Shown: positions 1-40,480 of the stretch, in pieces
How the letters are laid out: the number at the start of each line of letters is the position of its first letter
How positions within the stretch are numbered: position 1 is the stretch's first letter
Notes under the pieces: model-generated
Databases searched by the model: none
The model's input: the letters and a program-made list of their open reading frames with translations, nothing else
What the model was told of the DNA's origin: nothing
IMG/VR virus record: IMGVR_UViG_2718218098_000005
Coordinates: 1-40,480 of that record
Strand: one strand, 5' to 3'
From: a virus
Lineage: Duplodnaviria; Heunggongvirae; Uroviricota; Caudoviricetes
DNA: 40,480 nt
Program-made: the position numbers and the translations under genes

Positions 1-387
1 TCACTTCTCCAGTGGCTTATACCGTACCTCTCCATAATTACCCCGACCAAACAGCCTGACGGCAGCATACATCAGCACCCTGCGCCAGCGGGGAACACCC
101 AGGACTTTCATGGCGTCCAGAAATATCCGGTCTGCCTCCGCTTTTGTCCTCAGCGCATTGTCGTACAGCCAGTCGTGGATAATCGCTGCCTTGGCATAAC
201 GCCCGTGTGGCGGAAATACGGACCACAGAATACGTGGTACGCTCGCAAGGTCTGTCACGTACCCCTCCGGTACATATATCACATCATCCGGACGCTCTGT
301 CTGCCAGAACTCAAAAGGTTCAACCAGCCGCCAGCGGTAATCACCGAGCATCTCCAGTACTGCGGGCGTGGTAAATTTACTCATCAT
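1..387 (-). CDS. DUF1353-like phage protein (128 aa), downstream of tfa
   Basis: ORF with stop at 1-3; start taken at second ATG pair (MMSKF) preceded by GGGAGGGAG, overlapping tfa stop; family name from memory of motif IIHDWLYD. Confidence 0.55.
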   Translation of the reverse strand: MMSKFTTPAVLEMLGDYRWRLVEPFEFWQTERPDDVIYVPEGYVTDLASVPRILWSVFPPHGRYAKAAIIHDWLYDNALRTKAEADRIFLDAMKVLGVPRWRRVLMYAAVRLFGRGNYGEVRYKPLEK

Positions 388-916
388 CTCCCTCCCATCC
401 GACAACAAACCGGTTAATTTCCTCTGTCACCGTCAGACGCTCAACAGCCTCTTTCATCTGCCGCTGACGCTCATGAATTTTAAAACCCCGCATCACCATT
501 GCCTGCAGCATTGCGCCATCCAGTTGTACCAGTTCTTCCGCCGTCAGTCTCACATCCCGGTTATCCACATCCGTCCAGAAAAAACCTTCAGGAAGTGCTC
601 CCGACTGTGCCACGGCTGTAACCGGAGACAGACGGCTGCGGGCAGCCTTACCACCATCCCAGCGGTGCCCATGCCACTCAAATATCACCCCCGCATTCTC
701 CTGTTCATCACGCCAGCGGCTGATTTCTGCCAGCTTGCGTTCACGGGCAATCTCCGCTGTTTCATTTTCTCCTGTCACCACATCCGTCTGTTCACGGTAC
801 ACCTCATCAGCCACCACCCTGCCATCCTCCGGCCAGCGACCGGCGTGTTCATAAACCGCCTTCAGTGCAACCGGATAAAACAGGTTACGTGATGGTGAGT
901 AAATATATTTACCCAT
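377..916 (-). CDS. tfa: Tail fiber assembly protein (Tfa-like), 179 aa
   Basis: N-terminus MGKYIYSPS typical of Tfa; RBS AAAGGAGAGAAC 5' of ATG at 916; directly follows tail fiber gene. Confidence 0.8.
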   Translation of the reverse strand: MGKYIYSPSRNLFYPVALKAVYEHAGRWPEDGRVVADEVYREQTDVVTGENETAEIARERKLAEISRWRDEQENAGVIFEWHGHRWDGGKAARSRLSPVTAVAQSGALPEGFFWTDVDNRDVRLTAEELVQLDGAMLQAMVMRGFKIHERQRQMKEAVERLTVTEEINRFVVGWEGDDE

Positions 917-926
917 GTTCTCTCCT

Positions 927-2096
927 TTAACATCCTGTTGCATACCAGTAAACCTCACCAAACCATTCATTTATGGTGCCAACGGTAAACCCGCTGTCTG
1001 TCATACTCATCACGCACGGCACGGTTGCTGATAAATCGTCCTTTACTGTCAGCTGGATATTCCACGGTCCCTGAGGAAACGGAACAGGAAAACGACACTG
1101 GTTACCGTAACGACCTGCAACGGCAAACACACCCCACTGTCTCATAATCCCTGTAGCCGTATCCCGCTCCCAGCCATTAATCCCTCCCTCGCCGGTATTA
1201 CGGTAGCGGGCATCCGACTCTGCCCTGCTGTAAGCATTATCACTGCCAGCTGGCCCACGTGGACCCGCGGGTCCCGTATCACCTCTGGGACCACGTGGCC
1301 CTGCCGGACCGGTGTCGCCTTTCAGCCCCTGTTCACCCTTCGGACCTGTGTCGCCTTTTGGTCCCCGTTCACCCTTCGGACCTGTGTCGCCTTTCGGACC
1401 AGGCTCACCCTTTGGCCCTGCGTCGCCTTTCGGCCCCTGAGGTCCTGGTACTCCCCGCTCTCCGGTATCACCTCTGGGTCCCTGTGGCCCCGCCGGACCG
1501 GTGTCCCCCCGGGGACCCTGCGGGCCGCCGGGGTCACCTTTTTCCCCTTTTTCGCCCCGCTCACCCCTGGGTCCCGGTACACCCTGTGCACCTGTCATGC
1601 CCCGCTCCCCTCTGGGGCCGGTCTCACCCCGGTCACCTTTCGGTCCTGGCTGCCCCTGCGGTCCCGTATTCCCTTTGTCCCCCTTCGGCCCCCGTGCATT
1701 TTCTGCCCGTCGGGCTGCTTCTTCCGCACGGGATTCACTCCCGCGTGCCCGTTCAAGGATTTCTGCAGCAACGGCCTCCAGCTCTGCCAGTGCTCTGGGA
1801 TATTCCGCCGCCGTTTCTTCATTCAGCAAAAACTCATTCAGCGTCCCTGCACGGGATTTTTCACTGACGGTTATCTCTCCGGCATACACCGGCGGATACC
1901 CTTCTGTCTGCAGAATGACGCTGTAATTCCCCGGCTCCACTGACATACTGTAGCGACCGGCATCACCGGGTTCACAGGAGGCCACGGTATGCACTATCAC
2001 TGTGGCACTGGTCCGTTTTGCCTTCAGCCGGATGACACATCCCGGCACCGCTTTTCCTGTACCGTCTTTCAGCACGCCTGAAATCTGTACTGCCAT
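927..2096 (-). CDS. Side tail fiber protein with prophage tail-fiber N-terminal domain and long collagen-like Gly-X-Y region
   Basis: ORF 927..2102 begins with GTG; ATG at 2096 has GGAG 5 nt upstream; ~49 consecutive G-X-Y triplets in translation. Confidence 0.8.
1247..1691. repeat. Collagen-like (Gly-X-Y)n coding repeat inside tail fiber gene
   Basis: Translation [26 protein letters not shown]... through [11 protein letters not shown]; repetitive GGN-CCN-rich DNA. Confidence 0.85.
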
Positions 2097-2107
2097 ACTC
2101 ACTCCAC

Positions 2108-2133
2108 AAAAAAGCCCGCCTGAACCGGCGGGC
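2108..2133 (-). terminator. Intrinsic terminator-like hairpin downstream of lom
   Basis: Minus strand reads AGCCCGCCGGTTCAGGCGGGCTTTTTTGTGG: 7-bp GC stem followed by T6. Confidence 0.6.
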
Positions 2134-2160
2134 TGTCATAACACTGTGTTACCTGGCTAA

Positions 2161-2760
2161 TCAGAATTTATAACCGACACCCACGATGAAACTGTTGGTA
2201 CGCCAGTCACCGCTGCCGGAGCCTTCATAAGCGACGTCAACGGCCACGGATTCGGTCGGGTTAAACTGCACGCCAGCTCCCCACGCCAGAGACGTGTTGC
2301 TGTGGCGACCGTCATCACTTCCGGTCAGCACATCGTGCGTTTTCCCCTTGTTGTCAGTTACGCGGATATAATCTCCGGAGAAAGTCGAAACACGGCTGTA
2401 AGCCATACCCGCCATCGCATACGCGCTGAACCATTCATTCACGCGCACAGACGGCCCCGCCATCACGCTGAACCAGCGGTTACGCACGGAATCTTCATGC
2501 CAGCGGGTATCGCTGTGATGCGTTTTTTGCTCATCTTCAGCGTTGGCATAACTGAATGACGTAATCAGCCCCAGCGTGTCCGTAAACTCATAACGGTATT
2601 TCACGTTAATCCCGTTCAGATTATCGCTGCCGGGAGCGTTCGTACGGGCATGAAGATACCCTGCGCTCAGTGTGGCCTGCTGCTCAGACGCCCATGCAGG
2701 CGCACCGGATACGGCCAGACAGATGGCTGCGGACAAAATGGCTGCACAAACTTTACGCAT
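2161..2760 (-). CDS. lom: Lom outer membrane protein (Ail/Lom family), 199 aa
   Basis: Near-identical to lambda Lom N-terminus [22 protein letters not shown] (signal peptide) and beta-barrel body; position after J. Confidence 0.92.
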
Positions 2761-2784
2761 AATTACCTCTCGCTTTTCTGCAAT

Positions 2785-2808
2785 AAAAAAGGCGCCATTT
2801 CTGGCGCC
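2785..2808 (-). terminator. Hairpin plus U-run between J and lom
   Basis: Minus strand GGCGCCAGAAATGGCGCC followed by TTTTTTATTG, 20 nt upstream of lom ATG. Confidence 0.5.
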
Positions 2809-2827
2809 CGTATATGGGGTATAAAAT

Positions 2828-5800
2828 TCAGCTGATACTGATGCCTGCGGTGGCTTTCTTCATCACCACAACCAGCAAATCACTGATACTTGCTGTGGGA
2901 TACCAGTCATTTACCAGCCATGCTGACACCGAAAACTCCAGCGTCATGTGACCGTGACCGGCAGGCATATCAATAACGCCACTGTAAATCAGCGTATTAT
3001 CCAGCGCGGTACGGTTATAAATTTCAGCACCGTTTTTCCGCACTATCAGACGGCATGAGGAGTAAATATCAGTATGCTCTCTCTCATGTTTAGCGCCGCT
3101 GAATGCCACCGCCGGAATAACAATCTGCCGGTCAAACGGCTGATTGTCATAAACCCTGACGGTAATGGTCCCTGATGGCCACCGTTCCGGTGCACGGGAG
3201 TCCCGGGGGAAAGCTTTGCCCACGGTTTTAACGAGATCACCTTCAATCTGGTTCGCGGACAGTTTTCCCAGAACCCGACAGTTCTCGTTAATCGTGACGT
3301 TGTTGAGCGTCCCGGCGTTCGCATTCACGTTACCGCTGATATCCGCATTTTTCGCCGTCAGCCGCCCATCCGGTGTCAGGGAAAATGCCGGAGGATGACC
3401 ACCACTGGTAATGGTGGGGGCCGTCAGGCGCTTCAGGAACACGTCGTTCATGAATATCTGGTTGCCCTGCGCCACAAACATCGGCGTTTCATTCCCGTTT
3501 GCCGGGTCAATAAACGCGATACGGTTAGCGGCAACCAGAAACTGACTCACCGTGTCCTCCATGCTGAGGCCAATACCCGCGACATAATGTCTGCCGTCTC
3601 TGGTCTGCTCAATTTTGACGCCCCACATGACATTCCATTTATCACTGGCGTCCTTCCACGCTTTCGAAAACTCCTCCAGTCTGCTGGCGTTATCCTCTGT
3701 CAGCTCGACTTTTTCCAGCAGCTCCTTGCCGAGATGGGATTCGGTTATCAGGCCTTTGAAAAAATCCAGGTAACCTTCGGCATCATCGCTCGCCCGACCG
3801 ACAGCCTCCACGAATGTCGATTTGCCGACGGTGTTCACACTGCGGATATAAAAGTAATAATCACGACCCGGTTTGATATTGATACTGGCGGCTATCCAGT
3901 ACAGCGCCGTACCAAGATAGCGGGCTGTGGTTTCAACCTGCCTGATATCCGCAATCCGTTTTTCCGAGAACCAGAACTCAAACTGTACCGTCGGATCATA
4001 AACCGCAAGATGCGGCGTGGCGGTTATCTGAAAATAGCCCGGCGTCAGCTCAATCCTCGACGGTGCTGCCGGTGCGGCAATCCGGAACGATACCGACGCC
4101 GGATCGCCCCGCTGCCCCCACGCATTTACCGCCCGGACCGTCAGCGTGTAACGCCCCAGCGCCAGCTGCCTGAAGCGGTATGTGGTTTCCGTCGTCCTGG
4201 CTGTACTGACCAGCCGCTCACTGCCGTCGTCCGCTGTTACGGTCAGGCGAAGCATAAAGCTCACCCCCTTCACCACCTTCGGTGTGTCCCAGCGCGCCAG
4301 CACCTGATATTCCCCGCTGTCTGCAGTGACTTCTGCGGTCAGGTGCTGCACCGCTGGCGGCGTGACACCATTCACCGTGCCGCTCTGGTCGCCGTCAAAG
4401 TGCGCCCCGTTATCCACGATGGCCTCTTTTTCCGGTACATGCTGCACGGCGGTGATGGCATACGTGCCGTCGTCGTTCTCACGGATACTCACGCAGCGGA
4501 ACAGGCGCTGGCGCAGCGTCGGCAGCTTCAGCCCCCACACGCTGTATTCAGCAACGCCGTCAGGAACCCGGCTCACTTTCACCTTCACGCCGTCGGTGAC
4601 GGACTGAACCTCCACGCTGACCGGATTGCCATTTCCGTCAACCAGGCTTATCAGCGTGGTGCCGGAGGATGGCAGCGTGATTTCACGGTCGAGCGTCAGC
4701 GTCCGGGTCTGGCTGTTCACCGCCAGCACGCGACCACCGGTGCTGATACCGGCATAGTCATCATCGCAGATTTCAATGACATCGCCCGGTACATGGCGAA
4801 GCCCTTCGGCACCCACGCTGAAGTCCACGGTCTGCGTTTCCAGCAGCTCCGTTTTAATCAGCCACAGCCCGGCGCGGTGCGCCTGCCCCCGGCTGGTACA
4901 GCCAAAGGCATCCATCTTCGTGACGTTACGACCGTAACGGGCAATGGCCTGCGTGTCCTCCACAAGCTCTGTCGCCGTCTGCCAGCCGTTGTCCGGGTCA
5001 ATCCAGTTCACCTCAACGGCATTATGGCGGTCCTTCAGGGCGCTGAAGCTGTAGCGGAACGGCGCGCCATCCTCCGGCATCACCACATTACTGCGGTTAT
5101 AGGTCCACACCTTATCCGACGGCCGGTCCTGCACGAACGTCAGCGTCTGCCCGTTCCATACCGGCATACAGCGCATCGCCGAGCAGAAATCACTGAGCAC
5201 ATCCCACGCCTTACGCTGCGTGGTCAGCCACGCATTACAGGTGATGCGCGGCTCCGTGCCGCCAGAGCCGTCCGGCACTGACTGGTCGCAGTACTGGCCG
5301 ATGGCGTACAGCGCCCATTTGTCCACGTCCGCCGCGCCAAGACGTTTCCCCATACCGTAGCGCGGGTGGGTCAGCATATCCCACAGACACCAGGCCGGGT
5401 TGTCACTGTATGCCGGTTTGAGGGTGCCGTCCCAGATACCGCTGTATTGCCGTGTCTGCGGGTTATAGTTCGACGGCACCTGCAGAATACGCCCACGGAA
5501 ATGGTAAGTGCGGCTCACCTGCTGGCTGCCGAACTGCTCCGAATCCACCTGCACGCCGACCAGTGCCGTGTTCGGGTGGCATTGTTTCACATCGATGATT
5601 TCGGTGTATGACGACCAGAGCGTTTTGTTCTGCAGCTGGTCTGTGGTGCTGTCCGGCGTCAGCCTGCGCATCCGGATATTAAACGGGCGCGGCGGCAGGT
5701 TACCCACCACCACCGAGGCCAGATACTGTGAGGTGGTTTTTCCCTTAATGGTGATGTCTTTTTCCGTCACCCAGCCACCGTTACGTTGTATCTGAACCAG

Positions 5801-6211
5801 CAGGCGGACTTCCGACGGATTCCGGTCCCCCTTTGAGGTGGTTTCCACCAGTGCCTGCACACCAAAGGTCAGGCGCAGACGGTCGATGTTTGCAGACGTG
5901 ATGGTCCGGGTAATCGGCGTGTCGTACTTCACTTCCGTACCCAGCACCGTCTCGGAGCCGGAGGATTCAAATCCCTCCGGCGGTGTCTGCTCCTGCTCAC
6001 CTGCCCGGAACACCGCCGTGACACCGGAAAAACTGGCATGTCCTTCCCGGTCCAGCACCGGCGTACCGTTCAGAAACACGCTTTTTAATCCGTCCACCGG
6101 ACCATAAACCGGCCCTTCGCTGATGGCATCAATCACACTCAGCATCTGGGATGATTTCAGGTTATCCTTCGCTTCACGCGGGGTATGCCCCTTACTGCTG
6201 CCTTTACCCAT
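2828..6211 (-). CDS. J: Tail tip / host specificity protein J, 1127 aa
   Basis: Full-length match by recollection to lambda J ([20 protein letters not shown]... through C-terminal receptor-binding region). Confidence 0.95.
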
Positions 6212-6271
6212 TCCTCACGCTCCGTAAACGACAAAACCGCCCGCAGGCGGTTTCACATAAAACGTTCTTCA

Positions 6272-6907
6272 TCAGCGACCAATCACCACAACCTGACCAC
6301 CATCCCCTTCGTCTGCCGTGCTGATCTCCTGCGAAATCACCCGCGATCCCACGCGCATTTCCCCGTACAGAACGGGCAGAACATTGCCCTGGGCAATCAT
6401 GTTATCCAGTGAGGAGAAATAGGTGTTCTGTTTGCCGTTATCCGTGGTCTGCGTGCGTGGTGTTTTCGGTTTCGGTGCCAGCATCTGCGCCACACCGCCC
6501 AGCATCATGGCCACCCCAAGATTACCGATAACGGCCCCAACCCCGGTCCAGCTCAGGGCATACCCCACCACAGCCAGCACCGCACCGGCCACAATCTGAA
6601 AAACACCACCGTTTTTTGCCCCGGCTGTCCGCGGGAGCAAATGTATCACTGCGCCGTCAGGAAGTGGCTCATGCAGACGGGCGGACAGTTCACCTTCACC
6701 GGTGTCCTTCCCCGCAATCCGCAACTGATACCAGCCCTGCGACAGATGCTGACGAAAACCGGGAAGCAGTAATGACAGTGCCCGGATGGCTTCAGCCCCC
6801 GTTTTCACACGCAGGTCGATACGGCGGCCAAATCGTTGCAAATCCCCGTAAAGGCAGATGCGTGCCATGCCCGGTGCCGCCAGACGGAGTGTGTGCGTCG
6901 CAGCCAT
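6272..6907 (-). CDS. I: Tail assembly protein I
   Basis: MAATHTL..ARICLYGDLQRFGRRIDLRV.. and C-terminus ..EISTADEGDGGQVVVIGR as in lambda I; overlaps K 3' end. Confidence 0.9.
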   Translation of the reverse strand: MAATHTLRLAAPGMARICLYGDLQRFGRRIDLRVKTGAEAIRALSLLLPGFRQHLSQGWYQLRIAGKDTGEGELSARLHEPLPDGAVIHLLPRTAGAKNGGVFQIVAGAVLAVVGYALSWTGVGAVIGNLGVAMMLGGVAQMLAPKPKTPRTQTTDNGKQNTYFSSLDNMIAQGNVLPVLYGEMRVGSRVISQEISTADEGDGGQVVVIGR

Positions 6908-7548
6908 TTATCGGTATACCTCTCTCGTTTGCTCAGTTGTTCAGGAATATGGTGCAGCAGCTCACCGTCGCCGCAGTAAATGGCGGCATGATTCGGCACC
7001 GGTGAACCAAAACAGCACAGCAGCACATCGCCCGGCTGCGCCTCTGTCAGTGCGACACGGTAAAAACCCGTCGCCTCCAGATTATCCAGATAGAGATTCT
7101 GACCGTGACGCCACCAGTCATCCCCGCGATGAAAATCCGGCATCTCAATCCCCGCCAGATGATAAGCATCCCGGAACAGCGTGTAACAGTCCGTCACCCC
7201 GTGCTCAAAGCGCCGCCCGGTAAGATGCGGCACACAACGGAACTTGTGAATCGCCCCCCGGCAGACCAGCCACCACGGCAAATCACTCTGCACCTGCAGC
7301 CGCCGGTCGGCCTCACTCAGCCAGGGCAGACCACCGGGATGACTGTGGACCAGCGCCACAATCTCACCCTGCATTTCTGCCTGCAGCCAGTCTTCCGGCG
7401 ACATCCGGAAATACGCCTCCGGCTCACCGGAGATATTCATGCAGGGAAAATATCTTTCCCCCTCCGGCGTTCTCACCACGAAGCCGCACGACTCCGCTGG
7501 CGCACATCGCCGGGCGTGCGCCAGAATCGCTGATTCTGTCTGTGTCAT
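6805..7548 (-). CDS. K: Tail assembly protein K (NlpC/P60 + JAB/MPN-like)
   Basis: MTQTESAILAHARRCAPAESCGFVV..HSHPGG motif as in lambda K; start at ATG 7548 rather than ORF-track start 7557. Confidence 0.88.
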   Translation of the reverse strand: MTQTESAILAHARRCAPAESCGFVVRTPEGERYFPCMNISGEPEAYFRMSPEDWLQAEMQGEIVALVHSHPGGLPWLSEADRRLQVQSDLPWWLVCRGAIHKFRCVPHLTGRRFEHGVTDCYTLFRDAYHLAGIEMPDFHRGDDWWRHGQNLYLDNLEATGFYRVALTEAQPGDVLLCCFGSPVPNHAAIYCGDGELLHHIPEQLSKRERYTDKWLRRTHSVWRHRAWHASAFTGICNDLAAVSTCV

Positions 7549-7553
7549 GATAA

Positions 7554-8252
7554 TCACTGCGAAAGTTTGTTAATGGAAAGGAAGCCGCCAAAGTTGCCGA
7601 CGTTATTGCGAAACTTGCAACCACTCAGGCATTTGCTGCACTTATCCTTCGTGATATCGGACGTCGGCTGGTCATATTCATCCGCGACAGCCGGACCGTG
7701 ATAACCGCACTCATCACCGCGATAGGTCCAGGTGCAGGTATTAGCCAGCATGATGCGCCCCGGGAAAACGGCACCATCCGTTTCCGTCGGCGTGGACAGT
7801 ACAAAGGAAGCACTGATTGCCGTCAGCTCGCTGCACTGCTCGATGCGCCAGCGGCTGATCACTTCCTGCTCCGGATCGGCGTCACGGTTTCCATTAACAA
7901 AGTTCACCGCATCCAGAAAACGGGCGTAAACCTTACGCCGGACCACCGTTCCGCCGACCAGACTCTGCAGATCTTCCACCATACCGGTGACCATACCGTA
8001 CAGGTTAGAGACTTTCAGCGTTGGCCTTGCACTGGCTCCTTTGCCGTTCATCTCAAATCCACTTCCCTGAATGGGATAAGCCTGATACTGCCGCCCCTGC
8101 CAGATGACCGGCTCACCTTTTTCGTTCTGCTCATTACAGAAGAAATAACGATCTCCGCCGACCTCTGTCAGATCGATTTCCCAGAGCACGACCAGCGCGG
8201 ATTGCTCCGTTTTAGTGCACTCATTGAGTGTTTCCTGCTGTATATCCTGCAT
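7554..8252 (-). CDS. L: Minor tail protein L
   Basis: MQDI.QETLNEC..LWEIDLTEVGG..; C-terminal CSKCLSGCKF Fe-S-type Cys cluster as in lambda L; ATGA overlap with M stop. Confidence 0.92.
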   Translation of the reverse strand: MQDIQQETLNECTKTEQSALVVLWEIDLTEVGGDRYFFCNEQNEKGEPVIWQGRQYQAYPIQGSGFEMNGKGASARPTLKVSNLYGMVTGMVEDLQSLVGGTVVRRKVYARFLDAVNFVNGNRDADPEQEVISRWRIEQCSELTAISASFVLSTPTETDGAVFPGRIMLANTCTWTYRGDECGYHGPAVADEYDQPTSDITKDKCSKCLSGCKFRNNVGNFGGFLSINKLSQ

Positions 8253-8593
8253 CAGTGAGTGACCTCTTCAAAGGTACAGTTAAAATCGGTATACATGGCA
8301 TTATCCGAAATGCTCCACTCCCTGCAGACAACCCGGACAGTCCTGTTGTGTTTTGGCGGACGCCACAAAAAAGCACGAATCCCGGCATGACGGGATAAAA
8401 AACTGTCCAGCGCGGCACGGGAATATTCATCTGTGACACGAAATACCGGTTTAAACGTTTTCAGATCCGCATTCAGACCACCAGCCCGTCGCTGTTCATA
8501 TCCGTCACCAAACTTTACCGTAATAACTGATGGCTTTCGTGTCGTCTCCATCCCCTCACGGGGGATCCAGTTAAAAACTTCAGGCTCAGGCAC
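8252..8593 (-). CDS. M: Minor tail protein M
   Basis: ..VKFGDGYEQR.AGGLNA.LKT.. matches lambda M core; start set at GTG 8593 with GGAGGA 7 nt upstream (aligns with lambda M N-terminus); ORF-track start 8638 likely too long. Confidence 0.75.
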   Translation of the reverse strand: MPEPEVFNWIPREGMETTRKPSVITVKFGDGYEQRRAGGLNADLKTFKPVFRVTDEYSRAALDSFLSRHAGIRAFLWRPPKHNRTVRVVCREWSISDNAMYTDFNCTFEEVTH

Positions 8594-11500
8594 TGTACAA
8601 TCCTCCATCCCGACGCGATGACTGCATAATTGACACAACCCTGCTGTCGATCAGATCCACCAGTCCCCTGGCTGAGCGCGCATCTATCTCGCCATTGCTC
8701 CCTTGATTCTGAATGCTGATGTGATACACGGGAGAATAAACAAATCCACCGCCACCATTCACATTTCCAATGGCCCTGACCCCAAGAGAGCCGTCCGCTG
8801 CCCGTGTCAGTGGCATGATTGCTTCAGGCCCGGCCTCGCCCATCAACCCGGCACCTTTCGCAAAAGCAAAATACGTCGGTGTATCCACAATAGTGTTACT
8901 GTAAGCACTCAGATTTGCCGATGTGTAAACACCACCTTTTGCGTTTGCCACTGCCCCCGAAATCCATCCGCCGACCGTACCAAGCCACCCTCCGGCACCG
9001 GAGAGTGATTTCAGTCCGTTAACAATGGCTGCATTCATCAGAATTTTTGAAACTTCCCGGAGAACTGAACTCCCCCAGTTCCTCCAGTCCACAACATTCC
9101 CGGCCAGTGCATCGGAAATATTTGATACCAGCCCGTCCATCGTGGAAACGACAGCATCTGCCGCCTGTGAAGCATAATCGGTGGCACTGTCTGCCCAGTT
9201 GGTCAGTCCCTCCTGGAGTCCGGCATTCCAGTTATTACGTAAAGCATCGGCCTTTGCATAATAATCCTGCTGATCGCTGAGACGCTCTTCCAGATATTTT
9301 TTATTCAGTTCTTTCTCCTGTTTCCACAGGGCTTCTTCAATTTCTCCGGCCTGATACTGTCTCAGCAGCTCGTTATTTTTCTGCTCAAACGCCTGCCGGA
9401 TACTCCACATTTCCTGGAGTCGTTCACGCATCCGTGAGCCTTCACCATATCCCAGCAACTGCGCGTAGTCAGATGCCCGGGCACTGGCATTACTGTCTGC
9501 CAGACTGCTCTCATACGCAGCAAGCTGCTCACGAATCTTTTTCTGGTCGATGAGTGCTGCATTCTGCAAAAGCGTTTTTTTCTGCGCTTCTGACAGGGTT
9601 GATAATTCGCCCTGACTGACCTGATATTTCATCTTAGCCAGTTCAGTATTCTGCCCTGCCAGTGCTATTTGTTCTTTTTGCTGTTTAATCAGCCGTTTAT
9701 AAATATCTTCTGTTTTTTCCGCTTCGGTCTTTTTATGCGCTTTTGGTTTATTTGCCTGGTTATTTCGCCAGGCATCCAGTGAGTTATTGATATAATTCTG
9801 TCTGGCTGTCTGATACGCCTCTCCCACAAAGCCGAGATCATCCGCAGCATAACCCAGGCGGGCACGCTCACGGGCTTCCCCCTTCAGGCGGGACAGAGCC
9901 AGTTCGCGCTCGCTGTTATTCAGTGCGGTCTGCTGTTTATCATCCAGGGTTGCCTGTGGTAGCCGTAACGGTACATTCACCAGCCCCTGTCGCTGCTGAA
10001 GTAATTCATTACCGAGGCCGAGAAGGCGATTAAACTCGGTATGCTGCCCATTCATGATCAACAGGGACTGATACGCTTTGTTTTGTTCCGCTGCCTGTTG
10101 ACGGATCAACGTCACCCGTCGCTCCTCCAGCCCGGCAAGCACATCCTGAATGGATTGCGCTTTGCCCTGCATTTGTGTGAGACGGGACTGTTCAACTGCC
10201 AGTTGATTTGTTGCTTCTGCAAGCCCTTCTGTGACAGTTTTTACCGACGTCATGTGGTTAATCATAAAACCGTTATCGGTTGTCCAGCCCGGGTTTGCCA
10301 GCACATACTGATAGCCAGCAATTTTTTCCTGTAAGGATTTAATCTTACTTTTCTGCTCGTCAATTAACCTGTTTTGCTCATCAAGTGCCTGCCGCGTCTT
10401 TTCCTCATTATCTGACGCTTCAGGAAGCGACATTGCCGACGTTTTCTGGCGAATTTCGTCGATTGTTGCGGCATACTGGCGTGCAGATTCTCTGGCCTGC
10501 TCCTGATTCTGATACATCGTGTACCAGGCCGCGGCCCCCAGCATGACAAGCCCCGGCACCCCACCAACCAGTCCCAGTGCTCCACTTAACAGACGACTTC
10601 CCACTGACGTGACAGTATTCAGCGTTGTCTGTGCTGCTGTTCTGGCCGCAATATTACGGGTAAGTGATGCCTGGGCAGCAGCCAGTTTCGCTTCTGCGGC
10701 TGCCTGCCTTTCGGTACCGCGAGCAGCAACAACCGCCTGTTGCGCACGATAAACCGCCGCACGCGCCCTGGCTGTTGCTATCTGTATCCCCCGGAGCTGC
10801 GCTTCCGCAAGAGCCACTTCGTTTCTGGCTGCAGTAATTAATCCGGCAGTTGCAGATCCAGCAGAAGACGCCATATTGCCAAAATATCGGGCTACCCCGA
10901 CGGCAACCAGAGCACCGGCAGCGGTTGCCACAGTGTCAATATTGCCTGCAATACCATTCAGCACACCGGAGAGCGTCTTCGTCACTCCGCTTGCCTCGTT
11001 CGCACCACCAACCCAGGCCATAAAGGCGTTTTCAACTTTGGTTACAGAGGATGAAACCGTATCAGGCATTGCCGCATATTCATCACGTAATGCCCCAAGC
11101 TGACTAATCAGTGCAGGAACAACCTTATCGGCGGTCAACTTTCCGTTATCCGCCATGGCCTTCAGATCCTTACGGGCAACCCCCATTCCCGCAGCCAGCG
11201 CACGAATAACACGATCGCCGTTCTCATTCACCGAGTTAAACTCTTCACCGCGCAGCACTCCCTGCGCCAGTGCCTGACTGAACTGCGTGATCACCGAACT
11301 GGCTTCTGCTGTACTGGCACCGGATAATTTCAGGCCCGTGGAGATCGCCTCGGTGACTTTCAGTACCTCCTCAGAACTGTAACCATACTCCCGCATGGAA
11401 GCTGCAGAACGGGCAAAAAGGCTGGCGTTATCAGAAAACGCCGTCCCCGTTCTCTGGCTGATCGCCATTAATTCACGCTGTGATGCCTGAAAATCATCAC

Positions 11501-20497: not shown

Positions 20498-20848
20498 TCA
20501 ATTGATGCGTTCGCGCGCTGTTTTTGCTTTATGGCAGGGCCAGCACAGACTCTGCAGGTTACTGTCTGCATCCGTGCCACCATGAGCTTTCGGAATGATG
20601 TGGTCCACAGTTCTGGCTTCAACGGCTCTCCCATTGCGCAGGCAGTTCTGACACAGATGATTATCACGCTTCAGTATGCGCGCACGTATGGCATCCCATT
20701 TCGAGCCATAGCCACGCTGGTGGCGACTCAGTCCGCGTTGATGCTGTACCCATCCTTCGCCACGATGTTTATCGCAGTAACCAGAACTGTCGGTGGTTGT
20801 ACCTGCGCATCCACGCTTACGGCAGGCACGTGGGATTCGTGATGGCAT
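20498..20848 (-). CDS. HNH endonuclease (terminase-associated)
   Basis: Cys-rich N-terminus and ..DHIIPKAHGGTDADSNLQSLCWPCH.. HNH motif; located just upstream of terS as in HK97 gp74. Confidence 0.85.
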   Translation of the reverse strand: MPSRIPRACRKRGCAGTTTDSSGYCDKHRGEGWVQHQRGLSRHQRGYGSKWDAIRARILKRDNHLCQNCLRNGRAVEARTVDHIIPKAHGGTDADSNLQSLCWPCHKAKTARERIN

Positions 20849-20855
20849 AAATACC

Positions 20856-21056
20856 TCATACCCTGTTCAGTTTAATGACGGGCTGATTCTCGATATGTTC
20901 TGCTGTCAGTCTGAAAGTCACTGTGACTGTTGGTAGCTCGCCTCCGCGTGACTCTGTTCTTGCGGAAAGCTGCCCTTCCAGTAACTCACCATTAACTGCA
21001 ATCCCATAACCTACGAAATGTTTACCACGATAAAGTTTTGCCAGTTGGTAATTCAT
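20856..21056 (-). CDS. Hypothetical protein (66 aa)
   Basis: ATG at 21056 with AGGAGG 6 nt upstream; no domain recognised. Confidence 0.5.
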   Translation of the reverse strand: MNYQLAKLYRGKHFVGYGIAVNGELLEGQLSARTESRGGELPTVTVTFRLTAEHIENQPVIKLNRV

Positions 21057-21142
21057 TTGCATCCTCCTGCAAAAATCCAGTTCGTGATGTGCATAAAAAA
21101 GCCCCGCGTATGTGGGGCTAATGATTGCAGGGATTTATTGTC

Positions 21143-21445
21143 TCAGTCTAATTTAATAAGTTTTACAGGTTTCTCTCCTGCATCTACGCACCAGTTGTTG
21201 TACTCATGTACAGCCCGCATCAACTCACCATCATAATGACCAACCTTCTCTACAAGATCCGTAAGCGATTGGGGATTAAATTCAACAATTTCAGGTGGGA
21301 CGAGATTCACATTCCCTTTCTGATGAAGGGCATAGACCGCAGTACGCAGATCACCAATAGCTTTCATTCGTTCAGCATAAAGGTCCTTGATCTTTTCATT
21401 GAGAATTTTGCAGCGACCAATTGCTTCATAATTCAGTTCAGACAT
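21143..21445 (-). CDS. Hypothetical protein (100 aa)
   Basis: ATG at 21445 (MSELNYEAIG) with AGGAGG 4 nt upstream. Confidence 0.55.
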   Translation of the reverse strand: MSELNYEAIGRCKILNEKIKDLYAERMKAIGDLRTAVYALHQKGNVNLVPPEIVEFNPQSLTDLVEKVGHYDGELMRAVHEYNNWCVDAGEKPVKLIKLD

Positions 21446-21527
21446 TTTGCCTCCTGTTTTCAATGGAGATATTCAGGCCAATAGCATTATCGCAGCCCCT
21501 CTCACTGAAGGGGTGCTATAATACCTG

Positions 21528-21824
21528 TTACTCAGTAACTACCGCACCTTCCGGTAATTCCATACCAGCAAATACCGGACAACCAGGATGACGATCATCT
21601 TCTGTTGCTTCCAGCATTGACTCACCAAACCACTCCGTCGTGGCGCGACCATCAGCTGCTTTGTAGTGGATCAAGTACTGGTTTTCGCCATCCGCATACT
21701 GCGCACGGGCTTTAACCTCACCCCATTCATCACTGATGCGCATCTCCACCAGTTGAGACAACTCAAACTTAAACGGAGCAGCATCAGCACCAATTACAAT
21801 CGGTTTGTTTTCTGTTTTTTCCAT
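21528..21824 (-). CDS. Hypothetical acidic protein (98 aa)
   Basis: Tandem ATGs at 21827/21824 after AGGAGA; no domain recognised. Confidence 0.55.
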   Translation of the reverse strand: MEKTENKPIVIGADAAPFKFELSQLVEMRISDEWGEVKARAQYADGENQYLIHYKAADGRATTEWFGESMLEATEDDRHPGCPVFAGMELPEGAVVTE

Positions 21825-21998
21825 CATCGTCTCCTGATATTGAAGCCCGTCGCCGCACCGGGCACTGATCAACATTTGAGTATTCGCGGCGACAGAAAGA
21901 ATTTATTTTATTGAGTAGCCACAAACACAGAATTTCATGCTTTCTGGACACTGGCGCATCCTTCATTTTTCAGCAAAATATTCTGCTATTACAGGCGA

Positions 21999-22154
21999 TC
22001 AGTTCTGCATACACTGCCGAACACCGTCGACAATTTCACAGACCTGAGAAGCTGTATCGAAAAGCTGGCGCGCCTTATTCAGGCTGACGCATCCCACCAA
22101 TAAAAAAGGCACCAGTATCGCTACCAGTGCCCATTTCGCTGCCGTTCGCGGCAT
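21999..22154 (-). CDS. Small lipoprotein (lipobox LLVGC), possible lysis accessory
   Basis: Signal peptide MPRTAAKWALVAILVPFLLVG-C; directly after endolysin; alternative start ATG 22181. Confidence 0.5.
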   Translation of the reverse strand: MPRTAAKWALVAILVPFLLVGCVSLNKARQLFDTASQVCEIVDGVRQCMQN

Positions 22155-22195
22155 TCTATGTGTCCAGTGTTTTCGACTCATAACTCGCCCGGCTA

Positions 22196-22573
22196 TCAGC
22201 GTTTCAATTGGAAGTGCGGCCCGTCCTTCAGCGTTTTCCAGTCCCCGCCCCATTCGATGGCGACTCCCAGCTCTGCGGCAGCCTGCTTAAATGCCTGTGC
22301 GATTTTCTCGTACAGAGGCCAGTCCCATGACACCTGGCTGTCAACATAAGCCACAACATCCACAGCATCACCGGTCAGGTGGCGGCTGTTCATGGTCTGG
22401 CTTTTCCCTTCCGCGACCAGCTGTTTCTGGCGTTCTTTCGTGCGCAGCCCTTCCGTAATACCGAAATCAACCTCCGTCAATTCCAGCGCACGGCGAACGA
22501 CAGCAACCAGCTGTGGTTTGACGCCCTCCAGATTTTTTTTACTGCGACGACTGAATCTGAATTTACCCGACAT
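22196..22573 (-). CDS. Endolysin, peptidase M15 family (L-alanyl-D-glutamate peptidase type)
   Basis: Zn-ligand motifs SRHLTGDAVDV and DGPHFQ; RBS GGAGGTGA; follows two membrane proteins. Confidence 0.8.
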   Translation of the reverse strand: MSGKFRFSRRSKKNLEGVKPQLVAVVRRALELTEVDFGITEGLRTKERQKQLVAEGKSQTMNSRHLTGDAVDVVAYVDSQVSWDWPLYEKIAQAFKQAAAELGVAIEWGGDWKTLKDGPHFQLKR

Positions 22574-22575
22574 GC

Positions 22576-22851
22576 TCACCTCCGGAATGAAAGGATTTTT
22601 GAAACGTTCCCGCGTGCGCGTATTACCAGCACGCAGAACAGCAGATTAAGCCCCACCGCCAGCCAGTTCGCCGCTAACGGGCGACCGCACAGATAGCTGA
22701 GTGGTGCAAAGGCATACAGCAGCATCAGCAGCCAGGCCAGCCATGACATCAGCGGTTTGTGTCTGGAATCACGGCGACGATAAAAAAAGAGCGTCAGCAC
22801 GATAACCGTGCATAACGCTACATTCAGCAATCCGGGAATGTTACTTAACAT
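22576..22851 (-). CDS. Membrane protein (91 aa, 2-3 TM), holin/antiholin-like
   Basis: ATG 22851 with GGAGGAGG 5 nt upstream; hydrophobic segments; between holin-like gene and endolysin. Confidence 0.6.
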   Translation of the reverse strand: MLSNIPGLLNVALCTVIVLTLFFYRRRDSRHKPLMSWLAWLLMLLYAFAPLSYLCGRPLAANWLAVGLNLLFCVLVIRARGNVSKILSFRR

Positions 22852-23233
22852 TGCCGCCTCCTCCACCCCGCAGACGGGAGAACAGGCCGGACACCAGTGA
22901 TGCAATATCCTGCTGGTGGATGAACGAGAGAATCTTCACCGACACCACTGACACCAGCACTGCACACAGTGCGTCGACAGGCGCACCGTCAAACCCTGTA
23001 TGCTTTACCAGCCAGGATGCCAGAACCTCTGCGCCCAGCACGCCGATAATGAACGACACCAGAAAATGCGCCGCCACACGCCAGGCTGAAAGCGCCTGCG
23101 GCATCGTTGCCACAAATAACGCCCCGGCGAACGCACCAAACACAATCCCGAAATCCGTTCCGGTAAACAGCCCGAATACCGTCGCCCCGCCGAGCGCCAC
23201 AGCCGTGCCGGAACCGGATAAGGGTTCAGACAT
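22841..23233 (-). CDS. Putative holin (130 aa, Gly/Ala-rich TM segments)
   Basis: ATG 23233 (MSEPLSG) with AGGAG 8 nt upstream; first gene after terminator; multiple TM segments. Confidence 0.6.
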   Translation of the reverse strand: MSEPLSGSGTAVALGGATVFGLFTGTDFGIVFGAFAGALFVATMPQALSAWRVAAHFLVSFIIGVLGAEVLASWLVKHTGFDGAPVDALCAVLVSVVSVKILSFIHQQDIASLVSGLFSRLRGGGGGNVK

Positions 23234-23250
23234 ACTTTTTTCTCCTGTAA

Positions 23251-23274
23251 ATAAAAAAGGGCCACCAGCGGCCC
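23251..23274 (-). terminator. Intrinsic terminator immediately upstream of lysis genes (tR'-like)
   Basis: Minus strand GGGCCGCTGGTGGCCC followed by TTTTTTATTT, then RBS and holin ATG. Confidence 0.6.
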
Positions 23275-23553
23275 GTAAAAAACACCCCGTCAAAAGCACC
23301 GGCATCCGCAGATGCCCTTTGCGTGGCGTTATTTGATGCGCGCCAGATGTGGCGCAAAGAAATGAAATAAGACTTATCGGAAATTAAGGTTAATTTGAGG
23401 ATTTAAACCACTTCTGAAGCTTAGTAGTATGAACATGTCCCCGGAAGGGGGCCAATACTTATTATTCTTCATGGACTTTGTCCCGCGGTCTTAATCCGAC
23501 GACCGCGCTACTTTTCACCCTCTCGCAAATTGCTATCCAAAGGACGTTGTCCC

Positions 23554-23586
23554 ACGAGTATTCCTGGATGCTCGTGTCTTTTTTTG
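23554..23586 (+). terminator. Plus-strand hairpin + T-run (weak terminator candidate)
   Basis: CACGAG-12 nt-CTCGTG followed by TCTTTTTTTG. Confidence 0.35.
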
Positions 23587-23601
23587 TCCTGAGAAAGGAA
23601 T

Positions 23602-23627
23602 AAAAAAAACCGCCATATCTGGCGGTT
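23602..23627 (-). terminator. Intrinsic terminator within ORF-free region between tRNAs and lysis genes
   Basis: Minus strand AACCGCCAGATATGGCGGTT followed by TTTTTTTT. Confidence 0.55.
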
Positions 23628-23990
23628 GGTCAATGCAAGGGATGAATTTTTTAATTGTTATTAAACCGAGGCGTCGGGTGCCTCCCGAAGTATTCCGTGC
23701 TGTATGGATACTGTGGTTTCCCGCTAAACCGACTCTTTAAACCACCCTCGCTCTGAGGTGCGCCTCTTTGGTGCGATTTACAACACCAGAATGATGCATC
23801 ACCGACCCTGCCAGGAAATACAAAATCTCCACCGATAATGCACCATTCTGCTGTCGTAAAAAAATCAGCACTGAGGCTACACCTGGTCTCAAATCATAGC
23901 CAGAGAACAGAATGCTTTTTCAAAACAACCTGCTCCCACGTAATAAAAAATACGCCAGTGCCGCAATACAATAAGGCTTGTTTCAAATGC

Positions 23991-24065
<75 letters not shown>

Positions 24066-24068
24066 ATA

Positions 24069-24144
<76 letters not shown>

Positions 24145-24146
24145 AC

Positions 24147-24223
24147 TGGACCGCCACCGGGGACTCGAACCTCGCACACTCAACTTAAAGTGTTGACGCT
24201 CTTTCCTGATGAACTAGTAGCGG
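24147..24223 (-). tRNA. tRNA-like, probable anticodon TTT (Lys) with C33
   Basis: Acceptor CCGCTAC/GTGGCGG, 5-bp anticodon stem TCAAC/GTTGA, loop ACTTTAA, T-loop TTCGAGT, CCA encoded. Confidence 0.5.
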
Positions 24224-24224
24224 T

Positions 24225-24300
24225 TGGTGGCCCTGGCTGGATTTGAACCAGCGACCTGGCGATTATGAGTCGCTCGCTCTCACCACTGAGCTAAAGGGCC
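24225..24300 (-). tRNA. tRNA-Ile2-like (anticodon CAT; ileX/ileZ type)
   Basis: Strong similarity by recollection to E. coli ileX; anticodon loop CTCATAA; CCA encoded. Confidence 0.8.
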
Positions 24301-24308
24301 GGCGCAAG

Positions 24309-24337
24309 ATAATAACGTTACGAAATCAATGTAGCAA
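24309..24337 (-). promoter_or_regulatory. Candidate sigma70 promoter for the tRNA cluster
   Basis: Minus strand TTGCTA-17 nt-TATTAT, ending 8 nt before first tRNA. Confidence 0.4.
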
Positions 24338-24413
24338 GCATTCAAAAATCACCTGGTTAAAAATCACCCTTATCTCCTCCACCAGCGCATTCACCATGTC
24401 TATCCGAGATAAG

Positions 24414-24443
24414 TGGCACAAACAAAACCCGCTTGTGGGCGGG
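24414..24443 (-). terminator. Hairpin + U-rich tail just downstream of Q-like gene (candidate tR')
   Basis: Minus strand AAAACCCGCCCACAAGCGGGTTTTGTTTGTGCC. Confidence 0.5.
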
Positions 24444-24498
24444 TTTTGTTTGCTTTTGCCATCACGTACAAAATCGGCAAAATATCAGATTTGCATGA

Positions 24499-24527
24499 AA
24501 TATATGCCTTTCAATCTACTTTTGCAA
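24499..24527 (-). promoter_or_regulatory. Candidate late promoter overlapping 3' end of Q-like gene
   Basis: Minus strand TTGCAA-17 nt-TATATT; Q stop codon lies between the two hexamers. Confidence 0.4.
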
Positions 24528-25200
24528 CACTTTGCTTTGAAAATACCGCCTTTTGTTTTGAACGTGTTCTCATTACAAACAATAAAGCCTCACTATCCAG
24601 TCGGTGAAAAATGTGTTTCAATGCAACCCAGTGACGAGTAAATGTTTTGGACCAGTTTTTAGTTGTCACTCCCGCCAGTAATGCCAGCTCCTGGTATTCA
24701 TAACCTTCCCCACCAAAAAGTTCTGCTTTTACTGCCTGCGCCGCCAGCCAGATTAATTTTTTCAGGCGTTCCTGCGTTTTCCCTGCAATTTTTCTGGTAC
24801 CGGGTTGAGTATTAAATTCATTCCACGCCCACTGTGTTATCGCGATCTGATATGCCCAACAAATATTCCCGCTGTAACACCACAGCAACCAGGCTTTATG
24901 ATGTTCTTCAAGAGACAGAACAGCCCGCCGCCACGATGATGTCGAAAACTCAACCGGACTGACCAGAGGAATTGACGTCCCCTTCGCCAGCGATTGCTTC
25001 CCCGGGATTGGTGGATTATCCCGCGTTATCATTTTTCCAGTCGCTTCATCGCGGTACCGGATTTTTTTTCGCCTGTAACGCCCTGTATCGAACATGGCAT
25101 TCTCTTGCCAGGCTTCAAGCTGACCTTTTGTTGCCGCACTCAAATCAGCGGTAGCGATAATGAGCTGCTCACGCACAAACTGTAAATACTGGTTATTCAT
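24511..25200 (-). CDS. Putative late antiterminator Q (QuuQ-like)
   Basis: 229 aa; position between rusA and late promoter/lysis region as in Qin; ATGA overlap with rusA stop; family not verified. Confidence 0.55.
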   Translation of the reverse strand: MNNQYLQFVREQLIIATADLSAATKGQLEAWQENAMFDTGRYRRKKIRYRDEATGKMITRDNPPIPGKQSLAKGTSIPLVSPVEFSTSSWRRAVLSLEEHHKAWLLWCYSGNICWAYQIAITQWAWNEFNTQPGTRKIAGKTQERLKKLIWLAAQAVKAELFGGEGYEYQELALLAGVTTKNWSKTFTRHWVALKHIFHRLDSEALLFVMRTRSKQKAVFSKQSVAKVD

Positions 25201-25556
25201 GCGCACTCCAGTTCTGTGATTTTTATCCCCAGCCGCCCACCAGGAACGAGCTGACCGCGCACAATATTGATTTCATCAAACTGCTCGTCGTCTATAAGTA
25301 GTCCGGCATGCGTCAGCGCATCCAGTGGTGCCTTCAGGATATTGTCCAGGTCACGACGGCGCTTATCCGGCGGCTCTGCAATAATTTTTATTGCCAGCCT
25401 TCCGGACAGGTTTAATTTCAGCCGCTGCTGGCGAACAATAAGTGCCACATCCCGGCGATAACGCTCACCGGCTTTTGATACAAAATATGTGCTGCCACGA
25501 CGACGCCAGTAGGTGTTCACCGTCGGCGGGTAAGGCAAAACAAACTCTATACGCAT
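25197..25556 (-). CDS. rusA: RusA Holliday junction resolvase
   Basis: MRIEFVLPYPPTVNTYW..RRRDLDN..GGRLGIKITE closely parallels E. coli RusA motifs. Confidence 0.9.
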   Translation of the reverse strand: MRIEFVLPYPPTVNTYWRRRGSTYFVSKAGERYRRDVALIVRQQRLKLNLSGRLAIKIIAEPPDKRRRDLDNILKAPLDALTHAGLLIDDEQFDEINIVRGQLVPGGRLGIKITELECA

Positions 25557-25568
25557 CAGTAACCTCTT

Positions 25569-26615
25569 TTACCCGAGCACACCGGTTGCAAAGGCGTGAT
25601 CAAGAAAACGAAAAATTAAATCAACCTGAGAACCATGCTTTTCTTCGAACGCCAGCGGATCCGCATGAAGTTCGTTGTGATGCTCCCGGCACAGCGGTAG
25701 CGTGAAAATATCGTGGGATTTTGTCCCCATTCCGCCCTGACCATGACCAATCAGGTGATGGGGATCGTCGGCTGGCTTACCACAACACGCACACGGCTGT
25801 GTCTTTACCCAGCGCGTGTATTTCTCATTTACCCAGCGGCGACGTTTAGGCCGCTTCATGAAAGATTCAGGAGACTCAGGATCAACGGCGATGTTTACCA
25901 CCGTCTTTTCCTGTGGCGGGTTTTGCTGGTGGGAGTGAGGCAACGGCGCAAGATTTTTTGTGCGCTGCTTCAGTATGATGGTGGCGGTCTGCTCTCCCGG
26001 TACGATGTCGCTTTCGCGATATACCGAGTGGATTTTTTCCGCACGTAACCCCAGAGAACGACGTAATACTGCCTCCGGTAGCGCGTCCGCTACCTGATTG
26101 CGGACCGCCCACCAGGATAATTCAGCCAGCGATAATTCCCGCTCCTGCGCACCGCTTATTGCGTGACGGATGACGTCAATCATCCATGCTGTCAGGTTTT
26201 GTTGAGCAAGTTGCTCAAGTGATTCTAAGGTCTGGTCACGCAGCTGGTTGTCGCAGTGCCAGCACAACACCATCGCGCCGGTGCCGTAACGATGTATGAC
26301 GGTTTCGCTGTGGTGATAGTCACCATGAGGCCACTGGCAGGATTTAACATGACGCAGGAGCCAGTCAGACAGTGCACCAGCGCCGCCGGCAGCACGAATC
26401 ACCCGTTCGTCGCTGAAAAATGGCAGTAATGATTTATCTTCTGCCAGCGGCTGGCGAACGGCAGGAACAACTCCGGACGGCAGACTGCGCATGCTTTTCG
26501 GTTCCGGCTCCACCAGCACTCGAGGATTATGAAATATCTGTATGGATTCAAAGCCCGGCTTTAGCACCACCAGCCCAAGTTCCGGTACCAGTACAGGTCG
26601 AAGCAATACCCGCAC
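25569..26615 (-). CDS. ydfU: DUF968 protein (YdfU-like) with C-terminal HNH/zinc-binding motif
   Basis: 348 aa; C-terminal CACCGKPADDPHHLIGHGQGG..CREHHNELH; GTG start with GGAGGT upstream; synteny with rem/hokD. Confidence 0.8.
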   Translation of the reverse strand: MRVLLRPVLVPELGLVVLKPGFESIQIFHNPRVLVEPEPKSMRSLPSGVVPAVRQPLAEDKSLLPFFSDERVIRAAGGAGALSDWLLRHVKSCQWPHGDYHHSETVIHRYGTGAMVLCWHCDNQLRDQTLESLEQLAQQNLTAWMIDVIRHAISGAQERELSLAELSWWAVRNQVADALPEAVLRRSLGLRAEKIHSVYRESDIVPGEQTATIILKQRTKNLAPLPHSHQQNPPQEKTVVNIAVDPESPESFMKRPKRRRWVNEKYTRWVKTQPCACCGKPADDPHHLIGHGQGGMGTKSHDIFTLPLCREHHNELHADPLAFEEKHGSQVDLIFRFLDHAFATGVLG

Positions 26616-26616
26616 G

Positions 26617-26841
26617 TTACCTCCAGATGCGTTGCTGGAATGTGCGGGACGGACGCGGTGGCGTTCGGAATAAGGGAGCCTGACGGAGATTATCCAGTGA
26701 CGATATTAGCCATTCAGCTTGTTCTTCAGTGCAGGGGTCATGCTGGAACCAGTAAGATTTAAATGCGTGAGAGCGCCGCCCGTGCCTGCTGGCAAAGACG
26801 GCTGAATTATCAGAATTGTGTAGTCTGGAATTTTGCGCCAT
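26617..26841 (-). CDS. Hypothetical protein (74 aa), translationally coupled to ydfU
   Basis: ATG 26841 with GGAGAAA 7 nt upstream; stop adjacent to ydfU GTG. Confidence 0.5.
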   Translation of the reverse strand: MAQNSRLHNSDNSAVFASRHGRRSHAFKSYWFQHDPCTEEQAEWLISSLDNLRQAPLFRTPPRPSRTFQQRIWR

Positions 26842-26907
26842 CGGCTTTCTCCGGTGGCACAGTGTTACTCAACAGGGGTTCAGCCCTGCGCTGAATTGTA
26901 GATGAAT

Positions 26908-27168
26908 TCACTCATCTTCAAAAGCAGAAAAACCAGCCTTAATCCCAGCTTCTTTCAGAGACGGCAACGATGTGACAAATTCATTTGCACGCAAAATAAA
27001 ACCATCCGTCACAAGCCCATCCACCAAATGAATTAACGCAGCTCCACTCTTCCTTTGTTGAGACTGTAAACATTTAATACGGCAGAGGCTGACAATAGCA
27101 CCATTCTCAACGTGCACAGCATAGAGGCCATTTTCACTAAAAATTTCACGCAATTTTTCGATTTTCAT
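26908..27168 (-). CDS. rem: Rem-like protein (86 aa)
   Basis: Synteny (between ydfU and hokD as in Qin); RBS GGAAGGA; sequence identity not verified. Confidence 0.5.
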   Translation of the reverse strand: MKIEKLREIFSENGLYAVHVENGAIVSLCRIKCLQSQQRKSGAALIHLVDGLVTDGFILRANEFVTSLPSLKEAGIKAGFSAFEDE

Positions 27169-27292
27169 CTTCAGAATCCTTCCAGATAAATAGCACCCCC
27201 CTGTTCGGGGTCCATCCCTCTTCTCCCTGCGCGCTACTTAAGTATTTTTGATTCTATTCCGGCACCGTCCAAAACTTCAAATGCATTGAAAA

Positions 27293-27320
27293 TCAAAACA
27301 AAAACCCGCCGAAGCGGGTT
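27293..27320 (-). terminator. Terminator downstream of hok
   Basis: Minus strand AACCCGCTTCGGCGGGTTTTTGTTTTGATTTTC. Confidence 0.55.
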
Positions 27321-27388
27321 AAGTGCGGGTGCGTTGAGGATGCCTGACACATCAGAGGTGGCGAGGGATTTCACCCTCGCCTGGTCTC

Positions 27389-27544
27389 TTACTCCTCAGG
27401 TTCGTAAGCTGTGAAGACAGCGACCTCCGTCTGGCCGGTTCGGATTCGTACCTCGCAGAGGTCTTTCCTCGTTACCAGTGCTGTCACTATGACGGTTAAA
27501 CAGATGACGATCAGGGCGATTAACATCGCCTTTTGCTGCTTCAT
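27389..27544 (-). CDS. hokD: Hok/Gef family type I toxin (HokD/RelF-like, 51 aa)
   Basis: MKQQKAMLIALIVICLTVIVTALVTRKDLCEVRIRTGQTEVAVFTAYEPEE matches HokD by recollection; single TM + conserved Cys. Confidence 0.85.
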   Translation of the reverse strand: MKQQKAMLIALIVICLTVIVTALVTRKDLCEVRIRTGQTEVAVFTAYEPEE

Positions 27545-27732
27545 AGCCTGCTTCTCCTTGACCTCTCGGTCCGTAAGAGGCAATCTATATGTGACGAGCA
27601 TATAGGGGCCTCACTTCGATTTATAGTCGGGTGGGGCTTTTATCTATCTGCCTTTGGTGTTCATGCCTGAGGCAGATAGCCTCAAGCACCCGCAGCAATT
27701 CTACTTAACTCTCCTTTTCCCGCAAACCGTTT

Positions 27733-27816
27733 TTATCCCCAGCGGCAAATCGAATACACCACCAGCGCCACCGCCATCGCAATTCCTACCGTTGTGAATG
27801 CTTCAGGCCAGGTCAT
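27733..27816 (-). CDS. Unannotated small membrane peptide (27 aa, single TM)
   Basis: MTWPEAFTTVGIAMAVALVVYSICRWG; AGGAGG 7 nt upstream; ATGA overlap with stop of upstream gene; below ORF-track size cutoff. Confidence 0.45.
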   Translation of the reverse strand: MTWPEAFTTVGIAMAVALVVYSICRWG

Positions 27817-28208
27817 CGATTCACCTCCTGCTCAATATTTTTAAGGTCATTTTCCGCATACAGTATTGCTGTCCTGGTTGCTCGTAACCGGGCTTTGGCG
27901 TTTTTCTCTTCACGTTCAAGTTTTGCCACAGCTTCACGAAGAGCATCTCGCTTTGCATAGAGTGATTTAATCTCTGATACGATGTTTTCACCGTTTCTCG
28001 CACGGTCGAGAACAAGTTCGAACGGATCTAAAGTCAATCCACACCGTTTGCAGGTAATCGTACGATTCACTTCTGAAATTGTTGTACGGATATGCTGACA
28101 GCATTTTTGCTCGACACTTTTTTCGTCGGTTATCACAACGTTGAGAAGTCCTTCCTCCTCTGATTTTGGCTGTACCAGAGTGATAACATTGTCGACTTCA
28201 TTTTTCAT
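27813..28208 (-). CDS. Hypothetical zinc-ribbon + coiled-coil protein (paralog A2)
   Basis: C-x-H ... C-K-R-C-G motif then coiled coil with EKNAKARLR; paralogous to 30638..30994. Confidence 0.6.
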   Translation of the reverse strand: MKNEVDNVITLVQPKSEEEGLLNVVITDEKSVEQKCCQHIRTTISEVNRTITCKRCGLTLDPFELVLDRARNGENIVSEIKSLYAKRDALREAVAKLEREEKNAKARLRATRTAILYAENDLKNIEQEVNR

Positions 28209-28873
28209 CAGTTCACCTCCTGCGGTGGCTCCGGTAGCGGCATCCAGTGAGTTGCCTGCTCAATACCATTACCCGGCTTAATCGTTGCTTCTCCTCGCCG
28301 GAATGTGCTTCCTGTATAGCGTGCGGAGCATATTAGCGGTTCAACCAGAGAGCTATCGAAATTCACCGAAATAAGCACGTTCTGGTTCTTTTCCGGCATT
28401 CGCTCACCACAGCTTATCCAACCAGCCGGAGTTCCCGGAGAGCTGGTTGACGTTTCCGAGATTTCCCGAAAATTGTTGGTTGACGAATTCTTATTTTCCC
28501 GAAAGTTTCCGGCCTGAAGCATGGCGACGCGGCAATCGTTCCATCCTTCAGCATAATCACTATACGCAAGAGGCCAACCTCTTATGTATTCACGCGGCAA
28601 CTTATCAGGCACTACCAGCGCTGGCGGCGCGGAGAATAGTGGTTTAGGTGATATTTCCGCACGTTTTGCGTATGCTTCAACTGTGTCAGGGTTAAACAGG
28701 ATTATGTTTTCACCGCATTCCCACGCCACCGGCTCTGCTTCCAGTGACGCCAGTGCGATACGAAACACATTGGCAAGCAGGCTGTCTGAAGATTGGTTAT
28801 CGTGCGCCGGGTCGCTCAGGAAACCAGTGATGAATGATTTAATTTCCGCGTTTTCTCTGGTAATAGTGGTCAT
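28208..28873 (-). CDS. Hypothetical protein (paralog B2) with C-terminal DUF551-like segment
   Basis: N-terminus MTTITRE and RIALASLEAEPVAW shared with 29081..29593; C-terminal ..ATHWMPLPEPP. Confidence 0.6.
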   Translation of the reverse strand: MTTITRENAEIKSFITGFLSDPAHDNQSSDSLLANVFRIALASLEAEPVAWECGENIILFNPDTVEAYAKRAEISPKPLFSAPPALVVPDKLPREYIRGWPLAYSDYAEGWNDCRVAMLQAGNFRENKNSSTNNFREISETSTSSPGTPAGWISCGERMPEKNQNVLISVNFDSSLVEPLICSARYTGSTFRRGEATIKPGNGIEQATHWMPLPEPPQEVN

Positions 28874-29079
28874 TTGTTAATCCTCAAAACTTTATGCCCG
28901 GGCGCAAAAGCACGTGTTTTGTCTTTGCTTATTCGCCAGCCATCCTTACGCGCCTCTTTTGCACAACCAGCCCATGACGTACCGATATACTCTCCGAAGT
29001 CTGGCACTGGATATACACCTTCCGTACACTTGCGGCAGTAACAATAGAGATGCATGGTGTAACTTGCAGCGATAGCCAT
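28870..29079 (-). CDS. Small Cys-rich protein (69 aa)
   Basis: HLYCYCRKC..C Cys cluster; AAAGGAG RBS box; ATGA overlap with next gene. Confidence 0.5.
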   Translation of the reverse strand: MAIAASYTMHLYCYCRKCTEGVYPVPDFGEYIGTSWAGCAKEARKDGWRISKDKTRAFAPGHKVLRINK

Positions 29080-29080
29080 A

Positions 29081-29593
29081 TCAGTCTCCTTTGATGTCAG
29101 CGTTTACAACCTGGCAGGCCTCTTTGAGCACCCAGTCAACAGCGTCTTTCCATGCTCCGGTTTCGACTGGCGGATTTTCACGCTTAACCTGTTCATAGAA
29201 GCGCACTGCTTTAATCAATCCTTCTGGTGTCAGTGGCACAGGCGGGGCAGTGAATAACGCCTGAATTTCATAGTTCGGCCTGTCGTTGCAATCCTCTTTT
29301 GTCGGTACATATTTCCAGTCACCAACCCACGGCTCCCCCTGTGAGTCCGTAATGCCTTTTTTCACGTAGCGATATCGCCATGCCATCGGTTCTGCTTCCA
29401 GCGATGCCAGAGCAATCCGCGCCAGTTCGCGCACAACTTCCGGCGGCGCGTAACGGTCATTCAGGTCATCCCACAGGAGTAGCATGTTATCGCTACCAGG
29501 GTGAACATCCTCGTTAGTTCCGGCAAGCGCACTAATAACCTCTTCGGCTGCTTCAATAATTTTCAGAGCTTGTTCTCTGGTAATAGTGGTCAT
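29081..29593 (-). CDS. Hypothetical protein (paralog B1)
   Basis: Start at ATG 29593 (MTTITREQ) with AAAGGAGAG upstream; shares N-terminal domain with 28208..28873. Confidence 0.6.
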   Translation of the reverse strand: MTTITREQALKIIEAAEEVISALAGTNEDVHPGSDNMLLLWDDLNDRYAPPEVVRELARIALASLEAEPMAWRYRYVKKGITDSQGEPWVGDWKYVPTKEDCNDRPNYEIQALFTAPPVPLTPEGLIKAVRFYEQVKRENPPVETGAWKDAVDWVLKEACQVVNADIKGD

Positions 29594-29594
29594 A

Positions 29595-30197
29595 TCACTC
29601 TCCTTTGATGCAAATGACAGCGGCGCGGGAATCATCCCATCGCTTTACTTCTTCACGAATTACGTCAATGCATTCTTTCGAATCCATTAGGTAATCTTCA
29701 TCAAAAAGACGTTCCTGTTCGTTTTCTATCGCAACAATGATTGCTTCAACTAACTTTTGTGCCTGAGAACCACTTTCTAACCCTGCTATGCGCTTACTTC
29801 CATCCGAGATAACACCTTCGTAATACTCACGCTGCTCGTTGAGTTTTGATTTTGTCTCCTCAAGCTCAGCAACCAGTTTTCGAAGCCCTTCAATCTCACC
29901 ATTACGAGCAATGAGGTCGCGGCACATGCTTTCGTTCTCATCCAGCAGTGCCAGTACGGTAGCCGGGTTAGCCTCTGCTATAAATGCTGCGTTTGCATGA
30001 GCCTGAGCATCTGTTTCAACCAGGCAGTTAACATGACATTCTGCAATCACGCCACCTGGTTCTCCTTTCCATTTTTGACAAACAAAAACTCCTGTTAAAT
30101 TACCGTGCTGGTTAACAGATGTATGCCCTACGATGTAGCCTCCTTTAGTTGCTTTCTCTGCCTTATCCCGCAGCATCTGATAGTTAATCCCGCTCAT
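29595..30197 (-). CDS. Hypothetical protein, possibly Ead/Ea22-like (200 aa, C-terminal coiled coil)
   Basis: ATGA overlap with upstream small ORF; family assignment tentative. Confidence 0.55.
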   Translation of the reverse strand: MSGINYQMLRDKAEKATKGGYIVGHTSVNQHGNLTGVFVCQKWKGEPGGVIAECHVNCLVETDAQAHANAAFIAEANPATVLALLDENESMCRDLIARNGEIEGLRKLVAELEETKSKLNEQREYYEGVISDGSKRIAGLESGSQAQKLVEAIIVAIENEQERLFDEDYLMDSKECIDVIREEVKRWDDSRAAVICIKGE

Positions 30198-30370
30198 TCA
30201 TCGCCCCACTCATCACAATATGCTTCGACCGGAGTTTTCCCTGCTTCATAATCATCACGCCATGCTTCAGCATCAGCAGCACTTCCACCGCGTAACTCTG
30301 CATAATCCATTAACAATTCATGCCATTCTTCAAAACTGACGTTATATTTAGTTGAACCAAAATCAGCCAT
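30194..30370 (-). CDS. Unannotated small acidic protein (58 aa)
   Basis: MADFGSTKYNVSFEEWHELLMDYAELRGGSAADAEAWRDDYEAGKTPVEAYCDEWGDE; RBS GAGGAAG; ATGA overlap with downstream gene. Confidence 0.5.
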   Translation of the reverse strand: MADFGSTKYNVSFEEWHELLMDYAELRGGSAADAEAWRDDYEAGKTPVEAYCDEWGDE

Positions 30371-30371
30371 T

Positions 30372-30545
30372 TTATTCTTCCTCTTCGCCTTTTATTTCGT
30401 GGTATGAGTAATTGCAGTAGTTAAAGAAAATTTCTTTTGCTTCGTCATGAATTTCATCAGGTGTTGCGTCATCGTCTACTTCGAATACATCCTCAAAATC
30501 TCCACCGGCTATTCCCGTCTCGATAATTATTTTAAATTTTCGCAT
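30372..30545 (-). CDS. Unannotated small acidic protein (57 aa)
   Basis: MRKFKIIIETGIAGGDFEDVFEVDDDATPDEIHDEAKEIFFNYCNYSYHEIKGEEEE; stop 1 nt before next ATG. Confidence 0.45.
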   Translation of the reverse strand: MRKFKIIIETGIAGGDFEDVFEVDDDATPDEIHDEAKEIFFNYCNYSYHEIKGEEEE

Positions 30546-30637
30546 TTCACTACCGTCCTGCCGGGCGGCCTCCTTATGTTCTGAGGGTGCAGAAATCCCT
30601 CCTGTTAAGGATTAATTTTTAGCAGTGCTAAATTTAA

Positions 30638-30994
30638 TTATTCAGTTCTGGATTTTGTCGCTCTGCGTATCCGCGCTTTCGCGTTACGCTCAATCTGAAT
30701 TAGCTTTTCTATATTTTTTCGCCTTTCCTGTTCCTCCTGGCGCAATAGCCTTACATCATCTGCCAGTCTGGTTTCTCTTTTCGCCACAGAGAGCATCCAG
30801 TCAAATGGCTCCACAACTGCACCGCAGATTTTACAGCGGACCTGACGCTCTTTTTCGTCAACCCGGACAGAAGCGTGATGGCAGTATGGTTTTTCCGATG
30901 GCTCATAAAGAAAATTAACCTGATTACGTGGGTCATCCTCTTTTACCGGAAATAAAACAATATTACTTAACTCATCTTCTGGTTTTATTTCCAT
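30638..30994 (-). CDS. Hypothetical zinc-ribbon + coiled-coil protein (paralog A1)
   Basis: Start ATG 30994 (MEIKPED) after AAAGGAGAGGAGC; C-x-H-H ... C-K-I-C-G; ERNAKARIR as in 27813..28208. Confidence 0.6.
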   Translation of the reverse strand: MEIKPEDELSNIVLFPVKEDDPRNQVNFLYEPSEKPYCHHASVRVDEKERQVRCKICGAVVEPFDWMLSVAKRETRLADDVRLLRQEEQERRKNIEKLIQIERNAKARIRRATKSRTE

Positions 30995-31051
30995 GCTCCT
31001 CTCCTTTGATGCGAATGCCAGCGGCAATTGAAGCCTGATAGCTAATTTCAC

Positions 31052-31480
31052 TCACAGCATCACCTCCTGAAAACTCCCCTGATAAAACGCCAGCACGCGC
31101 TGCATAACTTCGCTCTTCCGGCACTCGCTACAGATTATGTTCTGACGCCTGTCGTAGCGGCGTATCTCTCCGTCTGGTAACTTTCGAATCAGCGTCTGGT
31201 CAGTTGTTTTCTCCGGTGTCTTACGCCATTCGCGATACGTCTGCTCTGACGCAAAAACACCGTATTTACCGGACATGTATAAATCGCCACAAGCCAGCAC
31301 ATCCACAAGGCAGCGTCGGACCGAATGCCAGCCAGCCCCAGTCGCTCTCTCCAGCTGCGACATCGTCATGCGTTCATTTTTGCGCACCAGAACGATGATT
31401 CGAGTCTTCAGCTCCTCCCGTTGTTCGGGTGTGTATACTTTTGCCACAAGCCCTCCTGAAAAATCACCTTCACAATTCAT
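31052..31480 (-). CDS. Hypothetical protein (142 aa), possible winged-helix regulator
   Basis: ATGA overlap with P-like gene stop; internal HTH-like segment MSQLERATGAGWHSVRRCLVDV. Confidence 0.55.
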   Translation of the reverse strand: MNCEGDFSGGLVAKVYTPEQREELKTRIIVLVRKNERMTMSQLERATGAGWHSVRRCLVDVLACGDLYMSGKYGVFASEQTYREWRKTPEKTTDQTLIRKLPDGEIRRYDRRQNIICSECRKSEVMQRVLAFYQGSFQEVML

Positions 31481-32142
31481 ACAAAACCAGCCGCTTTCCG
31501 GCGTTCATACTCCTGTTTCAGCAACTCAATTGGTGTTGGCCCCGACGGGCGTTTTGGTGCTGCCAGTTGCCGCCGTACGGGCGGAACGCTGAGGCCGTTA
31601 CCAACATGCTTTGCCCATTTTGTAAGCTGCCGTTCCGCAAGTCGTTTTAACTCCCCCTCGGTCATCTGGCGCTCAATCCCCTTTGAACGCATCTCGAGGC
31701 AAATGTGATACAGCACAGGCTGAGACCACGGGTACTTATCACTTCCGTCATATCGCCAGGACTCATTGCGCCAGCGGCGGTACTCCTCCATCACAGCATC
31801 CACCGTCAGACCGAATGGATTGGCTCCGCTTTCCGAAATCAGTGCCACAAACTCAGCCAGGTCCGGAGGCCATGTTTCACCCGCCCGGCAGCGGTCCATG
31901 CACTGGCGGCAGACCTGTCGGATTTGCTGCTCAGTCATCGCGCCAATCTGTGCAATCCAGAGCTTCGAAGGTGCGGCCCCGTTCTTCTGGGTCCAGCGGT
32001 TCGAATAAACCTCCCCCATGAGTTCCCACAGCTTCCAGACCGTTTCCGTCGCTGATAAATCCGTTTTCACGTTCCCACTGCTCACGTGCTGCCCGAATTT
32101 CCTGAACTGCCCGTGATGCGGTGCCACCTGGTGCTGCTGCAT
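31477..32142 (-). CDS. Replication protein P-like (helicase loader)
   Basis: Central/C-terminal similarity to lambda P by recollection (..TEQQIRQ.., ..YPW..); ATG 32142 with AGGGGGT 5 nt upstream. Confidence 0.65.
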   Translation of the reverse strand: MQQHQVAPHHGQFRKFGQHVSSGNVKTDLSATETVWKLWELMGEVYSNRWTQKNGAAPSKLWIAQIGAMTEQQIRQVCRQCMDRCRAGETWPPDLAEFVALISESGANPFGLTVDAVMEEYRRWRNESWRYDGSDKYPWSQPVLYHICLEMRSKGIERQMTEGELKRLAERQLTKWAKHVGNGLSVPPVRRQLAAPKRPSGPTPIELLKQEYERRKAAGFV

Positions 32143-32971
32143 GGTTTACCCCCTTGCTGACTGGTTTAACCTGCGCCCTGACGTGATTTACGTGACGGGC
32201 GAATTTCTGCTCCCACTGAATCTGCGTAAACACTTTCCCCTCCGCTGCCCAGTAGTCCCGGAAGGCGGCAAGTTCAGCAGGTGTAAATTCTGTCTCCGGC
32301 AAAGCCATCCCCCACAACGCAGCCCGTCGTCGAAAATCCCGTGACGGATACCAGCTATCGGTCATCGGAAATTTTCCGATGGGTTCGCTCAGGCCATCCA
32401 GGAATACAAGGGGTGCTGCCTGTAACGATAAAACTTCCTGCTCACTGGTCGGAGCACTCTCGCGTGCGTTATGTGTGGGGTTTAGATCTTTGGGTTCCTT
32501 TGGGTTCCGTGATCCGTTTTTGGGTGTCTTTGATGGAAAATTTGGGTGTCTTTGGTTATTTTCCATGCAGCTAAGAGTTCCGTTTTTGGGTCTGTTTTTT
32601 GCTGAAACATAACCATTTTCGGTACTGTTTTTATTAACAGCACCAATTTTACCCACCTTTAAAGACTCCCGTTTTTGGGTGTATTCAGGCTCGGCAACAC
32701 TTTCTTCTACACCGATAAGTCGGTACACCACAATTTGCTTTGTTCTGCCTTTTCTCTCACCGGTATCAACAATTAACCCAATCTCCATCAGGTGTCGTAA
32801 GCTGTCCTGCACAGTCTTTTTGTTCAGTTCCGTTACTTCTGCCAGTGCAGATACAGACGGGTATGCACACAAATCGGCACCGCACATATCAGCAAGCCAG
32901 GTCAATACAGACTTACTGGATGAACTGCCGGTTTTCACCTTTTTAGCCCATCGTAGTGCATCGATACTCAT
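31931..32971 (-). CDS. Replication initiation protein (O-like, N-terminal HTH)
   Basis: Start ATG 32971 (MSIDALRWAKKV); N-terminal winged-helix region; 3' 211 nt overlap P-like gene out of frame. Confidence 0.6.
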   Translation of the reverse strand: MSIDALRWAKKVKTGSSSSKSVLTWLADMCGADLCAYPSVSALAEVTELNKKTVQDSLRHLMEIGLIVDTGERKGRTKQIVVYRLIGVEESVAEPEYTQKRESLKVGKIGAVNKNSTENGYVSAKNRPKNGTLSCMENNQRHPNFPSKTPKNGSRNPKEPKDLNPTHNARESAPTSEQEVLSLQAAPLVFLDGLSEPIGKFPMTDSWYPSRDFRRRAALWGMALPETEFTPAELAAFRDYWAAEGKVFTQIQWEQKFARHVNHVRAQVKPVSKGVNHAAAPGGTASRAVQEIRAAREQWERENGFISDGNGLEAVGTHGGGLFEPLDPEERGRTFEALDCTDWRDD

Positions 32972-33494
32972 ACGAACCCCTGGCAGACATTTGTTTATCT
33001 GCAAAGTAATATTGATATTGCTGACGATACGCATGCTTGAAAGCAATAGCTTTTTCTATAAGCTCGTCAGTCTCACGTTCCACAACAGATGGATCCGCAA
33101 AAAGCAGCCCGGACTCCACCACATCGCCATATTCTTTGTTTAACCCGGCGATCATGTACGTAATGCTTTTTCCGTCAGTAATTTCACAATACAATCTGAA
33201 ATCGCTGATCCGGATAGCCTCCATAATTGCCGGAATCAGCGCCGTGAATTTTTCCCGCTTATCCCTGGTGTCGATAGCTTTCCAGCGTTCGAATATCTTC
33301 ACCCTGTTAACGCCCAGCGCCCGTTGATCAACCTCGCCATCATTAAACGTGACGCGTTGAACATCGATGTTCGGGCGTTCTTTCAGAGCCCAGAATGCTT
33401 CCGTGATTAATATCGTCGCCTGCTCCTGTGTCATTCCTGGTCGGCATACCCAGGCATCCAGAGCCTCACAAACCTGTTCAGGGATGATTTTCAT
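32943..33494 (-). CDS. YdaT-like regulatory protein (cII-position analogue)
   Basis: 183 aa directly downstream of Cro-like dicC with 17-nt overlap; assignment by position. Confidence 0.45.
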   Translation of the reverse strand: MKIIPEQVCEALDAWVCRPGMTQEQATILITEAFWALKERPNIDVQRVTFNDGEVDQRALGVNRVKIFERWKAIDTRDKREKFTALIPAIMEAIRISDFRLYCEITDGKSITYMIAGLNKEYGDVVESGLLFADPSVVERETDELIEKAIAFKHAYRQQYQYYFADKQMSARGSYEYRCTTMG

Positions 33495-33705
33495 TGTTCA
33501 ACCGCCCCGCCCGCTTTGCCTTACGATATTCGTCATAAACTTTGGGGTCGTACTGAAGTTCCCCACCGGATGCCTCTTGCAGGCGCATCGCGCGACCTTC
33601 AGGAACCAGTTCCCCCCATTGAGAAACAGCAGATGGATCAACACCAGCAGCTTTCGCTACTTTGGCTTTCGTCCCATAAAAATTAATTACGTCTGATTTA
33701 AACAT
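33478..33705 (-). CDS. dicC: DicC/Cro-like small HTH regulator (75 aa)
   Basis: ATG 33705 with GGAGGGG upstream; ..LVPEGRAMRLQEASGGELQYDPKVY..; divergent from dicA. Confidence 0.75.
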   Translation of the reverse strand: MFKSDVINFYGTKAKVAKAAGVDPSAVSQWGELVPEGRAMRLQEASGGELQYDPKVYDEYRKAKRAGRLNNENHP

Positions 33706-33782
33706 CACCCCTCCAAAGTTGAGTTTTCTCAATAGTAATCACTCAAGGAATCTCAAGTCAAGGGTTATTAAGATATCTAAAT
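33706..33782. promoter_or_regulatory. Divergent dicC/dicA promoter-operator region
   Basis: 77-bp AT-rich intergenic with palindrome TTGAG-TTTT-CTCAA (33719..33732); dicA ATG has no obvious SD (possibly leaderless). Confidence 0.6.
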
Positions 33783-34190
33783 ATGAACGAGAAAACTTTA
33801 GGTCAACGAATTAGAGAAAGACGCAAACAGGTTGGTTTAAGTCAAAACGATTTAAGCAAAGCCGCTGGCGTATCTGGCTCATCAATTTCACTATGGGAAA
33901 GCGACCATACAGCCCCGCGCGGGCAAAATTTGCATCGCCTAGCTGAGGTATTGCAATGTTCACCAACTTGGATACTGTTTGGTGACGAGGATAAAACACC
34001 AGATCCACCAGTTGCACTCAACAGCGCCTTAGACTTATCGGAAGATGAGTTGGAGATGTTGCGATTGTATCGCGCACTTCCAAAATCAGAGCAGCAAGCA
34101 CAAATCAGCGAACTCCGTGCCCGCGTTGAGAATTTTAATCGCCTATTCACCGAGCTACTAGAAGCTCGCAAACGTAACAAACATCAGTAA
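33783..34190 (+). CDS. dicA: DicA-like HTH (XRE family) repressor, 135 aa
   Basis: N-terminal XRE HTH (LGQRIRERRKQVGLSQNDLSKAAGVS..); ..LQCSPTWILFGDEDK.. matches DicA by recollection. Confidence 0.85.
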   Translation: MNEKTLGQRIRERRKQVGLSQNDLSKAAGVSGSSISLWESDHTAPRGQNLHRLAEVLQCSPTWILFGDEDKTPDPPVALNSALDLSEDELEMLRLYRALPKSEQQAQISELRARVENFNRLFTELLEARKRNKHQ

Positions 34191-34251
34191 CCCCCTTCAC
34201 AAATTTTAAAGCCTTACATTTCAATGTATTGGCTTTATTTTGCATTAAATA

Positions 34252-34301
34252 TTGAGTTTTCTCATTAAAAACGCTTGACCAACATTCATGAGAAAACTAA
34301 A
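34252..34301 (+). promoter_or_regulatory. Second operator-like site overlapping a candidate rightward promoter downstream of dicA
   Basis: TTGAGTTTTCTCA (34252..34264) and inverted copy GAGAAAACT (34290..34298) flank TTGACC-17 nt-TAAATT. Confidence 0.4.
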
Positions 34302-34383
34302 TTACCACCCATCAAGACACCGCACGGTGTTCTCAGCAAACAGTTCCGCTACCCGGCGTTAAGGGGAAACAGAGGATTTCTCA

Positions 34384-34740
34384 GTGGGCGAACTCAAACA
34401 TCAGAATGGAAGGTATCCTGGGATCAGCAAAGAAACAGCAATGGCGCTTTATATTGATATCAGCGCCATTGCCGGACAGGTAAGAATGATCAGAGCGGTA
34501 ACTAAACGGTATGCGCCTTTACTTCAGAAAGTCTCTGGTGAGTGCGCCGAAGATATCGTCAACGATTTCGTCATCGAATTGCGAGGACTCATCTTCAGTT
34601 ACAAGGTGACCACAGTTTTTGCAGATGGCTCCCGCGAAACTGTCAGAGCCCTGCGGTTTAAAGGATGTGTCAAAGACTTCGCCACCACATTCTGGGCAAG
34701 AAAACTTGATTGTATTCATAACCAATTTCCTCTCGAGTAA
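34384..34740 (+). CDS. Alternative candidate ORF (118 aa, GTG start) on operon strand
   Basis: GAGGA 7 nt upstream of GTG 34384; co-directional with dicA operon; no domain recognised. Confidence 0.3.
   Translation: MGELKHQNGRYPGISKETAMALYIDISAIAGQVRMIRAVTKRYAPLLQKVSGECAEDIVNDFVIELRGLIFSYKVTTVFADGSRETVRALRFKGCVKDFATTFWARKLDCIHNQFPLE
34519..34719 (-). CDS. Candidate C4 zinc-ribbon protein (66 aa); mutually exclusive with plus-strand ORF 34384..34740
   Basis: CPECGG...CKNCG motifs; GAGAGGAAA 6 nt upstream of ATG 34719; antisense to dicA operon direction. Confidence 0.4.
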   Translation of the reverse strand: MNTIKFSCPECGGEVFDTSFKPQGSDSFAGAICKNCGHLVTEDESSQFDDEIVDDIFGALTRDFLK

Positions 34741-34811
34741 CAGACCTCTCAGAGGATACCACCTCGCCTGACGTGGTTAAAAGCAGGCAACGCTAACCAC
34801 GAGGAGCCGAC

Positions 34812-35030
34812 ATGCAGAAACGAGAACCCGTCATCATCGCGCCAGACTATACCGATGATGAACTTTATGAGTGGATGCGCCAGAAAATTAATGCAGCGCA
34901 GGATCTGAAATGGGCCAATGAAGCCAGGGCTAAGCAGGCTGAAAATCTGTCCGCTCTGGAGCAGGATATCACCAATCTGGAAAAAGCAGCGGCATTAAGC
35001 ATTGCCAGAATGATTACATACCCACGTTAA
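34812..35030 (+). CDS. YdfC-like small protein (72 aa)
   Basis: GAGGAG 5 nt upstream of ATG; size and position match ydfC of the dicA-dicF-dicB operon; sequence identity unverified. Confidence 0.6.
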   Translation: MQKREPVIIAPDYTDDELYEWMRQKINAAQDLKWANEARAKQAENLSALEQDITNLEKAAALSIARMITYPR

Positions 35031-35052
35031 TAGCTAACCAACGAGGCTAATA

Positions 35053-35460
35053 ATGGAATTTAAAGATTTACCAAAAGAAATCCAGACAATTGCTGCAACG
35101 GCTCTCGGTGATAGTCTGGTGAAAATTGACCCGGCATACACCAAAAAAGAAACCATCGATAATATGGTTCGTAATGTGCGCAATGCTTTTTCTGGGCTAT
35201 ATGGTCCTGATAATCAAAAGCAGGAAAGCGATGTTAATAAACGGGTAATTTCTGTTTGCGTGAATGGCCATGTTCTTTCATCAATCAAAACAGAAACAGC
35301 GACAGTCTTCGATTGCCTTTGCATTGTACAGAGCCTTGTTGATGCCCTGTTTCGTTCAGTGAATTTAGAAAATGATGCAAATCTGCGAGGGCGCACAATA
35401 GCACATCCATATGCACATACTTTAGGCTCTGTGGATATCAAAGATCCCACAAATCTTTAA
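35053..35460 (+). CDS. Hypothetical protein (135 aa)
   Basis: GAGG 6 nt upstream of ATG; no domain recognised. Confidence 0.6.
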   Translation: MEFKDLPKEIQTIAATALGDSLVKIDPAYTKKETIDNMVRNVRNAFSGLYGPDNQKQESDVNKRVISVCVNGHVLSSIKTETATVFDCLCIVQSLVDALFRSVNLENDANLRGRTIAHPYAHTLGSVDIKDPTNL

Positions 35461-35671
35461 TGAAATAGTTAACGCGAATTGTACTTGCTCTTTCAGTTGC
35501 TTTCAGAATACGCGTTGAAACTGCTGGCGGTAATTTGGTATTCCATTTATTAAAATCATGCCCGGGAAAGTACTCTTCGAAAATACTTTTAACTGCAGAC
35601 TCGCCTATTGAAATGCTGCTTACCATGCGATTTTGATAAAGGCATTTAGCAATAAGAGTTGATTTTAACAT
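35438..35671 (-). CDS. Hypothetical protein (77 aa), convergent with and overlapping 3' end of 35053..35460
   Basis: ATG 35671 with AGGAGGG upstream; 23-nt 3' overlap with plus-strand gene. Confidence 0.4.
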   Translation of the reverse strand: MLKSTLIAKCLYQNRMVSSISIGESAVKSIFEEYFPGHDFNKWNTKLPPAVSTRILKATERASTIRVNYFIKDLWDL

Positions 35672-36005
35672 TCACCCTCCTGAGGGTTGGTAATTAAGGA
35701 GTTCTCCACGGGTGAGGTGGAGTGCGTGCGCCGGACACGGGTGAACATCCGGCACAGACAGTTTACTGAAAGGATATTTCCCTGAAAAGTCAGACCATAA
35801 CGCGAAAGCGCACGGCGAGGTAGCTGGTTCATAGATAGCCTGTCGTTAAATTTTCGTCGACCGTGCGCTTCCGGTTGTGGCAATCCGCGAAATGGCGCGG
35901 CGGTAAGTATGGCGGGGTTATTCCTTCCCCCGTTGAGGACACCGGGTTGTCAGGTTGACCATACGCTTAAGTGACAACCCCGCTGCAACGCCCTCTGTTA
36001 TCAAT

Positions 36006-36062
36006 TTTCTGGTGACGTTTGGCGGTATCAGTTTTACTCCGTGACTGCTCTGCCGCCCTTTT
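36006..36062 (+). ncRNA. dicF: DicF small RNA (ftsZ-targeting sRNA)
   Basis: TTTCTGGTGACGTTTGGCGGTATCAGTTTTACTCCGTGACTGCTCTGCCGCCCTTTTT matches E. coli DicF by recollection incl. terminator hairpin; located just upstream of dicB. Confidence 0.85.
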
Positions 36063-36232
36063 TAAAGTGAATTTTGTGATGCGGTGAATGCGGCTAAGCG
36101 CACGCGGAACAGTTAAAACCAAAAACAGTGTTATGGGTGGATTCTCTGTATCCGGCGTTAATTGTTAACTGGTTAACGTCACCTGGAGGCACCAGGCACT
36201 GCATCACAAAATTCATTGTTGAGGACGCGATA

Positions 36233-36421
36233 ATGGAAACGTTATTACCAAACGTTAATACGTCTGAAGGTTGTTTTGAAATTGGTGTCACTATCAGTAA
36301 CCCTGTATTTACTGAAGATGCCATTAACAAGAGAAAACAAGAACGGGAGCTATTAAATAAAATATGCATTGTTTCAATGCTGGCTCGTTTACGTCTGATG
36401 CCAAAAGGATGTGCACAATGA
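36233..36421 (+). CDS. dicB: DicB cell-division inhibitor (62 aa)
   Basis: METLLPNVNTSEGCFEIGVTISNPVFTEDAINKRKQERELLNKICIVSMLARLRLMPKGCAQ matches DicB by recollection; ORF-track N-terminal extension rejected. Confidence 0.9.
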   Translation: METLLPNVNTSEGCFEIGVTISNPVFTEDAINKRKQERELLNKICIVSMLARLRLMPKGCAQ

Positions 36422-36609
36422 ATTCAGCATTTGCGCTTGTTCTGACAGTTTTTCTTGTTTCCGGAGAACCAGTTGATATTGCAGTCAGTGTTCACAGGAC
36501 AATGCAGGAGTGTATGACTGCAGCAACCGAACAGAAAATTCCCGGTAACTGTTACCCGGTCGATAAAGTTATTAACCAGGATAATATCGAAATCCCGGCA
36601 GGTCTTTAA
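36418..36609 (+). CDS. ydfD: YdfD-like lysis protein (63 aa)
   Basis: MNSAFALVLTVFLVSGEP.. TM N-terminus; ATGA overlap with dicB stop; synteny with Qin. Confidence 0.75.
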   Translation: MNSAFALVLTVFLVSGEPVDIAVSVHRTMQECMTAATEQKIPGNCYPVDKVINQDNIEIPAGL

Positions 36610-36702
36610 AACAGTTCCGTAATAAATATCCGGTTTCATTCTTATATGCCAGCAATGGCAGGGATTTGTTCATCCTTAAATCTGTCATGAGGTTAAAACA
36701 AA

Positions 36703-39174
36703 ATGAGTAAAGTCTTTATTTGCGCCGCTATTCCTGACGAACTGGCAACAAGGGAAGAAGGCGCTGTGGCTGTAGCCACAGCCATTGAAGCTGGCGACGA
36801 ACGCCGTGCTCGAGCAAAATTTCACTGGCAGTTCCTGGAACATTATCCGGCTGCTCAGGACTGCGCTTATAAATTTATTGTCTGCGAGGATAAACCCGGT
36901 ATACCCCGCCCTGCCCTCGATTCCTGGGATACTGAATATATGCAGGAAAACCGCTGGGATGAGGCGTCTGCTTCCTTTGTCCCGGTCGAGACTGAATCCG
37001 ATCCGATGAACGTCACTTTTGACAAGCTGGCCCCTGAAGTACAGAACGCTGTCATGGTTAAGTTCGACACATGTGAAAACATCACTGTTGATATGGTGAT
37101 TAGCGCACAGGAATTGTTGCAGGAAGACATGGCAACATTCGACGGCCATATCGTTGAAGCGTTGATGAAAATGCCAGAAGTTAACGCCATGTATCCGGAG
37201 CTTAAGCTGCATGCCATCGGGTGGGTTAAGCATAAATGTAAGCCTGGTGCCAAATGGCCCGAAATTCAGGCAGAGATGCGCATCTGGAAAAAACGTCGCG
37301 AAGGTGAACGCAAGGAAACCGGAAAATACACGTCTGTTGTTGATCTCGCCCGCGCCAGAGCCAATCAACAGCACACTGAAAATTCAACAGGAAAAATCAC
37401 CCCGGTCATTGCTGCCATTCATCGCGAATACAAGCAGACATGGAAAACACTGGATGACGAACTGGCCTACGCTCTCTGGCCTGGTGATGTGGATGCCGGA
37501 AACATTGACGGCAGCATCCATCGCTGGGCAAAAAATGAAGTTATCGACAACGACCGCGAAGACTGGAAGCGTATCTCGGCATCAATGCGCAAACAGCCTG
37601 ATGCCATTCGCTACGACCGCCAGACTATTTTTGGCCTTGTTCGTGAACGTCCGATCGACATTCACAAAGACCCTGTGGCACTGAACAAATACATTACTGA
37701 ATACCTGACTACAAAGGGCGTGTTTGAAGATGAAGGAAGAAATCAGAGCGCGACTGATACTCTCTCGTCGCCAGTACCAGAAACTGATGCAGTGGAAACG
37801 GCAATTCCGGACAACGAAAAAACCGAATGCAAAGTGGAAGTCGAACCATCTGTAGAGCGTGAGGGGCCGTTCTACTTCCTCTTCACCGACAAGGATGGCG
37901 AAAAATACGGTCGCGCAAACAAACTTTCTGGTCTGGATAAGGCACTGGCTGCCGGGGCTACTGAAATCACGAAAGAAGAATATTTCGCCCGCAAAAACGG
38001 TACATACTCAGGTTCACAACAAAATACTGGTGCATCTGACACGACCGCACAACCAGGGCCGGTAAAAGTTACCGCTGACGAAGTAAACAAAATTATGCAG
38101 GCAGCCAATATCAGCCAGCCTGACGCCGATGAACTGCTTGCAGTATCACGTGGTGAATTTGTTGCAGGGATTAGCGATCCGAATGATCCGAAATGGGTAA
38201 AGGGGATTGAAACCCGCGATTCTGTGAATCAGAACCAGCAAAAAACGGAACAGAACGACCAGAAAGCGGAACAAAACAGCCCAAATGCGTTACAAAACGA
38301 GCCAGAAACGAAACAACCTGAGCCAGTAGCGCAACAGGAACCGGAAAAAGTCTGCACCGCCTGCGGTCAGAGCGGTGGCGGCAACTGCCCTGATTGTGGT
38401 GCGGTGATGGGCGACGCAACATACCAGGAAACATTCGATGAAGAGAATCAGGTTGAAGTTCAGAAAAATGATCCGGAGGAAATGGAAGACGCTGAACATC
38501 CACACAAGGAGAATGCTGGCAGCGCTCAGGACCACGCCAGCGATAATGAAACTGGCGAGACGGCAGATCCCTTAATTGCGGTGAACGGTCATCACGTTAT
38601 CACATCCACCAGCAGAGTGTGGTACCACCTGATGATCGACCTTGAAACCATGGGGAAAAATCCCGATGCTCCGATTATCTCAATAGGTGCAATATTTTTC
38701 GATCCACAAACCGGAGATATGGGGCCGGAATTTAGTAAGACTATCGATCTGGAAACTGCTGGCGGAGTCATTGATCGTGACACCATTAAATGGTGGCTTA
38801 AGCAATCACGCGAGGCGCAATCTGCCATTATGACCGATGAAATCCCGCTAGATGATGCACTGTTACAATTGCGGGAATTTATCGCCGAAAACTCCGGTGA
38901 ATTTTTTGTTCAGGTCTGGGGAAATGGAGCCAACTTCGACAACACGATTTTGCGCCGTTCGTATGAACGGCAGGGGATCCCCTGCCCGTGGCGTTACTAC
39001 AACGATCGCGATGTACGCACAATCGTTGAGCTGGGGAAAGCCATAGACTTCGATGCCAGAACGGCTATTCCATTCGAAGGTGAGCGCCATAATGCACTTG
39101 ATGACGCCCGTTACCAGGCAAAATACGTTTCAGCAATCTGGCAAAAACTGATCCCGAATCCGGTTGATTTTTAA
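36703..39174 (+). CDS. Large exonuclease-family protein (823 aa): long N-terminal region, Q/E-rich linker, C4 zinc ribbon, C-terminal DEDDh 3'-5' exonuclease domain
   Basis: Exo motifs MIDLET (Exo I), NGANFDNTIL (Exo II), HNALDDARY (Exo III); CTACGQSGGGNCPDCG zinc ribbon; low-complexity NQNQQKTEQNDQKAEQN linker. Confidence 0.75.
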   Translation: MSKVFICAAIPDELATREEGAVAVATAIEAGDERRARAKFHWQFLEHYPAAQDCAYKFIVCEDKPGIPRPALDSWDTEYMQENRWDEASASFVPVETESDPMNVTFDKLAPEVQNAVMVKFDTCENITVDMVISAQELLQEDMATFDGHIVEALMKMPEVNAMYPELKLHAIGWVKHKCKPGAKWPEIQAEMRIWKKRREGERKETGKYTSVVDLARARANQQHTENSTGKITPVIAAIHREYKQTWKTLDDELAYALWPGDVDAGNIDGSIHRWAKNEVIDNDREDWKRISASMRKQPDAIRYDRQTIFGLVRERPIDIHKDPVALNKYITEYLTTKGVFEDEGRNQSATDTLSSPVPETDAVETAIPDNEKTECKVEVEPSVEREGPFYFLFTDKDGEKYGRANKLSGLDKALAAGATEITKEEYFARKNGTYSGSQQNTGASDTTAQPGPVKVTADEVNKIMQAANISQPDADELLAVSRGEFVAGISDPNDPKWVKGIETRDSVNQNQQKTEQNDQKAEQNSPNALQNEPETKQPEPVAQQEPEKVCTACGQSGGGNCPDCGAVMGDATYQETFDEENQVEVQKNDPEEMEDAEHPHKENAGSAQDHASDNETGETADPLIAVNGHHVITSTSRVWYHLMIDLETMGKNPDAPIISIGAIFFDPQTGDMGPEFSKTIDLETAGGVIDRDTIKWWLKQSREAQSAIMTDEIPLDDALLQLREFIAENSGEFFVQVWGNGANFDNTILRRSYERQGIPCPWRYYNDRDVRTIVELGKAIDFDARTAIPFEGERHNALDDARYQAKYVSAIWQKLIPNPVDF

Positions 39175-39240
39175 TGTTCAACCCTGATCGCCGTCCCCGA
39201 ATTATATTGGCGGCGGTCATGCTGTAAGGCACGTGACCAC

Positions 39241-39492
39241 ATGTACGAATTAACTCTATCGCCAGCAGAGATTCAAGAGATCACAAGATACGAGCGATAC
39301 ACAAGACAGCAACACCAGCTAAGGCTGCACGGCATCCCGTTTGTAATCGGACCTAAAAACGAACCAATAGTTCTTCGCCGGGATGTTCCGCACGGGCTGA
39401 CAGCAATGTCGAAAGTATCTGAACTGGTTTCTGCTGAACCCGATTTTGAGGCGCTGAACAATGGGAAGACCAAGAAAAAACAAAAAAGATAA
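39241..39492 (+). CDS. xis: Putative excisionase-like protein (83 aa)
   Basis: Small basic ORF immediately upstream of and overlapping int; assignment by position. Confidence 0.45.
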   Translation: MYELTLSPAEIQEITRYERYTRQQHQLRLHGIPFVIGPKNEPIVLRRDVPHGLTAMSKVSELVSAEPDFEALNNGKTKKKQKR

Positions 39493-40480
39493 TGCACTAC
39501 CACCGCGTGTTAGATCGAATGGTTACAGTTACGTATGGAAACCCGAAGGAAGCACAAGAACTATAGGGCTCGGAAGAGTGCGGGAAACCAGCGTAGCTAA
39601 AGTCTGGCAAAATTATGAGCTGGAAAAAGCAAAACTCCACGACATAATGACCGTCGCTAAATTATGGCACATGTTTATGGACTCCCCTGCATTTACAGAA
39701 CTGGCCCCCCGAACCCAAAAAGATTATCGGCAACATCAAAGGGCATTGTTGGCAGTATTCGGAAAAGTGCTTGCTGATAATGTAAAAATTGAACAGGTAA
39801 GAATTTTCATGGATAAGCGGGGACTTGAGAGCAAGACCCAGGCAAATCATGAACTGGCAAGTCTGAGCCGTGTATACGGATGGGGGTATGAGCGTGGGTA
39901 TGTGAAAAATAATCCATGCAGAGGAGTCAGAAAATTCACACTTAAAGCTCGTACTGTTTACATCACCGATGAACAGTATGCTGCAATATATGCGGAGGCA
40001 ATTCCACAGTTACGTATTGCAATGGAGATATCCTATCTTTGTGCGGCAAGGCTCGGTGATGTACTCGAGCTGAAATGGCAGGATATTATGGATAAAGGGA
40101 TTTACATTGAGCAAAACAAGACCGGCACTAAACAAATCAAGGAATGGTCTCCGCGATTACGTACGGCGATCCAGTTAGCCCGAAATGTATCTTCCGGCAC
40201 ATGCGAATATGTGATCAACACAACCAAAGGCGGGAAGGTTATAGCCAAGACGCTGAACAACTGGTGGAATCAGGCTAAACGTGCAGCCGAGCAAAAAGCC
40301 GGCGTTCCGTTTGGGTGCAACTTCCATGACATAAAAGCCAAAGGGATTTCAGATTACGAAGGTAGCAGCCGTGACAAACAAATTTTCAGTGGACACAAAA
40401 CAGAAAATCAGGTGTTGATTTACGATCGTAAAACCAAAATCACCCCAACACTGGATTTGCCGCTTGTGGTCAGTAAGTAG
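39461..40480 (+). CDS. int: Tyrosine integrase (lambda Int family), 339 aa
   Basis: N-terminus MGRPRKNKKDNALPPRVRSNGYSY parallels lambda Int arm-binding domain; C-terminal catalytic-domain-length body; stop at window end. Confidence 0.9.
   Translation: MGRPRKNKKDNALPPRVRSNGYSYVWKPEGSTRTIGLGRVRETSVAKVWQNYELEKAKLHDIMTVAKLWHMFMDSPAFTELAPRTQKDYRQHQRALLAVFGKVLADNVKIEQVRIFMDKRGLESKTQANHELASLSRVYGWGYERGYVKNNPCRGVRKFTLKARTVYITDEQYAAIYAEAIPQLRIAMEISYLCAARLGDVLELKWQDIMDKGIYIEQNKTGTKQIKEWSPRLRTAIQLARNVSSGTCEYVINTTKGGKVIAKTLNNWWNQAKRAAEQKAGVPFGCNFHDIKAKGISDYEGSSRDKQIFSGHKTENQVLIYDRKTKITPTLDLPLVVSK

Follow-up and report, generated by a model that had tools for sequence, protein, structure and literature searches.

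The window (i.e., the whole 40,480-nucleotide stretch of DNA analyzed here) maps by coordinates to positions 854591-895070 of Escherichia coli M6, a mouse isolate, and covers exactly one prophage of 40.5 kb. A 3-kb stretch of the window, taken as the reverse complement, is identical to the M6 genome. One end of the prophage carries the genes for the integrase, an exonuclease, CI/Cro-like regulators, and replication, together with Q; a tRNA cluster, holins, and an endolysin come after these and are followed by terminase, portal, and an HK97-type protease and capsid. The tail genes come next (tape measure, M, L, K, I, and J) and are followed by lom, the fiber gene that is the subject of this study, and genes for a DUF4376 and a DUF1353 protein. 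The window is apparently an intact lambdoid prophage.

The fiber gene is a minus-strand open reading frame that begins with an ATG at position 2096, ends with a stop codon at 927-929, and encodes a protein of 389 amino acids (Table 1). RefSeq uses the same ATG as the start of the identical gene in E. coli M6 and names the product 'prophage tail fiber N-terminal domain-containing protein', in agreement with the reading frame given at 927-2096 by an initial annotation made from the DNA alone. An in-frame GTG lies at 2102, two codons 5' of the ATG. Two plus-strand open reading frames within the same region (1259-1867 and 1501-1926) were rejected as antisense shadows of the GC-rich (69%) collagen-coding DNA.

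Table 1. Features of the fiber locus (positions are those of the window; aa, residues of the encoded protein).
Feature	Position	Strand	Details and basis
Side tail fiber gene	927..2096	-	ORF list, translation, Pfam, RefSeq CDS WP_073527995.1 in E. coli M6
N-terminal collar (virion-attachment) domain, aa 1-90	1827..2096	-	phmmer vs PDB chain 9e7m_Ta
Linker and short Ala/Glu/Arg-rich helical segment, aa 91-135	1692..1826	-	C-terminal part of PF08400
Collagen segment 1, 18 Gly-X-Y triplets, aa 136-189	1530..1691	-	Residue count
Extra Gly, aa 190, center of GDPGGPQG	1527..1529	-	Residue count
Collagen segment 2, 32 Gly-X-Y triplets, aa 191-286; length-variable part	1239..1526	-	Residue count
36-bp (12-aa, [R/Q]-type) tandem array	1305..1439		3.8 copies, 83% matches; TRF
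C-terminal non-collagen region, aa 287-389: short helix and gp53-like beta-sandwich	930..1238	-	PF21882, phmmer, AF2, Foldseek
Intrinsic-terminator-like hairpin, AGCCCGCC-GGTTCA-GGCGGGCT and T tract	2105..2134	-	Consensus scan only
DUF4376 gene, 179 aa, downstream of the fiber gene	377..916	-	PF14301, E = 7e-21
DUF1353 gene, 127 aa, last prophage gene	1..384	-	PF07087, E = 8e-34; RefSeq CDS

Pfam resolves the fiber protein into a prophage tail-fiber N-terminal domain (PfN), collagen, and a gp53-like C-terminal domain, in that order. PF08400 covers residues 1-134 over the full profile (positions 1-134 of 134, E = 4.1e-40), the collagen profile PF01391 matches the middle of the protein (E = 5e-24), and PF21882 (Gp53-like_C) matches residues 314-388 with 32.1 bits against a gathering cutoff of 24.9. 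The shaft is thus flanked by a prophage tail-fiber N-terminal domain and a C-terminal domain, as had been proposed.

We counted 50 Gly-X-Y triplets over 151 residues (aa 136-286). The last triplet of segment 2 is GSD, and leaving it out gives 49 triplets, the number claimed initially (about 49 triplets over some 147 residues). Since Gly makes up only 10% of the fiber protein outside the collagen stretch, the periodicity of 50 in-register Gly residues is not a product of chance (P roughly 1e-50). At the X position Pro accounts for 46% and Asp/Glu for 38%, and the Y position is occupied by Lys/Arg (48%), Thr (18%), Gln (12%), Ala (10%), and Pro (10%), which fits the earlier description of the repeat as rich in Pro, Lys, Asp, and Arg; aromatic residues and Cys are absent from the triplets. 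The triplet register is broken once, by the extra Gly at residue 190 (GDP-G-GPQ, within the motif GDPGGPQG at aa 187-194). This single break had gone unnoticed in the initial annotation.

Collagen-like proteins of enterohemorrhagic E. coli (EHEC) prophages, EPclA through EPclD, were previously described as putative side tail fibers composed of PfN and collagen (Ghosh et al. 2012, PLoS One 7:e37872, PMC3368898). EPclA is a thermostable, triple-helical trimer that gives a collagen CD signature and looks like a dumbbell whose stalk is hinged, and a genuine collagen triple helix was established experimentally, by CD, collagenase, and EM, for EPclA and EPclB only (PMC3368898). We found that the window fiber resembles this family in that it has a PF08400 N-terminal domain and (Gly-X-Y)n collagen matching PF01391, and in that its gene follows J/lom in a lambdoid prophage. 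The X position of EPcl collagen is about 48% Pro and about 36% Asp/Glu, its Y position holds Lys/Arg, Ala, Thr, and Gln, and it lacks Cys, Phe, His, Trp, and Tyr (PMC3368898); the composition of the window fiber (46% Pro and 38% Asp/Glu in X, no aromatics or Cys) matches. Furthermore, GDPGGPQG reproduces exactly the G-X-P-G-G-P-X-G interruption that is conserved in EPcl collagen, and collagen length varies in multiples of three residues among relatives of the window fiber as it does among the EPcl Col regions (PMC3368898). The sequence predicts that the window fiber forms a collagen triple helix.

The window fiber also differs from each EPcl type. A PCoil domain lies between PfN and Col in EPcl types A, B, and D and is often missing in type C (PMC3368898). 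The long Ala/Ser/Glu-rich PCoil is absent from the window fiber, in which collagen begins at residue 136, right after PF08400. The C-terminal trimerization domain PfC (PF06820), found in types A and B (PMC3368898), was not detected in the window fiber and PF21882 stands in its place. Assignment to type C was rejected since in the representative, P-EibA ORF-401, a Pf2 repeat separates two collagen segments and the C-terminus is unrelated, without similarity to that of the window fiber. Type D was rejected in the same way, as the representative, Stx2-86 gp21, ends in a Peptidase_S74 domain and its C-terminus is likewise without similarity. The combination of PfN, collagen, and PF21882 Gp53-like_C is not listed in Ghosh et al. 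2012 (PMC3368898), and the window fiber adds another shuffled member to a modular family that was already known.

The N-terminal 90 residues of the fiber match residues 1-90 of Ur-lambda gpStf (PDB 9E7M chain Ta; phmmer, E = 4.2e-32), for which the reference structures are PDB 9E7M/9MGH (Yu et al. 2025, Sci Adv). In Ur-lambda, a six-stranded beta sheet and a helix make up residues 1-94 of gpStf, twelve gpStf copies make a collar around the gpV/gpM junction, and flexible linkers join three collar domains to each side fiber, which gives four trimeric fibers (PMC12617516). The window prophage contains homologues of gpM (PF05939, E = 1e-31) and gpL for the predicted docking platform, and its fiber gene follows J and lom as stf does. 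Beyond the homologous collar domain the two fibers part. The shaft of lambda Stf is coiled coil or beta-helical with a hinge whereas that of the window fiber is collagen, and the distal part of lambda Stf is T4 gp37-like and binds OmpC whereas the window fiber ends in a lectin-like beta-sandwich. In addition, lambda has Tfa downstream of its fiber and the window has the DUF4376 and DUF1353 genes. For PfN, Ghosh et al. 2012 (PMC3368898) predicted a helix and coiled coil starting at about residue 90-101, and by analogy the segment at residues 91-135 of the window fiber is probably a trimeric coiled-coil nucleus.

Sequence and structure searches both placed the C-terminal region of the fiber with the tips of R-type pyocin fibers. 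The last 105 residues match R2 and R1 pyocin fibers in the PDB (phmmer, E = 3e-5 to 3e-3; 6CT8, 6CL6, and 6CXB at E = 3e-5 to 8e-4) and, weakly, gp53 of AP22. An AlphaFold2 model of residues 280-389, built from a shallow alignment of 10 sequences, has moderate confidence (mean pLDDT 68.5) and shows a helix followed by eight strands. Foldseek of this model against the PDB returned significant matches only to 6CT8, 6CL6, 4MTM, 6CL5, and 6CXB, with a probability of 1.00 and TMq of 0.51-0.61. The window tip matches the R1/R2 pyocin and AP22 gp53 domains in the sequence and fold of the terminal beta-sandwich, at only about 20-25% identity, and like them would sit at the extreme end of a trimeric fiber. 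The R1/R2 pyocin fibers differ in being part of contractile particles, in having knob and shaft domains instead of collagen, and in using a different chaperone. The terminal lectin-like beta-sandwich of pyocin fibers has been implicated in binding LPS saccharides (Buth et al. 2018, Viruses 10:427, PMC6116203). These data suggest that the C-terminal region of the window fiber is a putative lectin-like receptor-binding tip.

No canonical Tfa chaperone gene was found downstream of the fiber gene. The DUF4376 and DUF1353 proteins encoded there fall in PHROGs tail fiber / tail assembly chaperone families: the DUF4376 protein matches tail fiber families and, weakly and over residues 1-45 only, the tail fiber assembly family phrog_188 (E = 9e-9), and the DUF1353 protein matches phrog_1158, 'tail assembly chaperone' (E = 3e-49). 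PDB sequence searches yielded no solved homologue of either protein. A 49%-identical DUF4376 homologue follows the P-EibA collagen fiber, and the DUF4376 gene is co-inherited with the fiber in the M8, M11, and KingRac loci described below. The DUF4376 protein probably serves the fiber as an accessory or assembly factor and moves along with its C-terminal module.

We asked whether the protein might instead be a collagen-like adhesin or virulence factor displayed on the surface of the lysogen, in the manner of streptococcal Scl or Bacillus BclA, rather than part of the virion. Lom is a lysogen-expressed moron and the fiber gene adjoins it; collagen-like proteins act as adhesins in Gram-positive bacteria, and BclA was among the weak PDB matches. 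[quoted passage not shown] A surface adhesin is scarcely credible on these grounds. The identification as a tail fiber, made initially from the sequence, is instead upheld by the collar homology, the place after J/lom, and the lectin-like tip resembling those of R-pyocin and AP22 fibers.

We next consider the DNA that encodes the collagen. In addition to the 36-bp tandem array (Table 1), TRF reported a second array of two copies at 1462-1531, and an exact-repeat scan identified the longest exact direct repeat as 28 nt, present at 1331-1358 and 1367-1394 with a spacing of 36 nt. The collagen DNA had been described as repetitive; this holds for the 36-bp array with its 28-nt exact repeat, but the repetitiveness is only partial and the units are diverged (83% matches). 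The array at 1305-1439 is the substrate for gain and loss of 36-bp units.

Repeat number was compared among the members of the 90% protein cluster of the fiber and among E. coli genome hits. Most full-length cluster members have 389 residues and one has 401. The 401-residue protein (P0134) equals a 389-residue member (P0126) plus one perfect extra 36-bp unit, GGGGCCGAAAGGCGACGCAGGGCCACAGGGTGAACG, and nothing else differs in the aligned 250 nt. Within a sister lineage, P0003, P0002, and P0136 (348, 372, and 387 aa) contain 1, 3, and 4 copies of the 12-residue unit GPKGPKGDTGAT, with one extra GEK in P0136, the longest of the three. Among the best 120 relatives, segment 2 of about 99 two-collagen proteins comes in 21 different lengths from 28 to 60 triplets, many of which differ by a single triplet; segment 1 is constant in length in 99 of about 100. 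Indels among alleles map to collagen segment 2, and all of them are in frame and comprise whole units.

Recombination within the collagen DNA is supported by E. coli M8, whose fiber has 660 residues, a different PfN allele, a PCoil (a PCoil-like stretch of about 65 residues), and 120 uninterrupted triplets. The 3' end of the M8 fiber gene and the two genes downstream align with the window over 1,347 nt at 97.6% identity, and identity climbs from about 55% to about 99% at window positions ~1310-1345, inside the 1305-1439 array. In M8 the tip cassette stands directly behind a baseplate-J / tail-fiber / Tfa module, fused to the 120-triplet shaft. Together, the one-unit allele pair, the series of 1, 3, and 4 copies, and the break inside the array in M8 bear out the proposal that length varies by slippage or recombination. 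Our data support two processes in the collagen DNA: 36-bp units being gained or lost by slippage or unequal exchange, and homologous recombination. By comparing alleles we showed that the collagen-coding DNA acts as an evolutionary joint, at which units are gained and lost in frame and a tip-plus-chaperone cassette is re-coupled.

The 36-bp array and its 28-nt exact repeat, together with an allele pair exactly one unit apart, might also mark a contingency locus, in which frequent slipped-strand changes inside one lysogen or phage population produce mixed fiber lengths or on/off frameshifts as a form of bet-hedging. The copies in M11 and M19 have annotated frameshifts of one or two bases, which lie at window position 1340/1341 within the array and would fit such a locus. 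However, both sit on the sole dinucleotide that separates paralogous copies (CCGAAG vs CCACAG, a site dimorphic for Lys and Gln), and because of this position we regard them as probable consensus errors from mixed paralogue reads. As probable assembly artifacts they were rejected as evidence of slippage. The array units are imperfect (83% matches), and since the 36-bp unit is always in frame, a change in unit number could not switch expression. Repeat number differs among related prophages, as the initial annotation anticipated (28-60 triplets in about 99 relatives), but all 11 complete genomes with the window allele (at least 99% identity) have one repeat number, including independently sequenced mouse isolates and the copy that a K-12 'invader' strain acquired horizontally. 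The length variation is thus evolutionary and not demonstrably rapid, and a contingency locus is quite improbable.

PfN-collagen proteins are common. More than 5,800 database clusters were matched, and tblastn matched 760 phage records, mostly of Stx-converting and other lambdoid phages. The window allele and its tip are rare, being found in 11 of 5,426 complete E. coli genomes, nearly all of them mouse isolates; these 11 genomes contain 25 copies of the tip in total, with 1-3 per genome. The exact fiber protein is present on 60 contigs. Within the phage collection, megablast with the fiber gene returned only 77%-identical N-terminal pieces and tblastn with the C-terminal domain only three weak matches, with no isolated phage bearing the tip; a word-indexed search with the C-terminal domain returned one fragment only.

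WP_073527995.1 is also encoded by a prophage with a lambda-type head at the Rac site of IGC_EcoliInv_1.1, an evolved K-12 'invader'. This prophage adjoins uspF/ompN, and from its position we identified it as KingRac, which is inducible, forms particles, and lysogenizes K-12 in the mouse gut (PMC6731689). Given that KingRac is experimentally active, the fiber cassette belongs to at least one active phage. Besides M8, the tip cassette was found in the HK97-head lambdoid prophage of the window, the lambda-head prophage at the Rac site, and a lambdoid prophage at the pphA site.

Defective prophages are numerous in E. coli, and the fiber gene could be a decaying remnant of use to no phage, with differences in repeat number reflecting neutral drift. 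Laboratory lambda lacks a functional Stf, owing to a frameshift in stf, and is nonetheless viable and infects (PMC12617516), so the fiber may be dispensable; furthermore, some annotated copies are split by frameshifts. Against decay, the open reading frame is intact and the exact protein recurs on those 60 contigs, every observed indel is in frame and of whole units, and the frameshifts are probably assembly artifacts. The window and Rac-site prophages also look complete, and KingRac is experimentally active. We regard a decaying remnant as very improbable.

Our data make it highly probable that the gene encodes a collagen-shafted side tail fiber, an analogue of Stf, of an apparently intact lambdoid prophage, and that the collagen DNA serves as an evolutionary joint. 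Homology with Ur-lambda shows the first ~90 residues to be a collar domain; in Ur-lambda twelve such chains, as four trimers, sit at the tail-tube/gpM junction. The short helical segment that follows may nucleate the trimer. A collagen triple helix rises 0.286 nm per residue, and the 150 Gly-X-Y residues would fold into a triple helix about 43 nm long, in which the single Gly insertion is a possible kink. The same calculation gives about 3.4 nm of shaft for one 12-residue unit and about 103 nm for the M8 shaft. The last ~100 residues form, again by homology, a lectin-like beta-sandwich tip with the fold of R-type pyocin and AP22 fiber tips, which the shaft may keep away from the tail. We reasoned that the tip might catch a surface saccharide, probably LPS, before J meets its receptor, and that the DUF4376 and DUF1353 proteins might be assembly helpers. 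Within the collagen DNA, 36-bp units come and go in frame, and homologous exchange puts the same tip-plus-chaperone cassette on different N-termini and shaft lengths. Shaft length may in this way adjust reach or host range.

Side fibers govern the adsorption speed and host choice of temperate phages and in this way influence which strains receive prophage-borne genes. The collagen nature, modularity, and triplet-wise length variation of the family were already published in 2012 (Ghosh et al.); the present data add one further domain combination and a few clean allelic examples. In the mouse gut, KingRac is responsible for rapid horizontal transfer from one E. coli strain to another (PMC6731689), and since the Rac-site prophage encodes the identical fiber, the receptor of the fiber and the effect of its shaft length are relevant to that mouse-gut system.

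A modest lead is that collagen DNA may be an in-frame recombination adaptor between different tail types. Pairing is possible between any two (GPKGDT...)n stretches, so the tip and its helpers could change tail machines. The presence of one tip cassette in the window, Rac-site, and pphA-site prophages and in M8 hints at such movement. We consider it possible, if on balance doubtful, that collagen repeats are a portable adaptor that moves the tip together with DUF4376/DUF1353 between unrelated tail machines and re-sets shaft length in the process. If this were so, selection might fit shaft length to how deep the O-antigen or capsule layer is.

We found that the fibre gene travels together with the DUF4376 and DUF1353 genes downstream of it as a cassette present on at least three different prophage backbones or sites at 97% or higher nucleotide identity (window 377-2096, L003 and L011), with one to three copies per genome. 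The carriers and the coordinates of other features are listed in the table.

Cassette carriers and feature coordinates (window positions unless stated)
Feature	Position or site	Strand	Remarks
Cassette carrier 1, HK97-type head prophage (window)	tRNA-Ser/hya site		
Cassette carrier 2, lambda-type head prophage	Rac site		identified in this analysis as KingRac
Cassette carrier 3, lambdoid prophage	pphA site		
PfN-PCoil-collagen fibre, 660 aa	L002:4337-6319 (E. coli M8 NZ_CP019953.1 2125009-2126991)		
Terminator-like hairpin between lom and fibre gene	2105-2134	-	
Terminator-like hairpin between J and lom	2782-2809	-	
tRNA-Met/Ile2(CAT), Lys(TTT), Thr(TGT), Gly(TCC)	within 23991-24300	-	ARAGORN

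The long fibre of E. coli M8 shares its C-terminal tip with the window fibre, and its collagen domain consists of 120 Gly-X-Y triplets without interruption, or approximately 29 units of a 12-residue sequence. At 360 aa, this domain exceeds the longest collagen domain reported among EPcl proteins, i.e., prophage proteins joining PfN and collagen domains, which is 322 aa (Ghosh 2012, PMC3368898). In M8 (L010, 2123000-2168000), the PfN-collagen fibre cassette lies 23 bp past a module of baseplate-J/gp47, a tail protein and Tfa, and the early region of the prophage carrying it is lambdoid (Rac-like). At the same pphA-side chromosomal site, M11 contains a siphovirus module of J, lom and fibre. A collar-domain fibre on a baseplate-bearing tail was unexpected, and the M8 arrangement may be a recombinant or a tandem remnant.

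Within the fibre gene, we compared the window with the 389-aa allele P0126, and nearly all substitutions fell within the zone of tandem 36-bp repeats (250 aligned nt; window 1300-1400 against L006:3617-3867). Since the substitutions cluster where the P0126 units are mutually identical and the window units have diverged, the alignment points to possible gene conversion or homogenisation of the repeats. In the M11 and M19 assemblies (L012 and L013), the fibre gene is annotated as split by a frameshift, in both cases at window 1340-1341, a dinucleotide that distinguishes paralogous copies (CCGAAG versus CCACAG). Because both breaks hit this dinucleotide, we disfavour reading the split genes as real pseudogenes; their position suggests consensus errors in which reads from paralogues were mixed.

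ARAGORN detected four neighbouring tRNA genes in the prophage, while RefSeq annotates only tRNA-Ile and tRNA-Gly in the corresponding, identical stretch of M6. The collagen domain of the window fibre is 34% Gly, 8% Lys and 6% Thr. tRNA-Gly(UCC) reads GGA and GGG codons, which make up 22 of 51 Gly codons in the collagen domain versus 25 of 90 in gene J. Any connection between the prophage tRNA set and how the collagen fibre is translated is speculative.

The lom gene lies between two terminator-like hairpins, an arrangement consistent with lom being a moron that would have its own expression and be inserted in the late operon.

Long plus-strand ORFs (202 aa and 141 aa), whose translations abound in Pro, Leu and Ser, overlie the collagen region (window 1259-1926); we rejected these as genes and regard them as antisense shadows of stop-poor repeat DNA with 69% GC. 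The 90%-identity protein cluster of the fibre also holds unrelated entries named 'terminase small subunit' (P0123, P0125 and P0128; 139-146 aa), evidently an artefact of database clustering.

Follow-up and report, generated by a model that had tools for sequence, protein, structure and literature searches.

What are the three small genes that lie between the lysis cassette and the HNH-cos-terminase region of an E. coli prophage of the phiP27/HK97-like type? The window, that is, the whole stretch of 40,480 nucleotides that was analysed (IMG/VR record IMGVR_UViG_2718218098_000005), carries them on the minus strand as ORF1, ORF2 and ORF3 (Table 1). The first-pass annotation had placed them in the late operon, just upstream of HNH, cos and terminase and co-oriented with the late genes. 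The RefSeq annotation of an identical prophage in E. coli M19 agrees: its gene order is Q antiterminator, tRNAs, two holins, M15 endolysin, lipoprotein ORF, ORF1-3, HNH, TerS (P27 family), TerL and portal. The packaging module of the window comprises an HNH gene with a Pfam match, a P27-family TerS, TerL and portal, and its cos region, at about 20427..20436, is homologous to the annotated cos of phiP27. Two elements had been overlooked at first pass: ORF2 and ORF3 are separated by an intrinsic terminator (21119..21100), and ORF1 is followed by a long hairpin.

Table 1. Coordinates of the features discussed (positions in the window)
Feature	Position	Strand	Remarks
Small lipoprotein ORF (phrog_7528)	21999..22181	-	60 aa from 22181 or 51 aa from 22154; lipobox LLVGC; 5' part of the ORF1 block
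Spacer, lipoprotein ORF to ORF1	21828..21998	-	171 nt; conserved with both flanking genes
ORF1, phiP27 L33 (P27p33) / phrog_1935 family	21528..21827	-	98/99 aa; likely start 21824
Long RNA hairpin directly 3' of the ORF1 stop	21483..21525	-	RNA fold; no U-tract
ORF2, Salmonella phage ST64B Sb55 / phrog_4827 family	21143..21445	-	100 aa; AGGAGG 4 nt upstream of the start
Intrinsic-terminator-like element between ORF2 and ORF3	21090..21119	-	AGCCCC-loop-GGGGCU then UUUUUUAU; fold/terminator scan
ORF3, phrog_10235 family	20856..21056	-	66 aa; stop 7 nt from the HNH start codon
HNH endonuclease gene, packaging module	20498..20848	-	Pfam HNH, E 2e-16; annotation; synteny

Three genuine genes that do not form a set

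All three ORFs are real genes: they encode proteins and evolve under purifying selection. They match PHROG families with E values of 1e-60 (ORF1), 5e-43 (ORF2) and 3e-30 (ORF3), homologues of each are found across Enterobacterales, and the dN/dS ratios calculated against the window copy are about 0.02-0.2 for ORF1, 0.03-0.05 for ORF2 and 0.1-0.25 for ORF3. The view that these are genuine, uncharacterised genes is thereby borne out, as is the claim that each has a good ribosome binding site, Shine-Dalgarno sequences being present upstream of ORF1 (AGGAG), ORF2 (AGGAGG) and ORF3 (AGGAGG). The start of ORF1 is more likely the second ATG, at 21824 (98 aa), than the first, at 21827 (99 aa), because the AGGAG (21835..21831) lies 6 nt from the former and 3 nt from the latter, and because RefSeq gives 98 aa. 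As to ORF3, the start taken at first pass (21062) directly abuts the AGGAGG (21068..21063) and is hence unlikely; the likely start is 21056 (66 aa), since it lies 6 nt after the Shine-Dalgarno sequence and agrees with RefSeq and with the 66-aa homologues.

That none of the three shows an assignable motif also stands. Searches of Pfam, NCBIfam, PADLOC and the PDB sequences with ORF1-3 returned no match (for the PADLOC defence models, at E values up to 1), scans of the whole homologue sets against families yielded noise only, and Rfam gave no match over the ORF1-3 region and the spacer. No search gave confident homology to a packaging or lysis accessory protein already known, and no study of these genes was found in the literature on sb55 and ST64B or on a link between HspQ and phages. 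The three families are themselves already in public databases (phiP27 L33, ST64B Sb55, PHROGs 1935, 4827 and 10235). Their products, small soluble proteins devoid of catalytic motifs, most likely act by binding other proteins: ORF1 would bind as an acidic, SH3-like and HspQ-like barrel, ORF2 as a hairpin of helices whose C-terminal peptide is invariant, and ORF3 as a small, probably beta-rich domain.

What had to be given up is the treatment of the three genes as one set. The three families differ in distribution and in the genes that flank them; among 5426 complete E. coli genomes, all three ORFs occur together in only 5, and ORF1 with the spacer in about 300.

ORF1 and the block in which it travels

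Along its whole length, ORF1 shares 98% identity with L33 of phiP27 (NP_543085). The annotated phage protein (115 aa) extends further at the N-terminus; this extension has no ribosome binding site in the window. Both genes are placed alike, after the lysis genes and a small lipoprotein ORF (L32 in phiP27) and upstream of HNH (L34), but L33 is separated from HNH by 61 nt, whereas in the window ORF2, the terminator and ORF3 are inserted between the two. The spacer of about 170 bp that had been noted on the lysis side of ORF1 does exist, and extends from the stop of the lipoprotein ORF (21999) to ORF1. Lipoprotein gene, spacer, ORF1 and hairpin make up a conserved block of about 700 bp (22181..21484), whose downstream boundary falls at 21484/21485 in about 80 loci and coincides with the 3' end of the hairpin. 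ORF1 travels with the upstream lipoprotein gene as one block ending in the hairpin. The spacer is, in addition, an insertion hot spot in relatives, in some of which the stretch from about 21920 to 21840 is replaced by an insert of about 620 nt, and its RNA fold is weakly better than that of shuffled sequences (z -2.0).

It had been suggested that the spacer could hold an internal promoter. This was not confirmed: scanning the coding strand from 20300 to 23600 for the sigma-70 consensus produced no match at 9/12 or more and, at 8/12 or more, no sensible match in the spacer or immediately before ORF2 or ORF3, consensus scans of this kind being liable to miss weak or non-sigma-70 promoters.

The ORF1 product is acidic (20 D/E versus 9 K/R) and carries a conserved C-terminal motif, HPGCPV. 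It is predicted to fold as a six-stranded SH3-like barrel, for which the top fold match is HspQ, and the predicted barrel superposes on HspQ (PDB 5ycq). A local motif, Y...G....W/Y..E..L...D.HP..P, can be aligned between ORF1 and E. coli HspQ, which is likewise acidic. These features could be taken to mean that ORF1 is an HspQ-like adaptor, a phage copy by which, late in infection, the AAA+ proteases of the host (Lon, ClpS/ClpAP) are retuned; proteins with a YccV-like domain are described in two papers (PMC6719616, PMC7647994) as modulators of Lon, ClpS and ClpXP. However, Pfam, the YccV-like model included, gave no match, at E values up to 10, to ORF1 or any of 50 homologues, a PDB profile search with ORF1 did not retrieve HspQ, and hhalign of the ORF1 alignment (A1) against E. 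coli HspQ returned a probability of 1.5%. A genome scan for HspQ relatives returned sequences that were all at least 85% identical. No sequence homology between ORF1 and HspQ is detectable, and ORF1 lacks the long HspQ loop and has the HPGCPV tail of its own. SH3-like barrels are very common. The predicted resemblance is one of fold level only.

The same protein might instead be an accessory of the lysis cassette. Among the phages examined, those of Enterobacter, Edwardsiella and Salmonella have a gene of this family directly after the spanin genes or one small gene later, and an E. coli phage has it inside its lysis cassette; in more distant phages it is located within lysis cassettes or other late operons, or at their 3' ends. 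Yet it also occurs between gpM and gpL in a Yersinia P2/HP1-like phage, its core domain is found among the tiny early-region genes of Burkholderia phage Bcep176, and the end of a lysis cassette is simply a place where cargo inserts. ORF1 itself is soluble and acidic, with no transmembrane segment, lipobox or Pfam/PHROG lysis match, and its tie to lysis cassettes is a matter of position only. Whether as lysis accessory or as protease adaptor, this assignment of ORF1 seems to us quite improbable. The predicted HspQ-like fold nonetheless gives a concrete, testable lead for a widespread late phage protein. The families of ORF1 and ORF3 were also compared and are unrelated.

ORF2, ORF3 and the packaging HNH gene

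ORF2 is 86% identical over 100 aa to Sb55 of Salmonella phage ST64B (NP_700428), which is encoded in a P27/HK97-like genome, at its right end, with the HNH gene sb56 following 60 nt downstream. Unlike the window, ST64B has a KilA-N gene (sb54) upstream of Sb55, and neither ORF1 nor ORF3. The predicted structure of ORF2 (AF2 pLDDT 88) is an antiparallel two-helix hairpin (H6-43 and H58-86) with an invariant tail, AGEKPVKLI, after the second helix; two cysteines, Cys12 and Cys86, are conserved, and the family alignment (A2) has 30 invariant columns. The protein is very strongly constrained. The fold search returned generic coiled-coil matches only, and PDB matches to a stathmin-like designed repeat and a circular tandem repeat protein were discarded as compositional, because their total score sums many weak stretches over repeated helices. 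ORF3, for which 45 representatives of the family were found and an alignment (A4) was made, is probably a small all-beta domain with the signature QLAKLYRGxxFxGYGIAVDGxLL...

The module next to which these genes lie is of the HK97 gp74 type, with HNH by cos, TerS, TerL and an HK97-type portal, protease and capsid. From work on HK97 gp74, HNH proteins reportedly assist terminase in cos cleavage in such phages; to our knowledge, the HNH-terminase system has not been described as including any small partner protein. ORF3, possibly with ORF2, could be such a partner, of either the nuclease or the terminase, and might control nicking by HNH at cos, shift the specificity of terminase, or act as an immunity-like inhibitor made together with the nuclease. 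What prompts this idea is the company that the two families keep. An HNH gene lies within 800 nt downstream of ORF2 in 37 of 44 loci, at a gap of tens to hundreds of bases, and ORF3 is within 200 nt of HNH in 58 of 79 (ORF3 then HNH in 48, HNH then ORF3 in 10), counts that overstate the number of independent events because many of the synteny loci are closely related prophages. The adjacency of ORF3 and HNH survives over 44-97% ORF3 identity and covers at least two HNH subtypes, including the 112-aa HNH of Proteus. ORF2 and ORF3 together flank HNH in a Proteus locus (L011) and in L142, L148 and L155-L159, so that the arrangement extends to Proteus-type and other divergent phages. The frames of ORF3 and HNH are separated by +7, +8 or +2 nt or overlap by 13 or 4 nt, gaps and overlaps being seen in both gene orders, and no terminator follows ORF3, which runs into HNH; frames that overlap or nearly abut suggest coupled translation. 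By its sequence arrangement, ORF3 would share with nuclease-immunity pairs this coupling of a small gene to a nuclease gene, but no match between ORF3 and immunity protein families was found in Pfam, PDB or NCBIfam. Finally, the strong constraint on ORF2 (dN/dS about 0.03) would fit a partner of this kind, and in four loci of one lineage its homologue lies within the head gene block, between the major capsid gene and the gp6 head-tail connector gene. This is the kind of position held by lambda FI, between the capsid and the head-tail connector/closure genes, whereas ORF2 of the window is by HNH. Homology between ORF2 and lambda FI was considered and rejected (hhalign probability 0.6%), and similarity in sequence to any solved protein is likewise missing.

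Against a partner of HNH or terminase stand phages that do without one. PhiP27 has ORF1 only, and in the isolated phage phi467 the order is S-R-Rz-HNH, with none of the three genes. Among 75 IMG/VR loci whose HNH is 90% or more identical, 59 carry none of them, 9 have ORF3, 6 have ORF1 and 1 has ORF2. The families of ORF2 and ORF3 are habitual neighbours of gp74-type modules and yet absent from most near-identical ones, and it follows from the modules free of both that nuclease and terminase work in their absence. ORF1, ORF2 and ORF3 are all dispensable, and since 79% of the near-identical HNH modules lack them, a core role in packaging is excluded. Moreover, some ORF3-family genes are 0.3-3 kb away from the nearest HNH, with glycosyltransferase-like cargo in between, and the adjacency, where it exists, could be positional, the gap between lysis and terminase genes being short and a known site for cargo. 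Taken together, a partnership of ORF3 or ORF2 with HNH or terminase is unlikely, and a modulatory role of the two genes in packaging is a lead only.

One can also imagine that ORF3, perhaps with ORF2, is an optional and so far unrecognised part of HNH-dependent cos packaging, a small protein produced together with the nuclease and tuning nicking or terminase specificity or being loaded into the capsid with the DNA; it might, for example, help to resist the hijacking of packaging by cos-type satellites. If this were true, the patchy distribution, together with a strict HNH linkage that spans deep divergence and both orders, would mark an arms-race accessory and not a core part; we regard the idea as doubtful. 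It is worth keeping in mind that two small families, one of them under very strong constraint, habitually flank the packaging HNH gene in HK97/P27-like phages across Enterobacterales and are yet optional. Should ORF2 or ORF3 act on HNH or terminase, a regulatory layer would be added to a system described as HNH, TerS and TerL.

A probable cargo slot on the late transcript

The reading that we prefer, with a probability of about 0.6, is that the right end of the late operon contains a variable cargo slot, filled in the window by three independently acquired accessory genes that are read from the Q-dependent late transcript. As no promoter match of their own was found, ORF1-3 would be transcribed by polymerase antiterminated by Q, running through the hairpin and the terminator, and their products would therefore be made late, alongside the lysis and packaging proteins. 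As matters stand, ORF1-3 are ordinary cargo of a temperate phage, genes with hypothetical products. The terminator after ORF2 sits uneasily with cargo on a late transcript; it is what a moron transcribed on its own would be expected to have.

One or more of the genes could indeed be classic morons, expressed from the repressed prophage to the benefit of the lysogen, for instance by excluding other phages or altering host physiology, with ORF2 and its terminator as the best candidate. The morons of lambdoid phages are extra genes such as bor and lom of lambda (a definition taken from the HK97/HK022 comparison). Like them, ORF1-3 are present in some only of otherwise collinear prophages and are inserted between functional modules. 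ORF2 is followed by a good intrinsic terminator and ORF1 by a hairpin. The slot also receives other genes: in one relative it holds a secreted FaeG/K88-like protein, and upstream of ORF3 in other prophages it holds a reverse-strand acetyltransferase. However, ORF1-3 differ from morons in that no sigma-70-like promoter was matched upstream of any of them on the coding strand, in that they are always co-oriented with the late operon, and in that they are often fused translationally in relatives, through start and stop codons that overlap. In Hafnia and Proteus phages the ORF2 homologues come without this terminator, and the defence models of PADLOC gave zero matches. Expression as morons appears a rather unlikely alternative for any of the three.

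If the genes are late-transcribed cargo, one may guess, at low probability, that ORF2 and ORF3 modulate head filling or the action of HNH and terminase, or get packaged with the DNA, and, as another guess of low probability, that the target of ORF1 is a host factor, modulated late in infection. A toxin-antitoxin pair formed by ORF2 and ORF3 was considered and dropped: the two mostly occur apart, and both the terminator and a recombination junction lie between them, homology with other prophages that carry ORF3 and HNH beginning just downstream of the terminator, at a junction about 30 nt upstream of ORF3.

Gene map and reality of the three ORFs

The window, a prophage of E. coli, has the Stx2e phage phiP27 among its relatives, and this stretch is 100% identical in five mouse isolates (M6, M9, M11, M15 and M19). 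The gene map (see table) is the RefSeq annotation of the identical prophage converted to window coordinates, all relevant late-region genes lying on the minus strand. The gap between the endonuclease gene HNH and TerS contains a cos-like sequence homologous to the annotated cos of phiP27; together with the RefSeq gene order, this bears out the first-pass annotation, which had placed three small genes (ORF1, ORF2 and ORF3) in the late operon just before the HNH/cos/terminase junction. Between Q and the holins, four tRNA-like genes stand in a row (Rfam, 65.6, 54.8, 33.3 and 64.7 bits), of which RefSeq annotates just two, tRNA-Gly and tRNA-Ile.

All three ORFs exist, each with a strong Shine-Dalgarno site as had been noted, but the start codons called for ORF1 and ORF3 need correction. 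In ORF1, AGGAG is separated by 3 nt from one ATG (21827) and by 6 nt from a second (21824), which is the RefSeq start; the AGGAGG of ORF3 abuts the ATG at 21062 and is 6 nt from that at 21056, the start used by RefSeq and all 66-aa homologues. ORF1, ORF2 and ORF3 match PHROG families without assigned function (phrog_1935, 1e-60; phrog_4827, 5e-43; phrog_10235, 3e-30), and their homologues form 109, 28 and 6 clusters, respectively, at 90% identity, a profile search with ORF3 yielding 45 representatives. Relative to the window copy, dN/dS is about 0.02-0.2 for ORF1, 0.03-0.05 for ORF2 and 0.1-0.25 for ORF3; synonymous sites of ORF2 are saturated, yet protein identity is still 86-89%. Judged from their sequences, the three are genes, not chance ORFs. 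Databases already list the families as hypothetical proteins, and no match to Pfam, NCBIfam, PADLOC or PDB sequences was found for any of them, in keeping with the earlier remark that they show no assignable motif.

Coordinates of the features discussed
Feature	Sequence	Positions	Strand	Source or remark
Q antiterminator	window	24511..25200	-	RefSeq
tRNAs	window	about 23991..24300	-	RefSeq
Four tRNA-like genes	window	23994..24300	-	Rfam
Two holins	window	22576..23233	-	RefSeq
M15 endolysin	window	22196..22573	-	RefSeq
Lipoprotein ORF, 51 aa	window	21999..22154	-	RefSeq
Lipoprotein ORF, 51 or 60 aa	window	21999..22181	-	
Terminator-like hairpin, T-run	window	22107..22132	-	
Spacer	window	21828..21998	-	171 nt
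Swapped spacer part	window	about 21840..21920		L222, L224, L227, L230, L232, L233, L240
ORF1	window	21528..21824	-	RefSeq
Conserved ORF1 block	window	22181..21484		
Long hairpin 3' of ORF1	window	21525..21483		
ORF2	window	21143..21445	-	RefSeq
Intrinsic terminator after ORF2	window	21119..21100		
ORF3	window	20856..21056	-	RefSeq
HNH	window	20498..20848	-	RefSeq
cos-like sequence	window	about 20427..20436		
P27-family TerS	window	19869..20351	-	RefSeq
TerL	window	18112..19869	-	RefSeq
Portal	window	downstream of TerL	-	RefSeq
Antisense promoter-like match	window	20345..20374	+	TerS start
Antisense promoter-like match	L016	4829..4858		TerS start
Antisense promoter-like match	L019	5786..5815		TerS start
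Secreted protein, 274 aa	L163	4691..5515		
HNH and ORF3-family gene	L011	4342..4895		Proteus
Capsid-block ORF2 homologue	L139	4001..4306		also L140, L141, L147
ORF3 domain with tail tip	L242	4962..5855		PF09327
ORF3 domain and following ORF	L072	4001..5755		weak glycosyltransferase match

Acquisition, dispensability and transcription

Comparison with relatives indicates that the three genes are separate acquisitions. Among 5426 complete E. coli genomes, only 5 have the entire 1.1 kb, and about 300 the ORF1 and spacer part. Of the three, phiP27 carries ORF1 alone (L33, 98% identical), 61 nt from HNH, whereas the window has ORF2 and ORF3 in between. In 80 IMG/VR contigs with ORF1, a conserved block begins where the lipoprotein ORF starts in its 60-aa form and stops exactly where the long hairpin 3' of ORF1 ends. 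Many relatives have 450-600 additional bases upstream of this block, from endolysin to lipoprotein gene, and the downstream content varies (HNH directly, a secreted protein or other sequence); at one locus, the slot right after the hairpin holds a 274-aa secreted protein whose signal peptide and overall appearance suggest a putative FaeG/K88-like fimbrial subunit. Homology with other ORF3-HNH prophages starts about 30 nt upstream of ORF3, just 3' of the terminator that follows ORF2. The interval thus holds at least three junctions. Part of the spacer between lipoprotein ORF and ORF1 is swapped for a ~620-nt insert in several relatives, so that the spacer is itself an insertion point.

For this module, all three fall outside the core lysis and packaging genes, since the isolated Stx phage phi467, whose HNH region shows 98.5% DNA identity, passes directly from Rz to HNH and lacks all three, as do 59 of 75 IMG/VR loci (HNH at least 90% identical, with enough upstream sequence) within 1.5 kb of HNH; ORF3 occurs in 9 of the 75, ORF1 in 6 and ORF2 in 1. 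Mosaic cargo of this kind is typical of a module boundary in a lambdoid phage, so that the finding is real but ordinary; what the analysis adds are the boundaries, folds for two of the proteins, the terminator and the synteny of ORF2 and ORF3 with HNH.

The internal promoter once suggested for the spacer is unsupported: no sigma-70-like site was found at 9/12 matches on the coding strand of 20300..23600, nor at 8/12 in the spacer, a search that weak promoters could escape. An Rfam scan of the ORF1-3 interval returned nothing, and the spacer RNA folds only slightly better than shuffles (z -2.0). A reading of the three genes as morons, expressed in the lysogen, we consider improbable. In lambdoid phages, a Q-modified transcript is expected to pass hairpins and terminators. 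By analogy, the simplest reading is that ORF1-3 would be read from the Q-modified late transcript, running through the hairpin and the terminator. Three different phages share a promoter-like match (CTGACA-18 nt-AATCAT) that spans the TerS start codon in antisense; conservation of the TerS start ATGTCAGG most likely accounts for it.

ORF2 and ORF3 beside the packaging genes

We propose that the interval is a cargo slot, whose three occupants would be late-expressed, optional, small binding proteins. ORF2 is modelled (pLDDT 88) as a hairpin of two antiparallel helices carrying a conserved tail, AGEKPVKLI, and fold searches returned nothing beyond generic coiled coils. Its alignment (27 sequences, E. 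coli to Proteus) has 30 invariant columns. Salmonella phage ST64B has an 86% identical protein, Sb55, whose gene is found at the right genome end, 60 nt upstream of the HNH gene sb56. An HNH gene lies within 800 nt downstream of the ORF2 family in 37 of 44 loci, and within 120 nt in 27 of these 37. In four related contigs, a copy 68-71% identical sits between HK97-type major capsid and gp6-like connector genes, not next to HNH; two distant copies lie elsewhere, one (L160) adjoining an antirepressor gene. No window-type terminator was found 3' of the Hafnia and Proteus copies.

Among 79 IMG/VR loci (44-97% identity to ORF3), ORF3 precedes HNH by at most 200 nt in 48 (gaps mostly +7, +8, +2 or -13 nt), follows HNH, mostly with a 4-nt overlap, and precedes TerS in 10, and has HNH 0.3-3 kb downstream, past glycosyltransferase-like cargo, in 15; HNH was not found in two loci that extend 1.5 kb or more downstream and in four that extend less far. 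The HNH-linkage loci include many close relatives, so these counts overstate independent events. A 66-aa ORF3 gene 7 nt before HNH also occurs in E. coli prophages with lambda-type S/R/Rz and a reverse-strand acetyltransferase upstream. Proteus phages have the order ORF2 homologue, a different 112-aa HNH, directly a 70-aa ORF3-family gene, and TerS; this HNH has no precomputed Pfam hit, and the gene caller's table gives no family for these three genes. The gene order ORF2 ... HNH-ORF3-TerS recurs in several other divergent contigs. The linkage to HNH is kept in different lineages, with different HNH subtypes and in either gene order.

The common domain of the ORF3 family (~60 residues, QLAKLYRGxxFxGYGIAVDGxLL...; C-terminally extended in some members) also ends two 284-293-aa proteins, behind a tail-tip-like (PF09327) segment. 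These ~290-aa genes and 97-aa ORF3 variants all have an HNH and a terminase downstream of them, and are followed by a 486-488-aa ORF which, in L072, matches glycosyltransferase family 2 weakly (E 0.003, short of the Pfam cut-off).

Given the HNH linkage of both genes, the place of ORF2 within the capsid block of one lineage and its very strong constraint, ORF2 and ORF3 would most likely act in head filling or the HNH-terminase step, which we offer as a lead; a direct HNH or terminase role is, taken by itself, unlikely. The remaining probability goes to ORF1-3 being accessory, with no target assigned.

ORF1 and the lipoprotein gene

The AlphaFold model of ORF1 (50 homologues) is confident (pLDDT 88), with six strands, and predicts an SH3-like barrel that resembles HspQ most. 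Since sequence methods give no link to the YccV-like family, we speak of resemblance and not of membership of that family; hhalign against E. coli HspQ gives a probability of 1.5%, although the aligned residues have the pattern Y...W/Y..E..L...D.HP..P in common. According to two papers, YccV-like domains modulate Lon, ClpS and ClpXP (PMC6719616, PMC7647994). The HspQ-like fold suggests that ORF1 might bind a host factor, such as an AAA+ protease adaptor site, although we regard this as very unlikely.

ORF1 homologues are always oriented as the late genes, and their position varies: right after the spanin genes (one Enterobacter P2-like and one Edwardsiella lambda-like prophage), after Rz (Salmonella P27-like prophages, one with a small gene in between), before a CHAP endolysin (another E. 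coli prophage), between gpM and gpL (a Yersinia P2/HP1-like prophage) and, as a 58-aa core domain, among tiny genes (Burkholderia phage Bcep176).

The lipoprotein ORF (lipobox LLVGC; phrog_7528), 3' of the M15 endolysin and linked to ORF1 in the conserved ~700-bp block, has a mature part of about 30 aa with three Cys. Neither an i-spanin partner nor a C-terminal transmembrane segment was seen for it, and the lysis cassette of the window therefore seems to be without a canonical spanin pair. The terminator-like hairpin within its signal-peptide coding part is probably a coincidence of coding sequence.

Follow-up and report, generated by a model that had tools for sequence, protein, structure and literature searches.

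A candidate outer-membrane lysis lipoprotein in the spanin position of a phiP27-like prophage

Results

The late lysis cassette

In the window, by which we mean the whole 40,480-nt stretch of viral DNA that was analysed, a late lysis cassette lies on the minus strand (23233..21999) and belongs to a phiP27-like lambdoid prophage of Escherichia coli. Its genes encode, in order, holins of the families PF16931 and PF05449, a cytoplasmic M15 endolysin and a small prolipoprotein, and further late-region elements lie upstream:

24511..25200, minus strand: late-gene antiterminator Q (PGAP annotation)
23991..24300, minus strand: four tRNA genes, Met/Ile-CAT, Lys, Thr and Gly (ARAGORN, Rfam)
23627..23608: second terminator-like hairpin upstream of the holin (terminator scan)
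23259..23274, minus strand: terminator-like hairpin just upstream of the holin start (terminator scan)
22841..23233, minus strand: holin-like membrane protein, 130 aa (PF16931 Phage_holin_8, E 2.8e-22; phrog_198 holin, E 2e-42)
22576..22851, minus strand: second holin-family protein, 91 aa (PF05449 Phage_holin_3_7, E 1.8e-21; phrog_217 holin, E 8e-37)
22196..22573, minus strand: M15 endolysin (PF13539 Peptidase_M15_4, E 5.4e-13; phrog_465 endolysin, E 3.3e-76)
21999..22181, minus strand: prolipoprotein, 60 aa (lipobox; phrog_7528, E 1.4e-38; pN/pS 0.21)

The first gene of the cassette encodes a homologue of phiP27 L28 with several hydrophobic segments (PGAP name "putative holin") and overlaps by 11 nt with the gene for the 91-aa protein, a homologue of L29 with three TM segments. 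The endolysin reads as 125 aa from ATG 22573 or as 127 aa from GTG 22579. No TM segment, signal or SAR sequence was detected in it, and the metal-binding residues H-x6-D...H are present by reading of the sequence. As judged from its sequence, it is a cytoplasmic M15 enzyme of the L-alanyl-D-glutamate peptidase type, which, being soluble, would need a holin lesion for access to the cell wall.

The window is matched at 100% identity by E. coli M19 (NZ_CP010221) and at about 94% by genes L28-L30 of phage phiP27. The phiP27-type arrangement, with PF16931, PF05449 and endolysin in this order downstream of Q, is present, and the location of Q assigns the cassette to the late operon. The tRNA genes sit between Q and the lysis genes; the phiP27 map has tRNAs and stx2e at the equivalent position. 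The two hairpins upstream of the holin resemble read-through terminators of a Q-dependent late operon. A preliminary description of this DNA had listed four ORFs, in the order holin-like protein of 130 aa, membrane protein of 91 aa, M15 endolysin and lipoprotein; all four were recovered where it had placed them on the minus strand, and the Pfam and PHROG matches bear out the order. We consider it nearly certain that this is a phiP27-type lysis set and that it has no i-spanin.

A conserved prolipoprotein at the end of the cassette

The lipoprotein gene starts 14 nt past the endolysin stop. Its product reads MSRKHWTHRMPRTAAKWALVAILVPFLLVG, then the C that is predicted to be lipidated, then VSLNKARQLFDTASQVCEIVDGVRQCMQN, and the gene comprises the following parts:

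22181..22092, minus strand: lipoprotein signal peptide
22099..22132, minus strand: stable RNA hairpin with an 11-pair stem, then a U-run (terminator scan)
22091..22089, minus strand: predicted lipidated Cys31
22088..22002, minus strand: mature lipoprotein part, 29 aa after Cys31

The lipobox (LLVG/C) follows a 13-residue hydrophobic core and belongs to the one credible lipobox ORF found when all ORFs of the 40-kb window were scanned. Across the family, the +2 residue is V, A, T, S or G, and E in one member; as Asp does not occur there, sorting to the outer membrane is predicted. The ORF is supported as a real gene by its overall pN/pS of 0.21, its phrog_7528 match and its occurrence in complete E. 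coli genomes, 352 of 5426 of which contain it. The cassette is common, and roughly 720 copies of it occur in E. coli. The lipoprotein gene is also found in prophages of Salmonella, Citrobacter, Cronobacter and Yersinia, and Stx2e, Stx2k and LT-II toxin phages carry it. Among 53 distinct DNA versions, pN/pS is about 0.2 in all parts of the ORF and no internal stop occurs. Within the protein, conservation is highest in the unusually long signal peptide, and the lipobox Gly-Cys, Cys48 and Cys57 are invariant family-wide, down to 37% protein identity.

The precursor is probably 60 aa long, starting at ATG 22181, rather than 51 aa: this first ATG is kept in 53 of the 53 distinct DNA versions and the second in only 43, purifying selection acts on codons 1-16 (pN/pS 0.23), and in divergent members a Shine-Dalgarno sequence precedes the first ATG. 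The 51 aa of the preliminary description therefore appear too short, while its observation that the lipoprotein is not proline-rich and lacks a C-terminal TM segment agrees with a mature part that is predicted to be helical and has neither proline nor a hydrophobic segment after Cys31. The PGAP start is the internal ATG 22154 (51 aa), as in the preliminary description. A dual-start motif (Met1/Met10) was considered and rejected, since Met10 is not conserved.

On a helix, Cys48 and Cys57 would lie 180 or 280 degrees apart. AlphaFold2, run on the 60-aa precursor with the family alignment, returned one long helix at a mean pLDDT of only 65. The net charge ranges from -2 to +3 across the family and amphipathicity is not consistently above that of shuffled controls, which argues against a cationic membrane-active peptide. 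For the same reasons, and on account of its lipoprotein signal, a disruptin-like reading of a protein with a net charge around 0 and no consistent hydrophobic moment was rejected.

The hairpin at 22099..22132 falls within the signal-peptide coding region and, with its U-run, looks like an intrinsic terminator. Its folding energy is -22.8 kcal/mol (z -3.63), and none of 200 shuffled sequences folds as well. Synonymous diversity is halved at this place (pS 0.116 versus 0.22). The hairpin is kept in a Yersinia locus (L090) and a metagenomic one (L175), and locus L176 has a different, 7-bp hairpin at the same place. A terminator-like structure inside the gene was counted against a reading of the lipoprotein as a lysis factor.

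Linkage to lysis genes and the spanin slot

In every locus with enough upstream sequence, the lipoprotein gene lies on the same strand as the holin and endolysin genes and downstream of them. The viral loci compared are the best 80 of 287 matches, so that counts of architectures are not population estimates: the M15 endolysin is directly followed by the lipoprotein in about 45 loci, and about 40 have the accessory genes C_60/C_44 and ST_57 ahead of the lipoprotein. The linkage persists across two endolysin families, M15 and GH108, the GH108 gene overlapping the lipoprotein gene by 4 nt in L053 and in the Yersinia locus. It also persists across three holin types, since L053 has a variant, 31%-identical holin pair and L176 a single lambda-S-type PF05106 holin. 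The virion modules downstream vary among loci. No sigma-70-like promoter is predicted between the endolysin and lipoprotein genes. Their junction is often split by inserts (KilA-N, an HNH endonuclease, an antisense 90-aa gene, small membrane proteins), so that tight coupling is not essential, and it acts like a moron insertion site.

Related cassettes carry ordinary spanins at this place. E. coli E10 has the same holin-holin-M15 series followed by a PF03245 Rz gene with an embedded PF06085 Rz1, and its lipoprotein gene is an N-terminally truncated remnant further down. In mEp390 and HK639, which share the holin pair, a small two-component spanin follows the endolysin. The genome-wide scan used the M15 endolysin as its query; of 80 M15 loci fetched from other species, three were too short to judge, and at least 22 of the 77 usable ones have an i- and o-spanin pair after the endolysin, including a Serratia locus (L100) with the variant holin pair. 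In PhiR12_2 and GER2 it is Rz/Rz1 that the C_60/C_44 and ST_57 genes precede. Judged from these gene orders, the lipoprotein occupies the slot that Rz/Rz1 fill in related cassettes.

Searches for relatives and for an i-spanin

At E<=0.1 the lipoprotein has no Pfam match, including to PF03245 Rz, PF06085 Rz1 and PF02402 Lysis_col; the PF03245 and PF06085 models do detect Rz/Rz1 in E. coli E10. Its sole PHROG match is phrog_7528, and it matches no PHROG spanin family. NCBIfam and PADLOC gave no match for the lipoprotein, for ST_57, C_60 and C_44 or for three downstream hypothetical genes. A PDB profile search with the lipoprotein returned only chance or low-complexity matches (a designed repeat protein, a corrinoid protein), and a profile search of 1.84 billion representatives gave 23 matches, all of the same small family or fusion artefacts, with no bridge to a known family among them.

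Apart from YdfD and HokD in the early region, no ORF of the 40-kb window combines an N-terminal TM segment with a soluble periplasmic domain. Likewise, no ORF with an N-terminal TM segment and a soluble tail recurs from -2.6 to +2.5 kb around the gene in 93 lipoprotein-bearing loci, the one exception being phage GER2, where a true Rz/Rz1 is present and the lipoprotein is reduced to a truncated remnant. Two sets of candidates were considered and rejected. An ORF embedded in the endolysin gene (22371..22228, 47 aa) has a hydrophobic start that is not conserved in phiP27. ST_57, C_60 and C_44 have a sole hydrophobic segment that leaves almost no periplasmic domain, and their place upstream of ordinary Rz/Rz1 in PhiR12_2 and GER2 also counters their being cryptic i-spanins. 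The preliminary description had reported no i-spanin, embedded or adjacent, and Pfam, the ORF scan and the 93 loci confirm this. It had also considered an Rz/Rz1 pair and membership of a non-lysis family such as Bor; neither profile nor pattern searches found such a pair, and Pfam, NCBIfam, PADLOC and PDB gave no match to Bor or another non-lysis family.

A 2018 census of spanins (PMC6139136) lists, in its phiP27 entry, the homologue of the lipoprotein as a singleton "o-spanin", with a 64-aa "i-spanin" as its partner. Through this entry the lipoprotein is already catalogued. We rejected the census i-spanin because it is a TTG-start shadow ORF antisense to an intact inserted gene of 90-91 aa, which has a full-length phrog_36812 match. 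The insert is missing from the window and about 90 other loci, and in L066, the only other locus that has it, the i-spanin frame is broken. The phiP27 i-spanin should be withdrawn from this reference catalogue.

Discussion

Our comparison suggests that the last gene of this cassette could encode an o-spanin-like orphan that acts in the outer-membrane step of lysis, a reading to which we give about an even chance. That this step may use a non-canonical component is supported by the positional comparative context, with the lipoprotein in the slot where relatives carry Rz/Rz1. The precursor would be exported by Sec, lipidated and cleaved at Cys31, and its 29-residue helical domain would build up at the outer membrane during late gene expression, possibly in disulfide-linked oligomers through Cys48 and Cys57. 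After the holins trigger and the endolysin strips the peptidoglycan, the lipoprotein would destabilise the outer membrane and complete lysis, performing the role of Rz/Rz1 with no inner-membrane partner encoded by the phage. Two candidate routes can be envisaged, a membrane perturbation like that of colicin lysis proteins, with activation of the outer-membrane phospholipase A, and a spanin-like bridging with a partner other than an i-spanin. Against this reading, the mature domain, with only 29 residues, is too short to reach across the periplasm. In shaken culture to which no Mg2+ is added, moreover, lambda lyses even when its spanin is defective, so that the cassette could also persist without any outer-membrane factor.

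A stronger form of this proposal, namely that the 29-residue lipoprotein alone is sufficient for the outer-membrane step of phage lysis, we put forward tentatively and with some doubt. Such a protein could work in the manner of colicin lysis proteins, through phospholipase A, or homotypically with its own uncleaved, signal-anchored precursor; with the precursor as inner-membrane partner, it would be understandable that conservation peaks in the signal peptide.

The lipoprotein might instead be an accessory moron that is not needed for lysis and serves superinfection exclusion, receptor masking or serum resistance, on the model of T5 Llp, Cor, Bor and TraT, with its place at the end of the lysis cassette being incidental. 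T5 Llp is a small lipoprotein with a functionally important disulfide, and our protein is likewise a small predicted outer-membrane lipoprotein with a conserved Cys pair. Moreover, the endolysin-lipoprotein junction is a hotspot for accessory gene insertion, lambda has bor in the equivalent region, there is no spanin partner and the databases all label the lipoprotein "hypothetical". We nevertheless consider this explanation unlikely. In every case the gene reads in the direction of the lysis genes, beginning 14 nt past the endolysin stop or sharing 4 nt with the endolysin gene, and no sigma-70-like promoter is predicted in between; it matches neither Bor, nor Cor, nor any defence family. It follows the lysis cassette through changes of holin and endolysin while tail and packaging modules vary, and a receptor-masking protein would be expected to track the tail. 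Furthermore, locus L039 has a separate Bor homologue adjoining the lipoprotein gene on the opposite strand, and in both loci with Rz/Rz1 (E10 and GER2) the lipoprotein is reduced to a truncated remnant.

According to the phiP27 entry of the census (PMC6139136), the lipoprotein would be the o-spanin half of a two-component spanin. It would then fuse the inner and outer membranes as Rz/Rz1 do, together with an unrecognised inner-membrane partner, which might be a holin-family protein, a host protein or its own uncleaved, signal-anchored precursor. A predicted outer-membrane lipoprotein in the spanin slot agrees with this assignment, as does the long and highly conserved signal peptide, and the invariant Cys pair on different helix faces would suit intermolecular disulfides as in Rz and Rz1. 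However, the i-spanin of the census is a shadow ORF and no other i-spanin-like ORF recurs. The holin pair is not an obligatory partner, since L176 has a different, single holin, and mEp390, HK639 and Serratia have ordinary spanins alongside the same pair. Two 29-residue domains would also be very short for spanning the periplasm, and we regard this assignment as quite improbable.

A third explanation, that the lipoprotein regulates lysis timing or endolysin activity as a periplasmic antiholin- or inhibitor-like protein rather than disrupting a membrane, appears highly unlikely. Lysis cassettes often hold small extra regulatory membrane or periplasmic proteins, such as Lcc6 of LambdaSo, and the small C_60/C_44/ST_57 genes occur in related cassettes. 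The lipoprotein, however, replaces Rz/Rz1 rather than accompanying them, and a specific regulatory target is hard to reconcile with its occurrence beside three unrelated types of holin and two families of endolysin. Finally, the protein might have no function, and what is conserved might be the hairpin or terminator in the RNA, together with a recombination boundary where the lysis module ends. The stable hairpin and U-run within the ORF would fit this view, as would the lowered synonymous variation there and the mosaic joints that cluster just upstream of the gene. It is scarcely credible, however, given that purifying selection acts throughout the ORF, even on the mature part at a distance from the hairpin, that the 53 versions lack internal stops, and that the Cys of the lipobox, Cys48 and Cys57 stay invariant in proteins of 37-40% identity with diverged DNA.

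As a putative orphan o-spanin-like factor, the lipoprotein can be compared with several known systems. Like lambda Rz1 and other o-spanins, it is a predicted small outer-membrane lipoprotein encoded distally in the late lysis cassette, right after the endolysin, and has conserved periplasmic Cys residues. In contrast to these, it has no i-spanin anywhere in the prophage, be it embedded, overlapping or at a distance, and its 29-residue mature domain is the shortest among the o-spanin entries examined in the census (PMC6139136). Rz1 is proline-rich and unstructured, whereas the lipoprotein is predicted to be helical without prolines, shows no sequence similarity to Rz1 and does not match PF06085. 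With the u-spanin gp11 of T1 it has in common that one gene with an outer-membrane lipoprotein signal takes the place of a two-gene spanin, but it lacks both the C-terminal TM domain and the long periplasmic domain of the u-spanin. T5 Llp, Cor and lambda Bor are also small phage-encoded outer-membrane lipoproteins; however, their genes either neighbour those for receptor-binding or tail proteins or are read from a separate promoter on the opposite strand, whereas the present gene follows the endolysin gene in a shared transcript, tracks the lysis module and has no homology to them.

In the tally given by the census (PMC6139136), no spanin was found for 91 of 677 phages. The only described alternative by which spanin-less phages breach the outer membrane is the disruptin, gp28 of phiKT (bioRxiv 10.1101/515445). 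As with our lipoprotein, a single small protein was proposed there as a spanin replacement, in a spanin-less podophage, but gp28 resembles a cationic antimicrobial peptide and is not a lipoprotein. A prophage lysis cassette with a lone lipoprotein may breach the outer membrane in an undescribed way. As the host is genetically tractable, the question is directly testable on the lambda Rz/Rz1 complementation platform.

The colicin lysis proteins (PF02402) share the format of our protein. With 28 residues in the mature form, these lipoproteins make the outer membrane permeable unaided (PMC2896534), and in both groups a precursor of about 45-60 aa yields a lipidated mature peptide of about 28-30 residues. 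The signal peptide is conserved in both and functionally relevant in the colicin lysis proteins, and in ColE7, too, a terminator adjoins the lysis gene (PMC2896534). The colicin lysis proteins are sorted by Lol to the outer membrane, as ours would be, and cause quasi-lysis through phospholipase A; the lipoprotein resembles them in size and lipoprotein format. There is no sequence similarity, the mature part is rich in Gly, Ser and Gln in the one and helical with two Cys in the other, and an SOS-controlled colicin operon stands against a prophage late operon. If the lipoprotein did act like them, it would provide a mechanistic link between phage lysis and bacteriocin release. If it worked alone, no outer-membrane lysis factor of smaller size would be known; it would also have a bearing on toxin release from Stx2e phages and would represent a third class of outer-membrane-disrupting lysis protein beside the spanins and the disruptin.

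Results

Lysis cassette and prophage setting

The preliminary description placed a four-gene lysis cassette at window positions 21999-23233, and four co-directional minus-strand genes are indeed present there, in a phiP27-like lambdoid prophage of E. coli.

Features of the lysis region
23991..24300, minus: four tandem tRNA genes (CAT, Lys-TTT, Thr-TGT, Gly-TCC; ARAGORN and Rfam) in the interval between Q and the holins
23233..22841, minus: 130-aa membrane protein; PF16931 Phage_holin_8 (E 2.8e-22), phrog_198 holin
22851..22576, minus: 91-aa protein with three transmembrane (TM) segments; PF05449 Phage_holin_3_7 (E 1.8e-21), phrog_217 holin
22573..22196, minus: soluble M15 peptidase; PF13539 (E 5e-13), phrog_465 endolysin (E 3e-76)
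ending at 21999, minus: ORF whose product carries a textbook lipoprotein signal
22132..22099, minus: terminator-like RNA hairpin (11-pair stem and U-run; -22.8 kcal/mol, z -3.6) within the part that codes for the signal peptide
20856..21824, minus: three conserved genes of unknown function (phrog_1935, phrog_4827, phrog_10235) between the cassette and the HNH/terminase genes

Spanning almost an entire prophage in 40 kb, from integrase to tail fibres, the window matches a prophage of M19, an E. coli strain from mouse, at 100% identity; with L28-L30 of the Stx2e phage phiP27 the cassette shares ~94% identity. Since antiterminator Q, the four tRNA genes and terminator-like hairpins all lie upstream, the cassette belongs to a Q-dependent late operon. 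RefSeq annotates only two of the tRNA genes, and the ~750-bp gap between tRNAs and holin (23234..23990) holds two terminator-like hairpins and no ORF >50 aa. The same slot between Q and holin carries stx2e in phiP27 and TerB/DUF3927 genes in SE11. The three genes at 20856..21824 have no TM segment and no Pfam, NCBIfam or PADLOC match; the first (phiP27 L33) follows the lipoprotein gene in ~40% of related loci. Elsewhere in the prophage lie hokD, dicB and ydfD, the last annotated as 'lysis protein YdfD' (27389..27544, minus, and 36233..36609, plus); they are toxic genes of a Qin-like early region and have no relation to the late cassette.

The lipoprotein and its family

The lipoprotein had been described as 51 residues long (ATG at 22154), the start also used by PGAP and by the phiP27 entry of the 2018 spanin census (PMC6139136). 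This length needs correction: the upstream ATG at 22181, 14 nt past the endolysin stop, is the likelier start of a 60-aa precursor, because codon 1 is ATG throughout the 53 distinct DNA versions that the 90 loci contain (codon 10 in only 43 of 53), codons 1-16 have a pN/pS of 0.23, no different from the remainder of the ORF, and good Shine-Dalgarno sequences precede the first ATG in divergent members. Purifying selection acts on the ORF as a whole (pN/pS 0.21 overall, 0.18 in the hydrophobic core and 0.19 in the mature part, by simple pairwise Nei-Gojobori estimates on related sequences).

The precursor reads MSRKHWTHRMPRTAAKWALVAILVPFLLVG, then C, then VSLNKARQLFDTASQVCEIVDGVRQCMQN. Its 29-residue mature part contains neither proline nor a second hydrophobic segment, in agreement with the reported lack of a proline-rich character and of a C-terminal TM. 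As the +2 residue is not Asp, established rules predict sorting to the outer membrane by Lol. Searches of 5.8 billion clustered proteins and, by profile, of 1.84 billion representatives recovered only a small family; its hosts are E. coli, Salmonella, Citrobacter, Cronobacter and Yersinia, with a few relatives from metagenomes, and all its members are listed as hypothetical. Within E. coli the family is common, occurring in 352 of 5426 complete genomes, compared with 386 for the holin pair. The lipobox Gly-Cys and two cysteines of the mature helix (C-x8-C or C-x9-C) are invariant down to 37% identity. Modelled on a straight helix, these cysteines lie 180 or 280 degrees apart, a geometry that would suit intermolecular rather than intrahelical disulfides. 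Some alleles (loci L019, L080 and L011) have lost the stop codon and gained C-terminal extensions of 9-12 residues (e.g. ...CLQNLSPVRAEYFAEK).

Conservation along the protein is highest in the signal peptide, whose hydrophobic core is nearly unchanged across subfamilies with mature parts that share only about one third of their residues. This unusual trait matters for either of the outer-membrane mechanisms considered in the Discussion. Since the core also encodes the hairpin at 22132..22099, where synonymous diversity is halved and the rare codons GTA and ATA are almost invariant, either the RNA or the peptide, or both, could account for its conservation. A Yersinia locus (L090) and a metagenomic one (L175) retain the hairpin, and a divergent locus (L176) has a different 7-bp hairpin at the same place. 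In ColE7, too, a terminator abuts the lysis-lipoprotein gene (PMC2896534).

Linkage to the lysis module

We classified 80 viral contigs (the best 80 of 287 matches), loci from Yersinia, Cronobacter, Salmonella and Citrobacter, and cultured phages.

Architectures from endolysin to lipoprotein (viral part of the set: best 80 of 287 matches)
M15 endolysin, directly followed by lipoprotein: ~45 loci
GH108 endolysin overlapping the lipoprotein start by 4 nt: L053 and Yersinia L090
GH108, C_60, C_44, lipoprotein: ~17 loci
GH108, ST_57, lipoprotein: ~11 loci
M15, (ST_93), ST_57, lipoprotein: ~12 loci
Other single-gene insertions: 4 loci (antisense 90-aa gene; KilA-N in phage pPE4; HNH endonuclease in L037)

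In every locus of this set with sufficient upstream sequence, holin(s) and an endolysin precede the lipoprotein gene on the same strand. The linkage persists when the endolysin family is swapped between M15 and GH108, when the holin pair is a 31%-identical variant (L053), and when a single lambda-S-type holin (PF05106) accompanies the most divergent lipoprotein (L176). As downstream packaging and virion modules vary among the same loci, the gene tracks the lysis module and not the tail.

The endolysin-lipoprotein junction (window 22182..22195) is an insertion hotspot by comparison with L001 (phiP27), L003, L005, L037, L066 and L178, and elsewhere holds the antisense 90-aa gene, KilA-N, an HNH endonuclease, a 93-aa gene, or Rz/Rz1 with a heptose-phosphate phosphatase. 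'Actinobacillus phage vB_Apl-pPE4' (L178, PP818812.1) is ~89% identical in DNA to the E. coli prophage cassette, with 80-95% protein identity in holins, endolysin and lipoprotein, and its stated host looks doubtful.

Absence of an i-spanin and position in the spanin slot

The reported absence of an Rz-like i-spanin was borne out by Pfam and ORF scans of the window and related loci. No Pfam match to Rz or Rz1 was found, and when both window strands were scanned for ORFs >=25 aa, the lipoprotein was the one credible lipobox ORF (TMs and lipoboxes were called by simple rules on hydrophobicity and sequence pattern). Annotated and intergenic ORFs of the window include no protein with an N-terminal TM and soluble domain apart from the early-region YdfD and HokD. 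Across 93 lipoprotein loci no i-spanin candidate recurs at -2.6 to +2.5 kb; the matches were shadow ORFs and secreted toxins, with phage GER2 as the sole exception, where a true Rz/Rz1 accompanies a truncated remnant of the lipoprotein gene.

Judged by gene order, the lipoprotein occupies the spanin slot. In E. coli E10, the same holin-holin-M15 series is immediately followed by Rz (PF03245) with embedded Rz1 (PF06085), and the lipoprotein gene further downstream has lost its start and N-terminal region. Phages mEp390 and HK639, with holin pairs at 36-40% identity, have a small two-component spanin after the endolysin. Among 80 related-endolysin loci (one genome per species; 3 too short, 77 judged), at least 22 of the 77 carry an obvious i- plus o-spanin pair right after the M15 endolysin, one of them, Serratia L100, with the variant holin pair. 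Some loci with proteobacterial-type M15 endolysins (L107-L109, L165, L174), some also with Rz-like i-spanins, are on contigs binned as Saccharibacteria, Chlamydiae, Pedobacter, Exiguobacterium or Woesearchaeota and are probably mis-binned phage contigs.

The most telling evidence for the slot comes from accessory genes common to lipoprotein and Rz/Rz1 cassettes. Such genes precede the lipoprotein in ~40 of the loci classified above (viral part, best 80 of 287): C_60/ST_57 (phrog_1115 and phrog_4493) with a C-terminal TM, and C_44 (phrog_4906) with an N-terminal TM. Relatives lie between lysozyme R and a canonical Rz/Rz1 in the lambdoid phage PhiR12_2 (C_60 87% and C_44 67% identical) and in GER2 (ST_57, 90%), so these genes are not lipoprotein-specific partners; what follows them is, on this gene order, either Rz/Rz1 or the lipoprotein. 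Recurring in phiP27-type and lambda-type cassettes alike, C_60/ST_57 and C_44 are possible lysis accessory factors. Examples of these small membrane-protein genes, between endolysin and spanin slot, are at L030 3662..3996, L039 3826..3999, L179 2201..2529 and L089 1130..1279.

Reassessment of the phiP27 spanin

The census entry (Kongari et al. 2018, PMC6139136) lists for phiP27 a 'separated' two-component spanin with both subunits as singleton families, an i-spanin at 20348-20542 (64 aa) and an o-spanin at 20706-20861 (51 aa), whose combined periplasmic length of 62 residues is given as the shortest of 528 two-component systems. The o-spanin is the homologue of our lipoprotein, which is thus not categorically new, since the spanin catalogue already contains it. 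The 'i-spanin', an unannotated ORF with a TTG start (L001 3833..4027, minus, equal to phiP27 20348..20542), sits within a ~500-bp insertion between endolysin and lipoprotein that the window lacks. On the opposite strand it faces a well-formed ORF of 90 aa (L001 3771..4043, plus) that matches phrog_36812 over its full length. Among the loci compared (viral part, best 80 of 287), only L066 shares the insert; there the antisense gene is intact (91 aa, 46% identity) and the 'i-spanin' frame is interrupted, leaving 36 aa. We therefore reject this candidate as a shadow ORF, and the two-component assignment of phiP27 does not hold. In a survey of Stx phages, Rz was found in 277 of 279 genomes, and a metallopeptidase endolysin occurred in the two Stx2e phages alone (PMC8136144); the two Rz-less genomes appear to be these Stx2e phages.

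Discussion

The region is a phiP27-type lysis cassette, and our results partly support an orphan, o-spanin-like mini-lipoprotein as its outer-membrane component. We count as established the holin families, soluble M15 endolysin, lipoprotein signal, purifying selection, slot position as read from gene order, and i-spanin absence. Outer-membrane disruption by a non-canonical component, as first suggested, is a proposal: the lipoprotein would undergo export and lipidation, move to the outer membrane and break it after peptidoglycan removal.

We consider unlikely the main rival, in which a late-expressed accessory lipoprotein acts in exclusion or in lysogenic conversion. The very short mature domain, its unremarkable amphipathicity, the lack of similarity to characterised proteins (Pfam, PHROG, NCBIfam, PADLOC and PDB sequences) and a junction that tolerates insertions speak against an outer-membrane factor. 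Two observations weaken an accessory role: the gene keeps strictly to the lysis module whichever holins, endolysins and virion types are present, and a separate Bor gene lies beside the lipoprotein in L039.

No mechanism has been described for a spanin-slot lipoprotein that lacks a partner. For the outer-membrane component proposed here, spanin-like bridging with a non-canonical partner is conceivable, as is perturbation of the kind caused by colicin lysis proteins. The latter reach the outer membrane through Lol and activate phospholipase A, and their over-expression is lethal (PMC2896534); they too are lipoproteins, of 28 mature residues compared with 29 in the phage protein.

Follow-up and report, generated by a model that had tools for sequence, protein, structure and literature searches.

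What does the prophage keep in the long gap between its last tRNA gene and its holin gene? The window, i.e., the whole stretch of 40,480 nucleotides that was analyzed, contains a lambdoid prophage that has its late genes on the minus strand; the segment examined here (23234-23990) lies in it and is 100% identical to E. coli strain M19. The features that surround it are the following.

24511-25206, minus strand: Q protein gene, first in minus-strand reading order, before the pR'-like promoter
24527-24499, minus strand: best candidate for pR', TTGCAA-17-TATATT, directly after Q and upstream of the tRNA cluster
24450-24423, minus strand: tR', terminator of the candidate pR', upstream of the tRNA cluster
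24337-24309, minus strand: second promoter-like site, TTGCTA-17-TATTAT, in front of the tRNA genes
24300-23991, minus strand: four tRNA genes, the sole tRNAs called by ARAGORN and the Rfam tRNA model RF00005
23991-24065, minus strand: tRNA-Gly, upstream border of the segment
23233-23231, minus strand: ATG start codon of the holin, taken from the RefSeq annotation of the identical M19 genome
from 23233 downwards, minus strand: two holins and an M15 endolysin, 3' of the segment

An initial annotation made from the letters alone had described an ORF-free gap of about 650 bp. The absence of ORFs was confirmed, since no ORF of at least 60 aa lies inside 23234-23990 (the longest have 54, 51, 44, 41 and 41 aa) and the translated ORFs of at least 30 aa gave zero matches in Pfam and PHROGs; the gap itself is slightly longer, about 757 bp. 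Indels between copies are 1-2 nt and not multiples of three. PGAP leaves the segment without a gene in most genomes that carry a copy.

The segment is rich in hairpins and terminators. Fold z-scores of -5.7 (23858-23965, minus strand), -7.9 (23772-23862, minus strand) and -4.8 (23437-23585, plus strand) agree with the earlier impression of a hairpin density above chance, and the 757 nt contain four terminator-like sites, against 0.8±0.8 in dinucleotide shuffles. RNAalifold of 23995-23770 gave -71.9 kcal/mol on the minus strand versus -22.7 on the plus strand. The terminator scan recovered the two minus-strand terminators of the initial annotation (23627-23608 followed by T8 and 23274-23259 followed by T6) as well as its possible plus-strand terminator (23553-23576 followed by TCTTTTTTT). 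The GGCATCCGCAGATGCC stem that it had listed is a weaker minus-strand terminator-like site at 23316-23301, and its CGCGGTC..GACCGCG stem was located at 23484-23507. The three stronger sites, called T1, T2 and T3, each combine a G+C-rich hairpin with a U-run on the transcribed strand and are predicted intrinsic terminators.

23600..23627, minus strand: T1, intrinsic terminator from the scan, AACCGCC-AGAU-AUGGCGGUU followed by U8
23553..23585, plus strand: T2, intrinsic terminator from the scan, CACGAGUAUUCCUGGAUGCUCGUG followed by UCUUUUUUU
23249..23274, minus strand: T3, intrinsic terminator from the scan, GGGCCGCUGGUGGCCC followed by U6AUUU

Structured RNA and regulatory signals, both proposed earlier for this gap, are thus present in the form of these sites and of two folds, D1 and D2, that are described below. 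The comparison with lambdoid phages that carry the pR' leader or 6S-type RNA and cargo at this position held in part. Relatives do carry cargo here, namely TerB and DUF3927 genes at about 23332. The pR' leader, on the other hand, is not inside the segment: the candidate pR' (24527-24499) and tR' (24450-24423) lie upstream of the tRNAs, and weak isrK/isrJ-type Rfam matches were found only in that pR'/tR' region.

Comparison of the copies showed that the segment is a mosaic of separately exchangeable modules.

24149-23777, minus strand: module a, tRNA-Thr and tRNA-Gly plus about 215 nt
23777-23515, minus strand: module b, variable; some copies carry a different stretch of about 170 nt instead
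23515-23332, minus strand: core module c, with the cargo insertion point after it
about 23332: cargo site, a fixed insertion point after module c, occupied by TerB and DUF3927 genes in relatives
23332-23246, minus strand: module d, which ends right after T3 regardless of holin type

The genes that flank the segment also vary among copies, with different Q proteins, holins and tRNA sets. Of 5426 complete E. coli genomes, 215 carry at least 80% of the segment (78-100% identity), and core module c, with at least 80% coverage, is found in 297 genomes. The module is an unannotated component of about 4-5% of complete E. coli genomes, including isolates of ETEC, APEC and STEC as well as the laboratory strain E. 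coli W, in which the whole module is present at about 1,515,180-1,515,930 of NC_017664. Only two deposited phage records contain the segment (vB_EcoS-683R6 and SerU-LTIIb), and further copies occur in 46 IMG/VR contigs, in E. ruysiae and in 27 metagenome contigs.

Downstream of tRNA-Gly, two structures follow one another on the late-gene strand.

23858..23964, minus strand: D1, cloverleaf-like four-way junction with an 8-bp closing stem (GGCACUGG/..CAGUGCU) around three hairpins, followed by U7
23777..23860, minus strand: D2, long imperfect hairpin of 28 + 6 bp with an invariant apical region GGUGGAGAUUUUGUAUUUCCUGGCAGGG

D1 starts 27 nt 3' of tRNA-Gly and has a minimum free energy (MFE) of -43.2 kcal/mol, with a z-score of -5.7 on the minus strand versus -1.6 on the plus strand. 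Each variant folded alone gave the same architecture, even those with unrelated sequences in the three hairpins, and 98.2% of the cells of alignment A6 are paired. A covariance model built from close D1 copies only (R1) recovered the divergent copies end to end with 25-35 bits. In the resulting alignment A8, which was fitted to the model and so leans towards the model fold, 94.2% of the cells pair and both sides changed in 14 of 39 pairs; shuffles of this alignment had 8.4±1.7 double-changed pairs, and none of 500 reached 14. Within these models, the comparisons show D1 to be a fold of the sense-strand (minus) RNA only, with a structure kept by selection. Although D1 resembles a cloverleaf, neither ARAGORN nor RF00005 calls it a tRNA, and we rejected that assignment since its arms of 15 and 11 bp contrast with the 5-bp anticodon and T stems of a tRNA and there is no T-loop motif.

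The D2 hairpin has the same MFE (-43.2 kcal/mol; z -7.9 on the minus strand). In 39 distinct sequences, its 34 pairs are 97.3% paired, whereas slid partners give 35-56%, and five pairs changed on both sides. The apical 28 nt are invariant. Wobble pairs provide a strand test: the sense strand has 260 G·U cells versus 15 A·C cells, and the fold is therefore specific to the minus-strand RNA. As modeled from this alignment, the D2 hairpin is shown to be kept by selection on the sense strand. Loss of the stems among related prophages, together with a lack of discrete transcripts, had been set beforehand as the finding that would speak against the initial annotation; the stems are kept, with compensatory changes. 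Because most aligned sequences come from closely related E. coli prophages, this covariation rests on few lineages. D1 and D2 are covariation-supported folds beside phage tRNA genes that have no described counterpart in Rfam.

Module b contains an sRNA-like unit, S1, on the sense strand.

23602..23776, minus (sense) strand: S1, sRNA-like unit ending at terminator T1
23758-23745, minus strand: S1 hairpin CCUC-AGAGCG-AGGG
about 23712-23692, minus strand: covarying hairpin of S1
23687-23675, minus strand: S1 hairpin GAGGC..GCCUC carrying the motif CGGGAGGCACCCG
3' part of S1, minus strand: A/U-rich linker, C/U-rich stretch UCAUCCCUUGCAUUGACC and terminator T1

Every variant of module b ends up with T1, replaced versions included, and the T1 stem is invariant while its loop varies. 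We found no sense-strand promoter for S1, so that the unit may be a mere 3' trailer or derive from the tRNA transcript. Two known families come close to it. The last 90 nt of S1 have the layout of ChiX/sroB (RF00368), i.e., a 5' hairpin, an A/U-rich (ARN-like) linker and a C/U-rich stretch ending in UUGAC, then a terminator with a U8 tail. The full model aligned to 23600-23689 (minus) with 31.3 bits, below the gathering score of 44, and we did not accept S1 as a member; it is phage-borne, away from the chromosomal chiX locus, and its seed sequence differs.

The second family is STnc100 (RF02076), a sense-oriented prophage sRNA of about 200 nt from the same region that is a reported structural relative of PasD. 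STnc100 and S1 have in common the 13-nt motif CGGGAGGCACCCG, also found in the S1 homologues of L089 and L052, a CCYC-NGUGCG-RGGG hairpin at the corresponding place in the order, and a terminator at the end. The STnc100 model gave 11.5 bits in the window and 20-27 bits in relatives (27.3 for the homologous stretch of L089, 26.9 for that of L052), against a gathering score of 47. In the reciprocal direction, our model R2 scored true STnc100 at 21 bits, no better than background matches. Membership was rejected, as the scores stayed below threshold both ways; judged by the common motif and layout, homology of S1 to STnc100/PasD is possible. A true STnc100 (129 bits) does adjoin core module c in relative L085, where this module lies between Q and the STnc100 gene plus tRNA-Ile.

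On the opposite strand, core module c and the adjoining part of module b contain a candidate antisense sRNA, A1.

23402..23430, plus strand: A1 promoter-like site TTTAAA-17-TAGTAT, with the inferred start near 23437
23437..23585, plus strand: A1, candidate antisense sRNA, long form of about 149 nt ending at T2
from 23437, plus strand: A1 short form of about 80-85 nt, ending after hairpin H3'
23437-23452, plus strand: 5' hairpin of A1
23453-23472, plus strand: unpaired invariant stretch of 20 nt, CAAUACUUAUUAUUCUUCAU
23473-23483, plus strand: mini-hairpin GGACUUUGUCC
23484-23507, plus strand: hairpin H3' of A1, identical to the CGCGGTC..GACCGCG stem

The A1 block is the most conserved of the whole segment, with a peak at 23453-23483. 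Its fold is favored on the plus strand (-47.7 kcal/mol, z -4.8, versus z -1.1 on the minus strand), and in the MFE structure the invariant 20 nt stay single-stranded. Alignment A4 has 95.2% of its cells paired, with CG<->UA switches of 13 vs 9 in the 5' hairpin and 13 vs 13 in H3'. The wobble evidence is mixed: the 5' hairpin favors the plus strand (19 vs 7), H3' slightly the minus strand (0 vs 3). Downstream of H3', 15 of 26 distinct variants have C(C) and then U6-8. At the T2 position, at least three unrelated stem sequences (the window type, the L052/L053 type and that of L085) are each followed by a plus-strand U-run, and the T2 stem of L054, L063 and L087 has a G·U pair that pairs on the plus strand only. 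T1 and T2 are convergent and 15 nt apart. In summary of the terminator predictions, the sequences show two strong putative sense terminators, T1 and T3, plus a U-tract after D1, and on the plus strand H3' with its U-run and T2, both facing T1.

The promoter of A1 is less clear. The promoter-like site has the best position weight matrix (PWM) score within the segment (8.9). Its location and spacing are unchanged in 32 of 33 distinct variants, and the remaining one, L085, has a -35 element weakened to TGTAAA. The -10 variants TAGTAT, TAATAT, TAGAAT and TAAAAT differ only at hexamer positions 3 and 4. The match is weak (8/12), a score of 8.9 is reached in 70% of shuffles, and the site is absent from the list of a stricter promoter scan; we therefore gave the score, which is at chance level, no weight as stand-alone evidence. 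A possible target was discarded as well. Pairing of the A1 seed with the ribosome-binding site of the holin (-9.7 kcal/mol) is unremarkable among 53 start sites in the window, its energy is equalled in 8.8% of shuffles, and it is absent in copies followed by a different holin. With up to 3 mismatches allowed, the A1 target has no further copy in the window, and our literature search found no paper that prints the invariant 19-mer.

Downstream of A1, the segment contains a short ORF and two more hairpins before T3.

23374..23472, minus strand: 32-codon sense ORF (MKNNKYWPPSGDMFILLSFRSGLNPQINLNFR), overlapping A1; not supported as a gene
23340..23355, minus strand: hairpin GCGCCA-CAUC-UGGCGC at the 3' edge of core module c (23332-23515)
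23301..23316, minus strand: hairpin GGCAUC-UGCG-GAUGCC followed by GGUGCUUUUG, in module d; a weak terminator-like site in the scan

The hairpin at 23340..23355 has compensatory variants (GCGUC/GACGC and GCGCU/AGCGC) and G·U variants that pair on the sense strand only. It marks the cargo boundary, as the TerB/DUF3927 cargo begins directly after it in L063, L064, L071, L088 and L089. Divergent copies have lost part of the hairpin at 23301..23316. In the T3 region, 23280-23261 is 100% conserved, and T3 ends about 16 nt upstream of the holin start codon, just before the holin ribosome-binding site.

The arrangement of these elements resembles that of characterized prophage sRNAs. Tree et al. (2014; PMC4104026) described convergent sRNA pairs 3' of pR' in EHEC lambdoid prophages, at the moron site. 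As in those pairs, S1 and A1 lie between Q/pR' and the lysis genes next to cargo, with one unit on the late-gene strand and one antisense; both would end at facing Rho-independent terminators, here the predicted T1 and T2, and related copies keep one part and vary another. AgvB and AsxR are 51-60 nt long, whereas the A1 candidate has about 80-150 nt, and the pair described here forms part of a larger module that also includes tRNA genes, D1 and D2. Discrete Hfq-bound transcripts define the earlier pairs; S1 and A1 are candidates for such RNAs. The covariance models of the anti-sRNAs AgvB (RF02702) and AsxR (RF02703), families with a conserved 3' region of about 42 nt, gave no Rfam match at E up to 10 over 22800-24700 or in narrower scans.

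A second parallel is found in EPEC, where the antisense PasA and PasC and the sense PasD lie directly upstream of the holin (PMC8550237 Table S6; bioRxiv 10.64898/2026.05.13.724894). The common features are the position directly before the holin-lysozyme genes, a neighborhood of Q, RusA, TerB, DUF3927 and tRNAs, and the antisense orientation of PasA and PasC to the late operon, which candidate A1 would share. Unlike the Pas loci, the segment has no sialate esterase gene. Searches of the window with PasA, PasA-long, PasC, PasD1 and PasD2 (NC_011601; blastn, word size 7) returned chance matches of 10-17 nt with a best E of 0.23. Homology to PasA/C/D, AgvB, AsxR or Esr41 was dismissed, as blastn and Rfam found nothing, and in the Rfam scans no known sRNA family matched at threshold in the segment. 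Readings as a sigma-54 site, an ERIC/REP element or a retron were rejected by eye on motifs or spacing that do not fit. From these sequence comparisons, the architecture is one already known from other E. coli prophages, with sequences that have not been described before.

Our preferred reading, to which we assign a probability of roughly 0.6, is that the segment is a conserved protein-free RNA island in the late-operon leader, at the moron site between Q/pR'/tRNAs and the lysis genes, in which S1 and A1 probably form a convergent sRNA pair. In the lysogen, the promoter at 24337-24309 would drive transcription of the tRNAs, ending at D1 or T1, and S1 would be the 3' part of this tRNA transcript, with its A/U-rich linker, C/U-rich stretch and U8 tail. 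A1 would be transcribed antisense from a start near 23437 and stop at H3' or T2, offering its invariant unpaired 20 nt for base pairing. Its target could act in trans, as a host or phage mRNA, or in cis, as the late transcript, with which A1 has full complementarity. T1 and T3 would hold holin and endolysin silent until Q-modified RNA polymerase reads through, and such a terminator stack, if the predictions are right, should make the lysis genes strictly Q-dependent. The near-perfect 28-bp duplex of D2 is a likely RNase III processing site that would split the tRNA part from the lysis mRNA. These roles for D1 and D2 are ones that we infer. A bolder version is tentative, and we would sooner expect it to fail than to hold. 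In this version, E. coli prophages would express two new Hfq-dependent sRNA families, A1 and S1, whose host or phage targets are determined by the invariant CUUAUnnUUCUUCA and by the C/U-rich stretch upstream of T1. D1 and D2 would represent a new class of structured RNA transcribed together with phage tRNAs, e.g., a stable RNA or decoy in the shape of a tRNA, along with an entry site for RNase III.

The same terminators might serve only for insulation and recombination, i.e., enforce Q-dependent lysis while the flanks allow cargo swaps, with no function of the RNA itself. Two strong sense terminators and two antisense ones, the block-wise exchange of modules with cargo at a fixed point, the chance-level promoter score of A1 and the lack of a match to any known sRNA family would all fit. 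We nevertheless consider this unlikely: neither D1 nor D2 is a simple terminator, and yet both folds are maintained by changes that compensate or retain G·U pairing, the most conserved block (23453-23483) is an unpaired stretch and not a stem, and plus-strand terminators would be pointless without plus-strand transcription. At the other extreme, the approximately 740 nt from tRNA-Gly to T3 could be one large ornate ncRNA, a tRNA-linked prophage RNA like ROOL or GOLLD. The many conserved sense-strand hairpins beside prophage tRNA genes point that way, as does the preference of the alifold of 23995-23770 for the sense strand, but in relatives the modules are replaced, deleted, reordered or split by protein-coding cargo. 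Furthermore, such an RNA would be interrupted by the sense terminators inside it (the U-tract of D1 and T1), the modules showed no long-range pairing with one another, and Rfam gave no ROOL or GOLLD match in the segment, which makes a single RNA very improbable.

Protein-based explanations have to face the ORF at 23472-23374. If it were translated, A1 would cover its start codon and repress it, as in a type I toxin-antitoxin-like system or a translated leader ORF. The same start and 31-32 codons occur in copies down to about 75% identity, including L085; the ORF start region is the most conserved block, A1 is perfectly complementary to the ORF, and changes in the A1 -10 hexamer are synonymous in the ORF frame. 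The frame is open in 26 of 30 distinct DNAs. However, it is broken in natural variants: 11 loci have lost 1 nt, L066 has a stop codon, and L088/L089 have gained 1 nt in an insertion that keeps the overlapping hairpin. Variants are spread over codon positions as 18/15/20, and the 17 synonymous vs 36 non-synonymous changes match the other five frames; between the window and L085, about 13 codons differ non-synonymously and 2 synonymously. With a peptide that is not hydrophobic, a weak Shine-Dalgarno sequence and no Pfam or PHROG match, we rejected the 32-aa ORF as a real gene and regard its pairing with an antisense regulator as quite improbable. Still less credible is a remnant of former protein-coding cargo, even though PGAP or depositors called 'hypothetical proteins' in some copies (118 aa in Sx181, 103 aa in w264). 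The annotated proteins of Sx181, w264 and 683R6 were set aside as not conserved: these ORFs have GTG start codons, vary from copy to copy and lack a conserved frame, the segment has no ORF of at least 30 aa with a Pfam or PHROG match, and conservation tracks stems and unpaired RNA blocks, not codons.

If A1 and S1 are expressed, the RNA island would add two more families to the prophage sRNAs that rewire host regulation from a lysis-adjacent cargo site. The stack of terminators is relevant to the tightness of the coupling between Q antitermination and lysis or, in related phages, the expression of toxin or cargo. For the tRNA-proximal part, phage T4 offers a parallel in its species 1 and 2 RNAs, which are stable, structured non-tRNA RNAs inside the phage tRNA cluster and for which we know of no function. 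Like these, D1 and D2 lie beside tRNA genes and are presumably co-transcribed with them. The two folds make the question of what accompanies phage tRNA clusters an approachable one.

The late promoter of the prophage is likely to lie at window 24415-24527, immediately past Q, where the sequence on the minus strand predicts a true pR' followed by a short leader RNA. The initial annotation had put the pR' leader/6S RNA position in the ORF-free segment between the tRNAs and the holin gene. The 6S RNA position is instead the stretch after Q: the promoter, its terminator and the weak Rfam matches of the isrK/isrJ/OrzO-P type (20-27 bits) all fall within 24415-24527, to which these matches are confined. 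The features of this region, and two known RNAs from other parts of the prophage, are as follows.

24415-24527, minus strand: pR' candidate (TTGCAA-17-TATATT) and probable short leader RNA with terminator tR' (24450-24423)
24389-24398, minus strand: CATGGTGAAT, counterpart of the PasD/STnc100 5' motif GCAUGGUGAAUCC
23991-24337, minus strand: tRNAs Met-CAT, Lys-TTT, Thr-TGT and Gly-TCC (ARAGORN) with a candidate promoter
27542-27691, minus strand: sok antitoxin, beside hokD (107 bits)
36007-36058, plus strand: DicF (77 bits)

Immediately before the tRNAs stands TTGCTA-17-TATTAT (24337-24309), which resembles a promoter more closely than any other site in this region. In the identical M19 genome, the PGAP annotation contains only two tRNAs, Gly and the CAT tRNA, the latter labelled Ile. 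Since tRNA-Lys scores only 33 bits and tRNA-Thr has several non-canonical pairs, these two genes may be decaying.

The 10-nt motif is placed right behind tR' and ahead of the tRNA promoter, and could be the remnant of an STnc100-like gene that was pushed out by the tRNA module. Related loci carry the following elements.

L085 (strain FDAARGOS_1257) 1117-1319, minus strand: full STnc100 sRNA (129 bits)
L063 1895-2469 and L088/L089 820-1396, late-gene strand: TerB-family gene and DUF3927 gene
L002 (phage SerU-LTIIb) 1202-2003 and 2568-3912: two copies of the tRNA-Thr/Gly and non-coding module
L090 (E. coli O103:H2 12009) 2501-2545: isolated end of core module c (89% identity)

In L085, STnc100 is flanked by core module c and tRNA-Ile, and the module order therefore differs from that in the window, i.e., core c precedes the tRNA in L085 and follows it in the window. 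The -10 region of the window's tRNA promoter recurs ahead of this tRNA-Ile. The TerB-family and DUF3927 genes are an insertion between core c and module d, and correspond to the 'PasA/PasC conserved genes' of the Pas preprint (bioRxiv 10.64898/2026.05.13.724894). In SerU-LTIIb the module copies are in tandem with a holin copy behind each; the second is only about 80% identical and has the cloverleaf-like fold D1 in a divergent form.

Parts of the modules also occur elsewhere. The final 45 nt of core c, the region of hairpin GCGCCA..UGGCGC, are found alone in many genomes, adjoining yodB and nleF, which looks like the edge of a prophage remnant. Module d together with the very start of the holin gene (window 23237-23333) resembles phage phiP27 (91% over 68 nt). 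The same stretch matches a record named 'Actinobacillus phage vB_Apl-pPE4' (86% over 97 nt), Actinobacillus being an odd host for E. coli-type sequence.

Follow-up and report, generated by a model that had tools for sequence, protein, structure and literature searches.

A probable phage-82-type late-gene control region, with promoter, pause element and leader terminator, at the end of the Q gene of a lambdoid Escherichia coli prophage

The question raised by this locus is whether a promoter-like sequence that runs across the stop codon of a Q antiterminator gene is the late promoter of a lambdoid prophage, and whether the terminator-like hairpins that lie between it and the holin gene belong to a single switch. 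The DNA analyzed, referred to here as the window, is one stretch of 40,480 nucleotides. The results led us to conclude that the locus is, with high probability, the late-gene control region (pR', Q-utilization site and tR') of a phage-82-type lambdoid E. coli prophage. A late-gene switch of this kind is known from textbooks, well studied and very common in E. coli: of 5426 complete E. coli genomes, 1105 (~20%) contained the 131-nt unit.

The whole window was a lambdoid prophage of E. coli, with 100% identity to strains M6, M9, M11, M15 and M19. The replication-to-lysis genes discussed here are located on the minus strand. A CI-like repressor gene on the plus strand adjoins a Cro/YdaS-like gene and YdaT, an arrangement that constitutes a Rac-type immunity region, and O- and P-like replication genes are found in the early region of the window. 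The gene order was DUF968-RusA-Q-[pR']-tRNAs-holin-holin-endolysin. In RefSeq, the strain M19 locus has no annotation for any of the late promoter, pause site, leader RNA or three terminators. The elements from Q to the leader terminator, all on the minus strand, were as follows.

24511 to 25200, minus strand: Q gene, 229 amino acids, ATG at 25200, stop codon TGA at 24513-24511
24522 to 24527, minus strand: -35 hexamer TTGCAA, within the Q codons Ala-Lys
24505 to 24521, minus strand: 17-nt spacer, which contains the Q stop codon TGA (24513-24511); expected position of the Q-binding element (QBE)
24499 to 24504, minus strand: -10 hexamer TATATT
24490 to 24492, minus strand: predicted transcription start AAA, +1 = A24492, 7 nt after the -10 hexamer
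24467 to 24487, minus strand: predicted sigma70-dependent pause element, with TG at +6/+7, TATTTT at +9 to +14 (24484-24479), GCC at +15 to +17 (24478-24476) and the pause at U+25/A+26 (24468/24467)
24420 to 24492, minus strand: predicted leader RNA of ~73 nt, 6S/IsrJ-like, made without Q
24454 to 24482, minus strand: leader hairpin 1 (UUUUGCC ... GGCAAAA, +11 to +39), of uncertain status, present in the MFE fold of the leader
24417 to 24450, minus strand: T1, the predicted intrinsic terminator of the leader (tR' equivalent), stem-loop at 24443-24428 plus U-tract

The Q protein belonged to Pfam family PF06323 (Phage_antiter_Q, E 4e-90), was 75% identical over the full 229 amino acids to the Q protein of phage 82 (X92588), and is named 'bacteriophage antitermination protein Q' in RefSeq. 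A PDB sequence search with Q found no solved structure of a phage-82-type Q, the sole match (E 0.006) being spurious. The single phage 82 record retrieved, X92588, is authentic phage 82 DNA and extends no further than the stop codon of Q. Within it, TTGCAAAA, which comprises the -35 hexamer plus AA, was likewise present at the Q stop. The final Q codons and spacer read AACTGGATTAA in phage 82 compared with AAGTAGATTGA in the window, and 8 of the 11 spacer bases contained in X92588 were identical. The promoter thus adjoins and overlaps the 3' end of a phage-82-family Q gene, as in an 82-type pR'.

The sequence-only reading that drew attention to the locus had described a near-consensus TTGCAA-17-TATATT promoter straddling the Q stop codon on the minus strand. 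The position and layout were borne out: sigma70-type hexamers at 24527-24522 and 24504-24499 are separated by a 17-nt spacer with the stop codon inside it, and the hexamers were conserved across genera. The term near-consensus was too generous, since the hexamers matched the consensus at only 9 of 12 positions and such sites occurred at chance level, nine being found in the surrounding 8 kb compared with 7.6 ± 2.7 expected from shuffled sequences. The hexamers being at chance frequency, the promoter call is not significant by itself; the promoter is real from its context and not from the bare consensus match.

Much of that context was provided by conservation among relatives. Ten BLAST-derived loci from phages of four genera, E. 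coli (including phage 434), Klebsiella, Enterobacter and Salmonella, were aligned. Pairwise identity was 100% for TTGCAAAA, 90% for the -10 hexamer, 82% for +1 to +14, 71% for the adjoining Q coding sequence, 68% for the spacer (24519-24505, 4 of 15 columns invariant) and 44% for +18 to +40. TTGCAAAA was invariant in all ten relatives while the final Q codons differed (VD, LD or PN before the stop), so the constraint on this element is not a coding constraint. The core of the pause element, TGnTATnnT, comprises the positions that matter for sigma region 2 and was also invariant in all ten. The -35 element and TGnTATnnT remained unchanged from E. coli to Klebsiella, Enterobacter and Salmonella although the identity of Q dropped to 41-60%, and the promoter and pause core were the most conserved stretch across the relatives.

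A 46-nt degenerate pattern of the invariant positions occurred once in the window, where none was expected, although the pattern was built from an alignment that included the window, so that the count does not test it independently. When viral contigs were scanned for the pattern, 105 unique loci were obtained, in which conservation inside the pattern is so by construction and only the position relative to Q and the downstream terminators are independent. An ORF for a Q of the phage 82 type, 41-100% identical, ended at the motif in 101 of them, and a hairpin followed by a T-run was present in 91, ending at +49 to +94 (median +72) except for two that ended at +203. The leader terminators had kept their position, with sequences that were non-homologous between leader classes, and phage 434 has an annotated terminator at the place equivalent to T1.

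A second motif overlaps the late-promoter -35 element on the opposite strand. The plus strand at 24522-24535 has the sequence TTGC-N6-TTGC, the consensus of the lambda CII box, which corresponds to paQ in the phage 434 record. The repeat was kept in the E. coli relatives and absent from those of Klebsiella and Enterobacter. No match to a lambda CII family was found among the ten early-region ORFs scanned, and the position of cII is occupied by YdaT. On these grounds CII/paQ was rejected as the cause of the invariance of TTGCAAAA.

Wells et al. 2016 (PMC4914094) located the QBE of 82 pR' between the -35 and -10 elements, inside the interval -31 to +30. By analogy with this position, the putative QBE of the window is the spacer that holds the Q stop codon. 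Transcription from 82 pR' begins with AAA, and stuttering at the AAA start has been mentioned for that promoter (Bird et al. 2016, PMC5001585). The AAA at 24492-24490 was assigned as the start site. The Rfam isrJ consensus, which derives from an RNA mapped by primer extension, begins 3 nt upstream of A24492, at UGUAAAUCUG, and stuttering at the AAA may account for this offset from the phage 82 +1.

In 82 pR' the pause element consists of an extended -10-like sequence at +9 to +14, a GCC 'discriminator' at +15 to +17, AT-rich sequence from +18 to +25 with G at +24, a paused RNA that ends at U+25, and a base other than G at +26 (PMC5001585). From 24492 the window reads AAATCTGATATTTTGCCGATTTTGTA. 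All of the descriptors given by Bird et al. 2016 are reproduced, A being the base at +26, where the comparison with 82 pR' downstream of the Q stop is with descriptors in the text and not a base-by-base alignment. The extended -10-like sequence at +9 to +14, the GCC at +15 to +17 and the U+25 are recognized here from sequence, and the predicted pause element is the diagnostic feature of an 82-type pR'. The earlier reading had correctly placed the promoter and terminators and had overlooked two features, this element (+6 to +25) and the part of the spacer expected to bind Q. Its assignment of the promoter as a late promoter was strengthened by the 82-type Q, the position-by-position match to the 82 pR' pause site, the conserved promoter and pause core, and the IsrJ homologues described below.

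The predicted leader RNA folded at -31.5 kcal/mol with a z-score of -5.4 relative to shuffles. T1 spans +43 to about +73 from the predicted start, so the hairpin terminator that had been claimed 3' of the promoter was present, its distance of about 60 nt being approximate. The GC stem is CCCGC/GCGGG (24443-24439 / 24432-24428) with a 6-nt loop, an A-tract upstream and a UUUUGUUUGUG tract downstream. The extended hairpin had a folding energy of -23.6 kcal/mol (z -6.0 vs shuffles) and the GC stem alone -8.5 kcal/mol. T1 has the GC stem-loop and U-tract of an intrinsic terminator, with a stem of only 5 bp followed by UUUUGUUU; its termination efficiency is uncertain because the 5-bp GC stem is worth -8.5 kcal/mol and the U-tract is interrupted by a G. 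A terminator scan of the region did not pick up T1, probably because extension of the stem uses up the U-tract. Among the window (24417-24427) and the near-identical prophages L010, L042, L047 and L081 the U-tract of T1 varied, reading TTTTGTTTG, TTTTGTTG, TTTTTTTG and TTTTTTG, which suggests homopolymer slippage that could tune leader termination.

The 5' arm of hairpin 1 coincides with the last part of the pause element (+11 to +17). A hairpin was found at the equivalent place in other leader classes (AUGCUGCC/GGCGGCAU and GUCG/CGAC) and in the Rfam isrJ consensus structure, and was absent from phage 434-type short leaders. RNAalifold applied to the MAFFT alignment gave no consensus for hairpin 1 because the arms are in different registers between classes. 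The complementarity of the arms compared with shuffles was nominal, p being about 0.05 for class A and about 0.015 for class C, and was not significant for class B, in which the fold z-scores were weak as well.

The features downstream of the leader terminator, all on the minus strand, were as follows.

24309 to 24337, minus strand: promoter-like site TTGCTA-17-TATTAT, GC-rich discriminator, immediately 5' of the first tRNA
23991 to 24300, minus strand: four tRNA-like genes identified by ARAGORN, with CAT, an odd TTT, TGT and TCC anticodons
23600 to 23627, minus strand: T2, terminator-like hairpin AACCGCC..GGCGGTT, 8 bp, then T8 (-12.7 kcal/mol, z -4.7)
23249 to 23274, minus strand: T3, terminator-like hairpin GGGCC/GGCCC, 5 bp, then T6 (-10.8 kcal/mol, z -1.8)
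22841 to 23233, minus strand: putative holin, first late gene (Pfam Phage_holin_8; RefSeq annotation)
3' of the first holin, minus strand: second holin, then M15 endolysin (Pfam Phage_holin_3_7 and Peptidase_M15_4; RefSeq)

Two further terminators had been claimed before the holin, and terminator-like sites were indeed present at 23627-23608 and 23274-23259. Both T2 and T3 have the GC-rich stem-loop of an intrinsic terminator followed by U8 and U6, respectively, and T3 lies 16 nt before the ribosome-binding site of the holin, which starts at 23233. Terminator-like sites were enriched in the region as a whole (16 compared with 8.1 ± 3.1 expected). A plus-strand terminator-like hairpin at 23553-23576 is convergent with T2, and a sub-threshold sroB-like match (31 bits) was observed at 23600-23689. 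The stretch of about 750 nt between the tRNAs and the holin (23240-23990) was devoid of a convincing ORF.

The Rfam tRNA scores of the island were 64.7, 33.3, 54.8 and 65.6 bits. Two of the tRNA-like genes were irregular, the 'Lys-TTT' gene, which scored 33 bits and has C at position 33, and the 'Thr-TGT' gene, in which the anticodon stem is poorly paired; they are located at 24147-24223 and 24069-24144 on the minus strand, and RefSeq lists only tRNA-Ile and tRNA-Gly in strain M19. The promoter-like site at 24309-24337 showed almost no variation in PPompW and Stx2c phage 1717; the record of the latter annotates its Q as resembling the Q proteins of O157:H7 Stx phages. In the Stx2 phage of strain Sakai, a start site that drives the tRNAs was mapped downstream of tR' (Sy et al. 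2020, PMC7547250). The tRNA island with its own promoter is probably a self-contained module, of which T2 may be the terminator. Since the island appears to have its own conserved promoter, the tRNAs need not depend on Q. The proposal that a Q-dependent switch has to read through three terminators plus the tRNA island was supported by homology as regards the switch and probably has to be relaxed as regards the tRNAs.

A mechanism can be proposed in which the anatomy, homology, conservation and folds were computed here, and the pausing at +25, the loading of Q and the effect of NusA are taken from the phage 82 literature. The sigma70 holoenzyme would initiate constitutively at A24492 from the TTGCAA-17-TATATT promoter that overlaps the final Q codons. 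The sigma70 still bound to the polymerase would then re-bind the TG-extended -10-like TATTTT at +9 to +14, and the complex, by analogy with phage 82, would scrunch and pause at U+25 (24468). Without Q, the polymerase would escape and terminate at T1 around +73 (24420), giving a short structured leader RNA that would be the equivalent of lambda 6S RNA, StxS and Salmonella IsrJ. Once Q had accumulated, it would bind the promoter spacer and load, together with NusA, on the paused complex to give a terminator-resistant polymerase, as in phage 82, and the modified polymerase would be expected to pass T1, the tRNA module, T2 and T3 and to transcribe the holin, endolysin and morphogenesis genes. In line with this, Sy et al. 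2020 (PMC7547250) state that pR' is constantly on, with termination during lysogeny, and that the late promoters of phages 21, phi80, 82 and P22 give rise to short RNAs.

The Rfam search of the window yielded only tRNAs above threshold. Sub-threshold matches at 24418-24522 to OrzO-P, the Thr/Phe leader, isrK, isrJ and STnc370 were set aside as candidates, the alignments shown being mostly terminator-driven. The leader of the window scored 20.5 bits at 24423-24495 against isrJ (RF01393, threshold 37) and is a relative of the isrJ family but not a member by the Rfam criterion. The class B leaders of relatives matched isrJ at 57-102 bits, and the leaders of the Klebsiella/Enterobacter class at 57-73 bits, exactly from start site to terminator. 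The first bases of the isrJ consensus are UGUAAAUCUGAUAU. In Salmonella, IsrJ is 74 nt long; its 5' end was determined by primer extension (PMC2330248), and it was highly transcribed in lysogens under all conditions tested. The Rfam isrJ family corresponds to the leader of phage-82-type late promoters, a correspondence that is useful for annotation and for sRNA biology.

In a Gifsy-1-like viral contig (L017, 662-2491), isrJ (101.7 bits) follows an intact 82-type late promoter and immediately precedes the holin, while the PF06323 Q gene (antQ) is about 1 kb away; L015, L054 and L115 are probably alike. The module inserted between antQ and isrJ in L017 carries isrK, an ORF6N antirepressor and a C4 antisense RNA of the P1 type together with its a1/b1 targets. 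The 'virulence sRNA' IsrJ thus appears to be the leader of the Gifsy-1 late operon, moved about 1 kb from antQ by a c4/antirepressor insertion, and no statement to this effect was found in the literature examined. If this is true, the phenotypes of IsrJ and the biology of AntQ would be tied to one promoter.

Two alternatives differ from the late-promoter interpretation in what they take the transcribed unit to be. The hexamers could be fortuitous, with the hairpin at 24450-24417 merely ending the delayed-early operon after Q and the late genes driven from elsewhere. Matches at 9 of 12 positions are indeed found at chance frequency, the hairpin is 61 nt past the Q stop with A- and U-tracts that would also halt transcripts coming from Q, and other promoter-like sites, such as that at 24337-24309, occur downstream. 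However, conservation of the non-coding sequence from -10 to +17 exceeded that of the coding part of Q, the sequence agreed with the descriptors of the 82 pR' pause site, the homologous promoter that lies ~1 kb from Q in the Gifsy-1-like locus still precedes isrJ, and IsrJ was expressed on a plasmid from its own promoter (PMC2330248), so that we regard this explanation as very improbable. Alternatively, the unit may be primarily an sRNA gene whose ~73-nt RNA targets host or phage mRNAs in trans in the lysogen, the link to late control being secondary. The leaders of relatives fall in the Rfam isrJ family, an 'Hfq binding RNA', invasion and the translocation of effectors were reduced in a Salmonella isrJ mutant (PMC2330248), Stx phages have a pR' leader, StxS, that functions as a regulatory sRNA (PMC7547250), and the leader of the window is structured (z -5.4) with an A-rich linker, AAAAGCAAACAAAA, before the U-tailed terminator. 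Against this, the isrJ score is below threshold and the leader diverges from isrJ after +14, the most conserved elements are the promoter and pause element at the level of DNA and not the body of the RNA, and the leader bodies have been replaced wholesale between classes. A unit that is primarily an sRNA gene is accordingly considered unlikely. A trans-acting role is compatible with the late-promoter interpretation, to which it would be an added function; that the leader is a constitutive trans-acting small RNA like StxS or IsrJ, beyond a by-product of late control, is likewise doubtful.

The remaining alternative concerns the terminators, which may be boundaries of modules (T1 of pR', T2 of the tRNA/moron unit and T3 of the lysis cassette) that were never designed as a cascade and are all ignored by the Q-modified polymerase. 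We find this view the more plausible one for the terminators, if not strongly so: the promoter-like site upstream of the tRNAs is common to an Stx2c phage with a Q annotated as Stx-phage-like (O157:H7), the tRNA start site was mapped in the Sakai Stx2 phage (PMC7547250), and the content between Q and the holin was highly variable among relatives, including tRNAs, TerB, DUF3927, IS elements and toxins. In addition, the 750-nt pre-holin stretch was shared with only two phage records (88-91%), one of them the LT-IIb prophage fragment SerU-LTIIb. Module boundaries refine the late-promoter interpretation rather than replace it. Beyond annotation, where it places a late promoter, pause site, leader RNA and three terminators and suggests that a tRNA island located after pR' comes with a promoter of its own, the locus matters little, and the concept of Q antitermination is unchanged by either the isrJ-leader equivalence or the promoter of the tRNA island.

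The pR'/6S/tR' region of lambda shares the logic of the late-gene control region described here, namely a constitutive late promoter, a sigma70-dependent promoter-proximal pause, loading of Q at a QBE between the -35 and -10 elements and a short terminated leader. The two differ in the family of Q, in the position of the pause, +16/17 in lambda compared with +25 in the 82 type, and in the length of the leader, 194 nt in lambda compared with about 73 nt here, and lambda Q is not known to overlap its promoter. As in the pR'/StxS/tR' region of Stx phages, a short leader RNA is predicted in lysogeny, and the interval from tR' to the late genes contains tRNA genes with a probable promoter of their own; the promoter segments next to the tRNAs are homologous. 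However, the Stx leader is 258 nt long and is processed to 74 nt, the Q of the Stx2c phage compared is annotated as O157:H7 Stx-phage-like, and this prophage lacks a toxin gene at this location.

Salmonella Gifsy-1 IsrJ (RF01393) resembles the leader of the window in that the promoter and about the first 14 bases of the transcript are homologous (UGUAAAUCUGAUAU), in its length (74 nt compared with about 73 nt) and in a two-hairpin layout that ends with an intrinsic terminator shortly before the holin or late genes. In contrast, the leader of the window is of a different class after +14, and in the Gifsy-1-like locus the promoter is parted from Q by the inserted c4/antirepressor module. Phage 82 differs from this prophage, which has a Rac-like immunity region (YdaS/YdaT) and a tRNA island before the lysis genes. 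Nevertheless, the window shares with phage 82 pR' a PF06323 Q (75% identity), TTGCAAAA overlapping the Q stop codon, a predicted AAA start, a TG-extended -10-like element at +9 to +14, GCC at +15 to +17, G+24 and U+25, and a predicted intrinsic terminator within 100 nt.

Follow-up and report, generated by a model that had tools for sequence, protein, structure and literature searches.

Evidence that a Qin-like lambdoid prophage of Escherichia coli carries a full-length hokD allele as a complete hok/mok/sok cassette

Results and discussion

Identity of the locus

The segment 27725..27297 on the minus strand of the window (the whole 40,480-nucleotide stretch of viral DNA analysed here) is very likely a complete hok/mok/sok type I toxin-antitoxin cassette, representing a full-length hokD allele that is located in the nin region of a Qin-like lambdoid E. 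coli prophage and points the same way as the early-right operon. Within the hok/mok/sok family, it is a textbook member of the hokC/hokD subgroup. Judged from its sequence, it appears to possess all the R1-type regulatory parts, namely a weak hok promoter, the tac, fbi and ucb/dcb elements, a mok frame, a Sok target hairpin, an antisense Sok gene, a 3' stem and an intrinsic terminator. Documented below are these elements, how they are conserved and covary, and a predicted refolding switch; by homology, Sok transcription, 3' trimming, RNase III cleavage and toxicity would be expected in this strain. The cassette is already known, as the identical sequence is present in RefSeq and prophage hok loci have been catalogued (bioRxiv 10.1101/2025.08.07.668861).

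The leader matched the Rfam family RF01794 ("sok") at 27691..27542 (minus strand) with 107.3 bits (gathering score 59, E-value 4e-25), and the match covered model positions 1–157 of 157 on the hok-sense strand. Since this model starts at the 5' end of the hok mRNA and stops at the hok AUG, the match represents the hok-sense leader, and Sok itself is the reverse complement of its middle part. Weaker Rfam matches, to isrK (25.2 bits), rsmX (19.7 bits) and mir-214 (17.2 bits), all fell below the gathering score, as did a palindromic counterpart of the sok match on the plus strand (18.1 bits), and these were set aside. The E-values from Pfam and Rfam, together with the z-scores of the folds, rule out a chance ORF or chance repeats.

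Prophage context and distribution

Positions 18000–40480 of the window are 100% identical to a prophage found in five E. coli mouse isolates (M6, M9, M11, M15 and M19). Read along the hok strand, the gene order in M19 begins with Cro/CI, YdaT, a DnaT-like replication protein, P and several small genes, continues with a DUF551 protein, a hypothetical protein, hokD, a Rem-like protein and a frameshifted ORF, and ends with a DUF968 protein (YdfU-like), RusA, Q, tRNAs, holins and an endolysin. The hok gene falls in the nin region, with the replication genes on one side and Q on the other, and shares its orientation with the prophage genes from Cro/CI through Q and with those for lysis. A DicF RNA is also encoded in the window (36007–36058, plus strand), and its presence, together with the rem-like and ydfU-like neighbours of hok, identifies the prophage as related to the cryptic prophage Qin of K-12. 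In the RefSeq annotation of the identical M19 sequence, only the hokD CDS is assigned, and mok, Sok and the RNA elements are unannotated. Matches covering at least 80% of positions 27250–27750 were found in 3804 of 5426 complete E. coli genomes, and the locus is also present in named phages, where it is labelled gef, MokW, Hok/mok or "host killer".

The Hok toxin and the mok frame

The hok gene (27389..27544, minus strand; ATG at 27544, stop codon at 27391–27389) encodes a protein of 51 aa and is preceded by the Shine-Dalgarno sequence GGAG (27556–27553). Its assignment as a Hok/Gef toxin in the first-pass annotation is borne out by the Pfam HOK_GEF family (PF01848), which was matched with an E-value of 2.8e-23 and 81.7 bits (cutoff 22) over all 42 profile positions. 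Toxins of this family are about 50 aa long and are marked by a transmembrane helix at the N-terminus and a conserved RKDLCE..R core. The deduced protein is identical to HokD of K-12 at 51 of 51 residues, and this same HokD peptide has been used as a toxic control (bioRxiv 10.1101/2025.08.07.668861).

A mok frame of 70 aa (27389..27601, minus strand), consisting of MLVTYRLPLTDREVKEKQA followed by Hok, starts at the ATG at 27601 and shares the stop codon of hok. This ATG aligns with the mokC ATG of MG1655 and, since it lies 57 nt ahead of the hok ATG, the two genes are in the same frame. Among 41 full-length homologues, an in-frame mok was the commoner state and most had the 57-nt spacing; among those in frame are the prophage hokD loci of E. 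coli, the hokC loci, and loci from Photorhabdus and Pantoea. The minority (phage Rac, Kluyvera and a few others) have a spacing of 58 nt and a mok that is out of frame, and the single base separating the two spacings falls within the -10 region of Sok. The mok and hok genes of R1 use different frames, an arrangement that is excluded for the window by the ATG-to-ATG distance.

The hok promoter and the elements of its mRNA

The predicted full-length hok mRNA, of about 395 nt, spans 27297..27691 on the minus strand, its 5' end being deduced from where the RF01794 match starts and from the R1-type alignment, and its 3' end from the terminator. The predicted -10 hexamer, TAGAAT (27698..27703), lies 6 nt ahead of the predicted +1 (G27691), and a TAnAAT-like hexamer is found equally far from GGG(T/C)GC in the Escherichia, Kluyvera and Photorhabdus homologues. 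Separated from it by a 16-nt spacer is the predicted -35 hexamer, TTGCGG (27720..27725), assigned by its position relative to the conserved 5' end; Stx2 phage I has an identical sequence here in its hokW locus. The span 27293–27700 given for the locus in the first-pass annotation takes in the transcript but misses this promoter (27725..27698). A generic promoter scan scored neither the hok promoter nor the Sok promoter above its threshold, which for hok is in keeping with a weak promoter. The only promoter flagged by the same scan was TTGAAG-18-TAGAAT at 27280..27251, downstream of the terminator.

The 395-nt mRNA has a predicted minimum free energy (MFE) of -161.6 kcal/mol (z = -8.0 versus shuffled sequences). 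In the MFE structure, the tac element at the 5' end (GGGUGCUUGAGG, 27680..27691) pairs with the complementary fbi element (CCUCAACGCACCC, 27327..27339), located 49 nt past the stop codon, and this 12-bp pairing (27691–27680 with 27339–27327) has a duplex energy of -21.5 kcal/mol. Repeat searching placed 27686–27694 opposite 27324–27332, about 350 nt away, with complementarity at 9 of 9 positions, and the long-range complementarity is carried on by 27668–27685 with 27334–27351. An inverted repeat at 27663..27689 (arms 27689–27679 and 27673–27663) could form an alternative 5' hairpin, the fold predicted for the first 52 nt by themselves (-19.8 kcal/mol, z = -3.2); by analogy with R1, this hairpin is a candidate for the metastable hairpin of the nascent transcript.

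Downstream of tac, repeat searching and folding both revealed a leader hairpin (27644..27679, with 27679–27666 paired to 27657–27644). It contains the inverted repeat already seen by eye in the leader, CTATCTGCC (27644–27652) and GGCAGATAG (27671–27679), which is part of a 21-nt imperfect inverted repeat. The ucb box (AAAAGCCCC, 27633..27641) pairs with the dcb box (GAGGCC, 27608..27613), and the same pairing occurs in the Rfam consensus; dcb holds the mok Shine-Dalgarno sequence, GAGG, 7 nt ahead of the mok AUG. The mok AUG itself lies in the Sok target stem-loop (27585..27605), whose arms are CUAUAUG and CAUAUAG and whose loop, CUCGUCA, contains the YUNR motif CUCG. In the fold, the hok start is buried in a long helix (27407..27548, with 27548–27535 paired to 27421–27407).

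Two further structures follow the coding region, and both had been proposed before. A conserved 3' stem-loop (27360..27381, arms GGCGAGGG and CCCUCGCC) was recovered by repeat searching as a perfect 8-bp stem, GGCGAGGG/CCCTCGCC, at 27360–27367 and 27374–27381; it is probably the point at which 3' trimming stops. The intrinsic terminator (27297..27320), identified by a terminator scan, consists of AACCCGC UUCG GCGGGUU followed by UUUUUGUU, with the stem at 27320..27303 preceding TTTTTGTTTT. The flanking stems of the first-pass annotation correspond to the conserved leader hairpin and the conserved 3' stem; the regulatory core of the locus, which that annotation left unnamed, is the tac/fbi pairing together with the ucb/dcb switch. 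Its expectation that the flanks would serve hok mRNA folding is supported by the Rfam match, the fold z-score, the covariation and the predicted switch.

A predicted refolding switch

The established model for R1 hok/sok comes from the Gerdes laboratory and is summarised in PMC8621323 and bioRxiv 10.1101/2025.08.07.668861. If the window follows this paradigm, its weak promoter would yield a stable 395-nt hok mRNA with the 5' tac locked onto the 3' fbi, and this RNA would be inert, ucb being paired with dcb and the Shine-Dalgarno sequences of both mok and hok being buried. Slow 3' trimming would remove the terminator and fbi, after which the 5' end would pair with ucb and the target hairpin would form at the mok AUG. 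The short and unstable Sok RNA, made from the plus strand, would bind the refolded mRNA, and the duplex would be destroyed by RNase III. Once Sok is gone, the refolded RNA would be translated; translation would start at mok, in frame with hok, and open the hok start, and the Hok protein would enter the inner membrane and damage it, so that the cell is killed or arrested.

The switch was examined by partition-function folding of the full-length RNA and of RNAs lacking fbi, which ended at 27345, 27355 or 27389. The pairing probability of tac with fbi was 0.99 in the full-length RNA. When fbi was absent, that of ucb with dcb fell from 0.80 to 0.02–0.11 and that of tac with ucb rose from 0.00 to 0.74–0.82, while the probability of the hok Shine-Dalgarno sequence being unpaired increased from 0.03 to 0.41–0.62. 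Loss of fbi is thus predicted to move tac from fbi to ucb, as in the R1 model.

Conservation and covariation of the RNA structure

From species-representative genomes, 53 related loci were taken, and the MFE structure of the window was projected on an alignment of 36 distinct homologous mRNAs from six genera. Standard pairs were formed in 88% of the cells, compared with 40–47% when the partners were slid by 1–3 columns, and 31 pairs were altered on both sides, compared with 10–18, although the scored structure came from the window sequence, itself a member of the alignment, and is therefore favoured over the slid controls. None of 500 shuffles equalled the observed percentage of paired cells or number of both-side changes. 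Covariation support was found for five helices: tac/fbi (3 pairs with both-side changes), the leader hairpin (helix 2; 12 pairs, 4 of them changed on both sides, 87.7% of cells paired), the ucb/dcb hairpin, the hok-start helix (helix 8; 13 pairs, 4 changed on both sides, 93.2% paired) and the 3' stem (helix 16; 8 pairs, 3 changed on both sides, 97.9% paired).

In nearly all full-length homologues, the first 12–14 nt of the mRNA are complemented by a sequence 45–49 nt past the stop codon. The compensatory changes in tac/fbi include GGGUGC/GCACCC in Escherichia and Kluyvera versus GGGCGC/GCGCCC in Photorhabdus and Pantoea, as well as the variants GAGG/CCUC, GAGA/UCUC and GAAG/CUUC. The bases of ucb and tac are nearly invariant, and covariation therefore says nothing on the pairing of tac with ucb. 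The target hairpin at the mok AUG, with an outer stem GAGGC..GCCUC and a variable inner stem, could be formed in 32 of 32 distinct homologues, and a YUNR motif was present in the target loop of 19 of these, including the window.

The Sok antisense gene and its promoter

A Sok antisense RNA encoded on the plus strand had also been expected, and mapping of the ends of MG1655 sokC (16952..17010) to the window predicts a gene of about 55 nt at 27593..27647 (plus strand). The predicted RNA consists of a 9-nt 5' tail, a long hairpin (27602–27643) and a U-rich end; the fragment 27593–27650 folds at -22.1 kcal/mol (z = -4.3) into this hairpin followed by UUUUAUCU. A plus-strand terminator-like site at 27628–27650, overlapping the 3' hairpin of Sok, was also flagged by the generic scan.

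The first-pass annotation left it undecided whether the antitoxin promoter is intact. At the sequence level, a candidate Sok promoter, TTGACC-17-CAATCT, coincides exactly with the start of the sokC annotated in K-12 and with the site of the sokW -10 hexamer that was validated by mutation (PMC8621323). The -35 hexamer, TTGACC (27558..27563, plus strand), is near consensus and is shared with K-12 sokC and 20 other homologues. The -10 hexamer, CAATCT (27581..27586, plus strand), begins 17 nt past the -35 hexamer and is the positional homologue of CACTCT in sokC and TAACCT in sokW. It matches the consensus at 2 of 6 positions, with A2 and T6 retained but the first T missing. Candidate -10 sequences further downstream (CTATAT and TATATG) were rejected, as their spacers from TTGACC would be at least 21 nt. 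Within the family, the Sok promoters could be divided into three types: TTGCCT-17-TAAYCT, which includes hokW; TTGACC-18-TAAYCT, found in the group with an out-of-frame mok; and a type resembling TTGACC-17-C(A/C/G)TCT, with CAATCT in the window, CACTCT in the hokC loci and CAGTCT in Pseudocitrobacter.

When the sokW -10 hexamer TAACCT was mutated (primer YO-421), the promoter-less sokW no longer protected (Takada et al., PMC8621323), and the sokC and mokC RNAs as well as their RNase III-cut duplex have been detected in K-12 (bioRxiv 10.1101/510842). Since the window combines a near-consensus -35 hexamer with a -10 hexamer of the hokC type, and sokC is expressed in K-12, it is plausible that its antitoxin promoter is intact at the sequence level.

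The Sok hairpin variant of the window (CCCCACCCGACUAUAAAUCGAAGUGAGG) is closer to those of two Photorhabdus loci and one Citrobacter locus than to those of most E. coli prophage hokD loci, which suggests either mosaic exchange or convergence of the recognition module.

Comparison with known hok loci

The window was aligned with hokC/mokC/sokC of K-12, hok/mok of phage Rac, hok/sok of the IncF plasmid p1658/97 and the hokW locus of a 933W-type Stx2 phage. Plasmid p1658/97 served as the R1-type reference, chosen with an R1 parB query (433 nt) that matched many IncF plasmids at 100%. All the named hok, mok and sok elements lined up between the window and the four references. On transfer of the MG1655 annotation, the mokC ATG fell on 27601, the hokC ATG on 27544 and sokC on 27593..27647 (plus strand).

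K-12 hokD (relF), located in Qin, is nearly identical to the window over the coding region, 3' stem, fbi, terminator and downstream DNA, and the synteny is also the same (hokD, rem-like gene, ydfU/DUF968, Q), with DicF present in both. However, similarity to the window starts only about 15 nt ahead of the hok ATG (at about 27559 in the window), with none further upstream, and the K-12 locus lacks the hok promoter, tac, ucb/dcb, the mok start, the Sok target and most of the Sok gene. This leader is missing from K-12 because relBE (relE/relB) has replaced it, so that K-12 hokD is truncated, whereas the window contains a complete autonomous locus. The K-12 arrangement, with hok right behind relE and without a leader of its own, is excluded for the window by the alignment, as the window lacks relBE and keeps its leader in full.

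The hokC/mokC/sokC (gef) locus of K-12 has the same architecture as the window, including an in-frame mok with its ATG 57 nt upstream, and the same 5' end (GGGUGCUUGAGGCU). Its sokC promoter (TTGACC-17-CACTCT) is of the same type as that of the window (TTGACC-17-CAATCT). In contrast, hokC is a core-chromosome locus outside any prophage, which in K-12 is cut by IS186 just past the gene; HokC is a protein of 50 aa with several substitutions relative to the window Hok, and the Sok hairpin sequences differ, with a target loop of CUGAACA in hokC versus CUCGUCA in the window.

The only close relative with direct functional data is hokW-sokW of Sakai prophage 5 and the 933W-type Stx2 phages, which, like the window, belongs to a lambdoid prophage. 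Takada et al. (2021, PMC8621323) showed it to be a working type I toxin-antitoxin system, and its Sok promoter occupies the homologous position. The hok promoter and the first 25 nt of the mRNA are identical in hokW and the window, which also have the same fbi and an in-frame mok; the DNA is 84.5% identical over 93% of the locus, 47 of 51 Hok residues are identical, and homology reaches upstream through a conserved 27-aa ORF to position 28249 of the window. The differences lie in the Sok hairpin, which carries a 21-nt insert in hokW and is shorter and without the insert in the window, in the target loop (CUGAACA in hokW versus CUCGUCA), in the Sok promoter (TTGCCT-17-TAACCT versus the hokC type) and in the Hok C-terminus (VDYESEK versus TAYEPEE). 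In addition, the hokW locus is close to att in its phage, whereas hok of the window lies in the nin region.

The R1/IncF hok/sok locus (parB in R1) could be aligned with the window at the 5' end (GG(G)YGCUUGAGGCU), the leader hairpin, the GCCCC/GAGGC boxes, the mok AUG hairpin and GCCUCUUAC, as well as at the Sok -35 and -10 hexamers, the hok Shine-Dalgarno sequence, a UACGAA motif, the 3' stem, fbi and the terminator. The regulatory logic predicted for the window is that of R1. The R1 locus differs in being plasmid-borne, in having a divergent Hok, in its longer leader (173 nt for the R1 type versus 147 nt in the window) and in its Sok promoter (TTGCGC-17-TATCCT for the R1 type). HokW and R1 Hok share 44% identity (PMC8621323). 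In phage Rac, the annotated mok is out of frame, unlike that of the window.

Possible roles in the prophage

On induction, Sok may disappear and Hok be made before the holin and endolysin, improving phage release as hokW-sokW does for Sp5; we regard this role as possible, though short of probable. Since hok is transcribed in the direction of the early-right operon and Sok would be transcribed in the opposite one, read-through from pR on induction, running through hok and head-on into the Sok promoter, could remove Sok. In Sp5, mitomycin C treatment leads to a RecA-dependent loss of sokW, HokW appears about 1 h ahead of the endolysin, and deletion halves the number of released phage (PMC8621323). 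The window shares with hokW an identical hok promoter and 5' end, and its hok gene is oriented like Cro, the replication genes and Q and situated between them. However, the position of hokW near att and not in the nin region means that the wiring may not be the same, neither the Sok hairpin nor the promoter type is that of hokW, the effect of hokW was only about two-fold, and transcriptional interference is a step that we only infer. A role in addiction or defence, in which loss of the prophage would kill the cell or infection by other phages would be aborted when they shut off host transcription, seems rather unlikely to us. R1 hok/sok confers post-segregational killing and lowers the plating of T4 (summarised in PMC8621323 and bioRxiv 10.1101/2025.08.07.668861), and hok genes are four-fold enriched in prophages; yet the chromosomal hok loci tested gave no post-segregational killing, hok genes are not enriched near defence systems (bioRxiv 10.1101/2025.08.07.668861 for all three), and nothing in the window bears directly on such a role.

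The cassette might instead be structurally complete but functionally silent or decaying, a selfish relic like the chromosomal hok loci of K-12, in which the Sok promoter is weak or dead or the mRNA never becomes active, and which does nothing for the prophage. What makes this conceivable is that chromosomal hokA, hokB and hokC gave neither post-segregational killing nor activation by rifampicin (bioRxiv 10.1101/2025.08.07.668861); moreover, the -10 hexamer of Sok is poor relative to the consensus, and the truncation of hokD in K-12 indicates that the locus can be lost or damaged harmlessly. We nevertheless consider it very unlikely, since all elements are intact and the ORF is identical to that of the toxic HokD, and since a toxin with a dead antitoxin promoter should be counter-selected, which is at odds with the carriage of the locus by the majority of the E. 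coli genomes searched. The compensatory changes described above also show that selection still acts on the RNA structure across the family, and sokC, with a promoter of the same type, is expressed in K-12 (bioRxiv 10.1101/510842).

Two related and more elaborate proposals, which we think distinctly unlikely, are that the cassette is wired into induction by its position and that its Sok recognition module is exchanged between cassettes. The Sok promoter may be silenced by head-on early-right transcription, and hok RNAs extended at the 5' end by such transcription may escape the tac/fbi lock; either Hok or the in-frame Mok-Hok protein of 70 aa could be the active form. The Sok hairpin and loop variant common to the window, Photorhabdus and Citrobacter may be an exchangeable specificity module that avoids cross-talk. 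If the positional wiring were true, Hok would act as an early lysis timer or an abortive timer.

Beyond correct annotation, the finding that 27725..27297 very likely holds a complete cassette matters little by itself. The window offers a clean example of K-12 hokD before relBE took over its leader, and it extends the prophage hok loci, which may serve as lysis helper, addiction module or defence, by one from the nin region. Its allele is also a convenient one for asking whether a Sok promoter of the hokC type and an in-frame mok make a working system.

Genomic neighbourhood of the hok cassette

The prophage carries a DicF antisense RNA gene at 36007–36058 (+) (Rfam RF00039, 76.7 bits against a gathering threshold of 48), which, taken with two genes beside hok, one rem-like and one ydfU-like, marks it as a relative of the K-12 cryptic prophage Qin. 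Four tRNA genes predicted by ARAGORN form a tight cluster downstream of Q at 23991–24300 (-): Met/Ile2-CAT, Lys-TTT, Thr-TGT and Gly-TCC. Three of the four were also reported by Rfam, and the RefSeq record of M19, an E. coli mouse isolate with a 100% identical prophage, lists only tRNA-Ile and tRNA-Gly in this region.

The only site flagged by the promoter scan, TTGAAG-18-TAGAAT at 27251–27280 (-), adjoins the hok terminator on its downstream side and lies upstream of the rem-like gene (start at 27168). On alignment this stretch is nearly identical in K-12, and it may serve as a promoter for rem. Between the rem-like and DUF968 genes lies a 74-aa ORF (26617–26841, -), corresponding to a CDS marked as frameshifted (pseudogene) in the M19 RefSeq record. 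Directly upstream of the cassette, a hypothetical protein of 131 aa (27813–28208, -) contains two CxxC pairs (CC..C and CKRC) and shows a weak match to a zinc-ribbon domain of the Cas12f1-like TNB type, below threshold at 17.5 bits (cutoff 26.3; E 0.0045).

Inspection of the sequence between this gene and hok revealed an unannotated, hydrophobic 27-aa ORF at 27733–27816 (-), MTWPEAFTTVGIAMAVALVVYSICRWG, whose ATG overlaps the stop codon of the 131-aa gene (ATGA) and whose end is separated from the hok +1 by 42 nt. Locus comparison showed that other loci from E. coli and Shigella also keep this ORF upstream of hok, and in Stx2 phage I the hokW locus has its own copy with conservative substitutions, MTWPEAFANVGTVMAVVLVVYSICRWR. 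This conservation upstream of hok and the conservative nature of the substitutions in the hokW locus suggest that the ORF encodes a real small membrane protein travelling with the hok cassette.

Sok recognition module and RNA family assignments

The Sok hairpin/target variant of the window (27602–27643, both strands) is nearly the same in three related loci, two from Photorhabdus and one from Citrobacter (L041, L042 and L051). Most E. coli prophage loci of the hokD type carry a hairpin variant that is 21 nt longer and has an internal palindrome. The Sok recognition module looks mosaic relative to its flanks.

The match to RF01794 ('sok') at 27542–27691 (-) is to a model that spans the leader in the hok sense, between the 5' end of the mRNA and the AUG of hok; despite the family name, the Sok RNA strand is not what is modelled. 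Copying this hit into an annotation would place 'sok' on the wrong strand, with a length of ~150 nt rather than ~55 nt. The hok 3' UTR (27299–27380, -), comprising the 3' stem and terminator, gave a sub-threshold match (25.2 bits, E 0.0046; gathering threshold 50) to isrK, a Salmonella prophage sRNA family in Rfam, which probably reflects just two similarly spaced hairpins.

Related hok cassettes in other assemblies

Two tandem hok cassettes, ~560 nt apart, were observed in the Enterobacteriaceae genome MGYG-HGUT-00110 (L031, 2259–2655 and 2821–3217), each matching the window at ~72%. Near-identical hokD sequence was also found on very short contigs (275–2995 nt) in assemblies that bear the labels Acinetobacter idrijaensis, Xanthomonas pisi and a Candidatus Scatousia MAG (L020, L025 and L058); these contigs most likely represent E. 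coli or phage contamination.

Possible recoding of Hok

The context for A-to-I editing by TadA is UACG. In the alignment of 36 homologues, all six bases of the motif UACGAA (27401–27406, -), which includes the hok codon for Tyr47, are invariant (36/36), and in the predicted mRNA fold this motif falls within a short single-stranded linker. Tyr-to-Cys recoding as in hokB has been stated for hokC, hokD and hokE (bioRxiv 10.1101/2025.08.07.668861). If the Tyr47 codon is edited, a second cysteine would be created, which would allow a disulfide with Cys30 of Hok.

Follow-up and report, generated by a model that had tools for sequence, protein, structure and literature searches.

YohP (27 aa), KdpF and PmrR (29 aa each), MgtS (31 aa), CydX (37 aa), and AcrZ (49 aa) are small single-pass membrane proteins, and most of them act by attaching to a larger protein of the membrane. 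Genome annotation has a recognized blind spot for small membrane proteins. Type I toxins, including Hok/Gef, DinQ, TisB, ShoB, Ibs, Ldr, and ZorO, are short hydrophobic peptides with one predicted membrane helix. They are amphipathic, and their defining organization is an antisense RNA, a promoter of their own, and an occluded ribosome site. Phages carry accessory genes whose products act at the inner membrane, such as T4 Imm, HK97 gp15, and P22 SieA, and encode holins, antiholins, and lysis peptides in a late lysis cassette. The exo-xis/ea and nin regions of lambdoid phages contain small accessory genes, among them ea22, ea8.5, orf60a, orf61, and orf63 (PMC4195576, PMC7093339). DicB acts on ManYZ (PMC6832061), and YohP has served as a 27-aa model protein (PMC7549839).

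Here we describe a 27-codon open reading frame (sORF) of a lambdoid prophage. Its product has no more than 50 aa and a single predicted helix and is under purifying selection, in agreement with the AcrZ/MgrB/MgtS/CydX type of small protein, a class defined by function and not by homology. It resembles YohP, KdpF, CydX, MgtS, AcrZ, and PmrR in its size class, its one predicted transmembrane helix, its almost complete lack of a soluble part, and in having been missed by gene finders. However, it has no sequence relationship to any of them, is phage-borne, lies in early operons coupled to variable upstream genes, and is not in a kdp, cyd, or acr context. Unlike the type I toxins, the sORF comes without an antisense RNA, a promoter of its own, an occluded ribosome site, or a Pfam Hok/Gef match; its core is nearly free of charge, and in most contexts it occurs without hok. 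Holins, antiholins, and lysis peptides belong to the late lysis cassette, whereas the sORF lies in an early operon upstream of Q. With the exo-xis, ea, and nin genes it shares neighborhoods, tight packing, overlapping stop and start codons, and modular exchange, but the genes described there encode soluble proteins of at least 60 aa, and none of them is the sORF with its 27-aa predicted membrane peptide. T4 Imm, HK97 gp15, and P22 SieA exemplify the role that we consider likeliest for the sORF, although each exceeds 60 aa and none is related to it in sequence. DicB is a functional parallel, but it is soluble. Judged from its sequence, the sORF would represent a new phage-borne family of a known kind, the small single-pass membrane protein.

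Results

The DNA that we analyzed, the window, is a stretch of 40,480 nucleotides that represents a lambdoid prophage integrated beside yccA. The original prediction had placed an unannotated 27-aa membrane peptide at 27733-27816, translationally coupled to the gene upstream, and had omitted the strand. The translation matches exactly on the minus strand, where the ATG is at 27816-27814 and the TAA stop at 27735-27733 (84 nt), and the product is MTWPEAFTTVGIAMAVALVVYSICRWG (translation of 27816..27733, minus strand). The features around it are as follows.

27733..27816, minus strand: sORF, 27 codons plus TAA, from the sequence and the ORF list; predicted single-pass membrane microprotein
27824..27829, minus strand: Shine-Dalgarno (SD) sequence AGGAGG, 7 nt before the sORF ATG
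27813..28208, minus strand: 131-aa gene, phrog_1621, a relative of 933W L0139, with no Pfam domain
28208..28873, minus strand: DUF551 gene (Pfam DUF551, E=1e-21)
27389-27691, minus strand: complete hok/sok-type cassette, directly 3' of the sORF

The strong AGGAGG is present as predicted, and at 27829-27824 it doubles as codons for the final residues (QEV) of the upstream 131-aa protein. The proposed ATGA overlap with the stop of the upstream gene was likewise borne out: the TGA of the 131-aa gene (27815-27813) overlaps the sORF ATG. Another TGA lies in the sORF frame 18 nt upstream of the ATG, so there is no longer N-terminus in the window and the length is fixed at 27 codons. Of 171 homologous copies, 158 have a start codon that overlaps the stop of the preceding gene (ATGA in 141, TGATG or TAATG in 17). 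An SD core of at least 5 nt at a spacing of 6 to 11 nt precedes the start in 34 of 38 distinct upstream contexts, compared to 2.5% of control ATGs from the same loci. The RNA of this region is less folded than its shuffles, with a folding z-score of +0.92 for 27700-27860 and a mean of +0.88 over 10 variants, and the ribosome site of the sORF is exposed and strong. A low-sensitivity scan found no promoter-like or terminator-like site between the sORF and the upstream genes. By itself, a 27-codon ORF is unremarkable, given that 89 ORFs of at least 20 aa lie within 4.5 kb; it is the conservation evidence that raises the sORF far above a chance ORF.

We collected copies with a degenerate pattern that fixed M1, W3, P4, E/D5, A6, G11, the middle base of codon 25, and W26 and left the stop free. 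All 170 copies retrieved in this way have exactly 27 codons, and they comprise 36 distinct peptides and 59 DNA variants. By parsimony on a neighbor-joining tree of the 59 DNA variants, changes at codon positions 1, 2, and 3 number 43, 42, and 113 (198 in total), and 102 synonymous changes compare with 96 nonsynonymous ones, where the expected synonymous share is 0.24. This tree-based count gives an omega of ~0.30 (p=7e-17) for a set that was gathered by pattern or protein similarity, which biases it toward conserved copies, and that is dominated by closely related enterobacterial phages, so that the statistics count few deep events. Because the pattern fixes some first and second positions, we repeated the count on the 19 codons that it leaves unconstrained; omega was ~0.42 (p=2e-8). 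Within codons 7 to 24, only 5 of 72 replacements are polar, charged, or stop, versus 27% expected (p=1e-5), and the rest are almost all hydrophobic or small. The small gene thus behaves as protein-coding, as had been supposed. Indels point the same way in part: of three indel variants inspected, two stay in frame, one with 6 nt more (29 aa) and one with 6 nt less (25 aa). POCJ13 has TGG changed to TAG at codon 3, one E. coli copy carries a 1-nt deletion, and another is truncated at the 5' end, so some copies decay, as expected in prophages.

Other readings of the same DNA were considered. In the other frames, the tree-based count gives an omega of 1.4 to 1.6. The wobble-aligned antisense frame mimics the sense omega by construction, and the sole ground for excluding an antisense gene there is the lack of a usable start: in the window, that frame offers no ATG and no GTG ORF of more than 16 codons. 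A plus-strand ORF of 47 aa at 27654..27797 was rejected; the omega of its frame is ~1.6-2.3, and stops interrupt it in 42 of the 59 variants. We also rejected the reading of the region as an RNA element, given its positive folding z-scores and the lack of a conserved RNA structure in the alignment (consensus energy, -2.5 kcal/mol; the covariation term is positive, which is unfavorable). Taken together, 27816..27733 on the minus strand is very probably a genuine protein-coding microgene, and we hold with high confidence that the sORF is coding.

The peptide has an N-terminal cap, MxWPEA, a hydrophobic core with alternating small residues (G11, A13, A15, and A17), and a C-terminal motif, YSICRWG. 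One acidic residue at the N terminus and one basic residue at the C terminus are the only charges in the whole peptide, and the core is almost without charged residues in any variant. The mean hydropathy of residues 6 to 24 is 2.1. A peptide this hydrophobic is long enough for one membrane crossing, which agrees with the membrane peptide of the original prediction, and we think it likely that it spans the membrane, being almost entirely one predicted transmembrane helix. M1, W3, P4, A6, G11, and W26 show no variation among the pattern-retrieved copies, but the pattern had fixed them. Among the tblastn copies that were read out, which were found independently of the pattern, no intact copy has lost W3, P4, A6, or G11, and W26 is present wherever the copy is both intact and of full length. 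A15 (34/36), Y21 (33/36), I23 (33/36), C24 (34/36), and R25 (34/36) are near-invariant among the 36 peptides, and of these, only R25 had any base fixed by the pattern (one). W3 and W26 are 23 residues apart, ~34 Å as a helix, a distance that would suit two membrane interfaces. By the positive-inside rule, a topology with the N terminus out and the C terminus in is weakly favored. The small residues form two small-xxx-small pairs, G11/A15 and A13/A17. We found no single conserved helix face (variability moment, 0.108, exceeded by 53% of shuffles), and so the packing interface proposed below rests only on the spacing of these two pairs. A lipoprotein signal peptide was dismissed on inspection since YSIC does not match a lipobox.

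The sORF lies in the rightward early operon, which runs from the replication genes through a nin-like region to Q. The order is cro, replication genes, DUF977, ead/Ea22-like, DUF551, the 131-aa gene, sORF, hokD, DUF968, rusA, and Q; the holins and endolysin of the prophage are annotated separately, downstream of Q and tRNA genes. A 1-kb query around the sORF matched a region of E. coli M19 at 100% identity. In PhiR12_1, PhiR5_1, PhiR49_2, and VT1-Sakai, the sORF sits unannotated between Ea22/EaA-type genes and xis-int. The 131-aa gene as a coupling partner is specific to the window, its family preceding the sORF in only 8 of 171 copies. Its product has two Cys pairs (CCQH...CKRC) and a predicted coiled coil as its C-terminal half; weak matches to Cas12f TNB and LmuB look like generic zinc-ribbon and coiled-coil similarity.

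On the other side of the sORF, the Rfam sok/hok model matches 27542-27691 on the minus strand with 107 bits, and this boundary places the start of the hok mRNA 42 nt past the sORF stop. By inspection, the interval from the sORF stop to the start of the hok mRNA contains a promoter-like TTTGCG-17 nt-TAGAAT. A mok-like ORF begins at 27601, and hokD is a separate ORF inside 27389-27601 that PGAP annotates on the identical M19 DNA. A hok/sok cassette is next to the sORF also in 933W and is found downstream in 40 of 166 homologous contexts. Given the Rfam boundaries and the variable downstream contexts, we rejected the idea that the sORF is part of hok/sok; the cassette in the window, whose Rfam model starts at 27691, is an independent unit. 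Just after hok, a stem-loop and terminator give a weak isrK-like Rfam match (27299-27380, minus strand; 25 bits against a gathering score of 50), which is probably the 3' end of the hok mRNA and not an IsrK homologue. Between hok and the DUF968 gene, a 74-aa ORF at 26617-26841 (minus strand) is flagged as frameshifted by PGAP on the identical M19 DNA.

The neighbors of the sORF change from copy to copy. At least six mutually unrelated families, defined by their C termini, occur directly upstream, and only DUF551 has a Pfam domain. The DUF551 gene is the commonest direct upstream neighbor elsewhere, its C terminus preceding 103 of 171 copies. The upstream families are as follows.

DUF551: 103 copies
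114-aa family: 37 copies
131-aa/933W L0139 family: 8 copies
110-134-aa family: 5 copies
151-209-aa family: 2 copies
EaA-type (177 aa): 1 copy

Downstream, we counted 15 different contexts, which include the following.

Gene start 2 nt past the sORF stop: 48 copies, P1-like
Gene start 4 nt past the sORF stop: 36 copies, a DUF4222 gene ahead of xis-int
hok/sok: 40 copies
Others: several terminator-like hairpins; an opposite-strand toxin-antitoxin pair

The next gene thus starts 2 to 4 nt past the stop in 84 of 171 copies, and terminator hairpins follow only some copies. Since the sORF is often in the middle of an operon, the idea of an operon-end peptide does not generalize to the family. The variety of upstream genes and of downstream contexts shows that the sORF is a portable gene module, separate from hok/sok.

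The edges of this module can be located. When other genomes were compared by BLAST, similarity set in at query position 70 or 83, leaving 15 or 2 nt ahead of the ATG, and in many of the matches it stopped at the sORF stop codon (position 168-169). The 5' boundary coincides with a 19-nt linker, GCAGGAGGTGAAnnGATGA, that occurs twice in the window (chance expectation, 0.01) and flanks the 131-aa gene exactly.

27813..27831, minus strand: junction linker GCAGGAGGTGAATCGATGA, containing the SD, the upstream stop, and the sORF start; 5' boundary of the mobile module
28205..28223, minus strand: second copy of the linker, GCAGGAGGTGAACTGATGA, at the boundary of the DUF551 gene and the 131-aa gene

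The same linker, in another frame, precedes 933W L0139 and one further gene module. Many other genomes have the sORF immediately after the DUF551 gene, and the 131-aa gene therefore looks as if it had been inserted between two linker copies. The DUF551 gene would be the source of the linker sequence, and we infer that its 3' end, with its SD, may be a junction at which downstream modules are exchanged. Such a junction would agree with the notion of a "boundary sequence" in lambdoid mosaics, reportedly put forward by Juhala et al. in 2000 and Clark et al. in 2001.

Conservation in related prophages had been named by the original prediction as a check on the peptide, and it proved extensive. Among 5426 complete E. 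coli genomes, 1634 (~30%) have the 84-nt sequence, often in several copies and in up to 7 per genome. It matches 3110 places in all, nearly all at full length, and 163 of these places are on plasmids. A tblastn search found the peptide in 94 phage records, with 59 to 100% identity over the full length, from lambdoid/Stx, P1-like, and Vequintavirinae phages. The carriers include 933W, VT2-Sakai, VT1-Sakai, BP-4795, ArgO145, P1-like Punavirus phages, and vB_EcoM_TH18 (Vequintavirinae). Another 181 tblastn records are plasmids (Escherichia, 155; Salmonella, 25; Klebsiella, 1), mostly of ~95 kb, non-mobilizable, and of P1-like size; one copy that we inspected is in a Punavirus. Judged from phage and plasmid records only, the family is confined to Escherichia, Shigella, and Salmonella, plus the one Klebsiella plasmid record. 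A scan of genome contigs with an 81-nt degenerate pattern returned ~39 chance matches in GC-rich genomes, one match in Escherichia sp., and one on a 369-bp "Acinetobacter" contig, which may be contamination. CPS-53 (yfdS, yfdT, ypdJ), the one cryptic prophage of K-12 covered, has no sORF copy. A 29-aa ORF, MTWPEAFCSVGWAAALASTAWALAWWAKR, on IMG/VR contig 3300019884_000121 (9778-9867, plus strand; 65% G+C) has the N-terminal MTWPEAF in common with the sORF, and its start and its stop each lie in an ATGA overlap. Either convergence or distant kinship, in a high-GC phage, may account for the resemblance.

The description of the peptide as unannotated holds for RefSeq/PGAP, which leaves the sORF out on the identical E. 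coli M19 DNA, and for all phage records inspected; it fails for a few GenBank genomes, which list the exact 27-aa sequence, or a close variant of it, as "bacteriophage protein" or "hypothetical protein" (e.g., AOM45384.1). Extended calls of 40 to 45 aa exist as well (e.g., WP_250221393.1). When a 45-aa extended homologue was compared with 5.8 billion proteins, only 3 entries matched. Prodigal has a minimum gene length of 90 nt. At 84 nt, the sORF is below this common gene-finder minimum, which fits its absence from RefSeq and near absence from the 5.8-billion-protein collection.

Searches with the peptide gave only sub-threshold composition matches in Pfam and NCBIfam, among them a weak one to the glycine-zipper family DUF883_C (E=0.042, below the cutoff). 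There was no Pfam Hok/Gef match at E up to 1, no match in PADLOC, and none in the PDB at E up to 10; in PHROGs, the best E values were 0.01 to 0.02 and differed between variants. The KdpF model TIGR02115 scored 14.7 bits against a cutoff of 26.85, over 12 residues only, and the neighbors of the sORF are phage genes. A literature search by peptide sequence found no paper, and the peptide was not found in the supplements of PMC5597208, PMC5331693, and PMC10903887, two of them ribosome-profiling papers on EHEC.

Existing records of the region contain several oddities. The 27-aa peptides share "90% identity" clusters with DUF551 proteins that do not contain the peptide, and so the DUF551 link looks like an artifact of clustering or annotation. 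NCBI also holds partial out-of-frame peptides, such as GGESMTWPEAF..., under the name "DUF551 domain-containing protein, partial." In AP004402.1 (Stx2 converting phage I), a 249-aa antisense "ORF-38" (201-950 of the locus, minus strand) runs across an L0139-like gene and the sORF region. This ORF-38 is in all probability spurious, and the sORF is unannotated in that record.

Discussion

We consider it likely that one explanation covers these observations as a whole: the sORF is a coding microgene for a membrane peptide, carried as a mobile module and acting at the membrane. Translation would begin from its own strong SD and by termination-reinitiation coupling with whichever gene is upstream. 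The sORF would move between phages as a module of ~100 bp whose left edge, the linker, would be at once an SD, the last codons of the upstream gene, and a recombination junction. The peptide would insert as one transmembrane helix, and with essentially no soluble part, it would have to act inside the inner membrane. There it might, speculatively, pack by its small-xxx-small motifs on helices of host membrane proteins, or on itself, during early lytic growth, and the resulting role would be accessory host takeover or exclusion. Modulation of a partner in this way is a speculative possibility, to which we give rather less than even weight. The presence of the sORF in temperate lambdoid, P1-like, and virulent Vequintavirinae phages suggests that its role is in lytic development or host takeover rather than in lysogeny. 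The original prediction offered two guesses, a toxin or a regulator, and a putative regulator of a membrane protein is the more likely of them. A bolder version, in which the sORF product is a very widespread effector of Stx phages, P1-like phage-plasmids, and some virulent phages, seems to us unlikely; the effector would bind a conserved machine of the host inner membrane at an early lytic stage and cause superinfection exclusion or host takeover. If it were true, the host target might be, for example, a DNA-entry route, a transporter, or a protease, and the sORF, at ~100 bp, would count among the smallest gene modules that move independently within phage mosaics.

The toxin guess deserves to be weighed in its strongest form, a membrane-damaging, viroporin-like peptide whose oligomers, held together by the two small-xxx-small motifs, depolarize the inner membrane during lytic growth, much as type I toxins or small lysis or timing peptides would. 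DinQ, TisB, and ShoB are similar to the sORF peptide in size and hydrophobicity. Its G11/A15 and A13/A17 motifs are on different helix faces and could support oligomers, the sub-threshold match to DUF883_C is of the glycine-zipper kind, and a hok/sok cassette adjoins the sORF in the window and in 933W. However, the sORF has neither an antisense RNA nor a dedicated promoter, its sole Rfam match being the hok/sok cassette 42 nt past the stop. Its ribosome site is exposed and strong in an RNA less folded than shuffles (z of about +0.9), the opposite of an occluded site, and in no variant does the core have more than a trace of charged or amphipathic character. The hok cassette is adjacent in only 40 of 166 contexts, and up to 7 copies are tolerated per genome. 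The toxin option thus gained no positive support, and we regard it as quite improbable.

Two further alternatives were weighed. In the first, the peptide itself would be beside the point, and the short ORF would be kept as a translational relay that hands ribosomes from the upstream gene on to the next, as an mRNA unfolder, or as a mere part of a conserved recombination linker; the next gene does begin 2 to 4 nt past the stop in about half of the copies (84 of 171), and the 5' edge is a linker common to another gene junction in the window. Neither a relay nor a linker should put any constraint on the amino acid sequence, but omega is 0.3 to 0.4, replacements are almost exclusively hydrophobic, and the 27-codon length and terminal motifs are kept. 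Moreover, the ORF is equally conserved ahead of hok/sok, terminator hairpins, or opposite-strand genes, and the alignment has no conserved RNA structure (-2.5 kcal/mol, positive covariation term). We therefore hold this reading to be very improbable. Fainter still is the chance that the sORF encodes a C-terminal membrane anchor fused by programmed frameshifting to the upstream DUF551 or 131-aa protein. In DUF551 contexts the sORF frame does stay open for 15 to 18 codons upstream, and the GGESMTWPEAF... partial peptides carry a DUF551 name, but in the window an in-frame TGA stands 18 nt before the ATG. Inspection of the final codons of upstream genes showed no slippery heptamer, the peptide is absent from the full-length DUF551 proteins in its clusters, and the upstream partner varies among at least six unrelated families.

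The preferred reading, a mobile microgene for a membrane peptide, has some practical consequences. Carriers include the medically important Stx phages 933W and VT2-Sakai, and the sORF, being conserved, cleanly mutable, and marked by clear motifs, is a tractable candidate in the search for a new interaction between phage and host at the inner membrane. The sORF would also show that very short genes are shuffled between phages at linkers that double as ribosome sites. Even if its role is only marginal or accessory, it provides a useful annotation correction.

Other features of the window

The immunity and early-left region of the prophage (~33800-37400; M19 locus 19458-22284) is Qin-like, with homologues of ydfC, dicB, and ydfD, and a YdaT-family gene adjoins cro there. 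Downstream of Q, ARAGORN finds four adjacent tRNA genes at 23991-24300 on the minus strand: Gly-tcc, Thr-tgt, Lys-ttt, and Met/Ile-cat. For the corresponding prophage region of M19, the PGAP annotation has just tRNA-Gly and tRNA-Ile, separated by a gap of 159 nt.

Follow-up and report, generated by a model that had tools for sequence, protein, structure and literature searches.

Two small, strongly acidic accessory genes in a lambda-like prophage of Escherichia coli belong to widespread families already catalogued as uncharacterised

Two neighbouring open reading frames, here called ORF-A and ORF-B, in a stretch of viral DNA of 40,480 nucleotides (the window) are real and conserved, and both belong to protein families already catalogued as uncharacterised. 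Substitution patterns among related loci and the conservation of their predicted cores indicate protein-coding genes under purifying selection, and the genes are found as mobile accessory modules well beyond lambdoid phages. The present analysis adds evidence that they are coding, fold predictions for both proteins, a survey of where they occur and a map of the module in which they move, and function is not among these additions.

Genomic setting

The window is nearly a whole lambda-like E. coli prophage, and the 1.6 kb around both genes (positions 29500-31100) are 100% identical to the chromosomes of the mouse isolates M19, M15, M11, M9 and M6. In RefSeq, the M19 region has the integrase at the right end of the prophage, while the immunity region, replication genes, nin-like stretch, RusA, Q, lysis, head and tail genes are all encoded on the minus strand and run leftwards. 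The two small ORFs of 57 and 58 aa proposed in the initial annotation, which gave no strand, are both present and also lie on the minus strand (Table 1). They were described as unannotated, which is true of the earlier ORF track only, as RefSeq annotates both in the identical E. coli M19 record: ORF-A as WP_172944232.1 (RG63_RS29455, "DUF7167 family protein") and ORF-B as WP_000753060.1 (RG63_RS29450, "hypothetical protein").

Table 1 Features of the ORF-A/ORF-B region, with positions in the window.
Feature	Position	Strand	Description
Ead/Ea22-like ORF	29595..30197	-	Downstream of ORF-B; flagged by PGAP as a truncated pseudogene
ORF-B	30194..30370	-	58 aa; phrog_519
ORF-A	30372..30545	-	57 aa; DUF7167, phrog_1997
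Codons of the ORF-A EEEE tail (GAA GAG GAA GAA)	30375..30386	-	GAGGA, Shine-Dalgarno-like motif 9-13 nt upstream of the ORF-B ATG
Leader	30546..30637	-	From the zinc-ribbon gene to ORF-A; Shine-Dalgarno AAGGAGG 30575-30569; hairpin 30569-30552
Zinc-ribbon gene	30638..30994	-	Upstream of ORF-A; phrog_1621, function unknown

Both genes belong to the rightward operon and lie in its nin-like, delayed-early part, with the replication genes on one side and RusA and Q on the other. The replication block contains a DnaT-like O, P, a DUF977/Ren-like gene and the zinc-ribbon gene, and the variable accessory block contains the Ead/Ea22-like gene, DUF551, hokD, DUF968, RusA and Q. The classical early-left region is not where ORF-A and ORF-B of the window lie.

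The conservation of the surroundings differs between the two sides of the gene pair. Among 215 viral contigs that bear both genes with sufficient flanking sequence, the leader upstream of ORF-A accompanies the pair in 207 and the zinc-ribbon gene precedes it in 156; in Stx2a phage ArgO145, the zinc-ribbon gene is gp17. The slot downstream of ORF-B is variable, and only 13 of the 215 contigs carry the window's version of the gene found there. Given the retention of the leader and the zinc-ribbon gene and the rarity of the downstream gene, there is thus a mosaic joint after ORF-B.

Selection on the two reading frames and acidity of the products

Selection was assessed on haplotypes, defined as the distinct variants among several hundred related loci gathered from viral contigs. 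In the annotated frame, 56 intact haplotypes of ORF-A give a pN/pS of 0.20 and 53 of ORF-B one of 0.15, and four of the five other frames give values of 1.1-2.9. The exception is the antisense frame with the same third codon positions, and a low pN/pS in an antisense frame sharing third codon positions is a known artefact. Substitutions among homologs of ORF-A and ORF-B are conservative, and the hydrophobic core is kept in protein homologs of both with as little as 40-60% identity. Taken together, the low ratios in the annotated frames and the kept core lead to the conclusion that, judged by how they vary, ORF-A and ORF-B are genuine protein-coding genes under purifying selection. The initial annotation had made its case depend on conservation of the frames in homologous prophages, and it survives this check, as the frames are conserved there and evolve under purifying selection.

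The high acidity noted for both products is confirmed. ORF-A has 18 D+E against 5 K+R (net charge -13, pI 4.17) and ORF-B 16 D+E against 4 K+R (net charge -12, pI 4.05). Per residue, with -0.23 and -0.21, they rank first and second in acidity among the 57 annotated CDS of the window, the next one reaching -0.12. The median net charge is -12 among 46 relatives of ORF-A (range -17 to -6) and -10 among 36 relatives of ORF-B; by the composition of these relatives, strong acidity is a family-wide trait of both proteins. In distant relatives of both proteins, the invariant or near-invariant positions are mainly core hydrophobic or aromatic residues, joined in ORF-A by acidic residues around a DDAT motif. 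Other acidic residues shift position among relatives, unlike the invariant core, and a fixed core combined with shifting acidic positions would fit a charge-driven surface on a fixed scaffold.

Protein families and predicted folds

ORF-A matches the Pfam family DUF7167 (PF23768) with 52.9 bits, where the gathering cut-off is 24.4 bits (E 3.9e-14; residues 2-52 on profile positions 1-59 of 60), and phrog_1997 with an E value of 3e-30 (residues 1-57 on profile positions 1-57 of 57). On the strength of these profile matches, it is a plain member of the already catalogued DUF7167/phrog_1997 family, and relatives occur in prophages of Klebsiella, Citrobacter, Pantoea and Pseudomonas. The AlphaFold2 model (pLDDT 87.7) consists of a beta-hairpin (residues 2-8 and 17-23) and a subsequent helix (29-43), so that ORF-A is predicted to form a beta-hairpin packed on an amphipathic helix, and its C-terminal part comprises a conserved aromatic tail followed by a poly-Glu end.

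ORF-B matched no Pfam family. It aligns to phrog_519 with an E value of 4.5e-23, covering profile positions 76-137 of 143 only; these positions represent the C-terminal core, to which some members add further sequence at the N-terminus. By this match, ORF-B is a member of phrog_519, which is likewise already catalogued and has 261 members of unknown function (PMC9409062). An exhaustive profile search recovered 74 cluster representatives of ORF-B relatives, most of them 48-75 aa long, and the relatives are in general acidic proteins of about 50-65 aa from temperate enterobacterial phages and virulent Ackermannviridae. Using tblastn, relatives were found in 198 phage records, many of them from virulent Ackermannviridae (Kuttervirus, Taipeivirus). 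AlphaFold2 (pLDDT 87.7) predicts a three-helix bundle for ORF-B, with helices at residues 13-27, 34-42 and 47-55, and the alignment of distant relatives shows W16, L20, W37, Y41, G44 and P47 to be invariant or nearly so.

Searches for a known function or relative were broad. Scans of Pfam, NCBIfam and PADLOC for a functional label returned DUF7167 only for ORF-A and none for ORF-B; neither ORF had a match in NCBIfam, nor among the PADLOC defence-system models at E values up to 0.1. Profile searches against the sequences of the PDB gave only noise for both ORFs. Fold matches in BFVD were to uncharacterised phage proteins of about 57 aa only, e.g., from phAPEC8 and Lactococcus phage 949, and as the fold-search matches were judged generic, they were not used for function. 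No papers were found in the literature on DUF7167, on either WP accession or on peptide strings.

Comparison with proteins of well-studied phages was similarly negative. No homology was found to lambda Orf55, Orf60a, Orf61, Orf63, Ea8.5, Ea10, Ral, Kil, CIII, Ren, NinD, NinE, NinF or NinH, and when lambda proteins were compared with the two family profiles, the best E values were 0.29 for ORF-A and 0.075 for ORF-B in a database of 16 sequences. Aligning the ORF-A family to lambda Orf55 with hhalign gave a probability of 0.1%, and the Pfam models for NinE, NinF and NinH matched neither ORF. The ORFs of the first 16 kb of T7, including those of Ocr, Gp0.4 and Gp2, contained no homolog either.

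Junctions, leader and translation signals

The tight packing reported for the two genes is correct by coordinates at both junctions. The TAA of ORF-A (30374-30372) and the ATG of ORF-B (30370-30368) are separated by a single spacer base at 30371, and the TGA of ORF-B (30196-30194) shares bases with the ATG (30197-30195) that opens the downstream Ead/Ea22-like ORF, in the arrangement ATGA. The 1-nt spacer is a minority state, however, as ORF-A is 60 aa long and has an 8-nt overlap with the ORF-B start in most haplotypes. A CAA to TAA change in the window shortens ORF-A and creates the spacer. Across the haplotypes, GAGGA or GGAGGA is retained at all A-to-B junctions. Since GAGGA lies inside the last codons of ORF-A, part of the acidic tail doubles as the ribosome-binding site of ORF-B.

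Upstream of ORF-A, the sole strong Shine-Dalgarno sequence lies 23 nt from the ATG, with a conserved GC-rich hairpin in between. The family consensus of this hairpin is CCGCCC-GAAA-GGGCGG with a GNRA loop, and the version in the window, CCGCCC-GGCA-GGACGG, has one mismatch. Pairing is possible in 95% of cells (17 haplotypes), and the haplotypes include one compensatory change and nine one-sided changes that keep the pair, mostly C to U wobble; covariation did not rise above that of shuffled controls. The hairpin was considered as a terminator and rejected, as it lacks a subsequent T-run and the scan gave no hit there. The same leader contained no promoter-like or terminator-like site in the scan. 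Weak promoter-like matches (9/12) were located at 30225-30252 and 30320-30348 on the plus strand within ORF-B and at 30098-30071 on the minus strand within the Ead ORF, and three such matches are about what the chance rate would give.

Distribution, pairing and mobility

ORF-A-like DNA is present in 1619 of 5426 complete E. coli genomes (30%) and ORF-B-like DNA in 1877 of these (35%). Of 327 fetched loci, which had been picked by similarity, 307 have the two genes next to each other and translationally linked. An obligate pairing of ORF-A and ORF-B was nonetheless rejected, as each gene stands alone in most distant contexts. ORF-A is found without ORF-B in Klebsiella prophages, where its neighbours are Ead/DUF551 genes, in a P2-like Pseudomonas element and at loci L329 and L170-L175. 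ORF-B is found without ORF-A in Enterobacter prophages, where it follows Ead/Ea22-like genes in the exo-xis position, in P2-like phages, where it follows a replication gene, and at loci L250-L253 and L313-L314. In virulent Ackermannviridae, a homolog of ORF-B without ORF-A is located after the major head gene.

Other arrangements were observed as well. A Pantoea prophage carries a diverged B-like gene followed by a diverged A-like gene, i.e., in reversed order, in the pL operon between N and cIII, and one viral contig contains three tandem DUF7167 paralogs. [quoted passage not shown] Ead/Ea22-like genes are the immediate neighbours of ORF-B in E. coli and also in three contexts from Enterobacter; xis and int lie alongside in two of these three. 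A scan for DUF7167 in one genome per species yielded 3 loci only, too few for co-occurrence statistics. Throughout, both genes are always found among small accessory genes of phage operons, and they are mobile accessory modules that are mutually independent in distant phages.

Possible functions

Most likely, as we tentatively propose, the two proteins use their acidic surface to bind a protein of the host or of a rival. ORF-A and ORF-B, whose expression timing we infer, would be part of a minus-strand transcript that includes the replication genes and runs towards Q, and ORF-A and then ORF-B would be translated in tight succession, with the ribosome-binding site of ORF-B within the last codons of ORF-A. 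Each product would be a compact, single-domain, strongly acidic cytoplasmic protein, probably too small and too negative for DNA binding or a role as an enzyme. It could bind stoichiometrically to a basic surface on its partner, a protein of the host or a competitor that may itself bind nucleic acid, and this partner might then be blocked or retuned in early phage development, although both the inhibition and the target are what we infer. The family-wide acidity and the location of ORF-A and ORF-B among small accessory genes make such a protein-binding inhibitor role plausible. Several observations count against it: a pN/pS of 0.15-0.2 without the rapid diversification that is often typical of counter-defence genes, the acidic tail of ORF-A being partly explained by the ribosome-binding site of ORF-B, and the position of the Ackermannviridae homolog of ORF-B after the major head gene, which is not obviously early. 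Should binding and inhibition of a host or defence protein prove true, two very widespread inhibitor families would be gained, as the genes reach 30-35% of complete E. coli genomes and Stx-converting phages, and ORF-B also phages considered for therapy. An inhibitor role would also go some way towards explaining why lambdoid phages have such hypervariable gene pools in their exo-xis and nin regions.

A more specific form of this proposal, that one or both proteins are founding members of new charge-mimicking inhibitor families directed against host nucleic-acid enzymes or defence, is doubtful; in such a case, restriction enzymes, RecBCD-type nucleases or RNA polymerase might be the targets, and the adjacency of the two genes, recurring in E. 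coli and, reversed, in Pantoea, could reflect action on a common pathway. The initial annotation had suggested DNA mimics or host-factor inhibitors, and the inhibitor half remains plausible given the acidity of the families and the accessory context, while nothing specific speaks for mimicry or for a target. The acidic density and very low pI of DNA mimics of the Ocr, ArdA, p56 and Arn type are matched by both ORFs, but no sequence or fold similarity to these mimics was detected, and DNA mimicry in the strict sense, aimed at restriction or repair enzymes, seems distinctly unlikely. ORF-A and ORF-B share strong negative charge and a neighbourhood of non-essential phage genes with p56, Gp2, Ocr and ArdA, which are general properties only. 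T7 Gp2 is a small acidic phage inhibitor of similar size. Both p56 and Gp2 are about 55-65 aa long and thus in the size range of ORF-A and ORF-B, and phi29 p56, an acidic protein of 56 aa, inhibits UDG (PMC2018632). Lambda Orf55 has been modelled by Donaldson as a p56- or Gp2-like strand-and-helix protein, and the build of ORF-A falls in the general class described there for p56, Gp2 and Orf55 (PMC8614690). Neither ORF showed significant structural similarity to p56, Gp2, Ocr or ArdA. The modelling of Orf55 serves as an analogy for ORF-A and implies no relationship.

ORF-A and ORF-B might be modulators of the lysis-lysogeny decision like the exo-xis proteins, tuning host physiology or transcription rather than countering defence, which we regard as unlikely. 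The exo-xis proteins of lambda and Stx phages (Orf60a, Orf61, Orf63, Orf73, Ea22, Ea8.5, Orf55) are, like ORF-A and ORF-B, small, early and biochemically ill-defined; they occupy the same genomic niche as the two genes in Stx2a phages and have Ead/Ea22-like neighbours, and according to published reports, exo-xis genes shift both lysogenisation and induction (PMC3824215, PMC7093339, PMC8614690). These reported effects, the module inside the exo-xis region of ArgO145 and the repeated placement of ORF-B beside Ead/Ea22-like genes in E. coli and the three Enterobacter contexts would agree with such a role. The likeness is one of position, being nin-like here and exo-xis in ArgO145 and the Enterobacter prophages, whereas no lambda exo-xis or nin protein is related in sequence to ORF-A or ORF-B, and the module of the window is placed in the rightward nin-like region instead. 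Moreover, strictly virulent Ackermannviridae carry ORF-B, as do P2-like phages that have no Ead genes, and ORF-A is found in P2-like Pseudomonas elements. Because homologs of both exist outside lambdoid phages, a function that depends on the lysogeny circuit of lambdoid phages cannot be general. That the two proteins form a two-subunit complex and act as a functional pair is more improbable still. Their adjacency and translational linkage in 307 of 327 loci, albeit loci chosen by similarity, and the neighbouring B-like and A-like genes of Pantoea, in reversed order and in another operon, would fit a complex, but each gene is found without its partner in most distant contexts, and the large negative charge on both proteins disfavours direct mutual binding.

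Binding of a host or rival protein is also to be preferred over two further proposals, to each of which we give very little credence. ORF-B, and perhaps ORF-A too, could be an anti-CRISPR protein: the machine-learning predictor PaCRISPR counted members of phrog_519 from Kuttervirus among its anti-CRISPR candidates (PMC9409062), and small, acidic proteins encoded in accessory regions would suit this role. Neither ORF has homology to a validated Acr, and the pair has no Aca-type helix-turn-helix neighbour, being flanked by the zinc-ribbon and Ead/Ea22-like genes. Alternatively, ORF-A and ORF-B could be short translated spacers, where coupling and mRNA structure matter for the downstream genes and the proteins themselves do not. 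The tight packing (a single spacer base in the window, where most haplotypes overlap by 8 nt, and the ATGA junction), the ribosome-binding site of ORF-B in the tail of ORF-A and the conserved hairpin in the ORF-A leader are all compatible with spacers. Against this stand the purifying selection at the amino-acid level, which is specific to the annotated frames, and the homologs of 40-60% identity in other genera and phage families, with their conserved core and confidently predicted folds.

Leader and junction of the ORF-A/ORF-B pair

In the leader of the DUF7167-family ORF-A, the sole strong Shine-Dalgarno sequence, AAGGAGG, and the ATG are 23 nt apart, and the stretch between them holds a conserved GC-rich hairpin capped by a GNRA loop. 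The hairpin consensus is CCGCCC-GAAA-GGGCGG, with one C.A mismatch in the window copy. Folding of the hairpin would shorten the distance from the Shine-Dalgarno sequence to the ORF-A AUG to around 7 nt. Changes in the hairpin are mostly wobble-compatible, a single compensatory GC to AU change also occurs, and its covariation is without statistical significance.

The majority of haplotypes have a 60-aa ORF-A that ends in EEEEQNG and overlaps the phrog_519-family ORF-B by 8 nt. A CAA to TAA change in the window leads to the 57-aa ORF-A and a 1-nt spacer before ORF-B. Some database proteins consist of ORF-A or ORF-B fused to upstream reading frames, as in P0148 (146 aa), combining PF24233 and DUF7167, and P0195 (127 aa). 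Numerous other entries are extended at the N-terminus, since the frame 5' of the ORF-A ATG is open in many haplotypes, and the ORF-A start is therefore annotated inconsistently between genomes.

Features of the window and of related loci
Feature	Location	Strand	Remark
tRNA-Gly and tRNA-Ile downstream of Q; hokD in nin-like region	window 23991-24300 and 27389-27544	-	
DUF551 gene	window 28208-28873	-	
184-aa ORF	window 29081-29635	-	overlaps Ead/Ea22-like ORF
Ead/Ea22-like ORF	window 29595-30197	-	truncated pseudogene per PGAP
ORF-A poly-Glu tail codons GAAGAGGAAGAA	window 30371-30386	-	hold ORF-B ribosome-binding site
GC-rich hairpin and Shine-Dalgarno, ORF-A leader	window 30552-30575	-	conserved; GNRA loop
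dicB/ydfD, leftward operon	window 36233-36609		
Diverged ORF-B-like gene, then diverged DUF7167 gene	L164 3776-4177		Pantoea anthophila prophage
Three tandem DUF7167-like paralogs	L175 2297-2491, 2491-2745, 2983-3144		IMG/VR contig 3300008575_000024
ORF-B family member	L337 3474-3668		Salmonella phage dinky
ORF-B family member	L338 3501-3653		Klebsiella phage 0507-KN2-1

Genomic context

The tRNA genes, the toxin gene hokD and dicB/ydfD mark the prophage as a Qin/Rac-type mosaic. Downstream of the pair, the 184-aa ORF and the DUF551 gene have the N-terminal segments 'MTTITRE' and 'IALASLEAEPxAW' in common, which look like repeated recombination modules.

Among the distant contexts found, the two families are adjacent only in the Pantoea anthophila prophage, where 69 nt separate the genes and their order is opposite to that in E. 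coli. This pair is located in the pL operon, with an N-like gene on one side and cIII on the other. Each of the three L175 paralogs is acidic, with net charges of -10, -15 and -10. The ORF-B family is also carried by virulent Ackermannviridae (L337, L338), in a small-gene cluster that directly follows the gene for the major head protein; the matching stretch of Klebsiella phage 0507-KN2-1 has no gene annotation of its own.

Finally, the E. coli-type module is found at about 11.3-11.8 kb of PP818812.1 (hits H38 and H76), with an identity of 92% at the nucleotide and 96.5% at the protein level. This record is labelled 'Actinobacillus phage vB_Apl-pPE4', and the module is surprising for a Pasteurellaceae host; the record may be mislabelled or represent a contaminating E. 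coli prophage.

Follow-up and report, generated by a model that had tools for sequence, protein, structure and literature searches.

Do 212 nucleotides of a prophage replication operon serve both as the end of an initiator-like gene and, in another frame, as the beginning of a helicase-loader gene, or does one of the two genes carry a wrongly placed terminus? The question arose in a window of 40,480 nucleotides (the whole stretch of DNA that was analysed), which was 100% identical to the chromosome of E. coli strain M19 over the tested kilobase, and whose segment was present in 1,256 of 5,426 complete E. coli genomes. The locus is the early-right operon of a Rac-type prophage (PPompW / Rac-SA53 type), in which the minus-strand order is a cro/YdaS-like gene, ydaT (33494-32943), the initiator-like gene (32971-31931, referred to below as O), the P-family ORF (32142-31477, referred to below as P) and DUF977. 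The O-like ORF has a probable ATG at 32971 and a TGA at 31933-31931, and the P-like ORF opens at ATG 32142-32140 and closes at TGA 31479-31477. Codon position 1 of P coincides with codon position 2 of O, P being in the +1 frame relative to O, and the shared stretch counts 209 nt when the O stop codon is left aside. An earlier note on this DNA had placed the overlap rightly at 31931-32142 and had given its length as 211 nt, which is corrected here to 212 nt; its remaining coordinates (both overlap ends, ATG 32142 and ATG 32019) were all accurate, and so was its description of a strong Shine-Dalgarno sequence at ATG 32142 (AAGGGGG at 32155-32149, six bases upstream), a motif that lies within the disordered linker of O (O residues 270-285). 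A third in-frame P ATG, at 31938 (codon 69), had been missed.

Taken alone, this sequence does not lift the overlap above what chance allows: when the codons were randomised under a fixed O protein, 35% of trials left the P frame open over its full 70 codons in the overlap, and only comparison with relatives can therefore show whether the overlap is real. That comparison backed the first of the three readings offered by the earlier note, a genuine O/P overlap. We conclude, with a probability of about 0.8 and on the evidence of sequence comparison, that this is a genuine, anciently conserved out-of-frame dual-coding overlap in which P is probably initiated independently at ATG 32142. The features on which the argument draws are listed in Table 1.

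Table 1. Positions of the overlapping genes, the candidate start signals and the elements discussed in the text
Feature	Position in window	Strand	Details
O-like (YdaU-type) initiator/replisome-organiser gene	31931..32971	-	346 aa; ORF; PGAP gives the same coordinates
P-like helicase-loader gene, lambda P family	31477..32142	-	Proposed full length 221 aa from ATG 32142
Dual-coding overlap, 212 nt	31931..32142	-	O residues 277-346 plus stop; P residues 1-70
Shine-Dalgarno AAGGGGG for P	32149..32155	-	Six bases before ATG 32142
Conserved O-tail helix, O residues 287-302, ASRAVQEIRAAREQWE	32066..32113	-	O-phase substitutions; AF2 prediction
P residues 26-67, three helices of lambda-P-like domain II	31942..32067	-	P-phase substitutions; AF2 prediction
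Internal ATG, P codon 42, in the middle of helix 26-46	32017..32019	-	PGAP start in other genera (180-181 aa)
ATGACTGA, P codon 69 interlocked with the O stop	31931..31938	-	RefSeq start of the 153-aa form
Iteron-like direct repeats inside the O-like gene	32489..32688		ACCCAAAAACGG, four copies, and the 14-mer TTTGGGTGTCTTTG, three copies

Two further gene junctions in the same operon were also noted. At the upstream side, ydaT (33494-32943) shares 29 nt with the start of the O-like gene (32971), in agreement with PGAP. At the downstream side, the longest ORF of DUF977 begins at ATG 31480 and forms an ATGA overlap with the P stop (window 31447-31480), and a GTG at 31447, preceded by AGGAGGG, is the start favoured by PGAP and by Pfam coverage (from residue 13).

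The two proteins and the O tail

The downstream protein was assigned by profile and by fold. A Pfam scan matched it to PF06992 over residues 55-188 (61.1 bits, cut-off 26), with seven of its relatives scoring 36-57 bits against the same family, and Foldseek aligned its AF2 model with lambda P in the cryo-EM structure of the DnaB complex (9oa1 chain Z; E = 1e-5, 203-219 columns, TM 0.45) at 16-18% identity in the structural alignment; both results bear out the label 'P-like', which had first been given from the letters alone. The AF2 model of the 221-aa protein had a mean pLDDT of 79, with residues 1-27 predicted to be disordered (pLDDT below 50) and confident helices at 26-46, 48-54 and 60-67 (pLDDT 88-91). 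Lambda P has a disordered domain I at residues 1-29 (the 'N-terminal lasso') and a domain II from about residue 30 (PMC12661323). Since both proteins have a disordered N-terminus and then domain II from about residue 30, the predicted domain architecture of P matches that of lambda P end to end. By profile, modelled fold and domain order, P belongs to the helicase-loader family that includes lambda P, and DnaB loading is its predicted function. Sequence matches to lambda P in Pfam and in the PDB stop short of the N-terminal 55-70 residues of P, so that sequence homology to lambda P cannot place the P start and fold comparison was needed. In an alignment of 59 family proteins, residues W50, K53, N54, G55, P58 and W62 were invariant, and W39 was present in all 41 sequences long enough to include it; these six residues and W39 all lie upstream of M69.

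A lone P-family gene encoding 189 aa was found in locus L105 (2501-3070), where it has no initiator upstream and lies at the end of a contig beside PTS and molybdopterin-enzyme genes. The lone protein begins just 8 residues ahead of the conserved core, from which it follows that the P family does not depend on a long N-terminal leader. It also retains the VWQLWDTM motif in a place where no overlapping gene lies upstream, and the conservation of this motif is therefore not a by-product of O.

The upstream protein is laid out as an N-terminal winged helix-turn-helix, a disordered linker, a DnaT domain and a 79-aa C-terminal tail. Its DnaT domain (PF17948, residues 201-267) scored 61.5 bits in Pfam against a cut-off of 25, and a partial match of 94 bits to the NCBIfam DnaT equivalog fell under the 201-bit cut-off of that model, which makes O a domain relative and not DnaT itself. 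HTH_36, RP-C and HVO_A0114 were matched below the Pfam cut-offs, and Phage_rep_O, the N-terminal DNA-binding domain of lambda O, was absent from O in the Pfam scan. Judged by its domain content, O is not a homologue of lambda O. The earlier label 'O-like' accordingly holds for its position and presumed role only, and the protein carries a winged helix-turn-helix and a DnaT domain in place of Phage_rep_O. The AF2 model of O was poor overall (mean pLDDT 53); it predicted the winged helix, a long linker at 91-194 that is disordered, and the DnaT domain (pLDDT about 85), then disorder at 270-285, where the ribosome-binding site and ATG of P lie, a helix over 287-302 and renewed disorder from 306 to the end at 346 (pLDDT below 50). 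Nearly invariant residues of the tail are A285, R287, A288, V289, Q290, I292 and A295.

The tail was found behind HTH_36, DUF1376 and T5orf172/DUF1376 bodies. In L102 (Salmonella salamae) it stands behind an unrelated 300-aa N-terminal body and in L005 behind a DUF1376 body, with P downstream in both, and P lay downstream of the O tail wherever the neighbourhood was read. As these neighbourhoods indicate, the O tail is loader-specific and always accompanies P. A 90-aa query consisting of the O tail alone matched only E. coli fragments, a result that is uninformative on the distribution of the tail. In a wider view of the initiator's modularity (O tail 31931-32203; loci L005, L102 and L106), the half of O made up of the DnaT domain and the tail stands behind at least three different N-terminal bodies, and in L102 it is the tail alone that follows the unrelated body.

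Further upstream within the O-like gene, at 32489-32688, four copies of a 12-20-nt repeat and three copies of a 14-mer were found on the gene strand. These iteron-like repeats encode the PKNG-rich linker of O, which is disordered in the AF2 model, and by analogy with ori-lambda, which lies inside the O gene, they probably constitute the replication origin.

Conservation of both frames and the start of P

Ten loci were compared (from Escherichia albertii, Salmonella, Citrobacter, Enterobacter, Scandinavium, Pluralibacter and an Enterobacteriaceae), and five more distant loci were added (Klebsiella, Pantoea, Raoultella and two from Salmonella). Across 13 lineages, which represent about nine genera, both frames were open and shared 212-239 nt. 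In 11 loci (Escherichia, Salmonella, Citrobacter, Enterobacter, Scandinavium and Pluralibacter) the O stop was fixed and both frames were open, and the overlaps in the distant Klebsiella, Pantoea, Raoultella and Salmonella loci measured 215-239 nt. Alignment to homologues, which the earlier note had named as the way to locate the conserved termini, revealed no O that ends upstream of 32142: in the compared loci the O frame either has its stop at the equivalent site or continues for 16-31 nt beyond it. The P frame was open for 58-81 codons upstream of the codon-69 position, and an ATG stood 26-36 codons ahead of the conserved P core, in every compared locus. This ATG was preceded at 7-10 nt by GGAGG, GAGGT or AGGAG in 13 of 13 lineages, where the joint chance of a ribosome-binding motif and an ATG, given the O protein, was 0.19-0.39 per lineage by recoding. 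Over the second part of the overlap, the O frame was open by chance, given the P protein, in 2.5-27% of synonymous recodings per lineage, and it was observed open in 13 of 13; the lineages are partly non-independent, so that multiplied probabilities overstate the significance. Openness of the P frame over the first part is expected in about 70% of recodings and is weak, uninformative evidence.

The pattern of substitutions was then considered as the mean pairwise differences at each codon position among eight lineages. In the O-only DNA upstream, differences concentrated at O position 3 (0.51, compared with 0.26-0.27 at the other positions), which is the O phase. This phase continued into the overlap: over P codons 7-24 the values at P positions 1, 2 and 3 were 0.155, 0.417 and 0.208 (O phase, p = 0.011). 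By P codons 29-41, all of which lie upstream of M42, they were 0.245, 0.159 and 0.382 (P phase, p = 0.021), and over P codons 31-68 they were 0.129, 0.086 and 0.382 (P phase, p = 1e-5), the P-only DNA giving 0.118, 0.068 and 0.498 (P phase). The phase thus runs with O over codons 5-24 and switches from O to P at about P codons 25-29. Divergence at the third positions of both genes was lower inside the overlap than outside it, for P (0.38 vs 0.50, p = 0.005) as for O (0.42 vs 0.51, p = 0.02).

Among 62 E. coli haplotypes, nucleotide diversity was 0.0195 in the overlap, 0.0695 in the O-only DNA and 0.045 in the P-only DNA; the most variable codon position reached 0.03-0.04 in the overlap vs 0.11-0.12 in the flanks, and silent-site diversity was about three times lower in the overlap than in either flank. 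E. coli changes that fall in the first part of the overlap leave the O protein as it is and alter P radically; in the second part the roles are reversed, with silent changes in P and radical ones in O. Both frames were intact in all 48 haplotypes of the same length as the window. The other 14 of the 62 differ in length by one base; in the two that were read the extra base fell outside the overlap, where homology begins on the upstream side, and on these two alignments the length differences were rejected as frameshifts of the shared region. P residues 1-27 showed no amino-acid-level constraint of their own, with Q3P, G11E and F13S occurring within E. coli, and for this reason the case for their translation rests on the conservation of the start signals and the lack of an alternative start.

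Annotation pipelines disagree on the P start. PGAP places it at 31938 in four of four E. coli RefSeq loci examined (L003-L006; 153 aa, 8-nt overlap), and the Rac-SA53 record has the same start. DFAST gives a P of 140 aa. In Klebsiella, Citrobacter and other genera (L103 among their loci), PGAP gives 180-181 aa from codon 42 (89-nt overlap), and other pipelines give 221-223 aa, forms of which are present in the databases. Between them, the 153-aa and 180-181-aa models lack 41-68 N-terminal residues, including six invariant ones; as the family alignment indicates, the 153-aa model is truncated and the 180-aa model cuts into conserved sequence.

A start at ATG 32019 (codon 42) would leave an overlap of only 89 nt and make the open frame upstream of it incidental. 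This mis-set start had been the second reading of the earlier note, and we regard it as very unlikely. M42 is nearly invariant (58/59), 18 of the 59 database P entries begin there, and the openness of the P frame upstream is not improbable by chance, but P-frame conservation, P-phase substitution and the modelled helix all begin upstream of it. The P-phase substitutions are present already in codons 29-41, and W39 is accompanied there by W36 (35/41), A35 (33/41) and L or F at position 38 (40/41); M42 itself lies in the middle of the confident AF2 helix 26-46, and the lone P of L105 keeps VWQLWDT before M42. A further alternative is a start at codon 69, in which P would be a 153-aa protein arising from ATG 31938 by termination-reinitiation at ATGACTGA, either as the sole product or, in a variant, as a short form additional to the long one. 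That start is the one chosen by PGAP and the Rac-SA53 record, the sequence ATGA[C/G]TGA is kept in 11 loci, all from the group of E. coli, Salmonella, Citrobacter and Enterobacter (the family at large does not share it), and the Pfam lambda-P model covers mainly the residues after about 55-90. However, a sole 153-aa product would be without the six invariant residues and the three confident domain II helices, residue 69 is Leu in 32 of the 59 family members, distant O stops lie 16-31 nt downstream, L100 has no ATG at that position, and the P-phase pattern reaches 40 codons further upstream, all of which makes this start highly improbable. A minor restart at ATGACTGA giving a short P is possible and is not needed to account for the data.

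We consider it very unlikely that P starts at a non-conserved GTG (codon 20 or 25), which would give 197-202 aa and an overlap of about 140-155 nt. GTG does occur in the window, at P codons 6, 20 and 25, the folded part of P begins at about residue 26, and residues 1-27 showed no constraint of their own at the protein level; these GTG codons are, however, missing in other lineages, neither the one at codon 20 nor that at codon 25 has a well-spaced ribosome-binding motif, and a Salmonella locus (L016) contains no ATG, GTG or TTG between the P ATG and codon 42, whereas no start other than the ATG with its GGAGG-type motif is shared by all 13 lineages. That the overlap is an artefact, produced by a frameshift mutation or a sequencing error that extended O or fused the ORFs, or that it reflects a programmed O-P frameshift, has a next to negligible probability. 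The unusual length of the overlap is the one point in its favour, together with the fact that a +1 shift would yield an O-P fusion. Against it stand the 100% identity to E. coli M19, the occurrence of the arrangement in the 1,256 E. coli genomes, the 48 equal-length haplotypes with both frames intact, and an O tail and stop position that are kept across genera from E. coli to Pantoea and Raoultella; a frameshift-extended O, the last of the three earlier readings, was abandoned on the same grounds. Neither frame contains an in-phase slippery heptamer (X XXY YYZ), and the programmed frameshift was ruled out for want of such a site.

Order over disorder and comparison with known systems

In the AF2 models, the two parts of the overlap carry structure in alternate frames. 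O helix 287-302 overlies the predicted disordered N-terminus of P (about P residues 10-26), and P residues 26-67, with W39, W50, K53, N54, G55, P58 and W62, overlie the disordered O end (306-346). The predicted pattern is that of an ordered segment in each frame over a disordered segment of the other protein, a pairing that fits both the phase switch and the polymorphism pattern. Order-over-disorder pairing has been described for viral overlapping genes, and the modelled overlap is a clear natural case in which each protein has its ordered part over a disordered part of the other.

Long out-of-frame overlaps are known from phages, among them phiX174 A/B/K and D/E and lambda Rz/Rz1. The present case resembles such phage and virus overlaps in that the same bases are used in different frames and silent-site variation is reduced; it differs from them in being terminal (the tail of one gene and the head of the next) and not nested, and in lying between proteins that are presumed to bind each other, in the replication module of a temperate phage. 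A search of the literature on ydaU/ydaV and P/DnaT prophage replication found no description of the overlap. We regard it as a new case of a phenomenon known in phages, well supported and set in a replication module that is widespread among prophages.

A close parallel is the O-P pair of lambda, in which, as here, an initiator is followed by a helicase loader downstream of a cro-like gene. The P proteins are of the same family by Pfam and fold, sharing the disordered N-terminus, the two helical domains and the C-terminal helix; repeats lie inside the initiator gene here as ori-lambda does in O, and in both the initiator is presumed to bring in P through its C-terminal part. Lambda O and P share only the 4-nt ATGA, a short junction in contrast to the 212 nt out of frame found here, and the initiator here is a winged-helix and DnaT-domain protein with an added tail in place of a Phage_rep_O protein. 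The ydaU-ydaV pair of the K-12 Rac prophage has a shared setting, with a racR/dicA-like repressor, a ydaS/cro-like gene and ydaT, then an initiator and a loader, and a modular initiator body is common to the present locus, K-12 ydaU-ydaV and the cellular dnaT-dnaC. The difference lies in the loader and the junction: YdaV is a DnaC-type ATPase and not P, and YdaU, next to this loader, has a DnaT-like end (...PDSAIPPGFRG), is without the 79-aa tail and ends 6 nt from ydaV with no overlap.

A model for the shared end and its meaning

Under the preferred reading, a genuine overlap with an independent P start, the initiator-like gene would be read through to TGA 31931, and ribosomes would start P at ATG 32142 from its own ribosome-binding site, 212 nt before the end of O. 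The first part of the overlap would encode the conserved helix of O and, in the other frame, the disordered N-terminus of P of about 27 residues, the putative counterpart of the flexible domain I of lambda P; the second part would encode the first three domain II helices of P and the disordered acidic end of O. From the modularity of the tail, we infer that it may act as a loader-specific adaptor. Genetic work on O and P in lambda points to the C-terminal part of O as the part that engages P. By analogy with lambda O, whose C-terminal domain is the part that is combined with the P-DnaB complex (PMC12661323), the O tail would recruit P-DnaB; the proposed interaction between the O tail and P is drawn from this analogy only.

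The same bases encode the tail of O and the N-terminus of P, and the two are therefore inseparable when prophage modules recombine. We tentatively suggest, as a possibility that is rather doubtful at present, that the overlap is an evolved linkage device, in which the C-terminal adaptor of O and the N-terminal region of P would be mutually recognising surfaces that are co-inherited, with the initiator body and the origin freely swapped among prophages; as a secondary element of the same suggestion, ribosomes reading O over the P start, together with a restart at ATGACTGA, might set the O:P ratio or yield a short regulatory P. When bacterial genomes are annotated, a long out-of-frame overlap is usually put down to a wrongly set start; the present one withstood each of the comparative tests applied, and here the error runs the opposite way. 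The linkage proposal would account, in a form open to testing, for how an initiator and its matching loader remain together in mosaic lambdoid prophages.
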